From Nitrospinales bacterium (GTDB lineage: Bacteria; Nitrospinota; Nitrospinia; Nitrospinales; VA-1), in the NCBI GenBank assembly GCA_965262115.1, contig OZ253496.1:2272001-2336000 (forward strand): a stretch of DNA of 64,000 bases, given 5' to 3'. Both the position numbers and the translations under genes were made by a program. The notes beneath the pieces are model-generated. The model saw nothing but the letters and a program-made list of their open reading frames with translations, searched no databases and was not told the DNA's origin. This document shows positions 1 to 64,000 of the stretch, piece after piece (positions within the stretch are counted from its first letter, which is position 1; every line of letters starts with the position of its first letter).

Positions 1-3000
1 AGACCAACTCGAATCGGTGGAGGGCATGAAAAAAATGACTTCCACCAGTCAGCATGGATTGAGCACCATCAACCTGGAGTTTGAATGGGGCATCGACAAA
101 AACCTGGCGATGCTCGATGTCAACAACAAGCTTCAACAGGTTAAAGACCTGCCGGTCAATTCCGACAAACCGACCCTGCGGTCTATTTCGAGCGACAACT
201 CCAGTCCTATCATGTGGATCGTTTTCGACAAGCCCTGAGAAGATGCCCAACCTCAATCAGAATTATATGTACAAGATCGGTGAGGATATCATTGTTCCTA
301 CCCTCAGGCGGGTGAAGGGCATTGCCGATGTCTGGCACTTCGGTGGGGAAGATCGGGAAATGCGGGTCGAGTTTGATCCTTATACTATGGCGCGTCTGCA
401 TGTGACCTACAAGGAAGTGATAGACTGGCTATCGGAAGAAAACCAGAACACCCGTGCGGGATTCCATGACGAAGCCAACCGATCTTACACCGTCCGCGCT
501 CTGGGAGAGTTTCTCAATCCGCAAGATATCCTCGATACGGTCATCAAGCGCGATGGCGACAAAACCATCAAGGTGAAAGATTTTGCCACGGTGGTGGACG
601 GCTATCAACGAACCAGTTCCCTGGTCCGCATCAGCGGCAACCTGTCCAACGCTTTCGGGGTGATTCGCAAAGCCGGAGCCAATGTGGTGGAAACCTGCAA
701 CCTGACCGCCAAAAAAGTAGCGGAGCTGAATCAGGAATTGTTGAACCGGGGAATCCCGCTACAATTAAAAATCGTTTACAAGGATGTGGACTATATCGAC
801 GAGGCCATGCGGCTGGTGAAAGCCAATCTTGGATTTGGGGCCCTGTTGGCTGTGGCCGTCCTGCTGGTGTTTTTAGGTTCTGCGCGGTCATTGCTCATTG
901 TTGCGATCAGCATTCCTGTGAGCCTGATCTCGGTATTCATCGTTCTTAAGCTTCTAGGGCGAAGCATTAATATTATTTCGCTTGCAGGCATGGCTTTCGC
1001 TGTTGGCATGGTGGTTGATAACTCGATTGTGGTGTTGGAAAATATTTATCGTCATCTCACCATGAGAAAGGGAGTTTTCAAGGCCGCCTACGACGGCGCT
1101 TCAGAGGTTTGGGGAGCGGTTCTTGCTTCAACGCTGACGACGCTGGCGGTTTTTATTCCCATCGTTTTCATTCAGGAAGAGGCGGGGCAGATGTTCCGCG
1201 ACATCGCCATCACCATCAGTGCCAGCATCGCTTTATCTTTGTTGGTATCCATCACCGTCATTCCAACCTTGGCCACGTTATTGATCCGTCTTGAGCCGGG
1301 GGAGGAATACCGACCAGGTTTTTTCCACCGCACTCTGTTCAAGCCGCTCGTCCTGATTGGAAGGAAGGTCGGTGATGCCTATTCCGGCGCTATGAAATGG
1401 ATACTGCGTCATTCTCCCGTCAGTATTCTTTTCAGAGTTTTTGTCATCGCCGGTGTGGGGTGGATGTTGTGGTACAGCGGCCAGGCTCTGCCGGCAAAGG
1501 ATTATCTGCCCTACGGCAACAATAATATGGTTTTCATGCTCATCGAACCAGTGGCGGGAACACCCGTTGAAACGAATATGCGTTACATGGCCGATTACGA
1601 AAAAAAGATTGTCGAGATGGAAGATGTCGACCGCAATTTCCTTGTGTTCTCATCACGCTTCAATGGGGGCGGTGCCATCATTGAAAAGGAATTGGCGGCA
1701 GGCCGGCGCGGCGAAGTAAAAATGGCGATTAAGTCCGGGGAAATGGGACGAGAAATTTTCCGCATTCCTGGTTACCGGTTTGCCTTTGCCATGCAAAGGC
1801 CTATTTTCCGGTCGGCCAACAAAACTTTTGAAGTCGAAATCACCGGACCGGATATGTTGAAACTGAAATCCAATGTACTGGATTTGATCGGGCAGATTTC
1901 CGGCATTGCCGGTGTCCACTCGGTGAGGCCGGAGTTCAAGTTCGGCAACCCGGAGCTTCGGTTCATTCCCCGGCGGGAAAACGCGGCCCGGTTGGACATG
2001 GGTATGGAGGAGATCGGGGATATTATCGAGTCGCTCAACGCCGGGAAATACCTGGGCGAGTTCAACGACCAGGGTGAACCCATCGACTTTGTTCTGGTGC
2101 AAAAGAAAGACGCCAATAAACTGGGACTGGAAGACTACCGTTCCCTGCCTGTATGGACCGAAGAAGGTATGATGACCCATCTCGGGCATCTGGTGGATGT
2201 GGAAATCGACGCAGGCCCCGCGCGCATCGACCATATTGGAACCGAACGCGCGATCAAGCTTCGCGTACAGGTGAGAAAAGATGTGGCCATGCAGTTGGTC
2301 ATCGACCGGGTTGATCAGGAAGTATTGGCAGGCGCAAGAGCAAACCTCGGTCAGGAATACGGACTGCGTATCGGTGGTTCCGCGGATGAACTGGCCTCCA
2401 CCGAAAAATCATTGATGAACAGTTTCGCTTATGCGTTGGGGTTCATTTATCTGCTTCTTGTGGCCCTCTTTTCCTCTTTTCTCAGACCGTTCATAGTTAT
2501 GCTTACGGTGGTGCTGGCTGTTTCCGGCTCCTTTCTCGGAATCGCCTGGAACAACTGGTACCAACGCGGGAATATTATTGAAATCCTCAATGAGTGGAAC
2601 GTGCCCAATGCGCAGGCCATGGATAATGATTGGACCTGGGTCACCTTTGACATTTTGACTCAGTTGGGGATTGTCATCCTCGCCGGCATTGTGGTTAATA
2701 ACGCCATCCTCATCGTGCATCAAATGCTCAACAATATTAAATCGGGTATGGAGGAACGCGAGGCCCTTCTTGTTTCCTGCCAGACACGGTTAAGACCCAT
2801 CATAATGACCGTTATCTCCAGCGTGTTCGGCATGATTCCCCTGGCTTTCGGAGAAGGCGCGGGTACCGAACTGTATCGGGGAATGGGCACTGCCCTGATC
2901 GGCGGATTGAGCTTCTCCACCCTGTTTACCCTTTTCCTGGTTCCTGTGCTGATATCACTGCTGATCGATATGGGATTCCACACCCGCAAAGAGGACCTCG

Positions 3001-3050
3001 TTAAAGATTCGCTCCAAGCAGATCCGGGTTCTGTACCAACAGCCAGCTGA
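1..3050 (+). CDS. AcrB/AcrD/AcrF-family RND permease, 5'-partial, with a +1 frame break at CCC-TGA (233-238)
   Basis: ORF 17..238 gives an AcrB-like N-terminal periplasmic segment and ORF 81..3050 continues in the +1 frame. RND motifs GMVVDNSIVVLENIYR and GIVVNNAIL...RLRPIIMT are present. Confidence 0.9.
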
Positions 3051-3097
3051 AAAAAAACTGCTTCCAGCACCCTACCGTGGGGGGGGGCAAAAGCTCA

Positions 3098-3784
3098 TTA
3101 ACTCTGGTGGTCCATTGGCCAGTCCTGGGGTGGGAGGCAGTCGATGACAATTTCTTCTTTGCTCGTCGGGTGATGGAAGACCATGCGCCGGGCGTGCAGA
3201 GCGATCCGTCCTTCCGGCAACATTGAGCTCGCGCCATACTTTTTGTCGCCAACGATGGGGTGCCCGATGAAGGCGAGTTGTGCCCGGATCTGGTGGAACC
3301 TTCCGGTATGCAGATGAATATCGAGCTGGCTGGTGGTGCCAGAAGTTTCGATGACTTCATAATCCAATAGAGCTTCTTTAGCGTCAGGGGTTGGGCGGGG
3401 GAACACGGTGGCCTTGAGGGATTTTTCTTTTCTCAAGTAATGCGTCAGACTGGCTTGCTGAGGTTCTGGAGTTCCTTCAACGAGAGCCCGATAAATTTTT
3501 TTTGTGGTTTTTTGACGAAACTGTTCTGAGAGCCGCGAGGAACCTTTGGATGTGCGGCCAAACACCACCACTCCCGACACCGGCCGGTCGAGCCGATGCA
3601 CCAATCCTAAAAACACTTTGCCGGGTTTTTTATATTCTGTTTTGATCCAGTCCTTGACCTGGTCCATTAGGGAAGCTTTGCAGGAATCGTCAGACTGAGT
3701 GAGCATTCCCGCAGGTTTGCACACCACGATCAAATGGTTGTCGAGATAGAGAATGTCGAGAGAAGAGTCAGGAAGGTTGCTCAA
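3098..3784 (-). CDS. RluA-family RNA pseudouridine synthase
   Basis: KPAG, HRLDRPVSG (catalytic Asp), TGRFHQIRAQLA, GHPIVGDKKYG, LHA motifs. Confidence 0.93.
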   Translation of the reverse strand: MSNLPDSSLDILYLDNHLIVVCKPAGMLTQSDDSCKASLMDQVKDWIKTEYKKPGKVFLGLVHRLDRPVSGVVVFGRTSKGSSRLSEQFRQKTTKKIYRALVEGTPEPQQASLTHYLRKEKSLKATVFPRPTPDAKEALLDYEVIETSGTTSQLDIHLHTGRFHQIRAQLAFIGHPIVGDKKYGASSMLPEGRIALHARRMVFHHPTSKEEIVIDCLPPQDWPMDHQS

Positions 3785-4436
3785 GCTTCAGTCCTTTGGC
3801 TTCGATGACCTTGAGCACCGGAGGGGTGACGATGCCGCCGGAAACCACATACTTGATGCCTTCCTCAATGGTCATCGAAACTTCCGTGAGTTCATCGGGC
3901 GGAGAAAAGATCAGGAATCCGGAAGTGGGATTGGGCATGGTCGGCACGAACACGTTGAGCATATTCTCCTGGGTAATCTGTTGCACTTCTCCGCGAGATT
4001 CGCCGGTCACAAACCCGACCGCCAGAAGTCCCCGGCGCGGGAACTCGAGCAGGACAACTTTGCGAAAGGCCGACGTGTCGGCCTGGGCGATGGAAACCAC
4101 TACCTGTTTGGAGCCTTTATAAATCCGACGGACGAATGGGATTTTTTCAACAAAGGTTTCGCCGAGTTCAAAAATCTTTTTTCCAAAAAAGTTAGTGGTC
4201 AGCCAACCCACTGCGAGCACGATCAGCAGGGTGATCAGCACTCCCAGAAAGGGGATGCGGTAACCTTCGGGAAAGGGCGCACCGAGTTGGATCAGCATAT
4301 TGGTGAATACCGGCGACAGGGCATCGAGGTTCTTGAACAGGAACTGCAAAATGAACCATGTCAGCGCGATCGGCAGGGTGATCAATAGCCCGGTGATGAA
4401 AACATTTCGAAGTCTGCGTTGGAAATTTTTAAGCAC
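3768..4436 (-). CDS. DUF502-family membrane protein
   Basis: FITGLLITLP, IPFVRRIY, VFVPTMPNPTSGFL, YVVSGG motifs. Confidence 0.88.
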   Translation of the reverse strand: MLKNFQRRLRNVFITGLLITLPIALTWFILQFLFKNLDALSPVFTNMLIQLGAPFPEGYRIPFLGVLITLLIVLAVGWLTTNFFGKKIFELGETFVEKIPFVRRIYKGSKQVVVSIAQADTSAFRKVVLLEFPRRGLLAVGFVTGESRGEVQQITQENMLNVFVPTMPNPTSGFLIFSPPDELTEVSMTIEEGIKYVVSGGIVTPPVLKVIEAKGLKLEQPS

Positions 4437-4545
4437 GGTGGTAAGGATGAGTTAAAGAATGGTGTGTGGGTCTGAAAACTTTCAATATATTATATAGGGA
4501 AAGCGGAGGAAGGCAATAGAGGGTCAGGGCGGGGTGGTTTTGCCC

Positions 4546-4573
4546 TTGACAGTTGTGGGATAATCGCTAATAT
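4546..4573 (+). promoter_or_regulatory. sigma70-like promoter of tRNA-Ala
   Basis: TTGACA-16 nt-TAATAT about 40 nt upstream of the tRNA. Confidence 0.55.
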
Positions 4574-4614
4574 CAAGCGGTTGCATTGCGGGTGGGGTAA
4601 AAAAACTAATAAAT

Positions 4615-4687
<73 letters not shown>

Positions 4688-4697
4688 TATCCATTTT

Positions 4698-4734
4698 AAA
4701 GGGCTTGGTCGTTTTGACCAGGCCCTTTGTTTTT
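4698..4734 (+). terminator. intrinsic terminator after tRNA-Ala
   Basis: AAAGGGCTTGGTC-GTTTT-GACCAGGCCCTTT followed by a T-rich tail. Confidence 0.7.
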
Positions 4735-4876
4735 GAAATTGTATGGGTGTAGTAACGCGGGGAAATGGGTGCGGGTCATTACAGTCAATGGTTGGTGCGT
4801 TTGAAAAAGGCCAAACCCAAATGAGATTTCTGTTATGTTGAACCCGGTATTTTCTTTTTTTCATTAGAGTATTTAT

Positions 4877-6292
4877 ATGGTTTTATCTACCCGAAAATTT
4901 TCATCCATAGCGCTTGCAAAAGAAATAGAGTCTCCAGAAAATCCTGGAGCATTGGAAAAACGTGTTGCACTGGTGCCGACAGATATTGGCAGACTTACTC
5001 AAGCTGGCATGAAAGTTTACGTTGAATACGGGGCTGGAGAGGGTGTTGGATTCAGTGATCGTGAGTACGAGCAAAACAACGCCATTATGCAAACACCAGA
5101 GGAAATTTATCGAGATAAGGAGATCATTATTAAGTTTAAAGGCCCATCACTCTTTTCAATTGAAGAGATGCGTGAGGGTTGCACCTTATTCTGTATGGCG
5201 CATTTTCATTCTTTTCAAGACCGGGCGAAGTTACTTCAGGATCGATGTATTAATGTAATTGCAATGGAAGAAATATGTGAATCACCAAAGGTTAACCCAG
5301 ATCAGGAAATTCTGGGTCGTCTTGCCATGGCTGAAGCCTTAAAGCCATTTTTTGAAGAAAACACCATTGGTGGCTTGCAGGTCAGAATCATGGGATGGAG
5401 TGACCGACTACGCAGTGCCATTCGCCGTTGCGGCAATCGCAACCCCCGCTCGTTGCAGATCATTCAACCAACGCTTTCGGTTGAAGAGCTATATGCGGTT
5501 GGACCGGATTCCTTATATTTTTATGACAGTCCAAACTTTGAAGATCGACAAGGTGTTCTGGCTAAACTGAAAAACGATGGTACACACATTTTTGATCTTT
5601 TTGAATTTGAACGGCAGCATGGCGAAAAAGCCATTGCTGCTTATCATGCTACCCATCCACCTGCAGAATTTGGGTTGCGCCGTATCCAGTGTCTGCATGA
5701 AACCGGCCAGGCAGGTGCACGGTATGGTGTTGAATTATTAAAAGAAAACAAACCCGCCTTGGACATTATGAACGCAAAGGCGGTTGTTCTGGGTTATGGC
5801 AATGTGGCTCAAGGGGCGTTGCATGAATTATATAACCAAGGGATTAAATTTATTCATGTGCTAGGTCGCCCACATACCTCCAGGGGCCACATTGATTTTT
5901 GGCTGAAGAATGTGGACTTAGTGGTAAACGGTGCGGAACAACCTCCGGAGTTACGGGGCGTGAACTTTTTAATTAGCAACCAACACTTGAAAGAATTTAT
6001 TCCAGATCAGTCCGTGGTTATTGACTTGGTGGGTGGCAGTGCAAGCAACCGAAGCCCTGTGGAAGCGGTTGTTAGCTGTAGTTTTCTGACAGAGCCTTAT
6101 TTTGTGCAGGATGGCGTCACCGTGTCGGCTTTATGGGGATGGCCAATGATGGGCATGATGCGAGAGACCGCCATTCGTTATTCTGGGCAAATCGTCGATG
6201 TCTTAATCGGTCATGAAAAACTTATTGACGGACTTCATTTGCTAAAACCCGGTGTTCAGCGAGCACTAGTTTGCGGCCCTTTTTATCAGTAA
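4877..6292 (+). CDS. Alanine dehydrogenase/PNT-superfamily NAD(P)-dependent oxidoreductase with a central insertion
   Basis: N-terminal KE...EKRVALVP, VEYGAGEGVGFSDREY, IIKFKGP; Rossmann VLGYGNVAQGA; VVIDL. Confidence 0.75.
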   Translation: MVLSTRKFSSIALAKEIESPENPGALEKRVALVPTDIGRLTQAGMKVYVEYGAGEGVGFSDREYEQNNAIMQTPEEIYRDKEIIIKFKGPSLFSIEEMREGCTLFCMAHFHSFQDRAKLLQDRCINVIAMEEICESPKVNPDQEILGRLAMAEALKPFFEENTIGGLQVRIMGWSDRLRSAIRRCGNRNPRSLQIIQPTLSVEELYAVGPDSLYFYDSPNFEDRQGVLAKLKNDGTHIFDLFEFERQHGEKAIAAYHATHPPAEFGLRRIQCLHETGQAGARYGVELLKENKPALDIMNAKAVVLGYGNVAQGALHELYNQGIKFIHVLGRPHTSRGHIDFWLKNVDLVVNGAEQPPELRGVNFLISNQHLKEFIPDQSVVIDLVGGSASNRSPVEAVVSCSFLTEPYFVQDGVTVSALWGWPMMGMMRETAIRYSGQIVDVLIGHEKLIDGLHLLKPGVQRALVCGPFYQ

Positions 6293-6345
6293 CTATCAAA
6301 ACTGCGTTCGACGGCATTTTTTATGGCAGAGCCGGGGGTTTTAAC

Positions 6346-6379
6346 AAAAAAAGGCCTGGCCATTTGGCCAAGCCTTTTT
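6346..6379. terminator. bidirectional terminator between the oxidoreductase and csp
   Basis: A-run, GGC(C)TGGCCA/TGGCCA(A)GCC stem, T-run. Confidence 0.65.
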
Positions 6380-6434
6380 AAATAAATATGGAACGGACTC
6401 CGGCAGAGTCAAAGTTCCGCCGGAAGATAGGTTC

Positions 6435-6635
6435 TTATTTGGGCACCACTTGAGTGGCTTGCGGACCTTTCTGGCCCATACCTTCTTCGAATTCGACTGC
6501 TTGGCCTTCTGTAAGAGTCTTAAAGCCTTCCCCTTGAATTTCTGAGAAATGAACAAAAAGATCTTTGCCGCTCTCGGACTCAATGAATCCATAACCCTTG
6601 CTTTCGTTAAACCATTTTACTGTTCCTACTGCCAT
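6435..6635 (-). CDS. cold-shock protein (CspA family), 66 aa
   Basis: [18 protein letters not shown]...LFVHFSEI (RNP1/RNP2); AGGAG upstream of the ATG at 6635. Confidence 0.95.
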
Positions 6636-7177
6636 AATAAATACTCTCCTGCAATTGAACGAGAACACACTCCCAGAAAGTCTGGATAAGGTCTTCCCTG
6701 TTTTTAAATTGGGTTGGATTGATGCAAGAACTTTTAGAGAACCGCTTCGACGAAAAACCTACTCACTTCCGCCTGTTAAACCAAAGTGTTTTTACAGGTC
6801 TGCTCTAGGCGAGAAACTAGAAGGAATCAAATTACACTACAGCTAAACAACCCTATGTTTACTCAAACAGGATAACATGAATACGGGGAATGTCCTAATT
6901 TGTCCCATAACAATAGACTGAGATTAAAGGTAAATCAACGTGGCGACCTCTTTCCCGCTCTGTGACTGAATTGGCGAGAATATTAAAAAATTATAATTTT
7001 AATCTCCTTGTAATCTTGCCCGAGCATTATAGCCTGATAATATCTCCTTCAGGGGATTCCCCTTGAGGCAAGGCATCAAAAAATCGTAAAGGATTTTCTA
7101 TTTTTTCCGCTCCTTTTTGGAGTGGTTTTTTTTGCCAATTACGCCAGTGGTAAACAGATTAAAGCAGAGGTAATTTT

Positions 7178-7363
7178 ATGCATGAAGTTAAGGTTTACGA
7201 CAGTTCCGGGAATTTGAAAAAAGTGATCTCGGTAAAAAAATTGAATATCCGGTCAAAGAAGCAATTGGAATTTCCTTCTCTTTTCAGGAAAAATAAAAGA
7301 ACCGGAAGGCCACTGACAAAACCTGCTAAAATGTCGGCGAAAGGTAAAGCGTCACAACTTTGA
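7178..7363 (+). CDS. small basic hypothetical protein
   Basis: GAGG RBS, Lys-rich 61 aa ORF directly upstream of rpsU. Confidence 0.6.
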   Translation: MHEVKVYDSSGNLKKVISVKKLNIRSKKQLEFPSLFRKNKRTGRPLTKPAKMSAKGKASQL

Positions 7364-7381
7364 AAACAGGAGTCCCCTATT

Positions 7382-7588
7382 TTGCAAGTCACCGTTTATC
7401 AGAATCAGGTCGAACGGGCGTTAAAAGGTTTTAAGCGCCAACTCAATAAAGAGGGTTTGTTCAAAGAGCTTAAGCGCAGACGGTTTTATGAAAAGCCGTC
7501 GGTCAAGAAAAAACGCAAGATAAAAGAAGCCAAAAAAAAGCGCAATATGGCGATGCGGCGGGGGCGCTCTGCCTGGCATCAGATGTAG
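7382..7588 (+). CDS. rpsU: 30S ribosomal protein S21
   Basis: ERALKGFKRQ...ELKRRRFYEKPSVKKKRK; AGGAG RBS, TTG start. Confidence 0.92.
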   Translation: MQVTVYQNQVERALKGFKRQLNKEGLFKELKRRRFYEKPSVKKKRKIKEAKKKRNMAMRRGRSAWHQM

Positions 7589-7646
7589 AGGCTGCCCAAT
7601 AATCTTCGTTCCTGGTCTTCAACCTCTCGTTCTACTGAATAAAACA

Positions 7647-7684
7647 AAAGGGCTCAGCGATTTTCGCTGGGCCCTTTTGTTTTG
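7647..7684 (+). terminator. intrinsic terminator after rpsU
   Basis: AAAGGGCTCAGCG-ATTTT-CGCTGGGCCCTTT followed by a T tail. Confidence 0.7.
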
Positions 7685-7758
7685 AAATTATAGGGTGTTG
7701 TCCCGATCTCGTTGTGCAAAAATATCAACCAACATTGGTCAACCAACTGTGAAGTAAT

Positions 7759-8954
7759 ATGCAGAGTCCCTATAATTCGTCGGAAAATTTTTATTCGGAC
7801 CTACCAATATTCAGGGATTTTTTGGGAGTGTCGGATGAAAAAACTTTCATGATGTTCCTGAAGATTGGCTGGTTGTTGTTTCTGATATTAAGGGGTCGAC
7901 TAAAGCGATTGAAAGTGGACGCTACAAGGATGTAAATATTCTGGGGGCTTCTTCAATTATCGCTGTTCTCAATTGCGTTCAGAATATCGAAATTCCCTTC
8001 GTTTTTGGCGGCCACGGCGCTTCATTCGTTGTTCCGGAGTCCTGCAGGAAGCTAGTAGAAAAAGCTTTGAATGGTGCCCGGAGACTCGCTCACTGTAGTT
8101 TTGATATGGAGCTAAGGGTGGGAATGGTGCCGGTGAAAGTTATCCTTGAAGGGGGATTTCGGACGCGGATCGCCAAGATGCAGGTCTCTCCATGGGGAAC
8201 TTTGGCTATGTTTTCTGGCGGCGGTTTGGCTTATGCAGAGAAACTAATAAAAGATCCCGAAATATCCGCGACCTATGAAATTCAACCCGGCTTTGATGAT
8301 AAAGAGGATCACGGTCTTTTTGAAGGATTGGAATGCAGATGGGAACCGATCGCCAGTAAAAAAGGTGAAACTTTATGCCTCATGGTTTTGGCTAGAGGGG
8401 ACAGCAAACTTAAAAGCGCCGAATCCTATGCCAATTTCATTGAAGAGATACGGAAAATATATGGATCGCAAAGGGATTATAGCCCTGTCAGCCCAAGTCA
8501 AATGAAGGTGATATTGGACTCCAAGCTATTGGCCTCGGAAACAAAAGTCCGAACCTTCAATAAAAAAATTTTAACACGTCTGGTTTATCCTGTCTTATTA
8601 ATATTGTCTTGTATTATAGGAAAAATCATTTTCAAATTCGGGCTTAAAGTTGGGGAGATGGATGGGGAAGAATACTTAAATATGTTGACGAAAAACTCTG
8701 ATTTCCAGAAATTTGATGACACTCTGCGAATGACCATCGATAACAACCCGGAATAACGAAAAAAACTTGTCGGATATCTGGAAGCTCAGAGGAAGGCGGG
8801 AGCATTATTTTATGGAATTCAAATTTCCGATTCAGCATTAATGACGTGTATGGTTTTTGACCGCAAAGACCGCCATCTGCATTTTGTGGATGGGGCCTCC
8901 GGCGGATACGCTTTGGCCGCGAAACAGATGAAGAGCCAACTCGCTGGAAATTAA
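7759..8954 (+). pseudogene. DUF3095-family protein, frameshift plus nonsense
   Basis: ATG at 7759 (FYSDLP). Frameshift at the A6 run 7838-7843 into VPEDWLVVVSDIKGSTKAIESGRYKDVN. In-frame TAA at 8754-8756, after which ALMTC...HLHFVDGASGGYALAAKQMK continues to TAA 8954. Confidence 0.85.
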
Positions 8955-8981
8955 AAATTTATACGGAAGATCATTAACGTT

Positions 8982-9575
8982 ATGAAAAATTTGCTATTGA
9001 TCATGGTGCTGGTTTGGGCAATGCCATCGTTGGCATGGGCCGGTTATCAGGAGGCCACAGACGCGTTTGATCGGGGCGATGCCCTGACAGCGTTGAAAGA
9101 GTTTCAAGCTCTTGCGGATAGTAACGATGCCAGGGGCCAATATGGCCTGGGGATCATGCATGACCTGGGAGACGGCGTCCCGCAAAGTTCAGAACAAGCG
9201 GCGAAGTGGTACCGACTTTCCGCCGAGCAGGGCTACGCAGACGCCCAGAATAACCTGGGAGTGATGTATGAAAATGGGGAAGGTGTCCCGAGGAATTATG
9301 ATGCCGCCATGAAGTGGTACCGAAAAGCGGCAGAACTGGGAAACAAGGATGCTCCCAACAACATCGGGGTCATGTATATGACTGGAAGCGGCGTGCGGCG
9401 GGATTTCGTGAAAGCCCGTATGTGGTTCAGCATAGCGGGAAAGGGTGATCCTGACGCGACCAGCAACAAGAACTTTCTCTTGAAAAGAATGACACCAGAA
9501 GAAATTGCGCAGTCTGAAAACCTGGCGCAGGAATGGTTGAAGATTCGAAGTCAGGGGAAAGTGGGAAAAAATTGA
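8982..9575 (+). CDS. secreted Sel1-repeat protein
   Basis: signal peptide; repeated AQNNLGVMY..G.GV..D...A.KWYR.AAE.G. Confidence 0.92.
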   Translation: MKNLLLIMVLVWAMPSLAWAGYQEATDAFDRGDALTALKEFQALADSNDARGQYGLGIMHDLGDGVPQSSEQAAKWYRLSAEQGYADAQNNLGVMYENGEGVPRNYDAAMKWYRKAAELGNKDAPNNIGVMYMTGSGVRRDFVKARMWFSIAGKGDPDATSNKNFLLKRMTPEEIAQSENLAQEWLKIRSQGKVGKN

Positions 9576-9635
9576 AAGTAGCATGCGTGGAATGTAGATT
9601 GAAAAAAATGACAGCGAGGTTTATTTAATTGCGGA

Positions 9636-9995
9636 GACCCGGAGAAAATAAGAACAGTCTTCTTGAACGTATTTGAAAACGCCATTAAATATAATAATAG
9701 GGGAGGCAAGGTTACCTTGAGCCTGACCCATGAGGGTCCCGAAAAAATCTGGTTTGCCATTCGAGATACCGGGGGCGGGATACCGGGAGGAAAATATAAA
9801 AAAATATTCGATCCGCTCTATCGACTTGAGAACCATGTCGAAAACTGTATAATAGATGGTGTTGGGTTGACCGTTGTTAAAAAATTTGTGGCGGTTATGA
9901 ATGGCCGGGTCTATGTGGAAAGCAAACTTGGGATAGAAACTTGTTTTACCCTGGAATTTGAAAGATGGACCGATAAGGATGGTATTTCAAAATAA
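9636..9995 (+). pseudogene. orphan HATPase_c fragment of a sensor histidine kinase
   Basis: DPEKIRTVFLNVFENAIKYN (N box), DTGGGI (G1), IFDPLYR (F), GVGL (G2); no HisKA or sensor part upstream. Confidence 0.75.
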
Positions 9996-10066
9996 TTTTC
10001 CCTCACGCTTGTTTTTCATTGTGATTTCATTTTCGCATTTGTGAGGGACTACAGGAATATTAAATA

Positions 10067-10855
10067 TTGAAAAGGTATTTTTTTAAATTCGTCCTGTCTG
10101 TTTTTTGTGTTGGGTGCCTCGGCTGTGGGCAGGGTTCTCATGAAACTCAAAACTCCAGGCTCGTCATTGCCATTGACGCGACGTTCATCCCGATGTCATT
10201 TTTAAATGACCAGGGGGAACTGGATGGATTTGAGGTGGACCTGATTAAGGAGGTCGTGAAAAATGCCGGGTTCGATTATGAACTGGTTAACGTGGAATGG
10301 GGCGGATTATTTGGAGGGTTGATCACTGAAAAATTCGATTTGGTTATCAGTTCGATAACAATTCTTGAAGAAAGAAAAAACCGCATGGCTTTCAGCATTC
10401 CCTATCTGCAGAGCGGGGTTGCCGTACTGGTCCGAAAGGATCTCGCGAATGTCGAGAGCCTGGAACAGCTGGCTGAAATAAAGGCTACGGTCGGAGCTCA
10501 GATCAACACGACCTCGTATTATTTTTTGCAAAAGCATCTAGGTGTAAATATCAAGACCTATGAAAAATTTGGTCATGCGGTTATTGATATGGCCAATAAG
10601 GGTAACGATGGAGTGGTCGGAGACTCTGTCCAGGTGAATTATTATTTCAATAAGAATAAGGAATTGACCCAAAACGCCAGGTTTCTGGGCTCCAGAATGA
10701 CCTCGGAGTTTTATGGTATTGTCCTGCGCAGAGAAAATCTTGAACTGAAACAGAAAATTGATGCCAGCTTGAAGGAACTGCTTAAAAATGGAATGGTTCA
10801 AAAGCTGCATGGAAAATGGAACCTGGGGGATTTTGCCGTAGTACCACCAGCGTGA
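10067..10855 (+). CDS. polar amino-acid ABC transporter substrate-binding lipoprotein
   Basis: lipobox-like LGC; DATFIPM, GFEVDL, ITILEER...FSIPY. Confidence 0.9.
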   Translation: MKRYFFKFVLSVFCVGCLGCGQGSHETQNSRLVIAIDATFIPMSFLNDQGELDGFEVDLIKEVVKNAGFDYELVNVEWGGLFGGLITEKFDLVISSITILEERKNRMAFSIPYLQSGVAVLVRKDLANVESLEQLAEIKATVGAQINTTSYYFLQKHLGVNIKTYEKFGHAVIDMANKGNDGVVGDSVQVNYYFNKNKELTQNARFLGSRMTSEFYGIVLRRENLELKQKIDASLKELLKNGMVQKLHGKWNLGDFAVVPPA

Positions 10856-10861
10856 CGCTGG
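10847..10861. repeat. CCAGCGTGACGCTGG palindrome (also 20488-20502, 47929-47943, variant 32787-32802)
   Basis: direct sequence comparison. Confidence 0.8.
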
Positions 10862-10864
10862 GGC

Positions 10865-10895
10865 TGTGATATTCTTCCTTAGCCTTCATGCCCCG
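10865..10895 (+). repeat. left part of a ~40-bp GTGATAT...TTCATGCCCCG unit, interrupted by IS110
   Basis: TGTGATATTCTTCCTTAGCCTTCATGCCCCG abuts the IS110 right end. Confidence 0.85.
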
Positions 10896-11131
10896 AGCAA
10901 CTGTGTTAAATGTCAAGTGCTGGTAATGAGATTTTCATTCTAGAGTGTTTTTGTTTTGATCATGGTATTGATGATCGTTAATAACTTTCTCATGCATGCG
11001 GTAATGGCAACTTTAAAGGGTTTGCCCTTTTCGATGAGGCGTGTGTAAAAGGTACGAATCACGGGATTATGCTGCATGGAAGTGACGGCGGCCATGTATA
11101 AAGCGGCACGCACATTGGCGCGACCGCCCCA
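10896..11131 (-). mobile_element. 3' fragment of the IS110 element (right end plus transposase C-terminus)
   Basis: reverse complement matches 55024-55259 with 4 substitutions by eye, including TGG->TAG. Confidence 0.93.
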
Positions 11132-12326
11132 TCACGATAATGTCATGGGCTCGGGATGGAACCAGAGCGGTCAAACCCCCAATAAAAATACCCATACTGG
11201 CAAGATGTACAAAGCCGCATAATGCATAAGTTAAAATAGTCACCGACCGCTGGGTAAATGGTGCAGGGTCGGCAATCTGAGCTTCTGCCAGGGCAAAATA
11301 AGCGGATACTTCAGTTTCTATACATCTTGAGCCTAAAATCTGGCCTGCCAGTTGCCATTCTTCGGGGGGTAGTCCCAGGAGAGCAGAAAAAGGTACGGTC
11401 AGCCAGCCCAGTAGACTTTGCACGGAAAAGTTTTGCCCGAACGATTTAGCGAGTGCCAGATCTACCAAAGCTTCCAGGCCGAGTACCACTATCAAAACGG
11501 TGGCAATTCCCACGGCCATTTTAACTCCTTGAGAGCCTCCCTCCACCAGTGCGATCATGAAATTAGAGGGTTTTAGGGTATCGGTATCGGCAGGGGGCAA
11601 TTCCCCCAGCGTTTGGGGTATCATCCGCTCTGGGTATGAAAGTTTGCTGGTAATAACGGCAGAAGGAATGGAAATTAATGAGGCAGAAACGAGATGCCCT
11701 GCGATTTCGGGGAAAATATCGTGCAGGGCGATGACGTAGATTCCCATAACCGTGCTGGCCACGGTTGCCATCATGCAGGTCATCAAGGTGAGTAGTTTAG
11801 AACGGGTCATCTTCATAAGGTAAGGCTGAATGGTCAGGCCAGATTCAATGCCGACAAAAATATTTGCGGCGGCGGATAAAGATTCCGCTCCGGATAAGGC
11901 GAGCAGGCGATAGAAGATGTGAGCGAAAAAGCGGACTACAGCCTGCATGATTCCCAGATAGTACAGTCCTGAAATGGCTGCTGAAAAGAAAATTACGGAA
12001 GGAAGCACTTGAAAAGCGAGGACAAACCCTATTGAAGGTGTGCCATCTGACAAGGTCTGTCCCGGACCCAGGGCAAGGGGACCAAATAGGAATAATGCCC
12101 CTTTCTGGGAAGCGGAGAGGAGGACTACCAGAAAATCATTGACCCACTGTAAAACGGATCGAGACCAGGAAATCCAAAACGTTAGCGTTCCCAAAATCCA
12201 AGCCAGTGCCATGCTTCCCATGATGGTTTTTGTATTGATCTTTTGCCGACTGCCGGTAACCCCGGCCATGAAAGCCACGAGAAAAAAACCGGTCAGTGAA
12301 ATTAAACGGTAAATGCTTTCATCCAT
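11131..12326 (-). pseudogene. nupC: NupC/CNT nucleoside transporter, C-terminus replaced by IS110 sequence
   Basis: FQVLPSVIFFSA, AANIFVG, TYALCGF motifs; the last TM helix is missing and the ORF runs into the IS fragment. Confidence 0.82.
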
Positions 12327-12522
12327 TGATTTCTGAAATACATACGTCAGACATTTTTGAGGTCCCTACCTGTTTTTTATCGGCCAGCAGTGCGGCCCAT
12401 AGGGTACCGTTAATAAAAATTTTTTAAAGTACTTCTGAAGTAATTATGGGGATACCCTTTCGGGCGTAGGCAGGATAATATAGTGAGGAATAGTTATTTA
12501 ATTATTTGGGTGAAAAGAAACT

Positions 12523-13500
12523 TTGAAAAAAAGACCTTTCATAATTTTGCTATGGGCTTTTGCGGCTGGGTTGTTTTATCTTTGCCTGCAGTCGATTGAC
12601 CTGGATCGGGCATGGAACGAATTTGCCCGGGCGGATCCTTTGTGGTTGTTTATTGCTGTTTTTTTCAATGCCTGCATTTTGGGAGTTTGGGCATTGCTCT
12701 GGTACCTTCTCCTGCCGAAAAAAATTTCAGTTCCTTTTGCCAGGATTTTTCAAGCCAACTCATTTATGTCCACATCCTGCAACACCATTCCTTTCCCCGG
12801 GGGGCATGCGGCCGGGGTCATGGCATTAGCTCGAAGGGCGGAGGTGGGGCATACTGTGGCTTTATCAGTATTGGCGCTCGATCAACTCATGGAAGGCTTC
12901 GCCAAAATTTTTGTCCTGACTCTGGTGGCAATTTTTGTTCCTCTTCCAGAGCGAATGGGGCAGGGAATAGTGATTTTTGTAATTGCTATAAGTCTTTTCG
13001 CTTCAATCATGTTTTACCTGGCTCATAAAAAACCGCGTGTCCGGGAGGGGCAAGAAACTATATCTTTTACCGACAAGATCAGGGCTTTTGTGTCACGCTG
13101 GTCTGCTCACCTGGAAGTTTTAAGGAATGTGCGAATCTTCAGTTCAGGACTTTTACTGGCTCTTTTAATGATGTTTGCACAGACTCTGGGAATCTGGGCG
13201 GTACAAAAAAGCCTGGGCTTGGATCTTCCCTTCTGGGCTCCCATTTTGGTCATGGGCGCTTTGAATTTGGCAACGGTTTTGCCGATCACTCCTGGAAACT
13301 TCGGCATCTATGAAGGAACCGCCTTTCTGGTTTATAAATTTTGTGGGCTCGCTCCGGAGTCTGCTTTTAGTTTGGCTCTCCTGCAACATCTTTGTTTTCT
13401 GGTTCCCATGGTGGGGACAGGCTATCTGGTGCTCTTGTTCCTGACCTCTGCTCAAAAGCAGAGCTTAGCGAAAAAAGAGTGGGTCCCAGACGAAACTTAA
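12523..13500 (+). CDS. lysylphosphatidylglycerol synthase TM / flippase-like (UPF0104) membrane protein
   Basis: multi-TM; LPITPGNFGIYE motif. Confidence 0.8.
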   Translation: MKKRPFIILLWAFAAGLFYLCLQSIDLDRAWNEFARADPLWLFIAVFFNACILGVWALLWYLLLPKKISVPFARIFQANSFMSTSCNTIPFPGGHAAGVMALARRAEVGHTVALSVLALDQLMEGFAKIFVLTLVAIFVPLPERMGQGIVIFVIAISLFASIMFYLAHKKPRVREGQETISFTDKIRAFVSRWSAHLEVLRNVRIFSSGLLLALLMMFAQTLGIWAVQKSLGLDLPFWAPILVMGALNLATVLPITPGNFGIYEGTAFLVYKFCGLAPESAFSLALLQHLCFLVPMVGTGYLVLLFLTSAQKQSLAKKEWVPDET

Positions 13501-13799
13501 CTTTCAGCCTGTTTGTCGCTAGAAAAAAAGATTTTTGATTTCCCTACAGAACCCTGAAATATTAACCCTTGGGTCTAAGAACCTTATGGGGGAGGGTGAT
13601 GTTTATAATGATAATCGGAGCTTAATTTTGGTTACGGAAATTTTAAACTCAGGAGCTGTTTCTAAAGGAAATTTTGGACTCTAGAAGGATTGAAATAGTT
13701 CCTAAATAAGTTGAATTTTTGATGGTTATTTATTTTTGGGCAGGTGGCGAATCAGTAAGAAAATCAACATTTAATGTAGAGCCATTCCCCACTATAGAC

Positions 13800-13919
13800 G
13801 AGAGCTTTGCATAACCCAAGATTCTTCGTCACCTTGTTCCTCAGAATGACAAAATGGCCCAGTATTGTCATGCTGAGCTTGTCGAAGCATCTCGATTTTT
13901 CGACTTATGCAAAGGTCTC
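13800..13919. mobile_element. MITE copy 1 (no 40-bp unit inside)
   Basis: ends GAGAGCTTTGCATAA / TTATGCAAAGGTCTC; flanks ACTATAGAC / CCTATAGAT (7/9 match). Confidence 0.85.
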
Positions 13920-14269
13920 CCTATAGATGGGTATAAAATGTTGTTTTGGCTGGGCTGGTGAGGGAAGATTTTTTAACAGTTTTACTTTCCGAGTCAATCT
14001 GCATATCGGATTTTACGTTGCTTAAAGTTAGGCCGAGAATAGTTTTGGTGCTATACTTTTGCCCTAAACGGGGTTTTCGGTGTCAAAATAAATCGGTTTG
14101 TGAGCTTGTTAACTGGATAAATCAATTTTCAAGATTCGCAGTGGGCTAAGGGCTTATTTTTTTAGCTCGGTAAAAACCTTGGCAGAGAATGAGACCCAGG
14201 TAAAAATTGGGAAGGTTCGTTGGATAGCTTGATTGGCCTTGCCGCTAAAAATGTTGGAGGTTAACTGTT

Positions 14270-14470
14270 ATGGCAGAGGGAAAAGTAAAATGGTTTAACG
14301 ATAGTAAGGGTTATGGGTTTATTGAGTCTAGTGATGGGGAAGATTGTTTTGTTCATTTTTCTGAAATTCAGACAGAAGGATTCAAAACCCTTTCTGAAGG
14401 CCAGGCAGTAGAATTCGAAAAGAGCATGGGACAAAAGGGGCCTCAGGCATCCAAAGTAATACCCAAATAG
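14270..14470 (+). CDS. cold-shock protein (CspA family), second paralogue
   Basis: [18 protein letters not shown]...FVHFSEI; GGAGG RBS. Confidence 0.95.
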
Positions 14471-14486
14471 ATTTTGTTTGAGAATT

Positions 14487-14522
14487 AAAGCCAGCGGAGC
14501 ACTGCCCCGCTGGCTTTTTTTT
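14487..14522 (+). terminator. intrinsic terminator
   Basis: AAAGCCAGCGG...CCGCTGGC-T8. Confidence 0.8.
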
Positions 14523-14767
14523 GTCTATTTTCATTCCATTTGTCAGGGAATGGTCTGTTGCCGGGAAATCGAAGGCGGCGCGAAGCAGAAGTCAGTTTGA
14601 ATAGAGGTGCCATTTTAATAATAAATAAAAGTGTAAAAATTTAAAAGTTTTGCCGGCCAACTTCATTTCCCAACAGGGGTCAGTCTGTGTATACTTGCGT
14701 TGGTTTCTTTTGATGTCTTCTATTAAGGTTTTGTGATTTTGCCTCGCTCGCCTTCAACGCTTCGGGT

Positions 14768-17164
14768 ATGAAAACAGTTCTTAGTTGGTGTTTCAATAAA
14801 ATTACCCGCCGTTATCCCGGTACTTTGCTAATTCTGGCGATCCTTTTAAGCGGAATATCCATTTATTGGGCCAGTGGTTTAAGCTTCAATCCCAGGATGG
14901 ATAATCTTCTTCCTCAGGACTTACCGTTAATTAAAGAGTTTAATGAAGTGGTTGCTAAAACAGGCGGGTCCGGTCCGCTTGTGGTTGTCCTGGAGCAGTT
15001 GAATCCCATTCAGGCTCCTGAAGTGATTGGTGAACTGGCACGGGCTCTGCAAAAAGTTCCCGGAACGCATTTCGTTGATTCGCAAGTACCCGAAGAGTTT
15101 TTAAAAAACCGTCAGCTCCTGTTAATTCCGAAGACAGAGTTGCTTCAGCTTGAATCACTGGTCGCGGAAGCGATTGACTATGCACGGGGCCAATTTGGAG
15201 GGTTTTTTGGGGAGGATGAACTTTTCAATCCGGCTAAGCTGCAAACACTTGCTGACCGATACGATATTTTTGAAAACATCGATCCATATCATAAGGGAAA
15301 AAGGAAAAACAATTATTATATCTTTGTCAAACCAAATGGGACGGTCACCGATACAGATTTTACCGAGCAATATGTCCGATCCGTTCAAGAGACGATTGAC
15401 CAGACCGGACTTGAAAAGGATATTCCTGAGCTGACTATCAATCTTACCGGTTCGCTGATTGTGCGGCTGGAAGAAAACCGGTTTATCCGGAATGATCTTA
15501 AGAAATCTGCGGTGCTTGCGGCCTTGTTGGCGAGTTGTATCATCCTTATCTATACCCGATCCTGGTTTTCCATACCACTCATAATTTTCCCCCTATTGCT
15601 GTCGCTGTCTTATACCTTTGCCCTGACGCGTTTGTTCATCGGCCACCTGAATATAATTTCCGGTTTTCTGGTAGCTATATTGATGGGGCTGGGGATCGAT
15701 TATGGCATTCACCTTTATATTCGTTTCAAGCAGGAACTGCTCAAAGGTAAGACCATTGCCGAAGCGACGGAACTGGTTGTGACTCAGGTGGGGCGGTCAG
15801 GGCTGATAGCGATGCTGACCACGATGAGTGTTTTTTCAATCTTAAGTTTCTCGGATTTTCAGGGATTTGCGGAGTTCGGGAAAATTGCCACGCTGGGTAT
15901 CGTCTGTGCTTTTTTTAGCTACTATTTCATTTTTCCGGCACAGGCTTTATTTTATGACAAAATTCATTGGTTGAGAAAGCCTCGGCCCAGGTTGTTCACC
16001 TTTAAAATTTCCAAATTGTATTTCACCACACCCTATTTTATTTCTGCCATGTTCCTCTTCTTAATGGTTGTGAGCTTGTTTCTTCTTCCCGGACTCAGGT
16101 TCGAGTATGACTTTCAGAAACTGAGGGGAGAGTCACCCGCCAGCGAGTATGAGACGGTCACTACAGACGATTTCGGCTATGCTTTTTCACCCACCTTGAT
16201 CCTGACACAGGAAAAGGGAAACCTGTTTGAAATCCATACAGCTCTGGAGGAAATCAAACACAAGGGTGGGAAAAAGACCATCATAGGTCTTCAGTATTCT
16301 TTAAATATATTCAGTCGCGAGGAGTATGAATCGAAGAAGGATGCGATCGCCCGGATTCGAAAAATGTTTTTGGAAAACGAAGATATCATCAAATTTTCGT
16401 TGGGAAATGATCGCTATGAAAATTTTAGAAAGCTGGTCAATGCCGAGCCGTTTGACGAAAACCGGGTGCCCTCTAATTTACAGAAAAAACTTCGCGCTGG
16501 AGATGATTATCTGGTTTTGTTGCTTTCTCCCGCAGATAAAAATTTTTTTCGTGTTGAAAATATTTATCAGTTGGAAAAGGAAGTGGCAGAATTGAAACGC
16601 AGGATGGCTGAAAAAAATATCAAGATTTCTGTGTTAAATGAAAACCTGATCGCCGCTGAAATACTGGATTGGGTCAAGGACAAGGGCCCGGTGGCGATGG
16701 GTGCCGCTTTCGCGTTGGTTTTCCTCATTCTTTTAGTGGACCTTCAGAGTATTCGTTTAGCCGTCATCACTTTCCTGCCTCTTTTTACCGGTCTGGCTTT
16801 GACCGGTGCGCTCATGTCCGTTTTTGATGTGAAGCTGAATTTCATCAACATTGTTATGCTCCCTTCTATCGTGGGAATCATGATTGACCATTGCATATAT
16901 CTCAGTCACCATATCCTGGATTATTCCAAAGGCGCTTCGCTCAAGTCGTTGCAGGAAACAGGAAGCGCCATTATATTATCGGCCTTGACCAGCCTTGTGG
17001 GTTATGCCAGTTTGAATATTGCCCATCATCAAGGGATCAGGTCCATTGCCACGGTGGTGGAGTTGGGGATAATAACCTGCACGATTTGCGCCCTGTTCAT
17101 GCTTCCGGCCTTGTTTGAACTTCGTAAAAGCGGGTCGTCCTTTACCCGTTTTACAAAGGGTTAA
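14768..17164 (+). CDS. MMPL/RND-family transporter (HpnN-like)
   Basis: two TM clusters with GLGIDYGIH and GIMIDHCIY motifs. Confidence 0.85.
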   Translation: MKTVLSWCFNKITRRYPGTLLILAILLSGISIYWASGLSFNPRMDNLLPQDLPLIKEFNEVVAKTGGSGPLVVVLEQLNPIQAPEVIGELARALQKVPGTHFVDSQVPEEFLKNRQLLLIPKTELLQLESLVAEAIDYARGQFGGFFGEDELFNPAKLQTLADRYDIFENIDPYHKGKRKNNYYIFVKPNGTVTDTDFTEQYVRSVQETIDQTGLEKDIPELTINLTGSLIVRLEENRFIRNDLKKSAVLAALLASCIILIYTRSWFSIPLIIFPLLLSLSYTFALTRLFIGHLNIISGFLVAILMGLGIDYGIHLYIRFKQELLKGKTIAEATELVVTQVGRSGLIAMLTTMSVFSILSFSDFQGFAEFGKIATLGIVCAFFSYYFIFPAQALFYDKIHWLRKPRPRLFTFKISKLYFTTPYFISAMFLFLMVVSLFLLPGLRFEYDFQKLRGESPASEYETVTTDDFGYAFSPTLILTQEKGNLFEIHTALEEIKHKGGKKTIIGLQYSLNIFSREEYESKKDAIARIRKMFLENEDIIKFSLGNDRYENFRKLVNAEPFDENRVPSNLQKKLRAGDDYLVLLLSPADKNFFRVENIYQLEKEVAELKRRMAEKNIKISVLNENLIAAEILDWVKDKGPVAMGAAFALVFLILLVDLQSIRLAVITFLPLFTGLALTGALMSVFDVKLNFINIVMLPSIVGIMIDHCIYLSHHILDYSKGASLKSLQETGSAIILSALTSLVGYASLNIAHHQGIRSIATVVELGIITCTICALFMLPALFELRKSGSSFTRFTKG

Positions 17165-17223
17165 GAATCAGGGATTAAATGAAACGCTATTGAAATTTTA
17201 GGGATTTATTAAAAAAAGGTTGA

Positions 17224-17478
17224 ATGATGCGTGTCGGAATTATTTTTGTATTTATTTTATTGGTCGGATGTGCTGAGGACCGCAAGTTCGAAGACTTTAC
17301 CCATGAAGACAGTGGTAAGGCAGAGCAGGAATTCCTGAAAGATTCTATAAAATGTACGGCGGAAAAAGATAAGCACAGCCACAAAATCCAAGGCCGTGAA
17401 TTCGGATTCGAAGGTGAGCATACGGGATACCTGGGTTGCATGAAACTGAAGGGCTGGGACCAGAAAACAACCTCTTGA
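17224..17478 (+). CDS. small lipoprotein
   Basis: LLVGC lipobox; C...YLGCMKLKGW. Confidence 0.65.
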   Translation: MMRVGIIFVFILLVGCAEDRKFEDFTHEDSGKAEQEFLKDSIKCTAEKDKHSHKIQGREFGFEGEHTGYLGCMKLKGWDQKTTS

Positions 17479-17624
17479 TCTATGGGACGGTGTTCCCCCA
17501 TGCTCTTTGAATTATGGCAACGGATTAATGGATCAGGAAGTCTGCGAGAGTAAAGTGAAACCTGCGAGGATCGGGGATTTGGGTTTCATTTGCCGATGGG
17601 TGCCCTTGTGTTGCAGGGCGGTAT

Positions 17625-17843
17625 TTAAGTGGATTTGATTCGATAAAAGGTGTCGCCTAATTGGAAAGGGCTCCCGCTTCTGATGACGCCGCAAAACCTG
17701 TGGACCTGATCATCATCCAGATTTTTCAACACCTGCTCCAGTAACTCCTGATAGGAAATGTCTTCCCAGGAAAAAAAATCTGACGACCGTTCCAGGGAAA
17801 ATCCGGAGATATCTTCCATTTCAATATTATACTTGTCTTTCAT
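17625..17843 (-). CDS. small acidic hypothetical protein
   Basis: 72 aa ORF in an otherwise intergenic gap. Confidence 0.55.
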   Translation of the reverse strand: MKDKYNIEMEDISGFSLERSSDFFSWEDISYQELLEQVLKNLDDDQVHRFCGVIRSGSPFQLGDTFYRIKST

Positions 17844-17992
17844 AATTTTCAGGCTTCTACTTTGTGGCCAGTTTGAACCAGCTTATCATATTTGAAGTTA
17901 GCTATTTCACACAAACGATTTTTCGTGGTTGTTATCCCTTGTGACCTCTGCTATTTTCGCAGGATCACTGAAAACATTGTCCAGGTTTTATT

Positions 17993-18772
17993 ATTCTATT
18001 AGTCATTGATGTGGGCAACTCCAATAATGTGATCGGCTTGTTTTCCGGCAAAAAGCTCCTGACCCATTGGCGAATTCGTACGGAATGGAACCGGACGGCC
18101 GATGAGTATTGGGTTTTGATCAAGGAATTTATCCTGTTGAACAATGTTGAGGCAGAAACAATCGATGATATTGTTATCGCCTGTGTGGTTCCGCCTCTGG
18201 TTCCCATTCTGCAGGACATGGCAAGAAAATATTTTTCCTGCGAGCCTCTGGTGGTGGGGCCAGGTATTAAAACGGGAATTTCCATCCTTTACCGCAACCC
18301 TGCCGAGGTGGGTGCTGACCGGATTGTCAACTCGGTGGCGGCATTCGAGAAATTTGGTGGGCCATTGATCATTGTGGATTTTGGCACCGCCACAACCTTT
18401 GATGTGGTGTCCAAAAAAGGAGAATACTTGGGAGGCGCTATTTGCCCGGGGATTCAGATTTCTCTGGAGGCCCTGTTCAAACACACCGCCAAATTGCCCC
18501 GAATCGATATGATGATTCCGGAAAATGTCATTGGAAAATCAACCGTAGAAAGTATTCGTTCCGGTGCGGTCTATGGTTTTACGGGAATGATCGAAGCTCT
18601 GGTTCGGCAAATCAAAAGTGAATTGGGGCAGAACGCCCATGTGGTGGCTACAGGGGGAATCGTTGACTGGATTGCCTCAAAAACAACGGTTATTGATACG
18701 CTTGATCCATTTTTAACTTTGGAGGGTTTGCGGATCATTTATGAAAAAAATCTTCCGGAGAAGCTGAACTAG
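17993..18772 (+). CDS. coaX: type III pantothenate kinase (probable ATT start)
   Basis: (M)LLVIDVGNSN, GADR, VDFGTATTFD, GGAICPG, ATGG; in-frame TGA at 17969 and no ATG/GTG/TTG before the DxGN motif. Confidence 0.9.
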   Translation: MLLVIDVGNSNNVIGLFSGKKLLTHWRIRTEWNRTADEYWVLIKEFILLNNVEAETIDDIVIACVVPPLVPILQDMARKYFSCEPLVVGPGIKTGISILYRNPAEVGADRIVNSVAAFEKFGGPLIIVDFGTATTFDVVSKKGEYLGGAICPGIQISLEALFKHTAKLPRIDMMIPENVIGKSTVESIRSGAVYGFTGMIEALVRQIKSELGQNAHVVATGGIVDWIASKTTVIDTLDPFLTLEGLRIIYEKNLPEKLN

Positions 18773-18868
18773 GAGGCAAACACAGGCTATGGCAGACTTA
18801 AGATTTGCAGTTAGAGGAGGAGACTGAAACCTGAAAAGTCTGAAATAACCTGTGTTTAAGGATTTTCG

Positions 18869-19117
18869 TTAGGCTTTTATAGCCCGAGAGCCCTTGCGGA
18901 TTAACAAGCGCACCATCCGGGGACCGTCTTCGATATCCGAAATTTTATAGCCTTGGCCTTCAGCCCATTTGGAAAAGGCCTCAGTTAAATTTCTTTTTTT
19001 ATCGATAATAAGTTCCAGGATCCCGTTTTTTTTAACACGGCTGAACTCTTTCGATGCTAATTGCAATGCGCTGAAAAATGAAAGTCCGCGTATATCGATT
19101 GTTTTGAATGTTTCCAT
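18869..19117 (-). CDS. TusA/SirA-like protein
   Basis: IDIRGLSF...WAEGQGY...LLIRK; lacks the canonical CPxP cysteine. Confidence 0.7.
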   Translation of the reverse strand: METFKTIDIRGLSFFSALQLASKEFSRVKKNGILELIIDKKRNLTEAFSKWAEGQGYKISDIEDGPRMVRLLIRKGSRAIKA

Positions 19118-19458
19118 CTATTGTTCTCCCATTTTCATCCCAAGCCTTGATCTGCCTGGACAGTCTTTAATCATTAATTTAAGGTATTTTATAAAACCAA
19201 GATTAAGGAACTGTTAATCTGGAATTAATTTTTTTTAATTTTTCGGGCAAAATCCTCTTGGAAGTCGGAGTGGTTTTTGAATTTTAAAGAGTTATTGGAT
19301 TTTAGAGGCTGGCAGAGAAAAGCGACAAATGGACTCGCGAAAGTGGGAGCTTTTCCGACCCGTTTTCCGTTGAGCTTCTGAAAGACAAGCTGTTAGTATG
19401 AATAATGTTTCACGCTATTTAGAGTGAGCTGTTTTTTTAAAGCATTCAGGAGAAATTA

Positions 19459-20403
19459 ATGGGTATCGAACGAGGTGGAGATTCGGAGTATGAAGAGTAC
19501 AAACCTTCTTTTGAGGAGAAAACGGAAAAATGGCAGAAGACTCTTCAGTCAATGTTGGAGGAAGAGCCGGACTCACTCAAACTTTCGGGGAAATATATTT
19601 CCAACGATGATGTGAAAATCATTTGTGATTATGAGGGACTCAAAAAGGTCCGGGTTCTCGATCTTGCCGACAATCAGATCAGTGACGAGGCGTTGCTTTT
19701 TCTTTTTGAGTCGGAAAATTTAGCTCAACTTGAGGAACTCTATTTGGGCATCAATTTCCTGACCGGTCAGGGGCTTACGGATGTCGCCCAATCCAATAAG
19801 ATCGAACTGAAAAATCTGAAAACACTGGTTATTTCCGATAACCGCCTTACCGATTCTTCCGTGGCGGATTTTTTCCGGTCTGAAAATTTCCCCAATCTGG
19901 AATCTTTGGATGTGGGGTGGAATGAGGTTGGCAACGAAACGGCCAAAGTGCTTGGGGAGACAACGTCCTTTTCCGGATTGAAGAAGCTGATACTTGAGCG
20001 CAGTTATATTGAGATCGAAGGCCTGAAAGAAATGGTTCAGGGAGACCTTATGGAGCAATTGCAGGAACTGAATCTTTCAGCGAATAAGCTGAAGGACGAA
20101 GGGGTTGAGGTTCTTGCATTGGCTCCGAAATGGAAGGCTCTCAAGGTTTTGCGGCTTTCGCAGAATATGTTTGGCGATAAAGGTGCGAAGGCCCTGGGGG
20201 AATCGGCCTCGCTGGCCGGGTTGGCGCATCTTTATGCCGGAAGAAACTATTTTGGCAACGAAGGAGCGCAGGCGATCCATGAAAGTAAAACCCTGACCAA
20301 CCTCAAAACGCTGGTGCTAAAAGAAGGTGTGGAGGAAGATGCTGGACTGGTCAATTACTCGCGCCCGGAACTGCTTCGCCCCGATGACCCCAACTCCATT
20401 TAA
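19459..20403 (+). CDS. leucine-rich repeat protein (RI-like)
   Basis: repeated LxxLxLxxNxIxDxG units. Confidence 0.88.
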   Translation: MGIERGGDSEYEEYKPSFEEKTEKWQKTLQSMLEEEPDSLKLSGKYISNDDVKIICDYEGLKKVRVLDLADNQISDEALLFLFESENLAQLEELYLGINFLTGQGLTDVAQSNKIELKNLKTLVISDNRLTDSSVADFFRSENFPNLESLDVGWNEVGNETAKVLGETTSFSGLKKLILERSYIEIEGLKEMVQGDLMEQLQELNLSANKLKDEGVEVLALAPKWKALKVLRLSQNMFGDKGAKALGESASLAGLAHLYAGRNYFGNEGAQAIHESKTLTNLKTLVLKEGVEEDAGLVNYSRPELLRPDDPNSI

Positions 20404-20637
20404 ACGCTCAACCTCACCTCAGCCTCCCTCGCAAGATGCTTCGATGTACCCCATGCCCTGCAAGGGTAAGCCATATGCACATTAAGTCCAGCGTCACGCT
20501 GGCTTGCACGGTTACCGCAGCCATCCTCTAAAAAAATAAATTATCTTTATTTTCAAGGTGTTACAGATTATTATTAGTTCGGAAAATCTAATATTTTTTA
20601 CTCCACATCAATTTTTCCAATCAATAAGGGGAAGTTA

Positions 20638-23600
20638 GTGTTCATTAAAGGTTCTTTATTCACCAGAGAGTTTTTGATTGATGGAATCCTGGAACATGAA
20701 GAATGGAAAAATCTTCAAGAAAGTGAAATCAATGATTTTCGAGCCAAACTTCGCGCGATATTTGCAGACTTCCCCATAAATGGAAACCCCATTGAATCGA
20801 CAACAGAGAAGGATTTAATTGAACCCGTAATCGAGGCTTTGGGGTGGGACTCCTACCTGACGCAACAGACCACCTCAAAAAAAGGGCGTAAAGACGTTCC
20901 GGACTATCTGTTATTCCCCAACGCAGGATTCAAGCAAAAAGCCAACAATGAAAAACAACAGGCCAAACGATATAGATATGGCCTTTCCATATTAGAAGCA
21001 AAAGCCTGGGAAGTTCCTTTAGACAAGAAAGGACAGGGAGAGGAATTTGACAGTCGAATTTCATCCAACCAGATTTTGCGGTATCTCAGTCGCGCGGATA
21101 TACAATCCAACGGAAATATTAAATGGGGCATTCTTACCAATGGAAGGAAATGGCGCTTGTATTTTCAGGATGCCCAATCCCGCTCGGAAGATTTTCTGGA
21201 AATTGATTTGCCCGCCACTCTTGGGCTCAAGGATATACAGATAGACCTGTTTGCATTTGAGGATTCCAAAGAACAAGACTGGCTGAAAGTGTTTTATATT
21301 CTTTTTGGCCGCAAAGCGTTTTTAAAAACTCCGCCGGAAAACTTATCTTTCCATTAGCGGGCTCTTGAACAGGGAAGGTTCTGGGAGTCCCAGGTCGCTC
21401 AAGACTTGAGCGAAGTGGTTTTTAAAGAAGTTTTTCCTCAGCTTGTCCGTTGCTTAAAGCGATATGATGGGGAAGCTCAGGAAACACCCACCTATCTTGA
21501 AGAGTTACGGGATTCCGCTTTAACCTTTTTTTACCGCCTGTTATTTGTCTTGTATGCGGAAGACAGGCACCTTTTGCCCGTCACCGATGCTAAATACGAT
21601 GACTATGGTTTGAGAAAACGGGTCAGGGAAGACATAGCAAAACGAATCGACATCAAGGATACCTTTAGCTCAACCTTGGATGAGTATTACCGAAGAACCT
21701 GCAATTTATTTAAAGCCATCGATAAAGGCGATTCCTCTATCGGTTTGCCTCCCTATAACGGCGGCTTGTTTGATATACAACAAAACCCCTTATTAAACCG
21801 TGTCGAAATACCGGATTCTGAATTCGCCCCACTCCTCGACAAACTTTCCCGAAGGCATAAAGAAGAAAACCCCAAGTGGATCAATTACCGGGATCTGTCT
21901 GTTCAACAACTGGGGTCTATCTACGAAAGACTGCTGGAGTTTGATCTGGTCTTGGACGATGAGGGAGCTTTGGAGATTCGCCCTAATATTTTTGCCCGCA
22001 AAACCAGAGGGAGTTATTACACGCCTGAAAGTTTGGTCAAATTAATCCTGGAAAAGGCCGTGGGGCCGTTGATCAATGAAAAGCTGGAAGTGTTTAAAAA
22101 CAAATCCGAAAAACTCAAAAAACAGAAATCATCAAAAAAAGAACGATTAAAGGTTTTGAAGGAGTTAGACCCCACCTCCGCCATTCTGGATTTAAAAATA
22201 TGCGATCCCGCTATGGGGAGCGGACATTTTCTGGTATCTCTTGTCGATTATCTGGCAGACCGTATTTTGGAATCCCTCGTTGAGTCAGAAGAAATTGTGG
22301 ACTGGGCAGACAGTCCCTACGCCTCGCCTTTATTTGAGAAAATCAATTCAATCCGCGAGCAAATAAAAAAGCAGGCAAAAGAGCATGGCTGGGCGGTGGA
22401 CGAAGACCAATTGGACGACCGGCATATTATCAGAAGGATGATCCTGAAACGTTGCGTGTTCGGGGTGGATAAAAATCCTATGGCGGTTGAACTGGCGAAG
22501 GTTTCGCTTTGGCTGCACACCTTCACCGTTGGCGCGCCGCTTTCGTTTCTGGACCATCACCTCAAATTCGGCGATTCCCTTTTTGGCGAGTTTGTTCGCG
22601 GAACCGAGGATTATCTGGAAGCAAGGGGAAGCATGTTCATCACCCAGGCGGTCAGCCAAGCAAAAGCCACAGCAAAAGGCATGGCAATGATCGAACAAAT
22701 TACCGATGCGGATATTTCGGAGGTTAAAGATTCGGCAGAAAAGTTTAGAGTGGTCGAAAAAGTCACCGGCCCTTTAAGCCACTTCTTTGGTTTTATCCAT
22801 GCCATCCGATGGATGGATATTAAAGATAAGGAAACTAAAGCGGCTGTCCAGGATATTCTGGACGGTCACGCGGGAGACCCCATCAAGCTGGCATCGGGGA
22901 AAATAAAAATTCCGGATGACGCTAAAAGTATTATCAAAAACGTATTTCAAAATGCCAGAGAACTCGATGAGGAAGAACGTTTTTTGCATTGGGAAATCGC
23001 CTTCCCCGGAGTCTGGGATAAATGGGAAAGCCCGGAACCCAAAGGAGGCTTTGACGCGGTGATCGGTAATCCCCCGTGGGACCGAATCAAATTGCAGGAA
23101 GTGGAGTGGTTTGCCTCAAGAAAGCTGGAAATTGCCCAAGTTGCACGTGCCAGTGATCGCAAGAAAGGGATTAAGAAATTAGAAAAAAAAGGAGACCCCC
23201 TTTGGCTGGATTATCTAAAAGCTGGAGAACGGGCTCAGTCGATGGCGGCTCAGGCCCGAAAAGGGGGGAACTATCCCTTATTATCAGTGGGTGACATAAA
23301 TATTTATTCTCTTTTCATCGAACGGGCGCACCGGCTTGTTAAGCCCAACGGAATAATAGGTTTGTTGACTCCTTCCGGAATCGCTTCCGATAAAGGCGCC
23401 AGTAAATTTTTTAAATCCATCTCCACGCAGGGCAGGCTCGCCGGGTTCTTTGATTTCGAGAATAAAAAAATATTTTTCCCGGATATTCATGCCTCCTTCA
23501 AGTTTTGTGCATATATAGCTGGAGGAAAAAACAGAAAGTTCGTCGAAACCCGGATGGCCTTCTTCCTCCATAACGCAGATGAACTACAAGACCCGGACCG

Positions 23601-24696
23601 TTGTTTCACCCTCACCCCGGAAGATTTCAACCGCGTCAACCCCAACACCGGCACCGCCCCCATATTTCGCACTCAAAAAGACGCGCAAATCACTCGAAGA
23701 ATTTACGAAAAGTTCCCCATACTTCACAATCATGAAACGGGAAAAGTTTGGCCGATTAAATACCACACTATGTTCCACATGACCAATGATTCGCATTTAT
23801 TTAAGACACAGGAGGAACTGGAGAAGGATGGTTTCTACCCGGTGGAAGGAAACCGTCTGAAGAAAGGTAATACCGAGTTTAGCCCTCTATACGTTGGGAA
23901 AATGGTTCACCATTATGACCACCGTGCTTCCCCGGTGGAGGTCAATTTGGAAAATGTTCACAATGCTGCATTGAGCGAAGGAACAAGGGCTGAACAACAT
24001 GCCAATACATCTTTTTACATCAAACCTCAATTCTGGGTTGATGCTGGAGAAGTTGAATTGCAGGGGAATTTGGAATGGGTGATGGCTTTTCGGGATATAG
24101 CCAGGACGACCGATGCAAGAACGCTTATTACAACAGTTATCCCAAAATATGGAGTTGGTAATACTTGGCCTTTAATATTGCCTGGTGCTTTAGAAGATAC
24201 TCTTGAGTACAAAAATTTTTGTGTCTTACTATTGGCAAATATGAACTCGTTTGTGTTTGACTATATTGTTAGGCAAAAAGTGCAATCAACCCATGCAAAC
24301 TGGTACATAGTCGAACAACTCCCTGTGATTCCTCTGGAGAGATTCGAGAAAAAAATCGGCAAGATAAAAATTGCTAATTTTGTTCGGGATCAGGTTTTAA
24401 GGCTCACCTACACAGCCTGGGATATGCAGCCCTTCGCTCAAGACATGGGGTATGAGGGCGATCCATTCATCTGGGATGAAGAAGACCGCCGCCACCGCAA
24501 GGCGAAAATTGACGCCCTGTTTTTCAATCTTTACGAAATCAGCGATGAAGATGCCGCCTATATTATGGAGACTTTCCCCATAGTGAAACGTGATGATGAA
24601 AAAGCTTTTGACGGCAGGTATTACACTAAAGACCTTATTCTGGCTTATATGAAAGCCCTGAAAGCCGGGGACACGGAAGCTAAGATAAAATTGTGA
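20638..24696 (+). pseudogene. Type IIG/IIL (Eco57I/MmeI-like) fused restriction-methyltransferase split by an in-frame TAG at 21355-21357
   Basis: both ORFs are in the same frame; nuclease PD..EAK and WGILTNG in the first; GSYYTP, DPAMGSGHFL, GNPPW and a TRD-like C-terminus in the second. Confidence 0.88.
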
Positions 24697-25470
24697 TTAT
24701 CCTGTTTCTTTTTCGGTCTTATTTAAGGATTTTGCCAAAAAACTGATGAATGAAATTTGCTCTAATGCATTTTCTGGATCATCATCAATTAAACCATGAG
24801 CTCGCGGGTTTCTTAAGGCTGACATTACACCTGCAAATAAAAACATCATTCCTCGTTGCTCACTTTTTTCTGAATCTGTCTTTAATTCGTTAAACTTTAG
24901 AATCGGTTTGTCTGGGCTGAAGACTTTTAGCATTAAATCTGTTCCATCAAGATCATCCCTTCCACTACGTAATTTTACCAAAAGGTTTAATGCTTTACAC
25001 GCATCTCCAATGGCATTTGAATAATGTTCGTCCTTGAATAAGTCGGCAGAGGATCTTTCAATTTCAGGATGAAGTGTCAAGTCATCAAATGCCTTTAAAG
25101 CTTTTCCACTTTGTGTTTCCCCCAAGTCATCAAGGTTTTCTTTAAACAAATCAATAATTGTTGTTAAGTTAGATATAGCACTTTCTATATTAGCCCTTAT
25201 AGCCTCTTTCACTTTATGCAACGGAGTCTGCCCCGTGTGTAGATTAAATATATCTAAACTAAAAACCTTGTATTGGTCATATTCTATGGTGTTGGCCCCA
25301 AAGATACCCCTTAATGTATCGTTCACTTTGTTTTTTAGTGATTCAAGGTGGGGTTCATATTCTTTTTGAACGGCATCGACATCTATTTCTTTTAATTCAA
25401 TTATCCTGCGCTCTAATTTAGGAATAGCAGTTTTCATTTGGGTTGGGTTTAAATCAGCTGATTTTGGCAT
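24697..25470 (-). CDS. TIGR02391-family protein
   Basis: LHPEI...LF..Y..A, DGTDLM..VFS, EQRG...LFAG...ALRNPRAH; AT-rich. Confidence 0.8.
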   Translation of the reverse strand: MPKSADLNPTQMKTAIPKLERRIIELKEIDVDAVQKEYEPHLESLKNKVNDTLRGIFGANTIEYDQYKVFSLDIFNLHTGQTPLHKVKEAIRANIESAISNLTTIIDLFKENLDDLGETQSGKALKAFDDLTLHPEIERSSADLFKDEHYSNAIGDACKALNLLVKLRSGRDDLDGTDLMLKVFSPDKPILKFNELKTDSEKSEQRGMMFLFAGVMSALRNPRAHGLIDDDPENALEQISFISFLAKSLNKTEKETG

Positions 25471-25665
25471 TAAAAATTCCTTATTATGGGTTCTCGTTTT
25501 ATGCGGTGTGGGTGGGGTGAGATGTTTGTTACCACCACAATAGTGAATCGGAGCGGTGGGTCCTATCCTGAAATTCCTATAGAGTCTCCATGTGGCTTTA
25601 GTTCGCTATACCTTGACATAAGTTTTTCCGTAACGGTAGATAGCCGACCCCGTAGGACCAAGTTA

Positions 25666-25683
25666 CCAGCGGAGGTACTCCGC
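25666..25683. repeat. CCAGCGGAGGYACTCCGC hairpin repeat (also 29776-29793, 29846-29863)
   Basis: direct sequence comparison. Confidence 0.8.
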
Positions 25684-26342
25684 TAGAAAACCTTGAGTTT
25701 TTCCAGCTTGGTGAGTTTCGCGGAATTTTTTAAAGCCGCTTTGGCTTCTTCAGATTTAACCCGGTTGCCCCCCAGATGCAGATAGGTCAGATTGCAGAGA
25801 TTGTCTGAATTGGCGATGGCCAAAGCGCCCTCATCTCCGACCCGGTTATCAACCAGGTTCAGGTATTCAACTTTTGTCAGCACAGAAGATTGGGCCAGGG
25901 CTTTGGCGCCTTCCGCGGTAATGCCGTTGCATTCCAGGTTCAGGGTCACCAATTCTGAAAAAACTTCTGCTTGGGCGATGATTTTAGCGCTTTCATCTCC
26001 AAGGTTGTTGGAACCCAAATGCAGGTCTTTAACTTTAGGAAGGAACGGGGACGCGGCGAGAATTTTTACCCCATCCGGTCCAAGATGATTATGCGTAAGG
26101 ATCACGCTGGAGATGGTTTTGATGAAATGGAAGTTGGCGATCATTGTAGCCAGATCGGGGCCGTGATTTTCTTCGATTTTCCCGGTTTTGGAAAACAGGT
26201 AGGCATCCTGGATTTTAAGAACTTTTTTGTCCTTAATACTTTCAAATAGGATTTTTTCTTTTGGCGAAAGGTCTTTTCCTTCACCGCCATAGTTTTCACC
26301 GTCGTTACACAGTTCCTCCCAGTTCTTGACCTTGTCTTGCAT
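25683..26342 (-). CDS. leucine-rich repeat protein (RI-like)
   Basis: LRR units; start placed at MQDKV just after the Sel1 gene stop. Confidence 0.85.
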   Translation of the reverse strand: MQDKVKNWEELCNDGENYGGEGKDLSPKEKILFESIKDKKVLKIQDAYLFSKTGKIEENHGPDLATMIANFHFIKTISSVILTHNHLGPDGVKILAASPFLPKVKDLHLGSNNLGDESAKIIAQAEVFSELVTLNLECNGITAEGAKALAQSSVLTKVEYLNLVDNRVGDEGALAIANSDNLCNLTYLHLGGNRVKSEEAKAALKNSAKLTKLEKLKVF

Positions 26343-26347
26343 AGTGC

Positions 26348-26806
26348 TTAGCGGGACAACCTCTTGTGTCGGGCGCAACCCGAACCATTGCCCATATCAC
26401 AAGCCTTTAAATAAAACTGTAGCGCCTTTTTCTGGCGTCCCTCCTTATAGTTCAGGCTGCCCAGGTTGAAGCAGGCCGGGTCTTCACCCGCGTCACAGGC
26501 CTTGGTATACATTTTTCGTGCGGCTTTGAACTCCTTGCTGTAGGGATTCCCTTTCATTGCCAGGAGATTGCCACCGTTGGTGCATCCGGTCATATAGCCG
26601 GCATCACAGGACTTGGCGTAAAACTCGAGGGCTGTCTTCAGGTCTCGCTCGATAACGCGATAGCGTTCGCCCATTTTAAAACACGCTGTTGAATTGCCTT
26701 TTTCACACAGTGCTCTTTTTTTTGCGGTCTCTTTATCATCGCCAGCCCAGACTCCAGACATCTGGACAAAAATAGCCAATACCGTTAAAAATATAATTTT
26801 TTTCAC
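26348..26806 (-). CDS. secreted Cys-rich Sel1-like repeat protein (Hcp-like)
   Basis: signal peptide; Y.KACD.G...AC..LG repeats. Confidence 0.85.
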   Translation of the reverse strand: MKKIIFLTVLAIFVQMSGVWAGDDKETAKKRALCEKGNSTACFKMGERYRVIERDLKTALEFYAKSCDAGYMTGCTNGGNLLAMKGNPYSKEFKAARKMYTKACDAGEDPACFNLGSLNYKEGRQKKALQFYLKACDMGNGSGCARHKRLSR

Positions 26807-27065
26807 AATTTGCCCTTTCCCTGCTGAATGGTTAGCCCAAGAGAATGTGAAAAATGGGTTCTCCGAGAAACCCGATTATACCATAGGGGGTTTATGTAAG
26901 AAGAAAAAGACAGTCTTTCCCTAAAGTAAGGTTTCATTTGCATCGGTAGAAATATTGCTTTACTCTTTTTGCGTTATTGAAAACAAAGCATTTTAGAGAG
27001 TCAGATTCTGTCAGGGCCACTAAAAAAAACCTTGAGAAGTCTGCACCCATACAGGATACAGGTCG

Positions 27066-27590
27066 TTGAATATTGTCATGCTGGGTTACAGAGGAACCGG
27101 AAAATCGGTGATTGCAAAAATTCTTTCTAAAGAACTGCGGAGAAAACTGTATCGGGTGGATGATTTGATTGTCCAAACTGCCGGGAAATCCATCCCCGAA
27201 ATTGTTGAGCAAGAAGGCTGGCCGGGTTTTCGAAAATTGGAATCAGAAATTGTGGGCCGGGTGGTCGGGGAGGCTCAGGACGGTATTATTGATTGCGGTG
27301 GGGGAGTGGTGCTTGACGACAATAATATAGCTCTCCTGAAAAGAGAGGAAAAATGTGTTCTACTCACGGCGAGCTTGTCTACAATCATCCGCAGGATCAA
27401 AAAAGACCGTAACCGCCCTGCTCTTAAAGAAGGTCTCAGTTTTGAGGAAGAACAGAAAAAAACTCTTGCCGAAAGGCATGAAAAATACCAGTCTGCTGCG
27501 GATTTTATTTGCGACACCACCAGCCGAAGACCAGGAGAAACAGCTCATGAAATCATCGCCTTTTTAAAAGAGCAAGGATGGCTGAAATGA
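27066..27590 (+). CDS. aroK: shikimate kinase
   Basis: GYRGTGKS P-loop, GWPGFRKLE, CGGG, RPAL. Confidence 0.92.
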   Translation: MNIVMLGYRGTGKSVIAKILSKELRRKLYRVDDLIVQTAGKSIPEIVEQEGWPGFRKLESEIVGRVVGEAQDGIIDCGGGVVLDDNNIALLKREEKCVLLTASLSTIIRRIKKDRNRPALKEGLSFEEEQKKTLAERHEKYQSAADFICDTTSRRPGETAHEIIAFLKEQGWLK

Positions 27591-28399
27591 TAAGTCCTCT
27601 TTTTGAAAGCCTGATCAAAAACAGCTTGACGATTCTGGCTGATGAACCGGACGACTCCACCGCCATGGTCTGGAGCGAGGCTGAGGCCAATGCCGAGATT
27701 GAAAGCAGCGAAAAGGCTATCTATAAGCTCGACCTCATTGACAAGGAAGTTCTCATAGAAGAAGTCGAGGACCTTTTGGCCTACGACACAATCCGCAAGG
27801 TTAAGGAATTGTGGCTGGATAAAAATGAATTTGGCAATGAGGGGGTAGAGGCACTGGCAAATTCGCCCCAGCTAAAAAAACTGATGGTTCTTTCCCTGGC
27901 TCATAACAAACTCACGAACTACTCAGCGCAATCCATAGCCGCGTCACCTTATCTGGGCCATCTACAAAAACTTTTTCTCCAGAGTAACCGGATCGGTCTT
28001 GAAGGCTTGAAAGCGTTGACGGAGTCAGAAGTTCTTTCCAATCTGCAATTGCTTTACCTCAACCTCAATCCGGTAGGACCTGCCGGTGCGGAGATTCTTG
28101 CGGGAGAATCTAAATTGCAAAACCTGCGCGAACTTTATCTGCAAAAAACGGGTTTGGGAATAGGGGGCGTTAAGGTGTTATGCGAGTCCAAAAACTTTCA
28201 GGAACTGACTCTATTGTCCCTTGCGGCAAACGGATTGGAAGATAGCGCTGTGGATTTGCTTTGCTGTTCAGAGGCGTTCCCCCGTTTAATCACTCTTGAC
28301 CTGTACCAAAACCGGATCAGTGATCGGGCTGTGGATCAACTTAAGGCCTCCCCCAACCTTAAAAGCGTCCGGGCGTTTCAGGTAGACTGGCGAGGGTGA
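27578..28399 (+). CDS. leucine-rich repeat protein (RI-like)
   Basis: LRR units. Confidence 0.85.
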   Translation: MAEMISPLFESLIKNSLTILADEPDDSTAMVWSEAEANAEIESSEKAIYKLDLIDKEVLIEEVEDLLAYDTIRKVKELWLDKNEFGNEGVEALANSPQLKKLMVLSLAHNKLTNYSAQSIAASPYLGHLQKLFLQSNRIGLEGLKALTESEVLSNLQLLYLNLNPVGPAGAEILAGESKLQNLRELYLQKTGLGIGGVKVLCESKNFQELTLLSLAANGLEDSAVDLLCCSEAFPRLITLDLYQNRISDRAVDQLKASPNLKSVRAFQVDWRG

Positions 28400-29028
28400 C
28401 TGAAATGCCGCTCCCCAGTAAAAAAATAATCCTGAAACATTTTGATGAGAGAGACGCCGTGATGGCCGGTGTGATACGCCGGATGGGTCCCTTCAAGCTG
28501 AAACGGAACCGAAATTATTTTCAGGTATTATGTAAAGCCATTGTTGCGCAACAGATTTCGACGAAAGCCGCGGAATCCATCACTCATCGTTTTCAAAATC
28601 TTTTTATTGGTAGCCGGCCCACTCCGAAAAAAGTACAGGGCTTGTCAGGAAAACAATTGCGGGAAGCGGGCCTGTCGAGCCAAAAGGTGAAGTATATGAA
28701 AGACCTCAGCGCGAAATTTCTCGATGGCAGTGTTCGCCCTCACCGTATGGCTTATCAGGACAATGAAGAAATTATCCGGCAGTTGACCGATATTTATGGC
28801 GTTGGACGGTGGACGGCGGAGATGTTCCTGATCTTTTCTCTGAATCGGCTGGATGTTTTGCCGGTTGGGGATTTAGGGCTCCGGGCTGGGTTGAGACAAC
28901 TCTATAACATGAGGGCCTTGCCCACTCCCGATCGAGTGCGTACTTTGGGAAAAAAATGGCAACCTTTTGAAACAGTGGGAACCTGGTATACCTGGCGTAT
29001 GCTGGACGAGGGAATTGTGGCGTATTAA
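28396..29028 (+). CDS. DNA-3-methyladenine glycosylase II (AlkA family)
   Basis: IVAQQIS, HhH GVGRWTAEM, LPVGD. Confidence 0.92.
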   Translation: MTEMPLPSKKIILKHFDERDAVMAGVIRRMGPFKLKRNRNYFQVLCKAIVAQQISTKAAESITHRFQNLFIGSRPTPKKVQGLSGKQLREAGLSSQKVKYMKDLSAKFLDGSVRPHRMAYQDNEEIIRQLTDIYGVGRWTAEMFLIFSLNRLDVLPVGDLGLRAGLRQLYNMRALPTPDRVRTLGKKWQPFETVGTWYTWRMLDEGIVAY

Positions 29029-29061
29029 GAGTGTCTCTTTAAGAAATTTGCGGGAGGGTAC

Positions 29062-29694
29062 ATGGACTTCATTGATGAAAATATAGAAAAATATGCTTTT
29101 GACCACACCAGTGAGGAAGGTGAACTGTTAAGAAGGCTGGAAGAGGAAACCTACGAAAAACTGGAAATTCCTCAGATGACGACAGGCAGGCTAGAGGCTC
29201 GGCTTTTGAAACTGCTGGCCCGGCTGGTTGGAGCTCGGCGTATTCTGGAAATAGGTACCTTTGGTGGGTACAGCGCCTTGTCGATGGCCGAAGCCTTGCC
29301 GGAGGATGGAGCTTTGGTGACCTGTGAAGTGGACCCTGTAGCGATTGCCTTTGCTCGGAAATATTTTTCTGAAAGCCCGCATGGAAAAAAAATAACCCTG
29401 CTGGAAGGCCCGGCGCTGGAAACGATCAAAACGCTGACAGGTCCGTTTGACATGGCCTTCATCGATGCGGACAAACAGAACTACAGTAATTATTATGAAG
29501 CCATCTTCCCATTGATTCGTCAGGGCGGATTGATCGCCGTGGATAACGTTCTGTGGAGTGGCCGGGTGCTTGATCCAAAAGACGATTCAGACAAGGCCAT
29601 CCACCAGTTCAATGAGAGGGTCATTAAGGACCAGCGGGTTGAATCGGTTCTGTTGACAGTGCGGGATGGCTTGAATTGCATCATAAAGAATTGA
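29062..29694 (+). CDS. class I SAM O-methyltransferase (CCoAOMT-like)
   Basis: LEIGTFGGYS, FIDADK, DNVLW. Confidence 0.92.
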   Translation: MDFIDENIEKYAFDHTSEEGELLRRLEEETYEKLEIPQMTTGRLEARLLKLLARLVGARRILEIGTFGGYSALSMAEALPEDGALVTCEVDPVAIAFARKYFSESPHGKKITLLEGPALETIKTLTGPFDMAFIDADKQNYSNYYEAIFPLIRQGGLIAVDNVLWSGRVLDPKDDSDKAIHQFNERVIKDQRVESVLLTVRDGLNCIIKN

Positions 29695-29890
29695 CCACTT
29701 GGCAGGGGAGGCCACTGGCAGTAACTCGTTGGGCCAAGAATCCGATTGAGGGCGAGTTGAAGATATTGCCGTTTGCCAGCGGAGGCACTCCGCTTGCCTC
29801 TCCGGCACGGGGTGTGTTAGTTTGGAAAAAAGGCGTTGCTCATTACCAGCGGAGGTACTCCGCCATTAACTCGAATTCAAAATATTTTTT

Positions 29891-30373
29891 ATGGCAGAAA
29901 CTTTAGGCAGTCTGGTTGATAAACTTTCAATTAAAAACCTGCGCATCTGGCATCTGGATGAGGCGTTGGAAAATGCAGAAACTTCAGAACGGCAAGAGCT
30001 CCGGGAAAAACGAGATCTGGCTGAGAGGCAGAGGCAGGATCTAATGAAAGAGGTGGATGGCTTTCTTGGCGCAGCGCTCAGGGGGGAAGTGCGTATTCGG
30101 GATGAAAAAATCAAGATGTATACCAACACCAATGTCTCGTCCTCCGAGGCAATCAAAGAGTTGGGCAATGCGGTGAGCGAGTTGGCTTGCCGAAATATCA
30201 AGCTCTGGCATTTGGAAGACGAGGTCCGCAGAACAGATTTGCCGGATGCCACAATTGTTCAAACCAAAAGGAAGATCGACGCGACCAATCAGGAACGCAA
30301 TGACCTTATGGATAAGGTCGATGAGATTCTTTTCCACCGCTCCACCACTCGGCGTGGGGCCAGCGAGCAATAA
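29891..30373 (+). CDS. DUF4254-like protein with internal duplication
   Basis: ETLGSLVDKLSI.NLRIWHL and ELACRNIKLWHLEDEVR...NQERNDL. Confidence 0.7.
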   Translation: MAETLGSLVDKLSIKNLRIWHLDEALENAETSERQELREKRDLAERQRQDLMKEVDGFLGAALRGEVRIRDEKIKMYTNTNVSSSEAIKELGNAVSELACRNIKLWHLEDEVRRTDLPDATIVQTKRKIDATNQERNDLMDKVDEILFHRSTTRRGASEQ

Positions 30374-30540
30374 CATTTTATGGCGAGCAAAGAGTTATCT
30401 CGGCTTAATCAAGCCTTGGCCAGTTGCCTCCACGGTTAGCCGGGATATTGCATGAATGAACATTTACATAAGTGACTTTTTCTAACCAATAAAGCTATTG
30501 CTAATTTACTACCGGGCGTTGCCCGGCGTCGAGTGGGGGA

Positions 30541-31356
30541 TTAAAGATAGGTGTCGAGCAACTCTTTCCTTTTCTGGTCATATTCTTTTTCATCGATCAG
30601 GTTTTTCTCATGCAGGTTTTTGAGAAACTGAAGTTTCTCCTCCAGAGCGGGGTCAGGGCTTTTTGCGGGTGAGTTGCCTTTATTTACAGGTGCCCTTGAT
30701 AGAGCTTTCGTTTTATTTTTGGAAGATTGGGGGCTTTTCTGTTTGATATTTTTCTGCTGGGTAATTCTTTTCTTTTTCGAGGGAACCAACTTGGTAATGA
30801 TCCAGTTTTCCTGAGCCTGGGTTCCCAGAAGTTTGTGGACCGCATGATACTCTTGGCCTGACTGCGGAACCATTCGCCAATTGGTATTTCCAAAACTGGT
30901 ATAAGAGCGCCCGGAAAACGCCATCCCTTTAATTGAATCGAACCGCCAGTGAATGTATTTACCGTCCGCGAAGATATCTCCCGCAGTAGTTCCTCTGGGA
31001 GTCTCAAGTTCATAGTGAATGATTTTATGGTTTGGGACGCGCTGGATGGCTTTCGTGAGCAGTCGTCCAATGCGATCTAGATCCTGTGCAATAAATACGG
31101 TTTTTTTCTTGCCGAACAGAGACAGTTCTTCAAAGACCAGGGATTTTAGATACCTCCTAACGTCCACCTCCGATAAATTGACCGGATGGCTGAGTTGCAT
31201 TTTGTTGACAGGAGACCCTGCGGCAGATTTGTCCTTATAAGAGAGGGTGAACCCTTTGGTTTTGAGCTTTTTCTCCTTGGTCATCGCACAGCCTGAAACC
31301 AGCCCAAAGACCAAAGTCATGGTGATAATTAAAATTAGGTGTCGATGATGTTTCAT
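30541..31356 (-). CDS. lipoprotein with C-terminal SHOCT domain
   Basis: VSGC lipobox; LEEKLQFLKNLHEKNLIDEKEYDQKRKELL. Confidence 0.8.
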   Translation of the reverse strand: MKHHRHLILIITMTLVFGLVSGCAMTKEKKLKTKGFTLSYKDKSAAGSPVNKMQLSHPVNLSEVDVRRYLKSLVFEELSLFGKKKTVFIAQDLDRIGRLLTKAIQRVPNHKIIHYELETPRGTTAGDIFADGKYIHWRFDSIKGMAFSGRSYTSFGNTNWRMVPQSGQEYHAVHKLLGTQAQENWIITKLVPSKKKRITQQKNIKQKSPQSSKNKTKALSRAPVNKGNSPAKSPDPALEEKLQFLKNLHEKNLIDEKEYDQKRKELLDTYL

Positions 31357-31384
31357 GATTGCCAGTCAAAAAGCAAGTGAGGGG

Positions 31385-31945
31385 TCATAGCTTCCGCGCG
31401 ACCAGCGAGGCGAATGCTTTGAGATTCTCATCCACTTCCCGGTATCTTAAAATATGAAAATCGCTAAATGCCTGAAGCAATTCGTTAGCCTCCAAGACCC
31501 ATTCTTTTTTGAAACTGCTGTATTTCAGGTAGTCGAGGGTAAAGGTTTCGTAAAAAAGTAAACCGCCTGGCTTTAGTGTCTGGCGGATTCCCGAAAACAG
31601 CTTGCGATCCAGAAAGTTGAAACAGAGAACCAGATCGTATTCATTTTCCTTAAGAGAGTTATTATCCAGATCGGCGAGAACTGTTGTAATCTTAGCGTTT
31701 TTTTCCTGCGCCAGAGTCTGAGCTTTTCGTAAACCATTTTCTGATATGTCGAGGCAAGTGACTTCATAACCTTTACTGGCGGCAAAAACGGAATTCCTTC
31801 CTTCGCCGCCGGCGATGTCCAGGGCTTTTCCGTTTTGGTCCAGAAGCCCGGCGTTTTCTTCAATCCAGCCACTGGGTTCTTTGCCGGTTATGTATTCGTC
31901 GGCGTCGTATTTACTGTCCCATTTTTCTTTATCTTTCAAAGACAT
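31385..31945 (-). CDS. class I SAM methyltransferase (TehB-like)
   Basis: KWDSKY, ALDIAGGEGRNS, LKPGG. Confidence 0.85.
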   Translation of the reverse strand: MSLKDKEKWDSKYDADEYITGKEPSGWIEENAGLLDQNGKALDIAGGEGRNSVFAASKGYEVTCLDISENGLRKAQTLAQEKNAKITTVLADLDNNSLKENEYDLVLCFNFLDRKLFSGIRQTLKPGGLLFYETFTLDYLKYSSFKKEWVLEANELLQAFSDFHILRYREVDENLKAFASLVARKL

Positions 31946-32051
31946 GCGAGTTTTCCTGGGGCTGGATTTGTCCTTGGAATCATTGTATAATGCGGTCAAA
32001 TATTGAAAGCCAGCTTACAGGATATATTCCTTTGTGTCGATGGGCGTTTTC

Positions 32052-32080
32052 TTGACATGAGGAGCTTTTTTGCCTATTAT
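32052..32080 (+). promoter_or_regulatory. sigma70 promoter of rplU-rpmA-obgE
   Basis: TTGACA-17 nt-TATTAT. Confidence 0.7.
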
Positions 32081-32164
32081 AGCCGTTTTATCCAATGTTG
32101 GGACGGATGGGGGTTTTCCTGAGTGGAACCGCCCTTATTGTTTGAATTTAAGGAGTGACTGGAA

Positions 32165-32479
32165 ATGATAGCAGTGGTTAAAACGGGTGGCAAGCAATAC
32201 AAGATATCAGAAGGCGATGTCATCCAGGTTGAAAAGCTGGAAGCTAATGTTGGAGAAACCATTAACCTGGATAAGGTTCTTATCTGTGGGGAAGGTAGTT
32301 CGATTAAAGTCGGCACTCCATACTTAAAGGGTTGCACTGTAGCCTGCGAGGTTACCGAACAATTGAGAGGCAAGAAAATTATTGTTTTTAAGAAACATCG
32401 GAGAAAAGATTACCGGCGCAAGAATGGCCATCGCCAGTCCTTGACACGCTTGAAAATAACCGGAATTACTGCTCCATAA
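32165..32479 (+). CDS. rplU: 50S ribosomal protein L21
   Basis: KTGGKQYKI...GHRQSLT. Confidence 0.97.
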   Translation: MIAVVKTGGKQYKISEGDVIQVEKLEANVGETINLDKVLICGEGSSIKVGTPYLKGCTVACEVTEQLRGKKIIVFKKHRRKDYRRKNGHRQSLTRLKITGITAP

Positions 32480-32491
32480 CCAGAGGAAATC

Positions 32492-32755
32492 ATGGCACAT
32501 AAAAAAGGACAAGGCAGTACTTCAAACGGCCGTGACAGCCGAGGTCAAAGGTTGGGTGTGAAGCGGTTTGGAGGTCAGGCCGTCAAAGCAGGGGAAATAT
32601 TGGTTCGCCAGCGTGGTACCCACTTCCACCCGGGAAGCAATGTGGGGTTGGGCAGTGATTATACGATTTTTTCTAAAATTGCGGGTGTGGTCAAATTTGA
32701 ATATCGGAACCGCAAAACGCAAAAGATAAGCGTCTACCCACAAACACAACACTGA
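32492..32755 (+). CDS. rpmA: 50S ribosomal protein L27
   Basis: [16 protein letters not shown]. Confidence 0.98.
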
Positions 32756-32921
32756 ACACGTCTCAATTCCCGCCCACTCGGCGTGGCCAGCGTGACGCCC
32801 GGCGAGCCGCCGTTGGCAGATAGCGATTGCTTTCCCAGCTAACTAAAATCATCTCGGTTTGTGATACCCTCTTCCTTTCCCATTTTTCAAAACCGAACAA
32901 TTAAAGAGCTCTTTTAAATGA

Positions 32922-33977
<1,056 letters not shown>

Positions 33978-34002
33978 ACCTGAAACCCGCTTTATTACTG
34001 GA

Positions 34003-34254
34003 TCACAAAATCCTTAAATTTAATTTTTTTGACCCGGCCATCACTGTCAATTTTTTTGTTATGTGCGGTTTGAAGCCCCCTCCCCCAGAACTATTGGGAA
34101 GTGGAGAATCTGAGTGGCCCGCTAGGCTTCTCTCCGGTGTAACCAGAACACTATTCTGGCATTCGGTGCACTTGACCTCGGCCCTTTCTTCGATCAGGTC
34201 GGGGAGACCGGCATCAAAACTGGCTTGGCAATCCGGGCAAGATATTTTTATAAT
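34003..34254 (-). CDS. zinc-ribbon (CxxC...CxxC) protein or remnant; no canonical start
   Basis: manual translation (ATT)IKISCPDCQASFDAGLPDLIEERAEVKCTECQ...; absent from the ORF track. Confidence 0.55.
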   Translation of the reverse strand: MIKISCPDCQASFDAGLPDLIEERAEVKCTECQNSVLVTPERSLAGHSDSPLPNSSGGGGFKPHITKKLTVMAGSKKLNLRIL

Positions 34255-34362
34255 GCAATAAAAATCAAATATTTACGTAGATATTATATTTTTTATGCAA
34301 TAAAAAGTAAATGTCTAACCCCCCCCGTCCGAGCTTTCCTCTGACAGCCGGAAGAAGCTAAG

Positions 34363-34391
34363 TTGACAAGGTACCGCAGCTTCATTATAAT
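34363..34391 (+). promoter_or_regulatory. perfect-consensus sigma70 promoter
   Basis: TTGACA-17 nt-TATAAT. Confidence 0.8.
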
Positions 34392-34524
34392 TACCTATAG
34401 GGTTGGAGAAACCCGGATGTTAAAATCCATAGGCATAAAGCCTCCACGCCTTTTTCATTCGTGCCGCTTACGTCCCCAGGTTAAATTTATTTACTTTAAA
34501 AAGCTCTAAGCCGTTAAGAAAAAT

Positions 34525-35196
34525 ATGACCTTTTACAAAGCACAACAGATTGTAATTCCGCTTTTTCTGGTTCTGGCGTTTACAGGGTTCTTTACGGGCA
34601 AAACCCCTCAATACGTTAGTGGATTATCACCATTCTTTTCTGCGGTAAGCCGGGTGGAGGAGGGTGTGTTCCATAAGGCAAAAGAAGCACGTTTTCAAAA
34701 TGAGCTGGCCTACGACAACCGTATTCGGGAAAAGATACGCCGGATCATTTCTGATTATAACACAGGGCTGGATGAAACCAGTTCTATGCTGATTCCTGAA
34801 TGGATTTTGGCGGAAAGCAGGAAATACGGATACGATCCACTATTTCTCACTGCATTGATCATTACCGAGAGTTCTTTCTACAATTGGGCGAAGTCAAACC
34901 GGGGTGCGCATGGCTTGATGCAGTTGAAACCGGCTACGGCCATCGCGTTGGCGTCCGAAACCCGTTTGAAATGGAAGGGAACCCCCACCCTGTATGACCC
35001 CAGAAAGAATATAGCTTTAGGGGCTTATTACCTGAACAAGATGGTAGCCAGGTTTGGCGATCTAACCCTTGCCCTGGAGGCTTATAATCAGGGCCCGTCG
35101 CGGTTGAGTCGATTTCTCCGGAAAGGCTATCTTCCTCATCGTTATTCCAGGAAAGTTCTGAAAAACTACAGAAAAATCCGTTTCCAGCCCATTTAG
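34525..35196 (+). CDS. lytic transglycosylase (SLT domain)
   Basis: IITESSF, GAHGLMQL, AYNQG. Confidence 0.92.
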   Translation: MTFYKAQQIVIPLFLVLAFTGFFTGKTPQYVSGLSPFFSAVSRVEEGVFHKAKEARFQNELAYDNRIREKIRRIISDYNTGLDETSSMLIPEWILAESRKYGYDPLFLTALIITESSFYNWAKSNRGAHGLMQLKPATAIALASETRLKWKGTPTLYDPRKNIALGAYYLNKMVARFGDLTLALEAYNQGPSRLSRFLRKGYLPHRYSRKVLKNYRKIRFQPI

Positions 35197-35212
35197 GGCG
35201 GCCACGAATGGA

Positions 35213-35650
35213 ATGTTTTGGCAGGGTCGCTCTCAATTTGGTTTGACTTATATGGATTCATTCAGGCAATTTACATATCCGAAAGCCTTTTCGAAGAGAA
35301 CGGTGGGTTTTGCAAAGCAGGGCCTTATGGTTGCCTTGTTTCTTGTATCATTATCTGGATGTACCAATAAGGATGTTGAAAAAGCGTTTAAGGGGGATCT
35401 TCGTCCGGGAAAAGCTAATAAGATAATAGGCGAGTACTGCCAAAGTTGCCATGTCCACAAAGATTTTGATCCTCCCCTGCATGTTTCAAAAGTCAGAAAC
35501 CTTTATAATCGCCCGGTTTTTAAAAAAGCCCGGGAATGCGGATCCTGCCATTATATTGAAAAAAACTGGATGCATAACCAGCATGAACGTAAAACTCGAA
35601 TGCCGAAAGACGCGAACCGGGGAAAGTTCAAGAAGTTTGAGAAAAAATAA
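35213..35650 (+). CDS. di-heme c-type cytochrome lipoprotein (start uncertain)
   Basis: LSGC lipobox; CQSCH and CGSCH. Confidence 0.75.
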   Translation: MFWQGRSQFGLTYMDSFRQFTYPKAFSKRTVGFAKQGLMVALFLVSLSGCTNKDVEKAFKGDLRPGKANKIIGEYCQSCHVHKDFDPPLHVSKVRNLYNRPVFKKARECGSCHYIEKNWMHNQHERKTRMPKDANRGKFKKFEKK

Positions 35651-35778
35651 CTGAGTCGAAAGCGCAGAGGTTGATCGCCCTCCTGAAAAAAAATTCAAAA
35701 TTCCTTTTTTGAAAATCAGAATAATCCGATTAGTATGTAATCAGTGGGCAATGCGAGAAAGCATAAATAAAGCCACGA

Positions 35779-37800
35779 ATGTTTATTTCCCAGCGTCGAG
35801 GTTGGCCTGGAAGAGAGAATGGGATATTTAGTGAAGCTTTTTTTAAATGTGGAGTTTTGCTGGTCGGAATTTTTTGGGTTATGGCGCCTGAAGTTTTTGC
35901 GTTTTCCATTGGAGAGTTCCAGGTTAAAAGCAAGTTTGGTGAAAAATTTAATGCTTCCTTAGAAATCGTTTTGGATTCCGAAGAGCCTGTGGAAGTGAGT
36001 CTGGGGGATGTGGATGACTACAACAAGCTGGGGATTGACAGGCAGGATATTGTCGATACTCTGGTTCTGGACTCCGTTCAATCTGATAGTGGACTGAAAA
36101 ATACCGTTCACATCCGTTCCAACAATCCTTTATTTTTTCCTTCGTTCAACCTTGTGATTCGGGTAACCCACAACGGGGGTACCTTGCTGGAAAATTTTCT
36201 GGTCATAGTGGATTTTCAGCAAAGCCTGGCCTTGAACGTCCAGGGAAAGAAAAAAAAGACCCCTCTCGAAAAACTTCCCAAACCTGAACCCCAACAAGAA
36301 CCTGCGGTAAGTCAGGAAAAGGCTCCACGACCTCCAGAGACACAACAGTTGGTAAAGGATGAGTCAGACGCCAAAAAAACGCAGGAGGTGAATCCAGAAA
36401 GTCGAACCCCTGAGACCCCTGAAGATAAGGTTCCCTCTGAGGAGTCCGAGGGCTTGCCGACGGAGTCCATTGTCCCGGTTCCTGCCAAGGCCCAAGTGGT
36501 ACACCGAAGGCGTCTTTCAGGCGTTATCTGGGCTAATTCCAGGCCCAAGCCCGAATTTATAACCGCAGAGACGAAAAAGACCCGTTCGGAAATTGTGCAA
36601 GGTTTGTCGGCCTCAGAGGATGCGTATGTTTTGCAAAAAGGGGAGGGGTTGTTTTCGATTGCCAGAAAACTCAAGGTTGGCAATTACCACCCGGCACAGA
36701 TTGCAGCCGCCATCTGGATGAAGAATATTGATAAATTTATATTTGGCAATATCCACGGCATTCGGGAAGGAGTTCAATTGGATCTGAAAAATCTGGAAGA
36801 ACATGTTTCCGGGATCGATCTTCAGACCGCAAGAAGTATTTTGAAAAACCAGGCTGTAGAATGGAAACTTACAAAGAGTGCTACTCCGGCTGAGGTGAAA
36901 ATCTCAACGATTCCTGAAATACCATTACCTTCGGAAAGATTAGAAGACCTTGCCGATCTGTTTGAACAGGTTAAGGGTTGGCAGGCCACTTGGGAAAACA
37001 TGGACATAGAAGGACATCTGGCTTATTACCAGGTTTTGGAAACTGAAAATCCGTTTCTGACCCATAAAAAGAAGTTGTTGGCCCGATACTCTAAACCGCG
37101 TCTTGAAACGTCCTCCAAATTGATGATGTTGAAAGAAGGAGTTCCAATGGTATTTTTTACACAGGCTTTTTCATCTGAAAACTTGAAAAGCTGGGGACTG
37201 AAAGAACTTGAATGGACTCGCTCCCAATCGGGTTGGAAAATACGCGGGGAAAATTTTTACGAATGGTTTTCTCGTTCAGGGGAGGAATCTTTTGAAAACC
37301 AGGCGGGTTGGGATGATCGTGTCAATGCAGAAAAGACCCTCTCTTTTGTCATTCATGTCTCCAGTCATTCCAACGAACCTTCGGCACTTTCTTTGACGAA
37401 CCGGTTGCGGGAAAACGGGTTCGATGCTTATTGGGCTCCAGTCAGAATGTCGAAGGACACCTTTATTTACCGAGTTTATGTGGGACGATTCTCAGATTGG
37501 AATCAAGCTCACAGAGTGGTTCGAATATTGAGAAAAAAACCTTTCGGGGGCCACGCGACAGCGATTACCTATCCCTATGCGTTGCAGGTCGGAGAAGCCA
37601 AGTCTTTGCAAGAGGCGAGAGTGTTATTGGAATCTTTGAGGAAATCCGGGTTGTCGGGTTTGTTGCTGGTTTCCTATAATGAGCCGACCGGGGTCCATTT
37701 TCGCGTGGTAGTAGGGGCTTTTAAAAAGGCAGATAATGCGACATGGATGCTTCAGCAACTGCAACAGTCTGGCTTTAACGGTGAGTTGATGTTCCCCTAG
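35779..37800 (+). CDS. FimV-like N-terminus / LysM-like / SPOR-domain periplasmic protein
   Basis: FSIGEFQVKSKFGEKFNA; YVLQKGEGLFSIA; two C-terminal SPOR repeats (YRVYVGRF, FRVVVGAF). Confidence 0.75.
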   Translation: MFISQRRGWPGRENGIFSEAFFKCGVLLVGIFWVMAPEVFAFSIGEFQVKSKFGEKFNASLEIVLDSEEPVEVSLGDVDDYNKLGIDRQDIVDTLVLDSVQSDSGLKNTVHIRSNNPLFFPSFNLVIRVTHNGGTLLENFLVIVDFQQSLALNVQGKKKKTPLEKLPKPEPQQEPAVSQEKAPRPPETQQLVKDESDAKKTQEVNPESRTPETPEDKVPSEESEGLPTESIVPVPAKAQVVHRRRLSGVIWANSRPKPEFITAETKKTRSEIVQGLSASEDAYVLQKGEGLFSIARKLKVGNYHPAQIAAAIWMKNIDKFIFGNIHGIREGVQLDLKNLEEHVSGIDLQTARSILKNQAVEWKLTKSATPAEVKISTIPEIPLPSERLEDLADLFEQVKGWQATWENMDIEGHLAYYQVLETENPFLTHKKKLLARYSKPRLETSSKLMMLKEGVPMVFFTQAFSSENLKSWGLKELEWTRSQSGWKIRGENFYEWFSRSGEESFENQAGWDDRVNAEKTLSFVIHVSSHSNEPSALSLTNRLRENGFDAYWAPVRMSKDTFIYRVYVGRFSDWNQAHRVVRILRKKPFGGHATAITYPYALQVGEAKSLQEARVLLESLRKSGLSGLLLVSYNEPTGVHFRVVVGAFKKADNATWMLQQLQQSGFNGELMFP

Positions 37801-37805
37801 AAATG

Positions 37806-38052
37806 GAGAGCTTTGCATAACTCCGAGATTACCCTTTCAGGGCACGAAAGTTTTGGTGAAATATCACGTCTTCGTCACCTTGTTCCTCAGAATGACAAAA
37901 TGGCCCAGTATTGTCATGCTGAGCAGTGATATTCGACCTTTGCCTTCATGCCCCGTAGGGGTATGTGATATCCTCTTCATTAAACTTCATGCCCCGTAGG
38001 GGTATCTCGAAGCATCTCGATTCTTCGATTTTTTGACTTATGCAAAGGTCTC
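37806..38052. mobile_element. MITE copy 2 carrying three ~40-bp units
   Basis: same ends as copy 1; perfect 9-bp TSD CTAGAAATG; units at 37830-37868(-), 37925-37963, 37964-38004. Confidence 0.92.
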
Positions 38053-38096
38053 CTAGAAATGCGGGGGAAGGTTCAAATCAGACTGAAGGAGAAAAC

Positions 38097-38129
38097 AAAA
38101 AAACCGCTCACTTTTCAGTGAGCGGTTTT
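38097..38129 (-). terminator. intrinsic terminator after hup
   Basis: AAAACCGCTCAC-TTTTCA-GTGAGCGGTTTT. Confidence 0.75.
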
Positions 38130-38146
38130 AATTTTGGACGAAAAAG

Positions 38147-38425
38147 CTATAGGGAGTTTTTCAATGTAGGAGCAGGTTTAAAACCAACCGTTTTACTGGC
38201 TTTAATTTTGATTTCCTCACCCGTTTGAGGATTCCGGCCTTTTCTTGCTTTTCGGTTTCGAACCGTAAAGGTTCCAAAGCTGGGGTAGGCGAACCGTTTT
38301 TCTTTTTTTACCCCTTTAGAAATAGCTTCGAAGGTGGCATCAATCACATCTCCGGCCAATCGCTTGGTCAGGCCATCGTTTTTACAACTTTTAATTACCG
38401 CATTGATTAATTCGTCTTTAGTCAA
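38147..38425 (-). CDS. hup: DNA-binding protein HU
   Basis: FGTF.VR.RKARKGRNPQTGEEI.I; GGAGG RBS, TTG start. Confidence 0.95.
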   Translation of the reverse strand: MTKDELINAVIKSCKNDGLTKRLAGDVIDATFEAISKGVKKEKRFAYPSFGTFTVRNRKARKGRNPQTGEEIKIKASKTVGFKPAPTLKNSL

Positions 38426-38534
38426 GGTTCATCCCCTCCTCTCAAATCATTATAAGGCTGGTGCATTATTATGAAACCCGCATCAAATGTCAAATAAAAA
38501 AACGGGATAGTATCCATTTTAGCCCTTTATTGAG

Positions 38535-38642
38535 GAGACCTTTGCATAACCCCGAGACCATCATTGATCCTCCCCTCTCATGAGGGGAGGATCAGATCAA
38601 TTCATGCCCCGCAGGGGTAATCTCGGGTTATGCAAAGGTCTC
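38535..38642. mobile_element. MITE copy 3 (22-bp perfect TIR, different cargo)
   Basis: GAGACCTTTGCATAACCCGAGA...TCTCGGGTTATGCAAAGGTCTC; perfect TSD TTTATTGAG. Confidence 0.92.
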
Positions 38643-38801
38643 TTTATTGAGGGGCGAATTCGACCCCCTACCTTGAGTGTGATAAAATAAGATTTGTGTT
38701 ATTAGGAGGCATGGACCCATATTTTATTCTGACCAGTAGTAAAAAAACTGGTATTTTAAATATGTATTGAGAGAAACCACACATGAACTCAGAGGTTGGA
38801 T

Positions 38802-39353
38802 ATGGCAGTGCTGAAAGTCGCTAAATTGGGCAACCCTGTTTTGAGGCAGGTCGCCAAGCAAGTGGATTTAAAAGAGTTGGCCGATCAGCAAGGCGAATTG
38901 CAGAACTTGGTAGACGATATGATCGACACCATGCGTGAGGAGGAGGGTGTCGGTCTGGCTGCTCCGCAGGTCAATCGTTCCCTGCAAATTGTGGTGCTGG
39001 AGTATGAGAGTAATGAGAGATATCCGGGAGAATCCCCCATCCCCGTGACCGCCCTGATCAATCCTGTATTGTCGGATTACAGTGAGGAAAATGCTTTGGG
39101 ATGGGAAAGTTGTTTGAGTCTCATTGATTTCAGGGTACTGGTTCGAAGATCCAAATCAGTGACGCTCAACGCTTATGATCGGGAAGGCAATAAGATAGAG
39201 AAACGGGCAACCGGTTTTGAGGCGGTGGTTTTACAACATGAAATTGACCACTTGAACGGTAAGGTATTCCTGGACCGAATGGAGGATCTCACTCAATTGG
39301 CTTATCAGGAAGAATTCGAAAAATTCTGGATTAAAAAAGATCCGGTTCTATAA
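38802..39353 (+). CDS. def: peptide deformylase
   Basis: GVGLAAPQV, ESCLS, QHEIDHL. Confidence 0.95.
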   Translation: MAVLKVAKLGNPVLRQVAKQVDLKELADQQGELQNLVDDMIDTMREEEGVGLAAPQVNRSLQIVVLEYESNERYPGESPIPVTALINPVLSDYSEENALGWESCLSLIDFRVLVRRSKSVTLNAYDREGNKIEKRATGFEAVVLQHEIDHLNGKVFLDRMEDLTQLAYQEEFEKFWIKKDPVL

Positions 39354-39361
39354 AAGGAGAG

Positions 39362-39712
39362 ATGGTATTGGACAACTCCTTGGAAGAAGAGATATTGCAT
39401 CTGTATCAGGAGCCGGGGATTGGTGCTTCCTACAGCAATACCTACGGTGAAGAGAATATCCAAAATCTGGTCGGCAAGTACCGCAGTCTCAAAGATGAGA
39501 GTATGCGGGAGATGCTGGAAATGCTGATCCGTTTTTCCCGGTCCAGCGATTTGGCGACCTGTTTCGTTTCGGTGGGGGTCCTGCACGCTTTGGGGAAAAA
39601 TGAAGATGTTCAAGAAGCCTACCGATGGGCCAAAACCCAGGACGACCCGGCACGGATCATCAGTCATTTCGATATTGGAAAGTCAGTTGCCGATTATTTC
39701 ACCTCGGCCTGA
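39362..39712 (+). CDS. hypothetical protein
   Basis: AAGGAG RBS, directly downstream of def. Confidence 0.65.
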   Translation: MVLDNSLEEEILHLYQEPGIGASYSNTYGEENIQNLVGKYRSLKDESMREMLEMLIRFSRSSDLATCFVSVGVLHALGKNEDVQEAYRWAKTQDDPARIISHFDIGKSVADYFTSA

Positions 39713-41031
39713 ATTTTGCCATCTCCTGCTCCAGGAGTTGGGTTGAACCCGCTTGGGTCAACGGGGCATATCGAGCCGACGCATTCCCCCTGCTTTAACC
39801 TGTTACGGAGAAAGATCAGGAACCCGGACCATAAAATCCCCGGTAGGGTGACCAGCCCTGCCATCCACAAGGCAATCTGAGTGATATTCAAGCTCCATCC
39901 GTCCACGGCATAGCCCACGCCCCAATTGCTAAAGCCCATCACCAGAGTTAACAGGGCGAGTTCAAAACTGAAGACCCGGCCCAGGTAATGGTCTGGAGCG
40001 TATAGGTGGATCAAAGCCGAACTGAAAACCCAGACGATGGAGCCAAACAGGGTGGCAAGGGCCACACCGAGGGAAAGCGTCCAAAGGCTGTGGGAATAGG
40101 CGACGAATATCCATGCGCAAGCTTTCAGAAAAAATGCGCCGGCAATGGCCCATTGTAAAACCGAAGCACTTTCCCCGAAGATCCGCCTGACCAGAACGGG
40201 ACCTAAGGCGGCACCCAATCCGCGTGCGGAATAGAGAATACCGATTCCCAATGAGAGGGAACCGGACAACACCTGGCTGGCCATCAAGGGAATCAGAGTC
40301 ATGATGCCCCCTGCCACTGCCAGTCCGGCCTTTAATAATGACAACACCAGCACCATTGGTTCCGTCCATAAAAAGCGCAGAGAATCGATGAACTCCTGGT
40401 AGCCGGTTTGTTTGGGTGAATCCTTTTTCTCCGATTTTCCCTGGCTGGGAATTTTCGAAATGAACCAGGCCGAAAACAGGAAAGTGCTCGCGTCCAGGAT
40501 AAAGGCAGCTCTTATCCCGAACAAATGGACGACCACGCCACCCAAAGCGGCGCCAAAGGCCAGCATGACTGACCAGGTTGAACCGCTCAATGCGTTGGCG
40601 GTGACCAGATCTTTTTTCGGGACGAGCGAGGGAATGATTGCACTTCGGGCCGGTTCAAAAAACCCTGATAATGAAATCTCAACAATAACCAGGGCATAAA
40701 CCAGCCATAAGGCGTCCTGATCTTCCACCAGAAGAAATCCCAGCACTACCCCGCAACGCAACAGATCGCTGATAATCATCACCGTTTTTCGGTTGACACG
40801 GTCGACCACCACCCCAGCTATGGGACTGACCAGAACAATGGGCAGGAGCTTTGCCATCATCGCCACGGCCATGGCCATTCCAGAATCACTGAGTTTAAGG
40901 ATCAGTGCGTAAATGGCGATGCTGTTGAGCCAGTCTCCCAGTTCAGATACGACCTGGCCATACCACAGGTTGCGGAAGGCAGGGTTCTGGCGTAACAGGC
41001 GAAAATACCCGACTGTATTTTTGCTTTGCAT
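39694..41031 (-). CDS. MFS transporter
   Basis: GVVVDRVNRK motif A, about 12 TM segments. Confidence 0.9.
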   Translation of the reverse strand: MQSKNTVGYFRLLRQNPAFRNLWYGQVVSELGDWLNSIAIYALILKLSDSGMAMAVAMMAKLLPIVLVSPIAGVVVDRVNRKTVMIISDLLRCGVVLGFLLVEDQDALWLVYALVIVEISLSGFFEPARSAIIPSLVPKKDLVTANALSGSTWSVMLAFGAALGGVVVHLFGIRAAFILDASTFLFSAWFISKIPSQGKSEKKDSPKQTGYQEFIDSLRFLWTEPMVLVLSLLKAGLAVAGGIMTLIPLMASQVLSGSLSLGIGILYSARGLGAALGPVLVRRIFGESASVLQWAIAGAFFLKACAWIFVAYSHSLWTLSLGVALATLFGSIVWVFSSALIHLYAPDHYLGRVFSFELALLTLVMGFSNWGVGYAVDGWSLNITQIALWMAGLVTLPGILWSGFLIFLRNRLKQGECVGSICPVDPSGFNPTPGAGDGKIQAEVK

Positions 41032-41172
41032 TAAAAATTCCCGGGAAAAAACTGAAGGTGGGTGATGCGGAGCCCATACTAAAGACCCCCGCATGAATCT
41101 GCAACTGGAATTCGTTTTCGCGGTCTGGTATCTTTAAGTCACCAAAAACAGGTTTTAGCATAAAGGTGTCCC

Positions 41173-41694
41173 ATGGAAGAAGAACAACCGATATTGCAGG
41201 AAATAGATGATAAAACAGAGAAATGGACCAGAAGGGTTTCTCTGTGGGCCTCTCTATTTCTGACCACTGCTTTGGTGGTCTGGTATTACCAGGGAAATCC
41301 GCCGGATTCGCCGGAAGTGGTTAAGATGCGAATGTTTTTTAAGGAAAGAAATATAGAAGTGGGGGAGTTCATTAAAATGGACAGAAATGAGCAAATTGCA
41401 TTCGCTTATAAAAGCAAGCATCCTTTCTACAAGCGCTATATCAAGGTTTCTACTGTAGAGCAGGAAGGTATTCGTTCGCTCATCCATATATCCAGGGATT
41501 ATACGCCCAACCAGTACTGGCTCAACATCTTTTTCATGTGGGTGATGTGTTTCACCGCCTTCTGGTTTATCGGCCTGATGACCGAAGCTTGCATCGTGCT
41601 CATGCGGCGCAACTCACAAGCACGCATAAAAAACTACCAAAAGGAAAAAGAAAGAGAGCAAGGTTTAGCCCCGTCTGAAAGTGAACCCGAATAA
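41173..41694 (+). CDS. hypothetical membrane protein (2 TM)
   Basis: AAGG RBS, two hydrophobic segments. Confidence 0.65.
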   Translation: MEEEQPILQEIDDKTEKWTRRVSLWASLFLTTALVVWYYQGNPPDSPEVVKMRMFFKERNIEVGEFIKMDRNEQIAFAYKSKHPFYKRYIKVSTVEQEGIRSLIHISRDYTPNQYWLNIFFMWVMCFTAFWFIGLMTEACIVLMRRNSQARIKNYQKEKEREQGLAPSESEPE

Positions 41695-41780
41695 ACGATT
41701 AGTAATTCGTGTGTCCTTGAAGATGTCAAATAAAAGCTGCGTTAAATCTCAAAATATCGAATTATTAGAGAGCCCAAACT

Positions 41781-42608
41781 ATGGATGCCAATCAGATTCG
41801 CTTTGCGATATTTATTTCGGTATTTTTATTGATGCTGGGGTTGGAGTCGGTCATTCAACGTCATCCTACCGTTGACTCTAAAAAACGTCGGCTAAAAATC
41901 AATTTGGCTTTAACGGGCATCGATATTCTTGTGGTGCGTATTTTTTTGGGAGCAGCGGCGATGGGGGCCGCCCAATTTGCCGGGGAAAAGGGATGGGGCC
42001 TGTTCAACTACTTGCAATGGCCGGAAGGACTGGAAACCTTGCTTGTCGTTGTAATTCTCGACCTGATGATTTATATCCAGCATGTGGTGGTGCATATGAT
42101 CCCTTTTTTCTGGCGCTTTCATGTTGTGCATCATTCTGACCTCGATTTGGACGTTTCATCCGGATTACGCTTCCACCCTATAGAGATATTGGTATCCATG
42201 TTTTATAAAATTGGTTTGGTCTTTGCTCTGGGTCCCTCGCCGATAGCGGTTTTGATTTTCGAGGCGGTTCTTAATGGAATGTCCCAGTTCTCCCATTCCA
42301 ATATCACTTTGCCGGAAAAGCTTGACCGGTTGTTAAGATATGTGATTGTCACGCCGGACATGCATCGCATTCATCATTCGGTGGAGAAAAGGGAAACCAA
42401 CTCTAATTTCGGTTTTAACCTGTCTGTCTGGGACCGAGCTTTGGGAACATATATTCATGATGCGTCAAAACCGCAACCGCGGATTATAATCGGGGTCAAT
42501 GCGTTTCGCACCGGTGAGGAAGTGTCTTTGAAAAATTTATTGATGATGCCATTTCGGGAGGTTCCCGAAAGCTACACGCTTTCCCCTGAAAAAAATAAGG
42601 ATAGGTAA
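41781..42608 (+). CDS. sterol desaturase / fatty-acid hydroxylase family
   Basis: His boxes HVVVH, HVVHHSD, HRIHH; NFG. Confidence 0.9.
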   Translation: MDANQIRFAIFISVFLLMLGLESVIQRHPTVDSKKRRLKINLALTGIDILVVRIFLGAAAMGAAQFAGEKGWGLFNYLQWPEGLETLLVVVILDLMIYIQHVVVHMIPFFWRFHVVHHSDLDLDVSSGLRFHPIEILVSMFYKIGLVFALGPSPIAVLIFEAVLNGMSQFSHSNITLPEKLDRLLRYVIVTPDMHRIHHSVEKRETNSNFGFNLSVWDRALGTYIHDASKPQPRIIIGVNAFRTGEEVSLKNLLMMPFREVPESYTLSPEKNKDR

Positions 42609-42775
42609 TGGCTATCAGACTGACAAAAATCATTGCGACATTGGGCCCCGCCAGTGGCAATAAAACGGTTATCCGGAATCTGGTGAAAAAGGGGGACCGT
42701 GTGGTGATCACCACGGGAATTCCGGTCAACGTTCCCAACTGGACTAATGTGATCCGGGTGGAAGAGGTTCCCTGA
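42608..42775 (+). pseudogene. pyk: pyruvate kinase remnant: N- and C-termini joined in frame (55 aa)
   Basis: MAIRLTKIIATLGPASGNKTVIRNLV fused to KKGDRVVITTGIPVNVPNWTNVIRVEEVP*. Confidence 0.85.
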
Positions 42776-42827
42776 ATGGGGTAAGCAACCAACTTTCATT
42801 TTTAACTTTTTCCTGATAAGATTCGGT

Positions 42828-43037
42828 ATGTCTCCCCGATATTATATAGGCACTGCAATTCTGGTTGGGGTTCTCACGCTGGCGATCAGTTGGTGGAAGC
42901 AAAAACAGACCCGCCGTGAAATTTTTTGGGTTATGATTAAAGTTGTTTTTGCTTTGGCTGTAATTGTTGGGGGAGTTCTGGGTGTGGCTCAGCTCCTTGT
43001 TTTTTTTGGCGTGGCCCAATCCGGATTTTTTTTATGA
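42828..43037 (+). CDS. small membrane protein
   Basis: two hydrophobic helices. Confidence 0.6.
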   Translation: MSPRYYIGTAILVGVLTLAISWWKQKQTRREIFWVMIKVVFALAVIVGGVLGVAQLLVFFGVAQSGFFL

Positions 43038-43264
43038 GCCCTCAACCTTCAGACTTCTCAGGATTCATGGTCGTTTTCCTGAGCTTTTCCTTTTTGGCCA
43101 TCTCTTATTTTATGGGTATGTTGGTTCATTCTGCCCTGATGTATGAAGACAAAAGAAATATTGGAAAAGACAGCCGCAGTGGTTGGGTGTTGAGCATGGT
43201 CGCCGGAACCGGCATAACAGGGTGGATGTTCTATTATGGGTACTATGTGAATTTTTTAAGATAA
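43034..43264 (+). CDS. small membrane protein
   Basis: ATGA overlap with the upstream gene; two TM segments. Confidence 0.6.
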   Translation: MSPQPSDFSGFMVVFLSFSFLAISYFMGMLVHSALMYEDKRNIGKDSRSGWVLSMVAGTGITGWMFYYGYYVNFLR

Positions 43265-43273
43265 AGGCTATTT

Positions 43274-43624
43274 TTAAAGAGACAGCATGTCGACCAGTCT
43301 CCGGCAATCATTTTTATATCCCAGGATTTCCTCGTTTTCCTCATCGCTCAAATCGTCCGTCAGGTTCTCCTCAATCAACTCAATCGCATCATTCAGTCCG
43401 CCAGCAACGATGTCGAGTTCGTTTTCGTTCAGCGCATACATTGACCCGCTTTGCCTGAGCTTATCAAACACCCGCGAATATCTGGCTTTGTAATTTTCGA
43501 GTCCGTTCTTTTTTTCAGGAGATAACTCCTGCTTGAGTTCGGTATTAATGTCCGATATCGAATCATTCAATGCCATTTTAATGGTCTCAATATCTTTGTC
43601 TGTGACGGATGCGAGTGACTTCAT
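43274..43624 (-). CDS. acidic hypothetical protein with a twofold internal repeat
   Basis: D.ETI..ALND.I..I..EL repeated as ELDIV..GLNDAI.LI.ENL. Confidence 0.65.
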   Translation of the reverse strand: MKSLASVTDKDIETIKMALNDSISDINTELKQELSPEKKNGLENYKARYSRVFDKLRQSGSMYALNENELDIVAGGLNDAIELIEENLTDDLSDEENEEILGYKNDCRRLVDMLSL

Positions 43625-43665
43625 GCTTTCCTGTATTCAAAATGAAGGTTGCTGATTGGGTCGAT

Positions 43666-43795
43666 ATTTTATTCGAATTTTGACCAACTCCATTTTATTC
43701 GAATTTTGACCAACTCCATTTTATTCGAATTTTGACCAACTCCATTTTATTCGAATTTTGACCAACTCCATTTTATTCGAATTTTGACCAACTCC
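43666..43795. repeat. perfect tandem repeat, 5 x 26 bp
   Basis: (ATTTTATTCGAATTTTGACCAACTCC)x5. Confidence 0.95.
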
Positions 43796-43953
43796 GGAGT
43801 TATTGATATTTTACCATAAGTTTACCCGGGTCGCATGAAAAATTAAAGAACAAGGCCGGTTTATCGATTCCCCGGCTCCAAAAATAATGGGCCGACTTAT
43901 AGCGGGGCTGTGCCCCGTACAAGTCGGCGAGTGATTTTCTTCTTTTTAAAGAC

Positions 43954-44382
43954 TCAAGATTCGACCTTGATCTCTATTTTTTTCGGTTTTGCCTGCTCCT
44001 TTTTGGGCAGAGTTACCTTCAGGACTCCCTGCTCCATTTGGGCGATGACTTTTTCCGGGTCAATCTGGTCGCTGAGCCTGAAGCTCCTGGCAAAACTTTG
44101 TTTGCTGAATTCGTGAATGCGATAATCGTCTTTATCGGTTTGCGAATTTTGCTCCCGATGGCCCTTGAGGGTCAAAACGCCGTCATGAAATTCAACGGAA
44201 ACGTCTTTTTCTGTCATGCCTGGGGTTTCCGCTTCCAGATGAAACGCTTCGTCTTTTTCAATCACATTGATCTTGGGCAGAACTGTCGGTTGATCCCATT
44301 TAGCTCTGGGGAACCCGAAAAACCGGTCGGTATCAAAAAATCGGTCTAAAGCCTGCTCTGGGTTAAAAGTTACGAGATTCAT
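43954..44382 (-). CDS. small heat-shock protein (Hsp20)
   Basis: alpha-crystallin GVLTLKG, FARSFRL, GVLKVTLPK, IEI. Confidence 0.93.
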   Translation of the reverse strand: MNLVTFNPEQALDRFFDTDRFFGFPRAKWDQPTVLPKINVIEKDEAFHLEAETPGMTEKDVSVEFHDGVLTLKGHREQNSQTDKDDYRIHEFSKQSFARSFRLSDQIDPEKVIAQMEQGVLKVTLPKKEQAKPKKIEIKVES

Positions 44383-44593
44383 GATGTTCTCCTTCTAAAT
44401 AAAGTTGATGATGTGATTATCATGTCTCTCGGCCGAGAAGGTATTGCCTGTTCTGTACTATGAATAAAATGGGAGATGGCGGTTGTCAAGCTGTCTAGGG
44501 AAAATAAACTCCGCTAAAAAGTGCTATAATTTGTTGGATAAATCCAAGGTGGTCCGCAGGTTCATTAAACTCTAAGGGGAGATGGAGGTTTAT

Positions 44594-44954
44594 ATGGATT
44601 ATACGGTTTGTGTGGTTGAGGATGAAAGGGCTTCCCGGACGATGATCATTGAAATGTTGAAAAAGACGGGAATCAGTAAAATAGTCGCGTCAACAAATGG
44701 TCAGATTGCCCTGGAAAAACTCAAGTCTCAAAAAGCCGATTTGATTATCTCAGACTGTGATGGATGGGCTGGAATTTTTTAAGGCTGTGAAGAAGGAAGA
44801 GGCATATGAAGACACGCCCTTCTTGATGGTGACTGTGGAAGATTCAAAAGAAAAAGTGGTTGAAGCATTGACGATAGGGATCCGCGATTACATTGTCAAA
44901 CCCTTGTCCAAGAATAGCTTTGAGAGTAAGGTAAAACCCCTGTTGAAATTCTAG
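44594..44954 (+). pseudogene. CheY-like response regulator, frameshifted
   Basis: VVEDE...LIISDC in one frame and MDGLEF...MVT...DYIVKP in another; the xMP linker is missing near 44757. Confidence 0.85.
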
Positions 44955-45321
44955 AACACCCTCCATTTGTACCGAAATCAGGCATAAAGCTAAAACACCC
45001 TTCGATGGTCCATCGAAGGGTGAGTGTTTGTTTTCGATTCACTCTCTACTCGCGGTAAATTTGTCCTTCAGTACCAAACGCTCATTTCCCGAACAGGGAA
45101 AGTCCTAAGGAGAGGGCGGTATAAATCACGCAGAAGACGCAGGCGAAAAACGGTTTCTTATAAAGGTCGGAGAATTTTTTCATGCCCTTATTATAGGCCT
45201 TCGGGCCGATTCCTGCAATGTTCTATCCGTTAAAGCCGAAAGCCCGTGTTTAAACAGGGTGTTCTAAAGAGCCCCTTTGTGGAATGAATGCCTGTTCTGT
45301 TTTTCGGACCGTTGGGTTTTT

Positions 45322-45846
45322 TCAGTGGTTGGCGGTGCCGAAGGCTATCCGGTCCATCAGAGCGAAAAGCACACCGCTCAATACAAAGGCCATATGGATC
45401 ACGACTTTCCACAAGAACATTTCTGTGTTGGCCTCGGTCGGTTCGTCAGAGATCTCCATAAAAGTTTTCAGAAGGTGGATGGTAGAAATTGCGACAATGG
45501 CACCGATGACCTTTAACTTGAGTCCGCTAAAATCAACTTTCCCCATCCAGTCGGGCCGGTCAGAATGGTCTCCCACATCTATTTTGGAGACGAAAATTTC
45601 ATGGCCGGAGAAGATGATCATGAGCAATAAAGACCCGATCAGGGTGATGTCTATCAGGGCCAGAACGCCAATGATCACTTCGCTCTAGGGGGTGGTGAAA
45701 ACGTGAGAGGTCAGATGAATCAGTTCCTGTGAAAATTTTATAAAAAGCAGGGCTATGCTGATGACCAGTCCAGGAAAAAAAGGAGCCAGCAACCACCTGC
45801 TGTTGAAAATAAATTTTTCTAAAAATTGTTCGGTTTTATTGGACAT
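45322..45846 (-). pseudogene. YqhA/TIGR00645-family membrane protein, frameshifted near 45686
   Basis: IFNSRWLLAP then a frame change to LALIDITL...EIFVSK...LKLKV...ISTIHLLK. Confidence 0.82.
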
Positions 45847-45949
45847 TGTTTTTCCGGATTTAAATGGAGGAATGCTAGTTCTCAGGGCTTGGGAAAAAGG
45901 ACTGTCCGGAAATCGGGCCGGTGACCTCTTGAGTTTTGAGAATATTAAC

Positions 45950-46555
45950 TCCAATAGGTCTAGACGATCAACCTGTTTAAGTGAAGATATTCCAATCACT
46001 CGTTCCTTGATTTTTGAGTTTTTTAGCTTCTTTGGGAGAGAAAAAACGATATCTTTGTGAAGAACTTCGATGATGCTTTCTTTAAGGTAGGATCGGGTAT
46101 AAACAATGCTGACCTCCCGGGTTGGGACCGGTGCCTTGAAAAATCGGATCTTTTTCTTTTGCTCAAGGGTGGACATTCCCAAAGTCGCCAGCCAGGGGAG
46201 CAGGGTGTATCCAAATTTTTGGTCGACCAACCGCTTCAATGTTTCCAGGTTTCCGCTTTCAAAAATCAGGTTTTTCCGCCTGACATTTTTACCTCTTGTT
46301 TTTTTGCAGATTTCAATTGCTTGATCCCTGAAGCAATGCCCTTCATTCAATAACCAGATGTCATCGAGGCTTAAATCCTTTTCCGAAATGGCGCCAAGAA
46401 AGAGGAGGGGATGGTCAGGGGAAAGGCAGGTCAAAAAAGGTTCGTTGAAAACAGGCCACTCCACGATCCCTTTGATATTTAATGGGGTCACCAGAATTCC
46501 GGGTCTGAAAAACCGCCACGATATAGCTAAGCTGTGTTAGAGTGATAGATTTCAT
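45950..46555 (-). pseudogene. oxyR: OxyR-like LysR regulator with internal deletion
   Basis: MKSITLTQLSYIVAV (HTH start) joined out of frame to GILVTP...EGHCFRDQAIEIC...SGNLETL (redox Cys pair); the 3' end is approximate. Confidence 0.8.
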
Positions 46556-46580
46556 CTGTTAAAGTATAGTGACAATCAAT
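46545..46580. promoter_or_regulatory. OxyR-box-like operator
   Basis: ATAG-N7-CTGT-N6-ATAG-N7-CAAT overlapping the oxyR start, upstream of the peroxidase. Confidence 0.65.
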
Positions 46581-46681
46581 TAGACTAATCAAGGCAAATA
46601 ACCAATACTTGAGAAAACAGAATGGGGATCAACCTGTTAGTAATTTTAATTGAATAAAATTTATACCTTGAGGTAATCGCA

Positions 46682-47746
46682 ATGACAGGAAAAAACTTTA
46701 GCAACAGGAAGGTTCAGTTACTGGGAGCGATTGGAGCAATTTTACTCTTGATTGGTGGGCCACTTGGGGCTGTGGCCGCACCCGGGGAGGAATATGGACT
46801 GGAGATCCCCCTGGGACTGGATGAAGATCAATTTGTTGTTCCTGGAGACAACCCTTTGACCAAAGAAAAGGTAGAGTTGGGTCGCTTTCTTTTCTTTGAT
46901 AAACGGTTGTCGCAAAACAATACCATTTCATGCTCCACCTGCCATATCCCGTCGCTGGCTTTCACGGATGGCCAGCCGGTTTCCGCAGGCATTCATCGGC
47001 AGCAGGGAGGTCGAAGCGCCCCTACGGCGATCAACCGGGGATTTAGTAAAGTTCAATTCTGGGACGGTCGGACGGCAACATTGGAAGAGCAGTCTGTGGG
47101 GCCATTGACTAACCCGATTGAACATGGTTTTCCTGAAAACGATGATGTGGTTGCCAGGATAAATAGTATCGAAGGTTATAAAAATCTTTTCAGCAAGGCT
47201 TTTGCAACCAACACGATTACCATTCAGCATGTAGGAAAAGCCATTGCTTCTTTCCAAAGGACACTCATTTCTGGAAACAGTCCCTTTGACCGGTTTGATT
47301 ATGACGGAGAAGAAAAGGCAATTTCTGAAGCGGCGAAAAGAGGAAAAATATTATTTTTTGGTAAGGCCCGATGCAACTTGTGCCATTTTGGGACAAACTT
47401 CTCAGATGAAAAGTTCCACAATGTCGGGATCGGTTGGGGGGGTGAAGCTGTGGATATTGGAAGGTACAATGTGAGTCATGATCAAAAAGATATCGCCGCA
47501 TTTAAAACGCCGACCTTAAGGGAGATTTCAAGGACTGCTCCCTATATGCACGATGGCAGGTTCGCAACGCTAAGACAAGTGGTCGATCACTACAACGGAG
47601 GCGGAGTAAAAAATCCGTTTCTGGATAACCAGATCATTCCGCTAAAGCTCACTGAGTCGGAAAAGCAGGACCTTATTGAGATGCTCCGCACCTTGAATGG
47701 TGAGGGTTGGCAACATGTAAAAGCTCCTCTTTCATTTCCGAAGTAA
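46682..47746 (+). CDS. di-heme cytochrome c peroxidase (CcpA/MauG family)
   Basis: LFFDKRLS, CSTCH, QFWDGR, CNLCH, FKTPTLR, PYMHDG. Confidence 0.93.
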   Translation: MTGKNFSNRKVQLLGAIGAILLLIGGPLGAVAAPGEEYGLEIPLGLDEDQFVVPGDNPLTKEKVELGRFLFFDKRLSQNNTISCSTCHIPSLAFTDGQPVSAGIHRQQGGRSAPTAINRGFSKVQFWDGRTATLEEQSVGPLTNPIEHGFPENDDVVARINSIEGYKNLFSKAFATNTITIQHVGKAIASFQRTLISGNSPFDRFDYDGEEKAISEAAKRGKILFFGKARCNLCHFGTNFSDEKFHNVGIGWGGEAVDIGRYNVSHDQKDIAAFKTPTLREISRTAPYMHDGRFATLRQVVDHYNGGGVKNPFLDNQIIPLKLTESEKQDLIEMLRTLNGEGWQHVKAPLSFPK

Positions 47747-47790
47747 AGGAGGCAGTTGAACGAATAACATTAGAGGCTGATACCCGAGGG

Positions 47791-47818
47791 GGTTACGGTT
47801 CAGGCCGTAACCTTTTTT
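47791..47818 (+). terminator. intrinsic terminator
   Basis: GGTTACGG-TTCAGG-CCGTAACC-T6. Confidence 0.75.
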
Positions 47819-48025
47819 GGGTAGAGCTTTAACCTCGCTACCCCAAAGAAAAAAGGACTGACGGGAAAACCCATCAGTCTTTAATCACAAAACTCATAGA
47901 ATGATTTTACCAACTCCCCGTCCACGGGCCAGCGTGACGCTGGACTCAAAATGAAAGGTCTTCAATTGCCAGCAAATGTTTCTTTAGCTCAACAAGCTAT
48001 TGCAAGTTGCCGCTCCGGCTAGGAG

Positions 48026-48098
48026 TGGGCCCAGGAGGATTCGAACCTCCGACCTACCGGTTATGAGCCGGGGGCTCTACCAACTGAGCTATAGGCCC
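48026..48098 (-). tRNA. tRNA with CAT anticodon, probably tRNA-Ile2 (lysidine)
   Basis: GGGCCTA acceptor, loop CTCATAA, GGTTCGAATCC; lies directly downstream of rpoD like E. coli ileX. Confidence 0.88.
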
Positions 48099-48104
48099 GC
48101 ACGA

Positions 48105-49862
48105 TCAGCTTTCGATAAAACTGCGTAATTTTTTGCTTCTGCTGGGGTGGCGCAGTTTGCGTAGAGCCTTGGCTTCGATCTGCCGGATACGCTCGCGGGT
48201 AACGGCAAAATCCTGCCCGACTTCTTCAAGCGTGTGTTCGGAATCCAATCCGATGCCGAACCGTTTCCGCAAAACACGTTCTTCCCGAGATGCCAAGGTT
48301 GAGAGAACTTTCAGGGTCTGTTCCTTCAGGTTCTTTTTAACCACAGAGTCGATCGGCGACATGACTTTCTTGTCTTCGATGAAATCTCCCAGATGGCTGT
48401 TTTCCTCTTCGCCGATGGGAGTCTCAAGAGAGATGGGTTCCTTGGCGATTTTCAAGACTTTTCGTACCTTGTCTACCGGCAGAAACATTTTGACAGCGAT
48501 TTCATCCGGCGTTGGTTCGCGCCCGAGTTCCTGCACGAGATGCCGGGATACCCGGATCAGTTTATTGATGGTTTCGATCATGTGTACAGGAATCCGGATC
48601 GTTCTGGCCTGATCGGCGATGGCGCGGGTGATGGCTTGCCGAATCCACCAGGTGGCGTAGGTCGAAAATTTATAGCCCCGCTGGTACTCAAATTTATCGA
48701 CCGCTTTCATGAGGCCGATATTGCCTTCCTGAATCAAGTCGAGAAACTGGAGTCCCCGGCTGGTGTATTTTTTAGCGATACTGACTACCAGCCTGAGGTT
48801 GGCTTCTGCCAGTTCCCGCTTGGCAGTTTTGTCTTTTACCCGACCCCGGGCAATGGACCGCACGGTGGCCAGCAGACTGTCCTTACTGGTTACCGTTTCT
48901 TTTTCTATCTTTTTTATTTTCTGGCGCCCGCTTTGCACCTGCTTCATGAAGTTGTCGTACTGGGTGCGGGTGATCACTTTCCCCTTCGGAACCTTGACGC
49001 TTTTCTGCTTGTTCCAGTTTTTAGCCAGTTTTTTAACCCCGGCCAAAGATATGCCCAATTGCCTTTCGATATCCCTTTCCTGTTTTCCAGCTTCCCGATA
49101 CTCTGCGGCGATCGCATAAATTTTTTCGATAAGGCCGTCCACTTCATTGAGGGAGAGCGCCAAGCCGGCAATGAGGCTTTCCACTTCCTTGTGCTGTTTT
49201 TGTACCTGATCGACTGTTTTGGCCTGCATTTTTTCAGATAACTTGCCGCTCTCGACTCTCACCAGAAGTTTTTCGAACTTGGCGAATTCCGATTTCAGGT
49301 GCCTGATTTTCTTAATAAATTTTTTAGTTTCATTTTTTTCAGACTGTTCCTTATCTTCTTCTGGTTCAGGGCTCTGGATCAGGCTGAAGATTCGGATTTC
49401 CCCTTTTTTAACCTGGTCTGCCATGGAGATGAGTTCGCGGGTTGTGACCGCGCAACTGGCCACTGCCGCGAGCACTTCATATTGCCCGGCTTCAATTCTC
49501 TTGGCAATTTCCACTTCTCCCTTGCGAGTGAGCAGGGAAATAGTTCCCATTTCACGCAGATAGAGCCGGACCGGATCATCGATGGAAATGGAATCGGATT
49601 TGGAGGCCGGGGCATCCTCAGCGCTACCCTTATCGCGATCTCCTTTGGCGGCGGCTATCTTTTCACCTTTAACGGTGGTGTCAACGATGTCTATTTCATT
49701 TTCACCAAAAAGGGCCATGAGGTCGTCGATTTGTTCCGGGGTCACAACATCAGAGGGTAGGACATCATTGACCTCTTCATAGGTCAAATAACCTTTTTCC
49801 TTGCCCAGTGATATCAGCTGATTGATTTCTGATACATGTGTCAGTTTTTCCACTGTTTCCAT
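48105..49862 (-). CDS. rpoD: primary sigma factor
   Basis: [50 protein letters not shown]. Confidence 0.98.
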
Positions 49863-49906
49863 CTGGATGATTTCTCCTAATTACACGTTTGTGTTTTTAA
49901 TATATA

Positions 49907-51679
49907 TTAATGGGTTAAGGCTAAATGCATTTCACGAAGCTGTGCCTGCAGTTCCCGCGACCGTTCTACCTGCCCGGCTTTGGCGGCATTGAGGCGTTGT
50001 AATTTAAGATCCTTGATTTTTGATTTAAGGTGAATGTTTTTAAATTTCCCGACACAGTCTTTAATAGTTCGTTCGGGGGTATCAAACTCTACTGCTTCCA
50101 GCCCTAACCGGGACAAGATATTTTTGATCTCTGGGTCTTCGGTCTGGTCGAGCAGCTGGTCAATTTTCAGATCCTCGCCGCTATTGATTTTTTGCCGGCA
50201 GGTTTGGGCAATGGCTTTTAAGGCCGGGTCTGAAAATTCCTCCGGATCTATTTCCAAGAGAATGATCTCGGCCGTTTCCTTATCGGAAAGAATCAGGTGA
50301 ACTAAATGTTTCTCCAGATTTAAAAGTGGGGCCAGTTCATTTTCCGTTTCGGCCAGTCGAGGCTGGTTTCGGGAAATGGCCTTGCTCAGTTCCTTCAAAA
50401 AAGTCCGGTCATCAATGTTTGTTTTCGAGGTAAATTTTTCCAGCCAGGCGGATCGTTCCACAGTGTTTTTAATTTTTACCAGCATCGGAAGAATCTGGTT
50501 GGCCATTTTGACCCTGCCTTCAGGGCTCTTGCCGGGCGAATCCTGAATCAGGGTATCAATATAAGATTCCATAAAAGACTTGGCGTTGCGGATTTTTTCC
50601 AGAAAAATTTCTGCACCATTATCGTGGATGAATGAGTCCGGATCCTGGCCCTCGGGCAGGACGACGATTTTCACATTCAATCCGTGCTCAAGCAGGATAT
50701 CAAATCCTTTTTCTGAAGCAGATCGGCCGGCGGGGTCGGAATCGAAAACCAGGATGGCAGTTTCCGCGTGGTTTCGCAATATCCCAGCCTGTTTGGAAGT
50801 CAGTGCTGTTCCGCAGGTGGCGACCACATGCTCAATGCCATGTTGCACTGTCCGCATCTGGTCGAAATAGCCTTCAACCAGAATGACCTGATTTTCCCTG
50901 CGAATTGCTTGTTTCGCCTGATCCATACCGAAAAGGGTTCCGCTTTTTTGATAGAGAAGGGTTTCGGGAGAATTGAGGTATTTGGGCTGATCTTCCTCGG
51001 CAATGCTACGCCCTCCAAACCCGATGATGTTGGAGTGCAGGTCCTTGATCGGGAAAATTACTCGACCGCGAAAACGGTCATAGACCGTAGAATTGTCTTC
51101 TTTCTGGATGATCAATCCGGACTGAACGAGCTGCTCCTGAGTGACGGAGCTTTTTTGCTGGACATGAGTCAGCAGGCCTCTCCATGTCGGCGCTGCCCAG
51201 CCTATGCGGTACCGCTCCAAAATTTCCGCATCAAAATGTCGGGACGTTAAATAATTTCTCGCGCTCAGCCCGCCTTCCGGGTTTTTCAATAAGGACTGGA
51301 AATATCGCGTCGCGGCCTCATTGAGTTTTCTTAAAGCGTCGCGCTCCTTTTGTTTGGGGTCAGCGGAAATGCTAGAAGTGTTGCGGGACAGGGGAATGCC
51401 CGCACGCTCGGCCAAATTCTTAATGGCTTCCGGAAAGGTAATGCTCTGGATTTCCATGAGGAATTTAAAAACATTGCCCCCGGTTCCACAACCGAAACAG
51501 TGGTAAATGCGTTTTTCAGGGCTGACTGAAAAGGACGGCGTTTTTTCCGAATGAAAGGGGCAAAGTCCTTTATAGTTCTTGCCGGATTTTTTAAGCACAA
51601 CATGATCCGAAATCACCGCAACGATATCGGTGCGGTCACGAATCTCATCAATGATATGGTCTGGGATTGAAATTTTCAA
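49907..51679 (-). CDS. dnaG: DNA primase
   Basis: CPFHSEKTPSF zinc finger, KYLNSPET, EGYFD, FDSD. Confidence 0.97.
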   Translation of the reverse strand: MKISIPDHIIDEIRDRTDIVAVISDHVVLKKSGKNYKGLCPFHSEKTPSFSVSPEKRIYHCFGCGTGGNVFKFLMEIQSITFPEAIKNLAERAGIPLSRNTSSISADPKQKERDALRKLNEAATRYFQSLLKNPEGGLSARNYLTSRHFDAEILERYRIGWAAPTWRGLLTHVQQKSSVTQEQLVQSGLIIQKEDNSTVYDRFRGRVIFPIKDLHSNIIGFGGRSIAEEDQPKYLNSPETLLYQKSGTLFGMDQAKQAIRRENQVILVEGYFDQMRTVQHGIEHVVATCGTALTSKQAGILRNHAETAILVFDSDPAGRSASEKGFDILLEHGLNVKIVVLPEGQDPDSFIHDNGAEIFLEKIRNAKSFMESYIDTLIQDSPGKSPEGRVKMANQILPMLVKIKNTVERSAWLEKFTSKTNIDDRTFLKELSKAISRNQPRLAETENELAPLLNLEKHLVHLILSDKETAEIILLEIDPEEFSDPALKAIAQTCRQKINSGEDLKIDQLLDQTEDPEIKNILSRLGLEAVEFDTPERTIKDCVGKFKNIHLKSKIKDLKLQRLNAAKAGQVERSRELQAQLREMHLALTH

Positions 51680-51770
51680 AGTATCAACAGATCGTTAGGA
51701 AAAACCCGGCCTGATAAGGCCCGGTTTGAAAATTTTTTGTCAGGGATGGCAGATTTTTAATCTACCAATG

Positions 51771-52214
51771 TTAATTTAAAAACTCACCCGCCAGGTCTTT
51801 GATCACGCTGTTATAGGCTTTGCCCTTGAACTCGGGAACCAGAACTTTCATAATTTTGCCAAAATCCTTCATCCCTTCAGCCCCGGTTTCTGCGATCACT
51901 TCCTGGATTCTTTTGCGCAAATCCTCTTCAGAGACTTGTTCCGGTAAATAGTCCTGCAAAATTACCAATTCTTGATCTTCCTTTTCCATCAAATCCGTGC
52001 GTCCTCCCTGCTTAAAAAGGGCAGACGCCTCTTTTCGTTTTTTTCCTTCACGGGTAACCACAGAGAGAATCTCTTCTTCCTGCAGTTCTCTGCGAAGGTC
52101 GATTTCCTGATTTTTGATGGCGGAAATTACGCTACGGATGGTATTGAGCCTGAGCGAGTCCTTAGATTTAAGGGCCTCCTTCATATTTGCAAGGAGTTTG
52201 TCCTTTAAAGTCAT
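51771..52214 (-). CDS. yqeY: GatB/YqeY domain protein
   Basis: MKEALKSKD..RL..IR, KKRKEA, YLPEQ, DFGKIM. Confidence 0.9.
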   Translation of the reverse strand: MTLKDKLLANMKEALKSKDSLRLNTIRSVISAIKNQEIDLRRELQEEEILSVVTREGKKRKEASALFKQGGRTDLMEKEDQELVILQDYLPEQVSEEDLRKRIQEVIAETGAEGMKDFGKIMKVLVPEFKGKAYNSVIKDLAGEFLN

Positions 52215-52501
52215 GAATTTATTCCATTACCACAAGGTAGAAAATATAATGACCCACATGGGGTTTGTCAATAGCTGGGGGGAAACTAAGAAAATACTGA
52301 AAAATTAATAATCCCTTTAAAATCAAGTGCTTATATCTGAGCCCGGTGTTGTTTCCTTATTATATCCATTCTTTCCAGTCATAAAATCGCCGTATTGTCT
52401 CATTTTTCCCAAGTTTTGGGGACATTTTTTTTAATTTGGCTCATTTTGCCTGCTGGATAAAAATGGGTGGGAATTTGTGTGGTTTTGAAAAATGCTGCGG
52501 A

Positions 52502-53683
52502 CTAATAAATCAGATATTCCTGCCGGAGCGGTGAAAAGGATGCCAATTCTTCCTGCCAGGAATTTTCCAATTCCTCCAGAGAAAAGCCGGGCTTGAAAAG
52601 GGTTTTCCGTAAATTCTCGTTACCATATAGGAGATCGATGGCCAGCCGGTCGCTGACGAACTCATAGGGTTCGATTCTCCACTGCAATCGGTCGGAATAA
52701 ATTTCGGCAATGGCACGTAGCAATGCCAGGGTTGTGAGCAGGGGTTTGAATTTGTTCCTGTCGGTGATGTGGAACTGGAGTCCGGCACAAATTTCTCCGG
52801 CGTGTTTCTGAAACATGGGTTTAAAATATTGCGGACGGGAAAACACACCGGGCAAGAGATGTGAGTCCGTTTCAAGTCGCGCGGCCAGTTTATCTGGATC
52901 AATGAAAGGGGCGCCGATTTGCTCGAAGGGCAGGGTGGTGCCGCGTCCTTCTGAAAGCCGGGTTCCTTCAATCAGGCACATTCCTGGATAGACGATGGCG
53001 GTTTCCAGGGTCGGCATATTGGGCGATGGTGGTGTCCAGACCATGCCTGTCTGATTATACCACATCTCCCGGCTCCAGCCGGTCATTGGCACGACTTTCA
53101 GGTCGCAATGGATATCATCATTGAACATCTGGGCGAGTTCACCCACCGTCATTCCGTGGCGGTTGGGCAGGGCATATTGCCCGACAAAGGACCGCCAGGG
53201 TTCTCCTACCAGATTGCCTTCTACCGATGTCCCGTTTATGGGATTGGGCCGGTCACAAACCACCATCCGCATCCCGGCCTGCTTGCAGATGGTCATGCAG
53301 TTGGCCATTGTATAAATGAATGTGTAGTAGCGCGCGCCGACATCCTGAATATCGAAAACTAGATTATCAATACCCTCTAATAGCGCTGGATCAGGAACCA
53401 GAGACGCTACATTTTTCCCGTATAGGCTTTTTATGTTGAGTCCTGAAAGCGGGTCCACCTCGTCAGCGATATGGACCATGTCCTGTGCCGTTCCATACAG
53501 CCCATGTTCAGGAGCGAATAAAGCTTGCAGCTTGAAACCTGTATGGGATTTAAAATGAGAGATGGAGTGCCTGCCATCGCCAGCCAGACTGGTGTGGTTG
53601 ACGATCAACCCAACCGTCTTACCTTTTAAATATTTTTCGGGCTGGGACAGTAAATGGTCAATTCCTGAAACGGTTCGTGTCAT
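52502..53683 (-). CDS. DUF1343 / NamZ exo-beta-N-acetylmuramidase
   Basis: FAPEHG, FDIQDVGARYYT, DRPNP, RHGMTVGE, SPNMP, SEGRGT. Confidence 0.92.
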   Translation of the reverse strand: MTRTVSGIDHLLSQPEKYLKGKTVGLIVNHTSLAGDGRHSISHFKSHTGFKLQALFAPEHGLYGTAQDMVHIADEVDPLSGLNIKSLYGKNVASLVPDPALLEGIDNLVFDIQDVGARYYTFIYTMANCMTICKQAGMRMVVCDRPNPINGTSVEGNLVGEPWRSFVGQYALPNRHGMTVGELAQMFNDDIHCDLKVVPMTGWSREMWYNQTGMVWTPPSPNMPTLETAIVYPGMCLIEGTRLSEGRGTTLPFEQIGAPFIDPDKLAARLETDSHLLPGVFSRPQYFKPMFQKHAGEICAGLQFHITDRNKFKPLLTTLALLRAIAEIYSDRLQWRIEPYEFVSDRLAIDLLYGNENLRKTLFKPGFSLEELENSWQEELASFSPLRQEYLIY

Positions 53684-53786
53684 CGGGCAGGTAATATGTT
53701 TTATGAAAGGGTGCGTTGAAAAATTATGGGTTGCTTGCCGTGCGAGAGAATAAAAAGGCAACCCCCCTCAATCCCCCCCTCTAACA

Positions 53787-53954
53787 GAGAGCTTTGCATA
53801 ACCCAAGATTCTTCGTTGCAATAGCTCCTCAGAATGACAAAATATCCTTTTATTGTCATGCTGAGCTAGTGATATTTAACCATTGCTTTCTTGCCCCGGA
53901 GGGGTATGTCGAAGCATCTCGCTTTTCTGCTTTATAGACTTACGCAAAGGTCTC
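53787..53954. mobile_element. MITE copy 4 carrying one 39-bp unit (53868-53906)
   Basis: same ends; perfect TSD CCTCTAACA; sits inside a CCCCCC...GGGGG palindrome. Confidence 0.92.
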
Positions 53955-53978
53955 CCTCTAACAAGGGGGAAGATCACA

Positions 53979-54016
53979 TTTAGCCGAGATAGCCCTTTTA
54001 GCCGAGATAGCCCTTT
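53979..54016. repeat. 18-bp tandem duplication
   Basis: TAGCCGAGATAGCCCTTT x2. Confidence 0.8.
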
Positions 54017-54099
54017 GCAAGCCGTCAAAGTTTATCGCTCATTGTACCCCCTTCTACCCCTTGTATGTTGTTCATAAGGGGAATTTGTAGTAGTTGTAC

Positions 54100-54285
54100 C
54101 TGTGAGCCCTGTGGGAAGCCGGTTTTGTGTTTTCCACAAGCTCCCAGGATTTGATTCAGGGCACAATAGATCGTTTACCCCTTGGGCTTTTAAGCCCGTC
54201 CCGAAGCGCAGATCGTTGTGTCCTATTTTGATTAACCCGAACAGTTGCCTGGGCCACTGAGCCCGCATCGGCAAGGCTGGGAGAC
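54100..54285 (+). ncRNA. bridge-RNA-like guide RNA of the IS110 element (ends approximate)
   Basis: target loop TTTACCCCT (54174-82) and CCCGAAG (54200-06); donor loop ACAGTTGC (54241-48) and CAAG (54272-75); each loop contains an internal hairpin. Confidence 0.85.
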
Positions 54286-54291
54286 CAAATT

Positions 54292-55242
54292 ATGAATCAG
54301 AAACCCCATTTTATTGGCATCGATATTTCTAAACTCCATCTGGATGTTGCTGACAGCATGACTCAAGAAACCTGGCAAACCGCTAACAATGAGGAAGGGA
54401 TTGCTGGTTTGGTCGAGAGTTTATCCGCCTTAAATCCTCCATTGATCGTTTTGGAAGCCACAGGCGGCTTAGAGATCCCGTTGGCTTCGGCCCTGGTTGC
54501 GGGTCGACTGCCAGTAGCCGTGGTCAACCCACGGCAAGTTCGTGATTTTGCCAAAGCCACCGGGAAACTGGCAAAAACCGATGTCATTGATTCTCTTGTG
54601 CTGGCCCATTTTGCCAAGGCCATACGTCCTGAGGTCAGGAAAATCAAAGACGAAGAATCTCTGGAACTCTCAGCTCTAGTGACACGCCGTCGCCAGTTGA
54701 TCGAGATGCTGACCAAAGAAAAAACCCGTCTAAAACAAGCTCCAAAATGGATATGTAAAGACATTAAGGAGCATATCGAATCTCTTAAAAAACGCTTGCG
54801 AAAAATCGATGGCGACCTTTCCAGAACCATCAAAAACAGTTCTGCCTGGCGTGAGCACGACCAGATCATACAAAGTGTTCCCGGTGCCGGTCCCGTTCTG
54901 GCTGTCAACCTCTTGGCCGGGGTTCCGGAACTTGGAGTTCTTAATCAGAAGCAAATCGCCGCCCTCATCGGTCTCGCTCCCCTCAATCGGGACAGCGGAA
55001 AGTTCCGGGGCCGCCGGTGTATCTGGGGCGGCCGCGCCAATGTGCGTGCCGCTTTATACATGGCCGCCGTCACTGCCATGCAGCATAATCCCGTGATTCG
55101 TACCTTTTACACACGCCTCATCGAAAAGGGCAAACCCTTTAAAGTTGCCATTACCGCATGCATGAGAAAGTTATTAACGATCATCAATACCATGATCAAA
55201 ACAAAAACACTCTGGAATGAAAATCTCATTGCCAGCACTTGA
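54292..55242 (+). CDS. IS110-family DEDD recombinase/transposase
   Basis: GIDISK, LEATG, KTDVIDS (RuvC-like DEDD); RDSG serine; GGRANVRAALYMAA. Confidence 0.96.
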   Translation: MNQKPHFIGIDISKLHLDVADSMTQETWQTANNEEGIAGLVESLSALNPPLIVLEATGGLEIPLASALVAGRLPVAVVNPRQVRDFAKATGKLAKTDVIDSLVLAHFAKAIRPEVRKIKDEESLELSALVTRRRQLIEMLTKEKTRLKQAPKWICKDIKEHIESLKKRLRKIDGDLSRTIKNSSAWREHDQIIQSVPGAGPVLAVNLLAGVPELGVLNQKQIAALIGLAPLNRDSGKFRGRRCIWGGRANVRAALYMAAVTAMQHNPVIRTFYTRLIEKGKPFKVAITACMRKLLTIINTMIKTKTLWNENLIAST

Positions 55243-55259
55243 CATTTAACACAGTTGCT

Positions 55260-55325
55260 TCGGGGCATGAAGCCAATGAAGAGGGCATAACAGGGGCATG
55301 AAATTTACTGAGTAGATAAGCTCCA
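55260..55325 (-). repeat. nested pair of ~40-bp units interrupted by IS110 (remainder at 54040-54059)
   Basis: near-identical inverted copy of 56596-56687. Confidence 0.9.
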
Positions 55326-55328
55326 CGC

Positions 55329-56573
55329 CTAGTGGGGAAATTTAAAACCTTTGGGAAGAACAATGATGTTGGATTCCTCATCGACGAAGAAACGGCCTTT
55401 ATCCTGCTCCAGATCATACCCCATAGTGGTGTTGGGGGGAACCTCAACATCCTTGTCGATGATCGCCATATTAATTTTGCAGTTTTTGCCGATTTTTACC
55501 CGGTCCATCAACAAAGAGTTGATGACCGCCGCGCCACTGTCGATGCTGACCTCACGACCGATCACCGAGTCCTGCACAATTCCTCCGCTGATAATGCTTC
55601 CTTCGGCAACGATGCTGTTGACGGCCTGGCCCCGGCGCCCGTCCTCATTAAAGACGAACTTGGCCGGTGGCGTTCCGTAGCTTGCAGTTTTGATGGGCCA
55701 GTTTTTATTATAAAGGTTGAACTCGGGTTTGATATTTCTCAAATCCATATTGGCTTCCCAGAATGCTTTGATAGTGCCGACATCCCGCCAATAGCCGATT
55801 TCTTTTCGGGTGATACCAGGAATCCGGTTTCTGCGAAAATCGTAAGCGAATACTCTGGATTTTTTGAAAACCCGGGGCAGGATGTCTTTGCCGAAATCGT
55901 GCGAGGACTCCACATCCGCCGCGTCGTCATGGAGCATTTCAATTAAAGCATCTTTGTTGAACAGATAGTTACCCATGGACGCGAAGGCTTCATGAGGTCT
56001 TCCAGGGATGGGTTTCGCGCGTTTGGGTTTTTCTTTGAACCCTGTGACTCTTTGCTTTTCCTGCACCTGAATCACTCCAAACGAAGATGCGTCTTTAAGA
56101 GGTACGGGCAGGGCGGAGATGGTGACCTCGGCCCGCTTTCGCACATGAAAGTCGATCATTTGTTGCAAGTCCATACGGTAGATATGGTCAGCGCCGAAGA
56201 CGGCGATGAGGTCGAAGTCTCCATCCTCAATCAAATTGATGTTCTGATAAATGGCGTCTGCTGTGCCGCGGTACCAACTGTCTCCCGTGCGTTTTTGTGC
56301 CGGGACAGGGAGAATGAAGTGGTCACGCAAAATGGAACTGAAGCGCCAGCTTTCCTGTAAATGTTCGGCTAGTGACTGGGACTTGAACTGGGTCAGAACG
56401 TAAATAGAATAGATTCTGGAATTGATGAAATTGCTCAAGGGGAAATCAACCAGCCGATACTTTCCACCAAAGGGGACAGCGGGTTTAGCCCGTTGTTGGG
56501 TGAGAGGATAGAGTCGGCTGCCCTCGCCGCCGGCAAGAATCATTCCGAGGACTTTTTTTATCGAACCGGCCAT
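55329..56573 (-). CDS. glgC: glucose-1-phosphate adenylyltransferase
   Basis: LAGGEGSRLYPLT..RAKPAVPFGG, WYRGTADA, ASMGNY, DFGKDI, YWRDVGT. Confidence 0.97.
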   Translation of the reverse strand: MAGSIKKVLGMILAGGEGSRLYPLTQQRAKPAVPFGGKYRLVDFPLSNFINSRIYSIYVLTQFKSQSLAEHLQESWRFSSILRDHFILPVPAQKRTGDSWYRGTADAIYQNINLIEDGDFDLIAVFGADHIYRMDLQQMIDFHVRKRAEVTISALPVPLKDASSFGVIQVQEKQRVTGFKEKPKRAKPIPGRPHEAFASMGNYLFNKDALIEMLHDDAADVESSHDFGKDILPRVFKKSRVFAYDFRRNRIPGITRKEIGYWRDVGTIKAFWEANMDLRNIKPEFNLYNKNWPIKTASYGTPPAKFVFNEDGRRGQAVNSIVAEGSIISGGIVQDSVIGREVSIDSGAAVINSLLMDRVKIGKNCKINMAIIDKDVEVPPNTTMGYDLEQDKGRFFVDEESNIIVLPKGFKFPH

Positions 56574-56600
56574 AAGGGTCTCTTCCACTCGGTGTGGAGC

Positions 56601-56681
56601 TGTGATATCTACTCAGTAAATTTCATGCCCCTGTTATGCCCTCTTCATTGGCTTTCATGCCCCGAAGGGGTAGAAGGGGTA
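56601..56681 (+). repeat. ~40-bp unit (56601-56631 + 56673-56681) containing a second 41-bp unit (56632-56672)
   Basis: TGTGATAT...CATGCCCC[TGTTATG...CATGCCCCGAAGGGGTA]GAAGGGGTA. Confidence 0.9.
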
Positions 56682-56810
56682 CAATGAACAATCACTCTTG
56701 CTGGTGGGCAACGATGCTCTTGGTCCAACAAGCCATTGCCCCATTTTCCCGGGCGTGGCCTGGGCTGGTTTCGATGATATTGCTAAAATTCTGGACTGTC
56801 AACCGGGCAC

Positions 56811-56846
56811 AAAAAAACCGGCCCCCCTGTAAAAAGGAGCCGGTTT
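56811..56846 (-). terminator. intrinsic terminator after groEL
   Basis: AAACCGGC...GCCGGTTT with an A7 run (T-run on the minus strand). Confidence 0.7.
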
Positions 56847-56874
56847 AATTTTTGCGTACAATCGAAAGGGGGAA

Positions 56875-58548
<1,674 letters not shown>

Positions 58549-58604
58549 TTAAGAGATGTGAATAATTTTGTCGTTATTTGTCGATAAATGATTGAGATGG
58601 AAAC

Positions 58605-58892
58605 TTAACCTACGATCGCAAGAACATCGTCCTCACGCATCAACAGGAAATCTTCTCCGTCAAATTTTATTTCTGTGCCGCCGTATTTGCTGTAAAGGAC
58701 TTTGTCCCCGACTTTCACCTGCAATTTGACTGGCTTGCCATCATCACCTACTTTACCTTTACCTACAGCTTTGACGCGGCCTTCGATTGGCTTCTCCTTG
58801 GCCGAATCGGGAATGATGATCCCGCTTTTTCGGACTTCTTTTTCCAGAATAGGTTGAACCAGAATACGGTCGTGCAATGGTTGGATTTTCAT
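58605..58892 (-). CDS. groS: co-chaperonin GroES
   Basis: PLHDRILV, GIIIPDSAKEKP, YGGTE. Confidence 0.98.
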   Translation of the reverse strand: MKIQPLHDRILVQPILEKEVRKSGIIIPDSAKEKPIEGRVKAVGKGKVGDDGKPVKLQVKVGDKVLYSKYGGTEIKFDGEDFLLMREDDVLAIVG

Positions 58893-59039
58893 ATAGACTC
58901 CTTGAAAAAATGTTAAACTCTGATTAAATGTTGAAAAAAAGCCAGTGTTTCCTGAATCTGCCCGAAAAAATTATTAACATATTGAAATTAAGTGCCTTAT
59001 GCCCCAGAGCGGGAGAAGTTCGGCTCGGAATTTGAATTG

Positions 59040-59066
59040 TCAGCACTCTCTAGGTATTAGTGCTGA
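59040..59066. promoter_or_regulatory. CIRCE-like HrcA operator
   Basis: TCAGCACTC-N9-TAGTGCTGA versus consensus TTAGCACTC-N9-GAGTGCTAA, upstream of groES. Confidence 0.85.
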
Positions 59067-59135
59067 CACTATATAAAATCCTTATATTAAAAAGCAAGGT
59101 ATTCCCTAAGAAAAAGTGAAAAAACTGCCAATATT

Positions 59136-59540
59136 ATGAAAAATACCAATAAAAAAGAGGTTTTACAGATTGAAACGTTCCCGAATCCGTTTCCGGGAAG
59201 GGATTATGTCATTGAAATGGAATGTCCGGAGTTCACCTGTTTGTGTCCCAAAACCGGGCAGCCGGACTTTGCCACCCTGCATATCAGTTATGTTGCGGAT
59301 AAATTGTGTCTGGAGTTAAAATCGTTGAAGATCTATCTGGTGTCGTATCGCAATGAAGGCGGGTTTCACGAAAAGGTGACCAATATCATTTTGGATGATC
59401 TGGTGTCGGCGTGTCGGCCGCGAAAAATGAAAATTATCGCCGATTTTAATGTGCGCGGGGGAATCCACACCAGCGTTACGGTGGAACACCTGGCTAAAAA
59501 ATCAGCTGCTCGCCGTAGGGGCAGTGGTATTCTTCCTTAA
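59136..59540 (+). CDS. queF: preQ0 reductase (type I)
   Basis: [31 protein letters not shown]. Confidence 0.95.
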
Positions 59541-59806
59541 AGATCGTGCCCCGAATGAGGAGTCATAACATGTTGCCGACTGGCAATAGCCCGTTAAGTG
59601 ACCTAACATTCTTGCGCGCAAGTCCTCATCGTTCCTCGATTACTGAATAGCAACTATTTATATTTTCAGAGAGGGATAACACCCTGTGTAGTAAAATACC
59701 CTAAAATGGACCCAGAATCTGATTTTCAGGAAAGCAATTGTAAAATGGTGTTTTATTTTTTGTTCTAGAGAGGCTGTTTTAAGGAGCTCGAACAATCTCT
59801 GCTATA

Positions 59807-60286
59807 ATGTCGCATTTGGATGGAATTATGGGACAACGATTTGTTGAAAATGGCAACAGGACGATAAAAGACGTTCGCACGGGCCTGGTTTGGCAGGAGG
59901 GCTATGCTTATATTGAAACGGGAAATAATATTAGCTGGTATGATGCCCAGGACTATATCAGTAAGCTAAATCGGGAAAAACTGGGGGGCTATGAAGATTG
60001 GCGCCTGCCGGATCGGCTTGAAATTCAAAGCCTTTATGAAATCGCCAAACCCTTCCAGTCACGTGGAAAAACATTCATTCTTCATATTGATCCGATTTTT
60101 GAATTCAGTTACGGCAGTTGTTTTTGGACCAGCAAGACCCGGCTTTCTGCGGCGCTTGGCTTCGAATTTGATATGGGAGACATTCACTGGTATCCCAAAG
60201 GGAGCCATAAGGGAACTGTTCGGGCTGTACGAAATGATTGGCAACCCCGATTAATGATTGACCCGGGCTGGGCTGAAAAATTCTAA
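59807..60286 (+). CDS. DUF1566 (Lcl C-terminal) domain protein
   Basis: D.RTGLVW, W..A..Y...LN, GGYEDWRLP...E, VRAVR. Confidence 0.85.
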   Translation: MSHLDGIMGQRFVENGNRTIKDVRTGLVWQEGYAYIETGNNISWYDAQDYISKLNREKLGGYEDWRLPDRLEIQSLYEIAKPFQSRGKTFILHIDPIFEFSYGSCFWTSKTRLSAALGFEFDMGDIHWYPKGSHKGTVRAVRNDWQPRLMIDPGWAEKF

Positions 60287-60303
60287 GGCTGTTAATAAAG
60301 CAT

Positions 60304-60585
60304 ATGGACGAGCAACAATTCAAAGTCGAAAAATCCAAGGCGCGAAAACTCCGCCAGTCACAGTGGTGGAAAGAAAAAATCCAGGCTGGCGTTTGCCATT
60401 ATTGCGGAGGCCGGTTCACGGCGGAAGAGTTAACGATGGATCATATTGTCCCCATTTCGCGCGGTGGAAAAAGTAAGCGTGGGAATCTGGTGCCCTCATG
60501 TAAAAAATGCAATGGGAATAAAAAGTACTACACCCCGGCAGAGATCATCCTTCGTGAAAAGCTAGGTCAGGACATTCAATTTTAA
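60304..60585 (+). CDS. small HNH endonuclease
   Basis: CHYC...TMDHIVPISRGG...NLVPSCKKCN..K. Confidence 0.9.
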   Translation: MDEQQFKVEKSKARKLRQSQWWKEKIQAGVCHYCGGRFTAEELTMDHIVPISRGGKSKRGNLVPSCKKCNGNKKYYTPAEIILREKLGQDIQF

Positions 60586-60658
60586 AGAATGGGTGGTGGA
60601 TACCTGAAACACCGCCTCAAAAACTTCTTCCCATAAATTTCAAGGTTTAAATTAATTC

Positions 60659-62161
60659 ATGCAGATTCTTTTGGATGTGGATTGCCTGATTCAGGCATCG
60701 AAAAATATTGCGAATTCGGCGGTGTTAAGCCTGTGCCGTCAGAAGCATTGCCAGGGCTGGGTAGCGTCCACTTCCATTCCTGCCATTTGGCAGGAGGCGG
60801 GAGCACGAAATGTTCAATCAATTTTGCGGGACTTGGCTGTTTTGACTCCCACGGCTCATGATATTGACCTGGCCCTCGGTTCTAAAAAACCCTTTATGCA
60901 AGCCTTGCTGACACGTCTGGTAGAGGCCAGCGGGTTGGACGCGGTGGTCACGCTTGCCCCTGAAAAATTTTCCGGCTTGACAGTAGAAGCCCTGACTCCC
61001 GGACAGTTGCAGGAAAAATTGGATGCTCCGCCAGAGCCGGTTGAGGAAGTTCGTTTACTGGATATCACCGCCTCGTATCACCAGATATTAAATGAAGTGG
61101 AAAAGGAGATGGCGGAAACGATTCGATCGGGACATTTCATCCTTGGCCCTAAAGTATCCCGGCTGGAAGAGAGGATGGCAGATTATTGCCAGACCAGATA
61201 TGCCGTTGGAGTTTCATCCGGGACCGATGCATTACTGATTGCGCTGATGGCTTTGGGGGTTGGCCCGGGTGATGAAGTGATCACCTCCCCCTACACATTT
61301 TTTGCAACGGCGGGTTCTATCATTCGCGCCGGGGCTAAACCAGTTTTTGTGGACATCAATGACATTACTTTCAATATCAAACCGGAACACATTGAGCGAT
61401 GCATCACCCCGAAAACTAAAGCCATTATCCCGGTGCACCTTTATGGGCAATGTACGGATATGGACCCTGTTCTTCAGCTGGCCGGGAAAAGGGGTCTAGC
61501 GGTGATTGAAGATGCTGCGCAGGCGATTGGTTCTGAGTACAAGGGCAGACCGGCCGGTTCGATAGGGGACATGGGGTGCTTCTCGTTTTTCCCCGCAAAA
61601 AATCTTGGGGGTTTTGGCGATGGTGGGCTGGTGACCACTAACTCGAAAGAACTTTACAAACAGTTAAAGATTATCAGAGTGCATGGTTCGGACCCGAAAT
61701 ATTATCATAAAGTGATGGGGGGAAACTTTCGTCTCGATGCTCTGCAGGCTGATGTTGTGAGTGCCAAGCTGAACTTCCTGCAGGACTGGACCGAGAAAAG
61801 GAGGGAAAACGCGCAAACTTATAATCAGCTATTTAAAGATTCTGCATTGACCCCGTTTGTCCAACTGCCTCCTGAAGTGTTTTCCCGTCATGTTTACAAC
61901 CAGTATGTCATTCGCGCGGGAAGCCGCAGGGATGAACTCAGAACTTTTTTGAATGAAAAGCGGATCGGGTGTGAAATTTATTACCCCATCCCGCTTCATC
62001 TTCAAGACTGTTTCAAATCTTTAGGCTATAAAAGTGGTGATTTCCCGGAATCCGAAAAAGCCGCAAGGGAGACCTTGGCGCTTCCCATATCTCATGAAGT
62101 CGATCGAGCTCAGCAGGAATATGTTGTTCAAATGATCCGCCGGTTTTTTCTGGGGGAGTGA
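60659..62161 (+). CDS. DegT/DnrJ/EryC1/StrS aminotransferase with a ~125-aa N-terminal extension
   Basis: SSGTDAL, PVHLYGQ, IEDAAQA, SFFPAKNLG. Confidence 0.92.
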   Translation: MQILLDVDCLIQASKNIANSAVLSLCRQKHCQGWVASTSIPAIWQEAGARNVQSILRDLAVLTPTAHDIDLALGSKKPFMQALLTRLVEASGLDAVVTLAPEKFSGLTVEALTPGQLQEKLDAPPEPVEEVRLLDITASYHQILNEVEKEMAETIRSGHFILGPKVSRLEERMADYCQTRYAVGVSSGTDALLIALMALGVGPGDEVITSPYTFFATAGSIIRAGAKPVFVDINDITFNIKPEHIERCITPKTKAIIPVHLYGQCTDMDPVLQLAGKRGLAVIEDAAQAIGSEYKGRPAGSIGDMGCFSFFPAKNLGGFGDGGLVTTNSKELYKQLKIIRVHGSDPKYYHKVMGGNFRLDALQADVVSAKLNFLQDWTEKRRENAQTYNQLFKDSALTPFVQLPPEVFSRHVYNQYVIRAGSRRDELRTFLNEKRIGCEIYYPIPLHLQDCFKSLGYKSGDFPESEKAARETLALPISHEVDRAQQEYVVQMIRRFFLGE

Positions 62162-62174
62162 GTCCGAACCTGGG

Positions 62175-62753
62175 TCAAAACAGGGGTGGTTTTTCTTCCA
62201 CAATAATTTTTTCGCGGGGTGTGTGAACCTGAATTTCGCAAACCATAGTGATATGAAAGCCTAATTTTGTTTTGAGGGGTTCTTCAAGCTTGAATTTCTC
62301 CGATTTCATGATGCAATCGATCAATTCCTGATTCATGGTATGTGGGGCTATTTCCATTCCCTGGTAAATCCAGCCTAACGACCCTCCCAACTTTTTACTC
62401 ATGCAAGCGCTGTATTTTTTGGCGAGACGGGTGAAAAATTTCTCCATTTTTTCCCAGTCATGAAAAGGCTTGTCGGGATCGTCCATTTCCTGTTGCGCCA
62501 GTTCATTCTGATAATCTACAAGTGTTTCCCAGATCATTTTTGCAGACTCGATGGAGGTCATGCGGATGGTTCTCACCCGGTGTTCCATGGGCTTGTCAGT
62601 GGTGAAAGTTTTCTTAGTCGGGACAAAAGTTTTTTTAATTTTTGGTTTGGGCTTGATAGGGGCTTTAGGGGTATCCGCGACAGGCTGGGGTTCCTTGGCG
62701 GTTTTATCCCGTTCGAATATGGTCTTTTCAGGTTCTTGGGGTTGCTCAGCCAT
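62175..62753 (-). CDS. parvulin/PpiC-like peptidyl-prolyl isomerase
   Basis: F..LAKKYSAC.S...GGSLGW, KTKLGFHI. Confidence 0.75.
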   Translation of the reverse strand: MAEQPQEPEKTIFERDKTAKEPQPVADTPKAPIKPKPKIKKTFVPTKKTFTTDKPMEHRVRTIRMTSIESAKMIWETLVDYQNELAQQEMDDPDKPFHDWEKMEKFFTRLAKKYSACMSKKLGGSLGWIYQGMEIAPHTMNQELIDCIMKSEKFKLEEPLKTKLGFHITMVCEIQVHTPREKIIVEEKPPLF

Positions 62754-62822
62754 AATAATTCTTTTGAAAGGTTATTTAATAGGGTGATGGTTATTTTTAA
62801 TAGCAGTGTAATTTGAATGGGC

Positions 62823-63665
62823 TCATTTTTCAAGCCATATAGACTCCAGATATTGCAGGACAGCTCCTTGGGCATTGCTTCCGATGATCTCGTTAGCGGA
62901 TTCCTTGACTTCCGGCAGGGCATTTTCCATAGCAATGGCCCGGCCGACGATGCGAAACATGTCAAGATCGTTCAAATAATCTCCGAATACAACGAGGCGT
63001 TCCAGCGGAACCCCCAGTTTTTGAGCAAGAACCTCTACCATATTTCCTTTACTGGCCTCCTGGTGAAAGGACTGCAGCCAGTAATAGCCTTTCATGGATA
63101 CGTCTTCGGCAAAATATAAATTGAGGAGGTCAAAATGTTTTTCTTTAAGTGATTGGTAAACGTGTTCGAGCCGATCATGCGTGTCGATCAACAAAAACCC
63201 GGAAACTTTTTCCTCCTCTTGAAAATCAAAACAGTTAACTCGGCAAAGTCTTGCGTCACTTTCAAGGCTTTTTACATAGGCTTGGGAGCCGGTATTGGTG
63301 GCATTCAGATAATAAAGTTGGTGTTTTTCTCCAAGTGTATAGATGAAGGGATCAATGCCCAGAGGCAAGGCCAGCTCAAGCATGCTTTGAACGACTTTTT
63401 TTTCAATGGAGCTGGAATGTTCCAAAATGCGGCCGGTATTGAAATCGGCCATGTAAACGCCATTGAATAAAATGACCGGCAGGATCAGGTTCAATCCCTT
63501 CAAAATCGGATGCACGGAATCGTAGTTTCGAGCGGTGGCGATGGTGAAACGCATTCCCATGTCGATCAGACGGTTGAGGCGCTTCTTGTAATCATCGGGG
63601 AATGAACTATCGGGCCGTAACAGGGTGCCGTCCAGATCGGAAATATATAAAAGCTCTTTATCCAT
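62823..63665 (-). CDS. Cof-type HAD-IIB hydrolase
   Basis: SDLDGTLL, ATAR, SKG, FGDYLNDLDM, AMENA. Confidence 0.92.
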   Translation of the reverse strand: MDKELLYISDLDGTLLRPDSSFPDDYKKRLNRLIDMGMRFTIATARNYDSVHPILKGLNLILPVILFNGVYMADFNTGRILEHSSSIEKKVVQSMLELALPLGIDPFIYTLGEKHQLYYLNATNTGSQAYVKSLESDARLCRVNCFDFQEEEKVSGFLLIDTHDRLEHVYQSLKEKHFDLLNLYFAEDVSMKGYYWLQSFHQEASKGNMVEVLAQKLGVPLERLVVFGDYLNDLDMFRIVGRAIAMENALPEVKESANEIIGSNAQGAVLQYLESIWLEK

Positions 63666-63873
63666 AATGGGGTTTGAATGAATGGAATTCTCGCAGGCCT
63701 GTTTGTAAGGAATCGCTTCAGGAGTATACTAAAATAAAATTATTAAATGAACAATCCTGCTGCCAACGGACAGGATATCCTGAATAAAGTGTTATTTTAA
63801 AAAATGTGGCAAGCCAAGGAGAATAAAACCCACTTGTGGGATTTAATTATTTTGCGAAAAAGGATTGGGGTTC

Positions 63874-64000
63874 ATGAGAGATAAAAATTTTGCCCGGCAC
63901 TTGCGGTCTTCAGTTTTGGGAATATTTCTTGTTTTTGGTTTTTGTTCCAATAGTGAAGCTTTTGATTTTTCTGACTGGGATGTGCTGATCAAAAAACATG
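63874..64000 (+). CDS. secreted protein, 3'-partial (possibly DUF547)
   Basis: signal peptide followed by FDFSDWDVLIKKH. Confidence 0.5.
   Translation, partial: MRDKNFARHLRSSVLGIFLVFGFCSNSEAFDFSDWDVLIKKH

Follow-up and report, generated by a model that had tools for sequence, protein, structure and literature searches.

The 64-kb window (the whole stretch of DNA analysed, 64,000 nucleotides) contains at 54060..55259 (+) an intact IS110-group element of 1200 bp, one of 23 full-length copies in the 2.68-Mb genome. The 232-nt left end of this element very probably carries an IS621-type bridge RNA, which is predicted from the sequence to guide the recombinase to TACCC-CT-TCGGGG in the loop of a host hairpin. 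It represents a clean further case of the mechanism published in 2024 for bridge RNAs; the mechanism itself is not new.

Element, recombinase and genomic copies

The 23 full-length copies have exact ends in common, with the core CT at both ends. On the left side (54053..54061, +), target TCTACCC (54053-54059) precedes the core CT (54060-61), which represents the first two bases of the element and is followed by TGTAT. The right end (55251..55259, +) is formed by left donor ACAGTTG (55251-57) and core CT (55258-59), followed by TCGGGG. The same ends had been proposed in a sequence-only reading of this DNA, i.e., a donor junction ACAGTTG-CT-TGTAT and a target TCTACCC-CT-TCGGG, and every string named there is found where it had been placed. 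The left non-coding end comprises 232 nt (54060-54291) versus 17 nt (55243-55259) for the right one; location of the RNA in such an extended left end is characteristic of the IS110 group, not of IS1111. Insertion is likewise of the IS110 type, i.e., site-specific, with a short CT core, without terminal inverted repeats and without target duplication past the core, and uninterrupted target sites contain a single CT.

The recombinase gene (54292..55242, +) encodes 316 aa with a DEDD RuvC-like domain (PF01548, 1.6e-24) and a Tnp/Ser domain (PF02371, 1.9e-20), the matches to Pfam families DEDD_Tnp_IS110 and Transposase_20 both passing the curated cut-offs. All five catalytic residues are kept: D11, E55, D97, D100 and S235 align with D11, E60, D102, D105 and S241 of IS621 (residue roles according to PMC11208158; index of the solved IS621 chain = native + 2). 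The closest solved structures are those of ISCro4 (PDB 9t56; E 9e-33) and IS621 (E 5.8e-30).

Identity to the copy at 54060..55259 amounts to 98-100% for 21 copies and to 88% for two (variant B), with at least 99.2% in 15 of the remaining 22 full-length ones. The flanks of genomic copies had been suggested as a check on the guides, and all 23 full-length copies are located at the same kind of flank, reading (A/C)CCC-CT on the left (..ACCC in 21/23, ..CCCC in 2/23) and CT-KCGGGGCA on the right. One 30-nt left flank is common to ten copies, which places these inside a larger repeat, so that perhaps not all of them are independent insertions. The 316-aa ORF is intact in 15/23 copies, truncated to 264 aa in six copies by the same 10-bp deletion, and broken in both variant-B copies; element fragments and one partial tandem copy are also present in the genome. 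The common flank, the damaged ORFs, the fragments and the tandem copy could be taken to mean that the bridge-RNA element is a fossil here, its copies deriving mostly from duplicated larger repeats rather than from RNA-guided transposition. Such an origin is nevertheless very improbable, considering the diversity of surroundings among the 23 copies (16 different left flanks of 30 nt, 20 different flank pairs), the 15 intact ORFs, the near-identity of 15/22 copies to that in the window, and the occurrence of the shared-flank repeat at four further places without the element, meaning that filled and empty versions coexist. The element has apparently been active recently.

Fold of the left end and its conservation among relatives

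The left end is organized in two internal loops. The basal stem of the target-binding loop (helix 1) is formed by AGGGCACAATAGATC (54158..54172, +), with a bulged A at 54168, and GATCGTTGTGTCCT (54211..54224, +), showing compensatory changes in 13/14 pairs and 93% of cells paired across the relatives. It encloses an inner hairpin GGGCTT-TT-AAGCCC (helix 2; 54184..54197, +), which is followed by a GT linker (54198-99) and is paired in 94% of cells, with compensatory changes in 3/4 pairs. In the donor-binding loop, CCCG (54236..54239, +) and its partner UGGG (54278-54281) constitute the basal stem (helix 3; 87% of cells paired), and GGGC-CACTGA-GCCC (54251..54264, +; GGGC 54251-54, GCCC 54261-64) the inner hairpin (helix 4; 97%). 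The UGGG strand overlaps the likely Shine-Dalgarno sequence GGGAG/GGAG 8 nt before the ATG (54278..54283, +), to which a role as ribosome-binding site may be assigned. Over 38 distinct relatives, the two-loop fold comprises 27 pairs, of which 21 show compensatory changes, and 92.7% of all cells are paired; slid controls reached 33-45%, and 0/500 shuffles were as good. This covariation, together with the agreement between guides and flanks described below, upholds the assignment of both loops already made in the sequence-only reading.

Upstream of the target-binding loop, a 5' region (54070..54139, +) is predicted by minimum free energy (MFE) folding to form stem-loops, including CUGUGGGAA../..UUUUCCACAG at 54110-54139. 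This region is unalignable among the relatives and missing in cyanobacterial ones, the left end of which begins ~10 nt before the target-loop stem.

The earlier reading had further closed both loops by an outer stem of CTCCCAG (54141..54147, +) and CTGGGAG (54277-54283). These strands are indeed complementary in the present copy, their seven perfect pairs are used by the MFE fold, and the same 5' strand recurs in 7/23 copies including both variant-B copies. That the resulting three-way junction is the working fold is, however, unlikely: 16/23 copies, representing the most prolific sublineage, have CTCACAG at this position, i.e., a mismatch without compensating change, relatives L035 and L030 have CTCACAA and TCCACAG, respectively, and in the cyanobacterial relatives this segment is missing altogether. 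Moreover, the GGG of the outer stem is needed by the donor-loop basal stem (54236-39/54278-81), which is the conserved pairing, kept in the 38 relatives as well as in the IS621-family locus. A further pairing of 54150-58 with 54293-301, taken from an alignment to sX15 (see below), was set aside; it crosses the outer stem and, judged by eye in L030, L035 and L055, shows no evident conservation.

Folding of the left end and scoring against a covariance model had been proposed as a check, and the two gave results of different weight. The MFE of -74.9 kcal/mol (z -1.65) is not significant as a single-sequence fold, with 13/200 shuffles folding equally well. Thirty-six relatives, but not the element at 54060..55259, went into a covariance model (R1), the E-values of which are rough. 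Its best match in the 64-kb window is 54149-54292, with 116 bits and E 2.8e-27; the second-ranking one has an E-value of 0.5. R1 also matches the left ends of an Escherichia coli IS621-family locus (L136:547-705; 34.6 bits, rough E 1.8e-8) and of an ISEc32-family element (L137; 44.4 bits, rough E 7.2e-11). Locus L136 displays the published IS621 target ATCAGGC-CT as well as the guide AUCGGGCCU, and shares the layout of the donor-loop basal stem. A scan of 53500-55800 with Rfam 15 yielded no family at threshold, and this collection offered no bridge-RNA family to score against; the sole match, RF02234 (sX15), was dismissed with 36.1 bits on the minus strand versus a gathering score of 55.

Guide sequences, host hairpin repeat and donor junction

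The left target guide TTTACCCCT (54174..54182, +; left target 7 + core 2), followed by linker T 54183, matches left flank and core at 8/9 positions. The right target guide CCCGAAG (54200..54206, +) is the exact reverse complement of CT-TCGGG, with A54204 reading the T that follows the core. A right target guide of 7 nt had been singled out in the sequence-only reading; it does pair over 7 nt, but this length is ordinary for the clade, and guides exceeding that of IS621 in length have already been reported.

Agreement between guides and flanks extends to the relatives. Over the five bases past the core, right target guides match their own right flanks at 125/140 positions (5/5 in 20/28 relatives), compared to a mean of 42.2 in a permutation control in which 0/10,000 permutations reached this value. 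For the proximal five bases of the left target guide, 134/170 positions match the left flank (5/5 in 18/34 relatives; permutation mean 65.9, 0/10,000 reaching 134). In multi-copy families of other genomes, 142/165 guide bases match the flanks (5/5 in 22/33 copies); boundary finding by column agreement failed in 4/8 multi-copy families and gave way to donor-motif searches. Poor matches of guide and site are found for L055, L056, L059 and L072 (1/5 each). Linker position 54183 (T; G in variant B) was considered as tenth guide base for right-target position 1 and discarded: it fits both variants but only 6/17 relatives.

In the present genome, the insertion point lies in a short hairpin repeat of the host (41 nt; CCCC-TKC-GGGG), with the core in the loop. 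The right target TCGGGGCATGAAG.. at 55260..55300 (+) forms the body of this repeat, and on the far side of glgC the target recurs in inverted orientation without an insertion (GTACCCCTTCTACCCCTTCGGGGCATGAAAGCC; 56620..56680, -). Four sequencing runs, all composed of contigs that collapse the repeated element, displayed no joints; one contig end among them, with TACCCCTTCTACCC before 55258, could stem from an empty allele or from the paralogous empty site at ~56667.

Uninterrupted hairpins CCCCTnCGGGG occur in the genome with all four loop bases (A 49, C 36, G 42, T 33). By contrast, the 25 right junctions are distributed over T (23) and G (2), with none at A or C. Both G-allele junctions belong to the two variant-B copies, in which A54204 is replaced by C (guide CCCGCAG) and which reside at CT-GCGGGG sites. 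The single guide base A54204 is predicted to discriminate between loop alleles of the host repeat. Relatives of the same genus contain a third guide allele, CCCGGAG, and their right ends adjoin CCGGGG, TCGGGG or GCGGGG; an exception is the 5'-truncated, 90% identical same-genus copy G013 with guide CCTGGAG at CT-TCGGGG (3/5 match).

The position of the core within a hairpin loop (CCCC-TKC-GGGG) could also mean that the protein recognizes the shape of the host repeat, the left end merely serving as 5' UTR or translation regulator and its matches to the flanks being incidental. Such an interpretation could draw on the overlap of the donor-loop basal stem with the likely ribosome-binding site and on ISPpu10, where the target stem-loop adds specificity (bioRxiv 10.64898/2026.03.19.712850). 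It is nonetheless extremely improbable, since the right target guide changes together with the target base in this genome, the A and C alleles have the same shape yet account for 0/25 junctions, and guides track flanks (125/140 bases) in 28 relatives, the targets of which are unrelated and for the most part not hairpins. The RNA is furthermore homologous to an IS621-family left end according to the covariance model, and IS621 requires its RNA for recombination in vitro. Guidance by the bridge RNA is the preferred reading.

Readers of the loop allele were observed for three of the four alleles, T and G in this genome and C in genomes of the same genus. One may tentatively speculate, at rather less than even chance, that IS110 sublineages in Nitrospina-type genomes differ by the guide base reading N of the G-N-A triloop, each colonizing its own loop allele of the 41-nt repeat, such that guide and loop co-diversify. 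If so, loop alleles without a reader would represent immune landing pads. A remoter extension, for which there is no support, is that the same recombinase could be the mover of the mini-repeat. The two sublineages, one guide base apart and on two matching alleles of one host hairpin, represent a natural single-base retargeting experiment, in which two further alleles of equal shape stay unused.

For donor recognition, the left donor guide ACAGTTGCC (54241..54249, +; ACAGTTGC = 54241-48) matches the right end ACAGTTG-CT at 8/9 positions in all copies. The right donor guide had been reported as CAAG, which is present at 54272-75 but constitutes only part of a discontiguous guide of 9 nt as in IS621, i.e., AUCGGCAAG (54267..54275, +), which reads against CT-TGTAT as AU / CG out / G.T / CAAG. 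This corresponds to the IS621 scheme A157-U158 / U159-U160 flipped / G161.T12 / C162-G165 (PMC11208158). In variant B, the G of the G.T position is replaced by A.

Handshake guides are assigned from the relatives, following the definition given for IS621 (PMC11208158). Donor position 7 (G) is the predicted partner of C54207 in the target-loop CG (54207..54208, +), and target position 7 (C) that of G54276 in the donor-loop GC (54276..54277, +). Among the relatives, the target-loop handshake fits donor position 7 in 36/38 and cognate target position 7 in 0/34, while the donor-loop handshake fits target position 7 in 33/34 and cognate donor position 7 in 6/38; its base becomes T where the target has A.

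A -10-like TATGTT at 54064..54069 (+; TAnnnT there in 31/31 loci) and a -35 element TTGACA in the right end at 55239..55244 (+), overlapping the stop codon (at least 5/6 matches in 24/31 loci), would be spaced by 17 nt across a circle junction and may function as a split promoter. Scanning the integrated copy for promoters and terminators revealed neither a sigma-70-like promoter nor anything else on the plus strand. By analogy to the work on IS621, excision would fuse the two ends of the element at the CT core, generating the promoter TTGACA-17 nt-TATGTT and a transcript of ~210 nt starting near 54076. The RNA would then bind a recombinase tetramer, with donor guides 54241-49 and 54267-75 pairing with the junction ACAGTTG-CT-TGTAT of the presumably circular element, and insertion without target duplication would result from strand exchange after the CT core.

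Comparison with known systems

With its 316 aa, the recombinase is a compact addition from a marine lineage to the bridge recombinases, and the guide code of the element is fully readable from the sequence. The element could serve as specificity benchmark and as candidate orthologue for tool screens; understanding of the mechanism remains unchanged.

The reference system is IS621 of E. coli, with a bridge RNA of 177 nt (Durrant et al. 2024, PMC11208160; Hiraizumi et al. 2024, PMC11208158). The architecture had been likened to that of IS621 from the sequence alone, and this likeness is borne out by the order of the two loops, the guides, the covariation and the match of R1 to the IS621-family left end. 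The IS621 donor given in that context, ACAGTAT-CT-TGTAT, is absent from the main text of PMC11208160 but fits the positions given in PMC11208158 as well as locus L136.

Both systems share the two protein domains and five catalytic residues, a long left end that holds the bridge RNA opposite a very short right end, the CT core, and the right donor TGTAT. At the RNA level, they have in common the order 5' region, target loop and donor loop, the G-U linker that precedes the right target guide, the bulged A in the target-loop stem, a right donor guide of 9 nt that is discontiguous and has a G.T at donor position 12, and the handshake dinucleotides. A host hairpin repeat as target is likewise common to both, and a junction-split promoter is predicted for the present element as well.

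Differences from IS621 concern protein identity of only ~30% (30.8%, tblastn to the IS621-family plasmid locus) and length (316 aa versus a solved IS621 chain of 328 residues including two extra N-terminal ones). The target is TACCC-CT-TCGGG here versus ATCAGGC-CT-AC in IS621, the left donor ACAGTTG versus ..AT, and the right target guide 7 nt (core + 5) versus 4. In addition, the predicted 5' region is longer here (~85 nt), and the donor-loop stem adjoins and overlaps the likely ribosome-binding site.

By protein comparison, ISCro4 is the best-scoring, albeit distant, relative among solved recombinases. The ISEc32-family IS110 element of enterobacterial plasmids (L137) shares 44% protein identity and a left end matching R1, while its guides differ. 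ISPpu9 and ISPpu10 of Pseudomonas putida are IS110-family elements that also insert in many-copy repetitive extragenic hairpins (PMC12288879; bioRxiv 10.64898/2026.03.19.712850), differing in host and target from the element described here.

Element, recombinase and end layout

The IS110-group element (1200 bp, 54060-55259, + strand) starts with CT-TGTAT, finishes with ACAGTTG-CT and contains a sole ORF (54292-55242, +) for a recombinase of 316 aa with both IS110 transposase domains (Pfam DEDD_Tnp_IS110, 1.6e-24; Transposase_20, 1.9e-20). The closest solved structures are those of the bridge recombinases ISCro4 (E 9e-33) and IS621 (E 5.8e-30), and residues D11, E55, D97, D100 and S235 align to D11, E60, D102, D105 and S241 of IS621, the catalytic roles of which are given in the available text of PMC11208158. 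With non-coding ends of 232 nt (left) and 17 nt (right), the end layout is, as judged from the sequence, that of the IS110 group, in which the left non-coding end is the longer one (PMC11208160, available text). All strings listed in the sequence-only reading were recovered in place.

Predicted bridge RNA: fold and guide code

The case for a bridge RNA rests on comparison rather than on folding energy, since the single-sequence fold is not significantly more stable than shuffled sequences (z -1.65; 13/200 shuffles as stable); of the two-loop reading, it reproduces the first loop's stem, its hairpin and the outer stem. With one genome scanned per species, 80 relative loci (48-73 % protein identity) were retrieved from Nitrospinaceae, Dehalococcoidia, cyanobacteria, Burkholderia and others, and their ends were set from donor features only (upstream, the first exact CTTGTAT; downstream, the left-donor 7-mer followed by CT). 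Of the 57 anchored left ends, two were dropped as too short and one for an N, and collapsing those >93 % alike yielded 49; twelve of these, most with long insertions, were left out before alignment, and addition of the window resulted in 38 rows. On the tested structure (target-loop basal stem with bulged A, target-loop hairpin, donor-loop basal stem, donor-loop hairpin), 92.7 % of 1026 cells are paired and 21 of 27 pairs display both-side changes (124 cells), while slid-partner controls pair at 33-45 % and none of 500 shuffles matched any of the five structure measures.

The outer stem (54141-47/54277-83), supposed to close both loops, did not hold up: it is perfect in only 7/23 genomic copies, the other 16 carrying an uncompensated CTCACAG. 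The corresponding 5' strand reads CTCACAA in the closest relative (L035) and TCCACAG in L030; in cyanobacterial relatives this stretch is lacking altogether. GGG 54279-81 belongs to the 3' strand of the donor-loop basal stem (CCCG 54236-39 with UGGG 54278-81), which is kept as GCCCG/CGGGC in relatives (helix 3) and also in the IS621-family locus of an E. coli plasmid (L136). The UGGG strand overlaps the likely Shine-Dalgarno sequence GGGAG 8 nt before the ATG (54278-54294); a folded bridge RNA could therefore block translation of the very transcript to which it belongs. The ribosome site is located further downstream in most relatives. A Phormidesmis relative (L054:1290-1335) is a rearranged copy, with a right-end-like TTGACATTTAACAC fused directly to the left-target-guide region and the target-loop stem replaced.

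Rfam 15 offers no usable family for the left-end RNA. The covariance-model check suggested by the sequence-only reading was performed with model R1, built from 36 relatives excluding the window and L035, and turned out in favour of the RNA: R1 scores 54149-54292 (+) over its full length with 116 bits (E 2.8e-27), the next-best match in the 64-kb window having E 0.5 (E-values rough due to short calibration, as stated by the tool). With filters off, R1 also matches upstream of an ISEc32-family transposase (L137; 44.4 bits, rough E 7.2e-11) and just upstream of the transposase annotated as 'IS621 family' (match at L136:547-705; 34.6 bits, rough E 1.8e-8). The left end at L136 reads ATCAGGC-CT-TGTAT, its aligned guide columns hold AUCGGGCCU, and this is the target and guide specificity published for IS621 (PMC11208160, available text). 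Opposite the bridge RNA, on the - strand at 54145-54301, there is a 36.1-bit match to Rfam sX15 (RF02234). In Xanthomonas, sX15/asX7 form an antisense pair borne on a plasmid, 10 homologues of which lie on the Stenotrophomonas maltophilia chromosome (PMC3300014, available text); sX15 may represent an IS110 bridge RNA read from the wrong strand, with asX7 as the actual RNA.

Right target guides agree with the flanks at 125/140 positions (5 bases past the core, 28 loci with right end; 5/5 at 20 loci) against a permuted mean of 42.2/140, and left target guides at 134/170 (5 core-proximal bases, 34 loci; 5/5 at 18 loci) against 65.9/170; on either side 0/10,000 permutations reached the observed value, and low left-side scores mostly reflect a register displaced by one or two bases. 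Among multi-copy families in other genomes, 142/165 right-side bases agree (5/5 in 22/33 copies), and four copies (L055, L056, L059, L072) are off target with a 1/5 match each. L056 and L059, two copies of one Dehalococcoidia family, occupy the identical non-cognate site TGAC-CT-GTGTCGTT, which suggests a recurrent off-target. The right target guide CCCGAAG indeed spells core plus 5, as claimed, but its 7 nt are the rule in this clade rather than distinctive, and guides longer than those of IS621 are already in the literature.

Further features follow the IS621 scheme in the available text of PMC11208158: a G-U linker (54198-99) before the right target guide, a bulged A (54168) in the target-loop stem, a 9-nt right donor guide AUCGGCAAG (54267-75) with discontiguous pairing to CT-TGTAT, including a G.T at donor position 12 (A-T in variant B, see below), and handshake dinucleotides following each right guide. 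In the predicted handshake with non-cognate DNA, C54207 meets the G at donor position 7 and G54276 the C at target position 7; in relatives, such pairing is seen in 36/38 (target loop) and 33/34 cases (donor loop), and opposite a target A the donor-loop base is T instead.

Genomic copies and target alleles

The host genome (single contig, 2.68 Mb) harbours 23 full-length copies besides fragments, i.e., 21 of variant A (98-100 % identical to the window copy) and two of variant B (88 % identical, 1180 bp, ORFs broken). The 316-aa ORF is intact in 15/23 copies, and a common 10-bp deletion in six leads to a 264-aa product. Left flanks end with ..ACCC (21 copies) or ..CCCC (two copies) before CT, and right flanks read CT then KCGGGGCA (K, G or T) in 23/23; the flank check proposed in the sequence-only reading came out in its favour, with every full-length copy at a ..CCC-CT / CT-KCGGGGCA site. 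Compared over 30 nt, the left flanks comprise 16 different sequences; taken as left-right pairs, the flanks comprise 20. Since ten copies share one identical left flank, the left part of a larger target-carrying repeat (GTATAAACCGATATCTCATTGGGAACCCTTCGAG + hairpin + ..CACAAAGATAACTGCC) that also occurs element-free four times (G000:C1:696150, 1392070, 1667678 and 2683863), the copies do not necessarily all represent separate insertion events.

At L022:1480-1530 (G000:C1 about 2034326), a 5'-truncated copy breaks off precisely where the left target guide is encoded, and a left flank of host type adjoins it (..AAAGCTA-TTTACCCCT-TGGGC..). As the DNA that encodes this guide also constitutes a pseudo-target (left target plus core), the arrangement resembles the outcome of recombination at a half-site inside the element. 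At G000:C1:2144617-2145980, left-end bases 1-165 run straight into a complete copy (junction ..GTTGTGTC-CT-TGTAT); nested insertion followed by deletion could account for this arrangement, the internal site being unlike the target.

As its target, the element uses a host hairpin loop, CCCC-TnC-GGGG (G-N-A on the opposite strand), at the head of a host repeat of about 40 nt, TACCCCTKCGGGGCAYGAAG..., of which the analysis covered the alleles of the loop and a single 41-bp tandem. Uninterrupted hairpins number 49 (n = A), 36 (C), 42 (G) and 33 (T), where chance alone would give about 1.3 occurrences of any given 11-mer; right-end junctions are distributed as A 0, C 0, G 2 and T 23. Both G junctions belong to the variant-B copies, the right target guide of which reads CCCGCAG versus CCCGAAG in the other copies; thus, base 54204 co-varies with the target base predicted to pair with it. 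Given a T-allele share of 56/185 hairpin sites, random allele choice would yield all T with p about 5e-8 (own arithmetic, assuming independence of the 14 distinct variant-A left flanks). Same-genus genomes G019 and G016 contain a third guide allele (CCCGGAG), and right ends in same-genus genomes adjoin CCGGGG, TCGGGG or GCGGGG; as an exception, a 5'-truncated copy in G013 (90 % identical) has the guide CCTGGAG yet is located at CT-TCGGGG (3/5 match). Allele-by-allele co-diversification of guide and host triloop may be proposed tentatively. A role of the recombinase in moving the host mini-repeat (~40 nt) finds no support, since the repeat has nothing like donor ends.

Ahead of the target hairpin stand 9-bp units TACCCC(C)TTC in tandem, which may be footprints or repeat variants. 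Two units are present at 54041-54059, two at an empty site in inverted orientation (near 56667) and three at the 2384089 copy (G000:C1 about 2384060). The occupied (55258, +) and the empty target (about 56667, -) flank glgC (55329-56588, -) in inverted orientation, and would constitute an inversion substrate if a second copy inserted at the empty site.

Putative split promoter and relation to known IS110 systems

No sigma-70-like site was found on the + strand of the integrated copy. A putative -35 TTGACA (55239-44, +) overlaps the stop codon and a putative -10 TATGTT (54064-69, +) is located in the left end; joined ends would set them 17 nt apart, and a promoter split in this way is the arrangement described for IS621 (PMC11208160, available text). 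Across loci, the -35 (at least 5/6 matches) is found in 24/31 and the -10 pattern TAnnnT in 31/31; transcription from such a junction promoter is predicted by analogy.

By analogy with IS621, the element would form a circle whose junction would drive transcription from about 54076; an RNA-protein complex would assemble, the four guides would pair, the top strand would be cleaved after the CT core via a Ser-DNA intermediate, and handshake-assisted strand exchange would precede resolution. Taking these steps together with the observed ends, copies, site and allele specificity, conserved fold, guide code, catalytic residues and IS621 RNA homology, a bridge-RNA-guided IS110 mechanism is very probable as a whole. 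The high copy number is compatible with cut-and-paste plus replication as well as with the copy-and-paste model put forward in the available text of a 2026 preprint (10.64898/2026.08.31.748434). According to the available text of PMC11208160, bridge RNAs are predicted in 85.7 % of IS110-group elements. REP-like targets are a habit of the IS110 family, and the element is a further case of this known bridge-RNA system.
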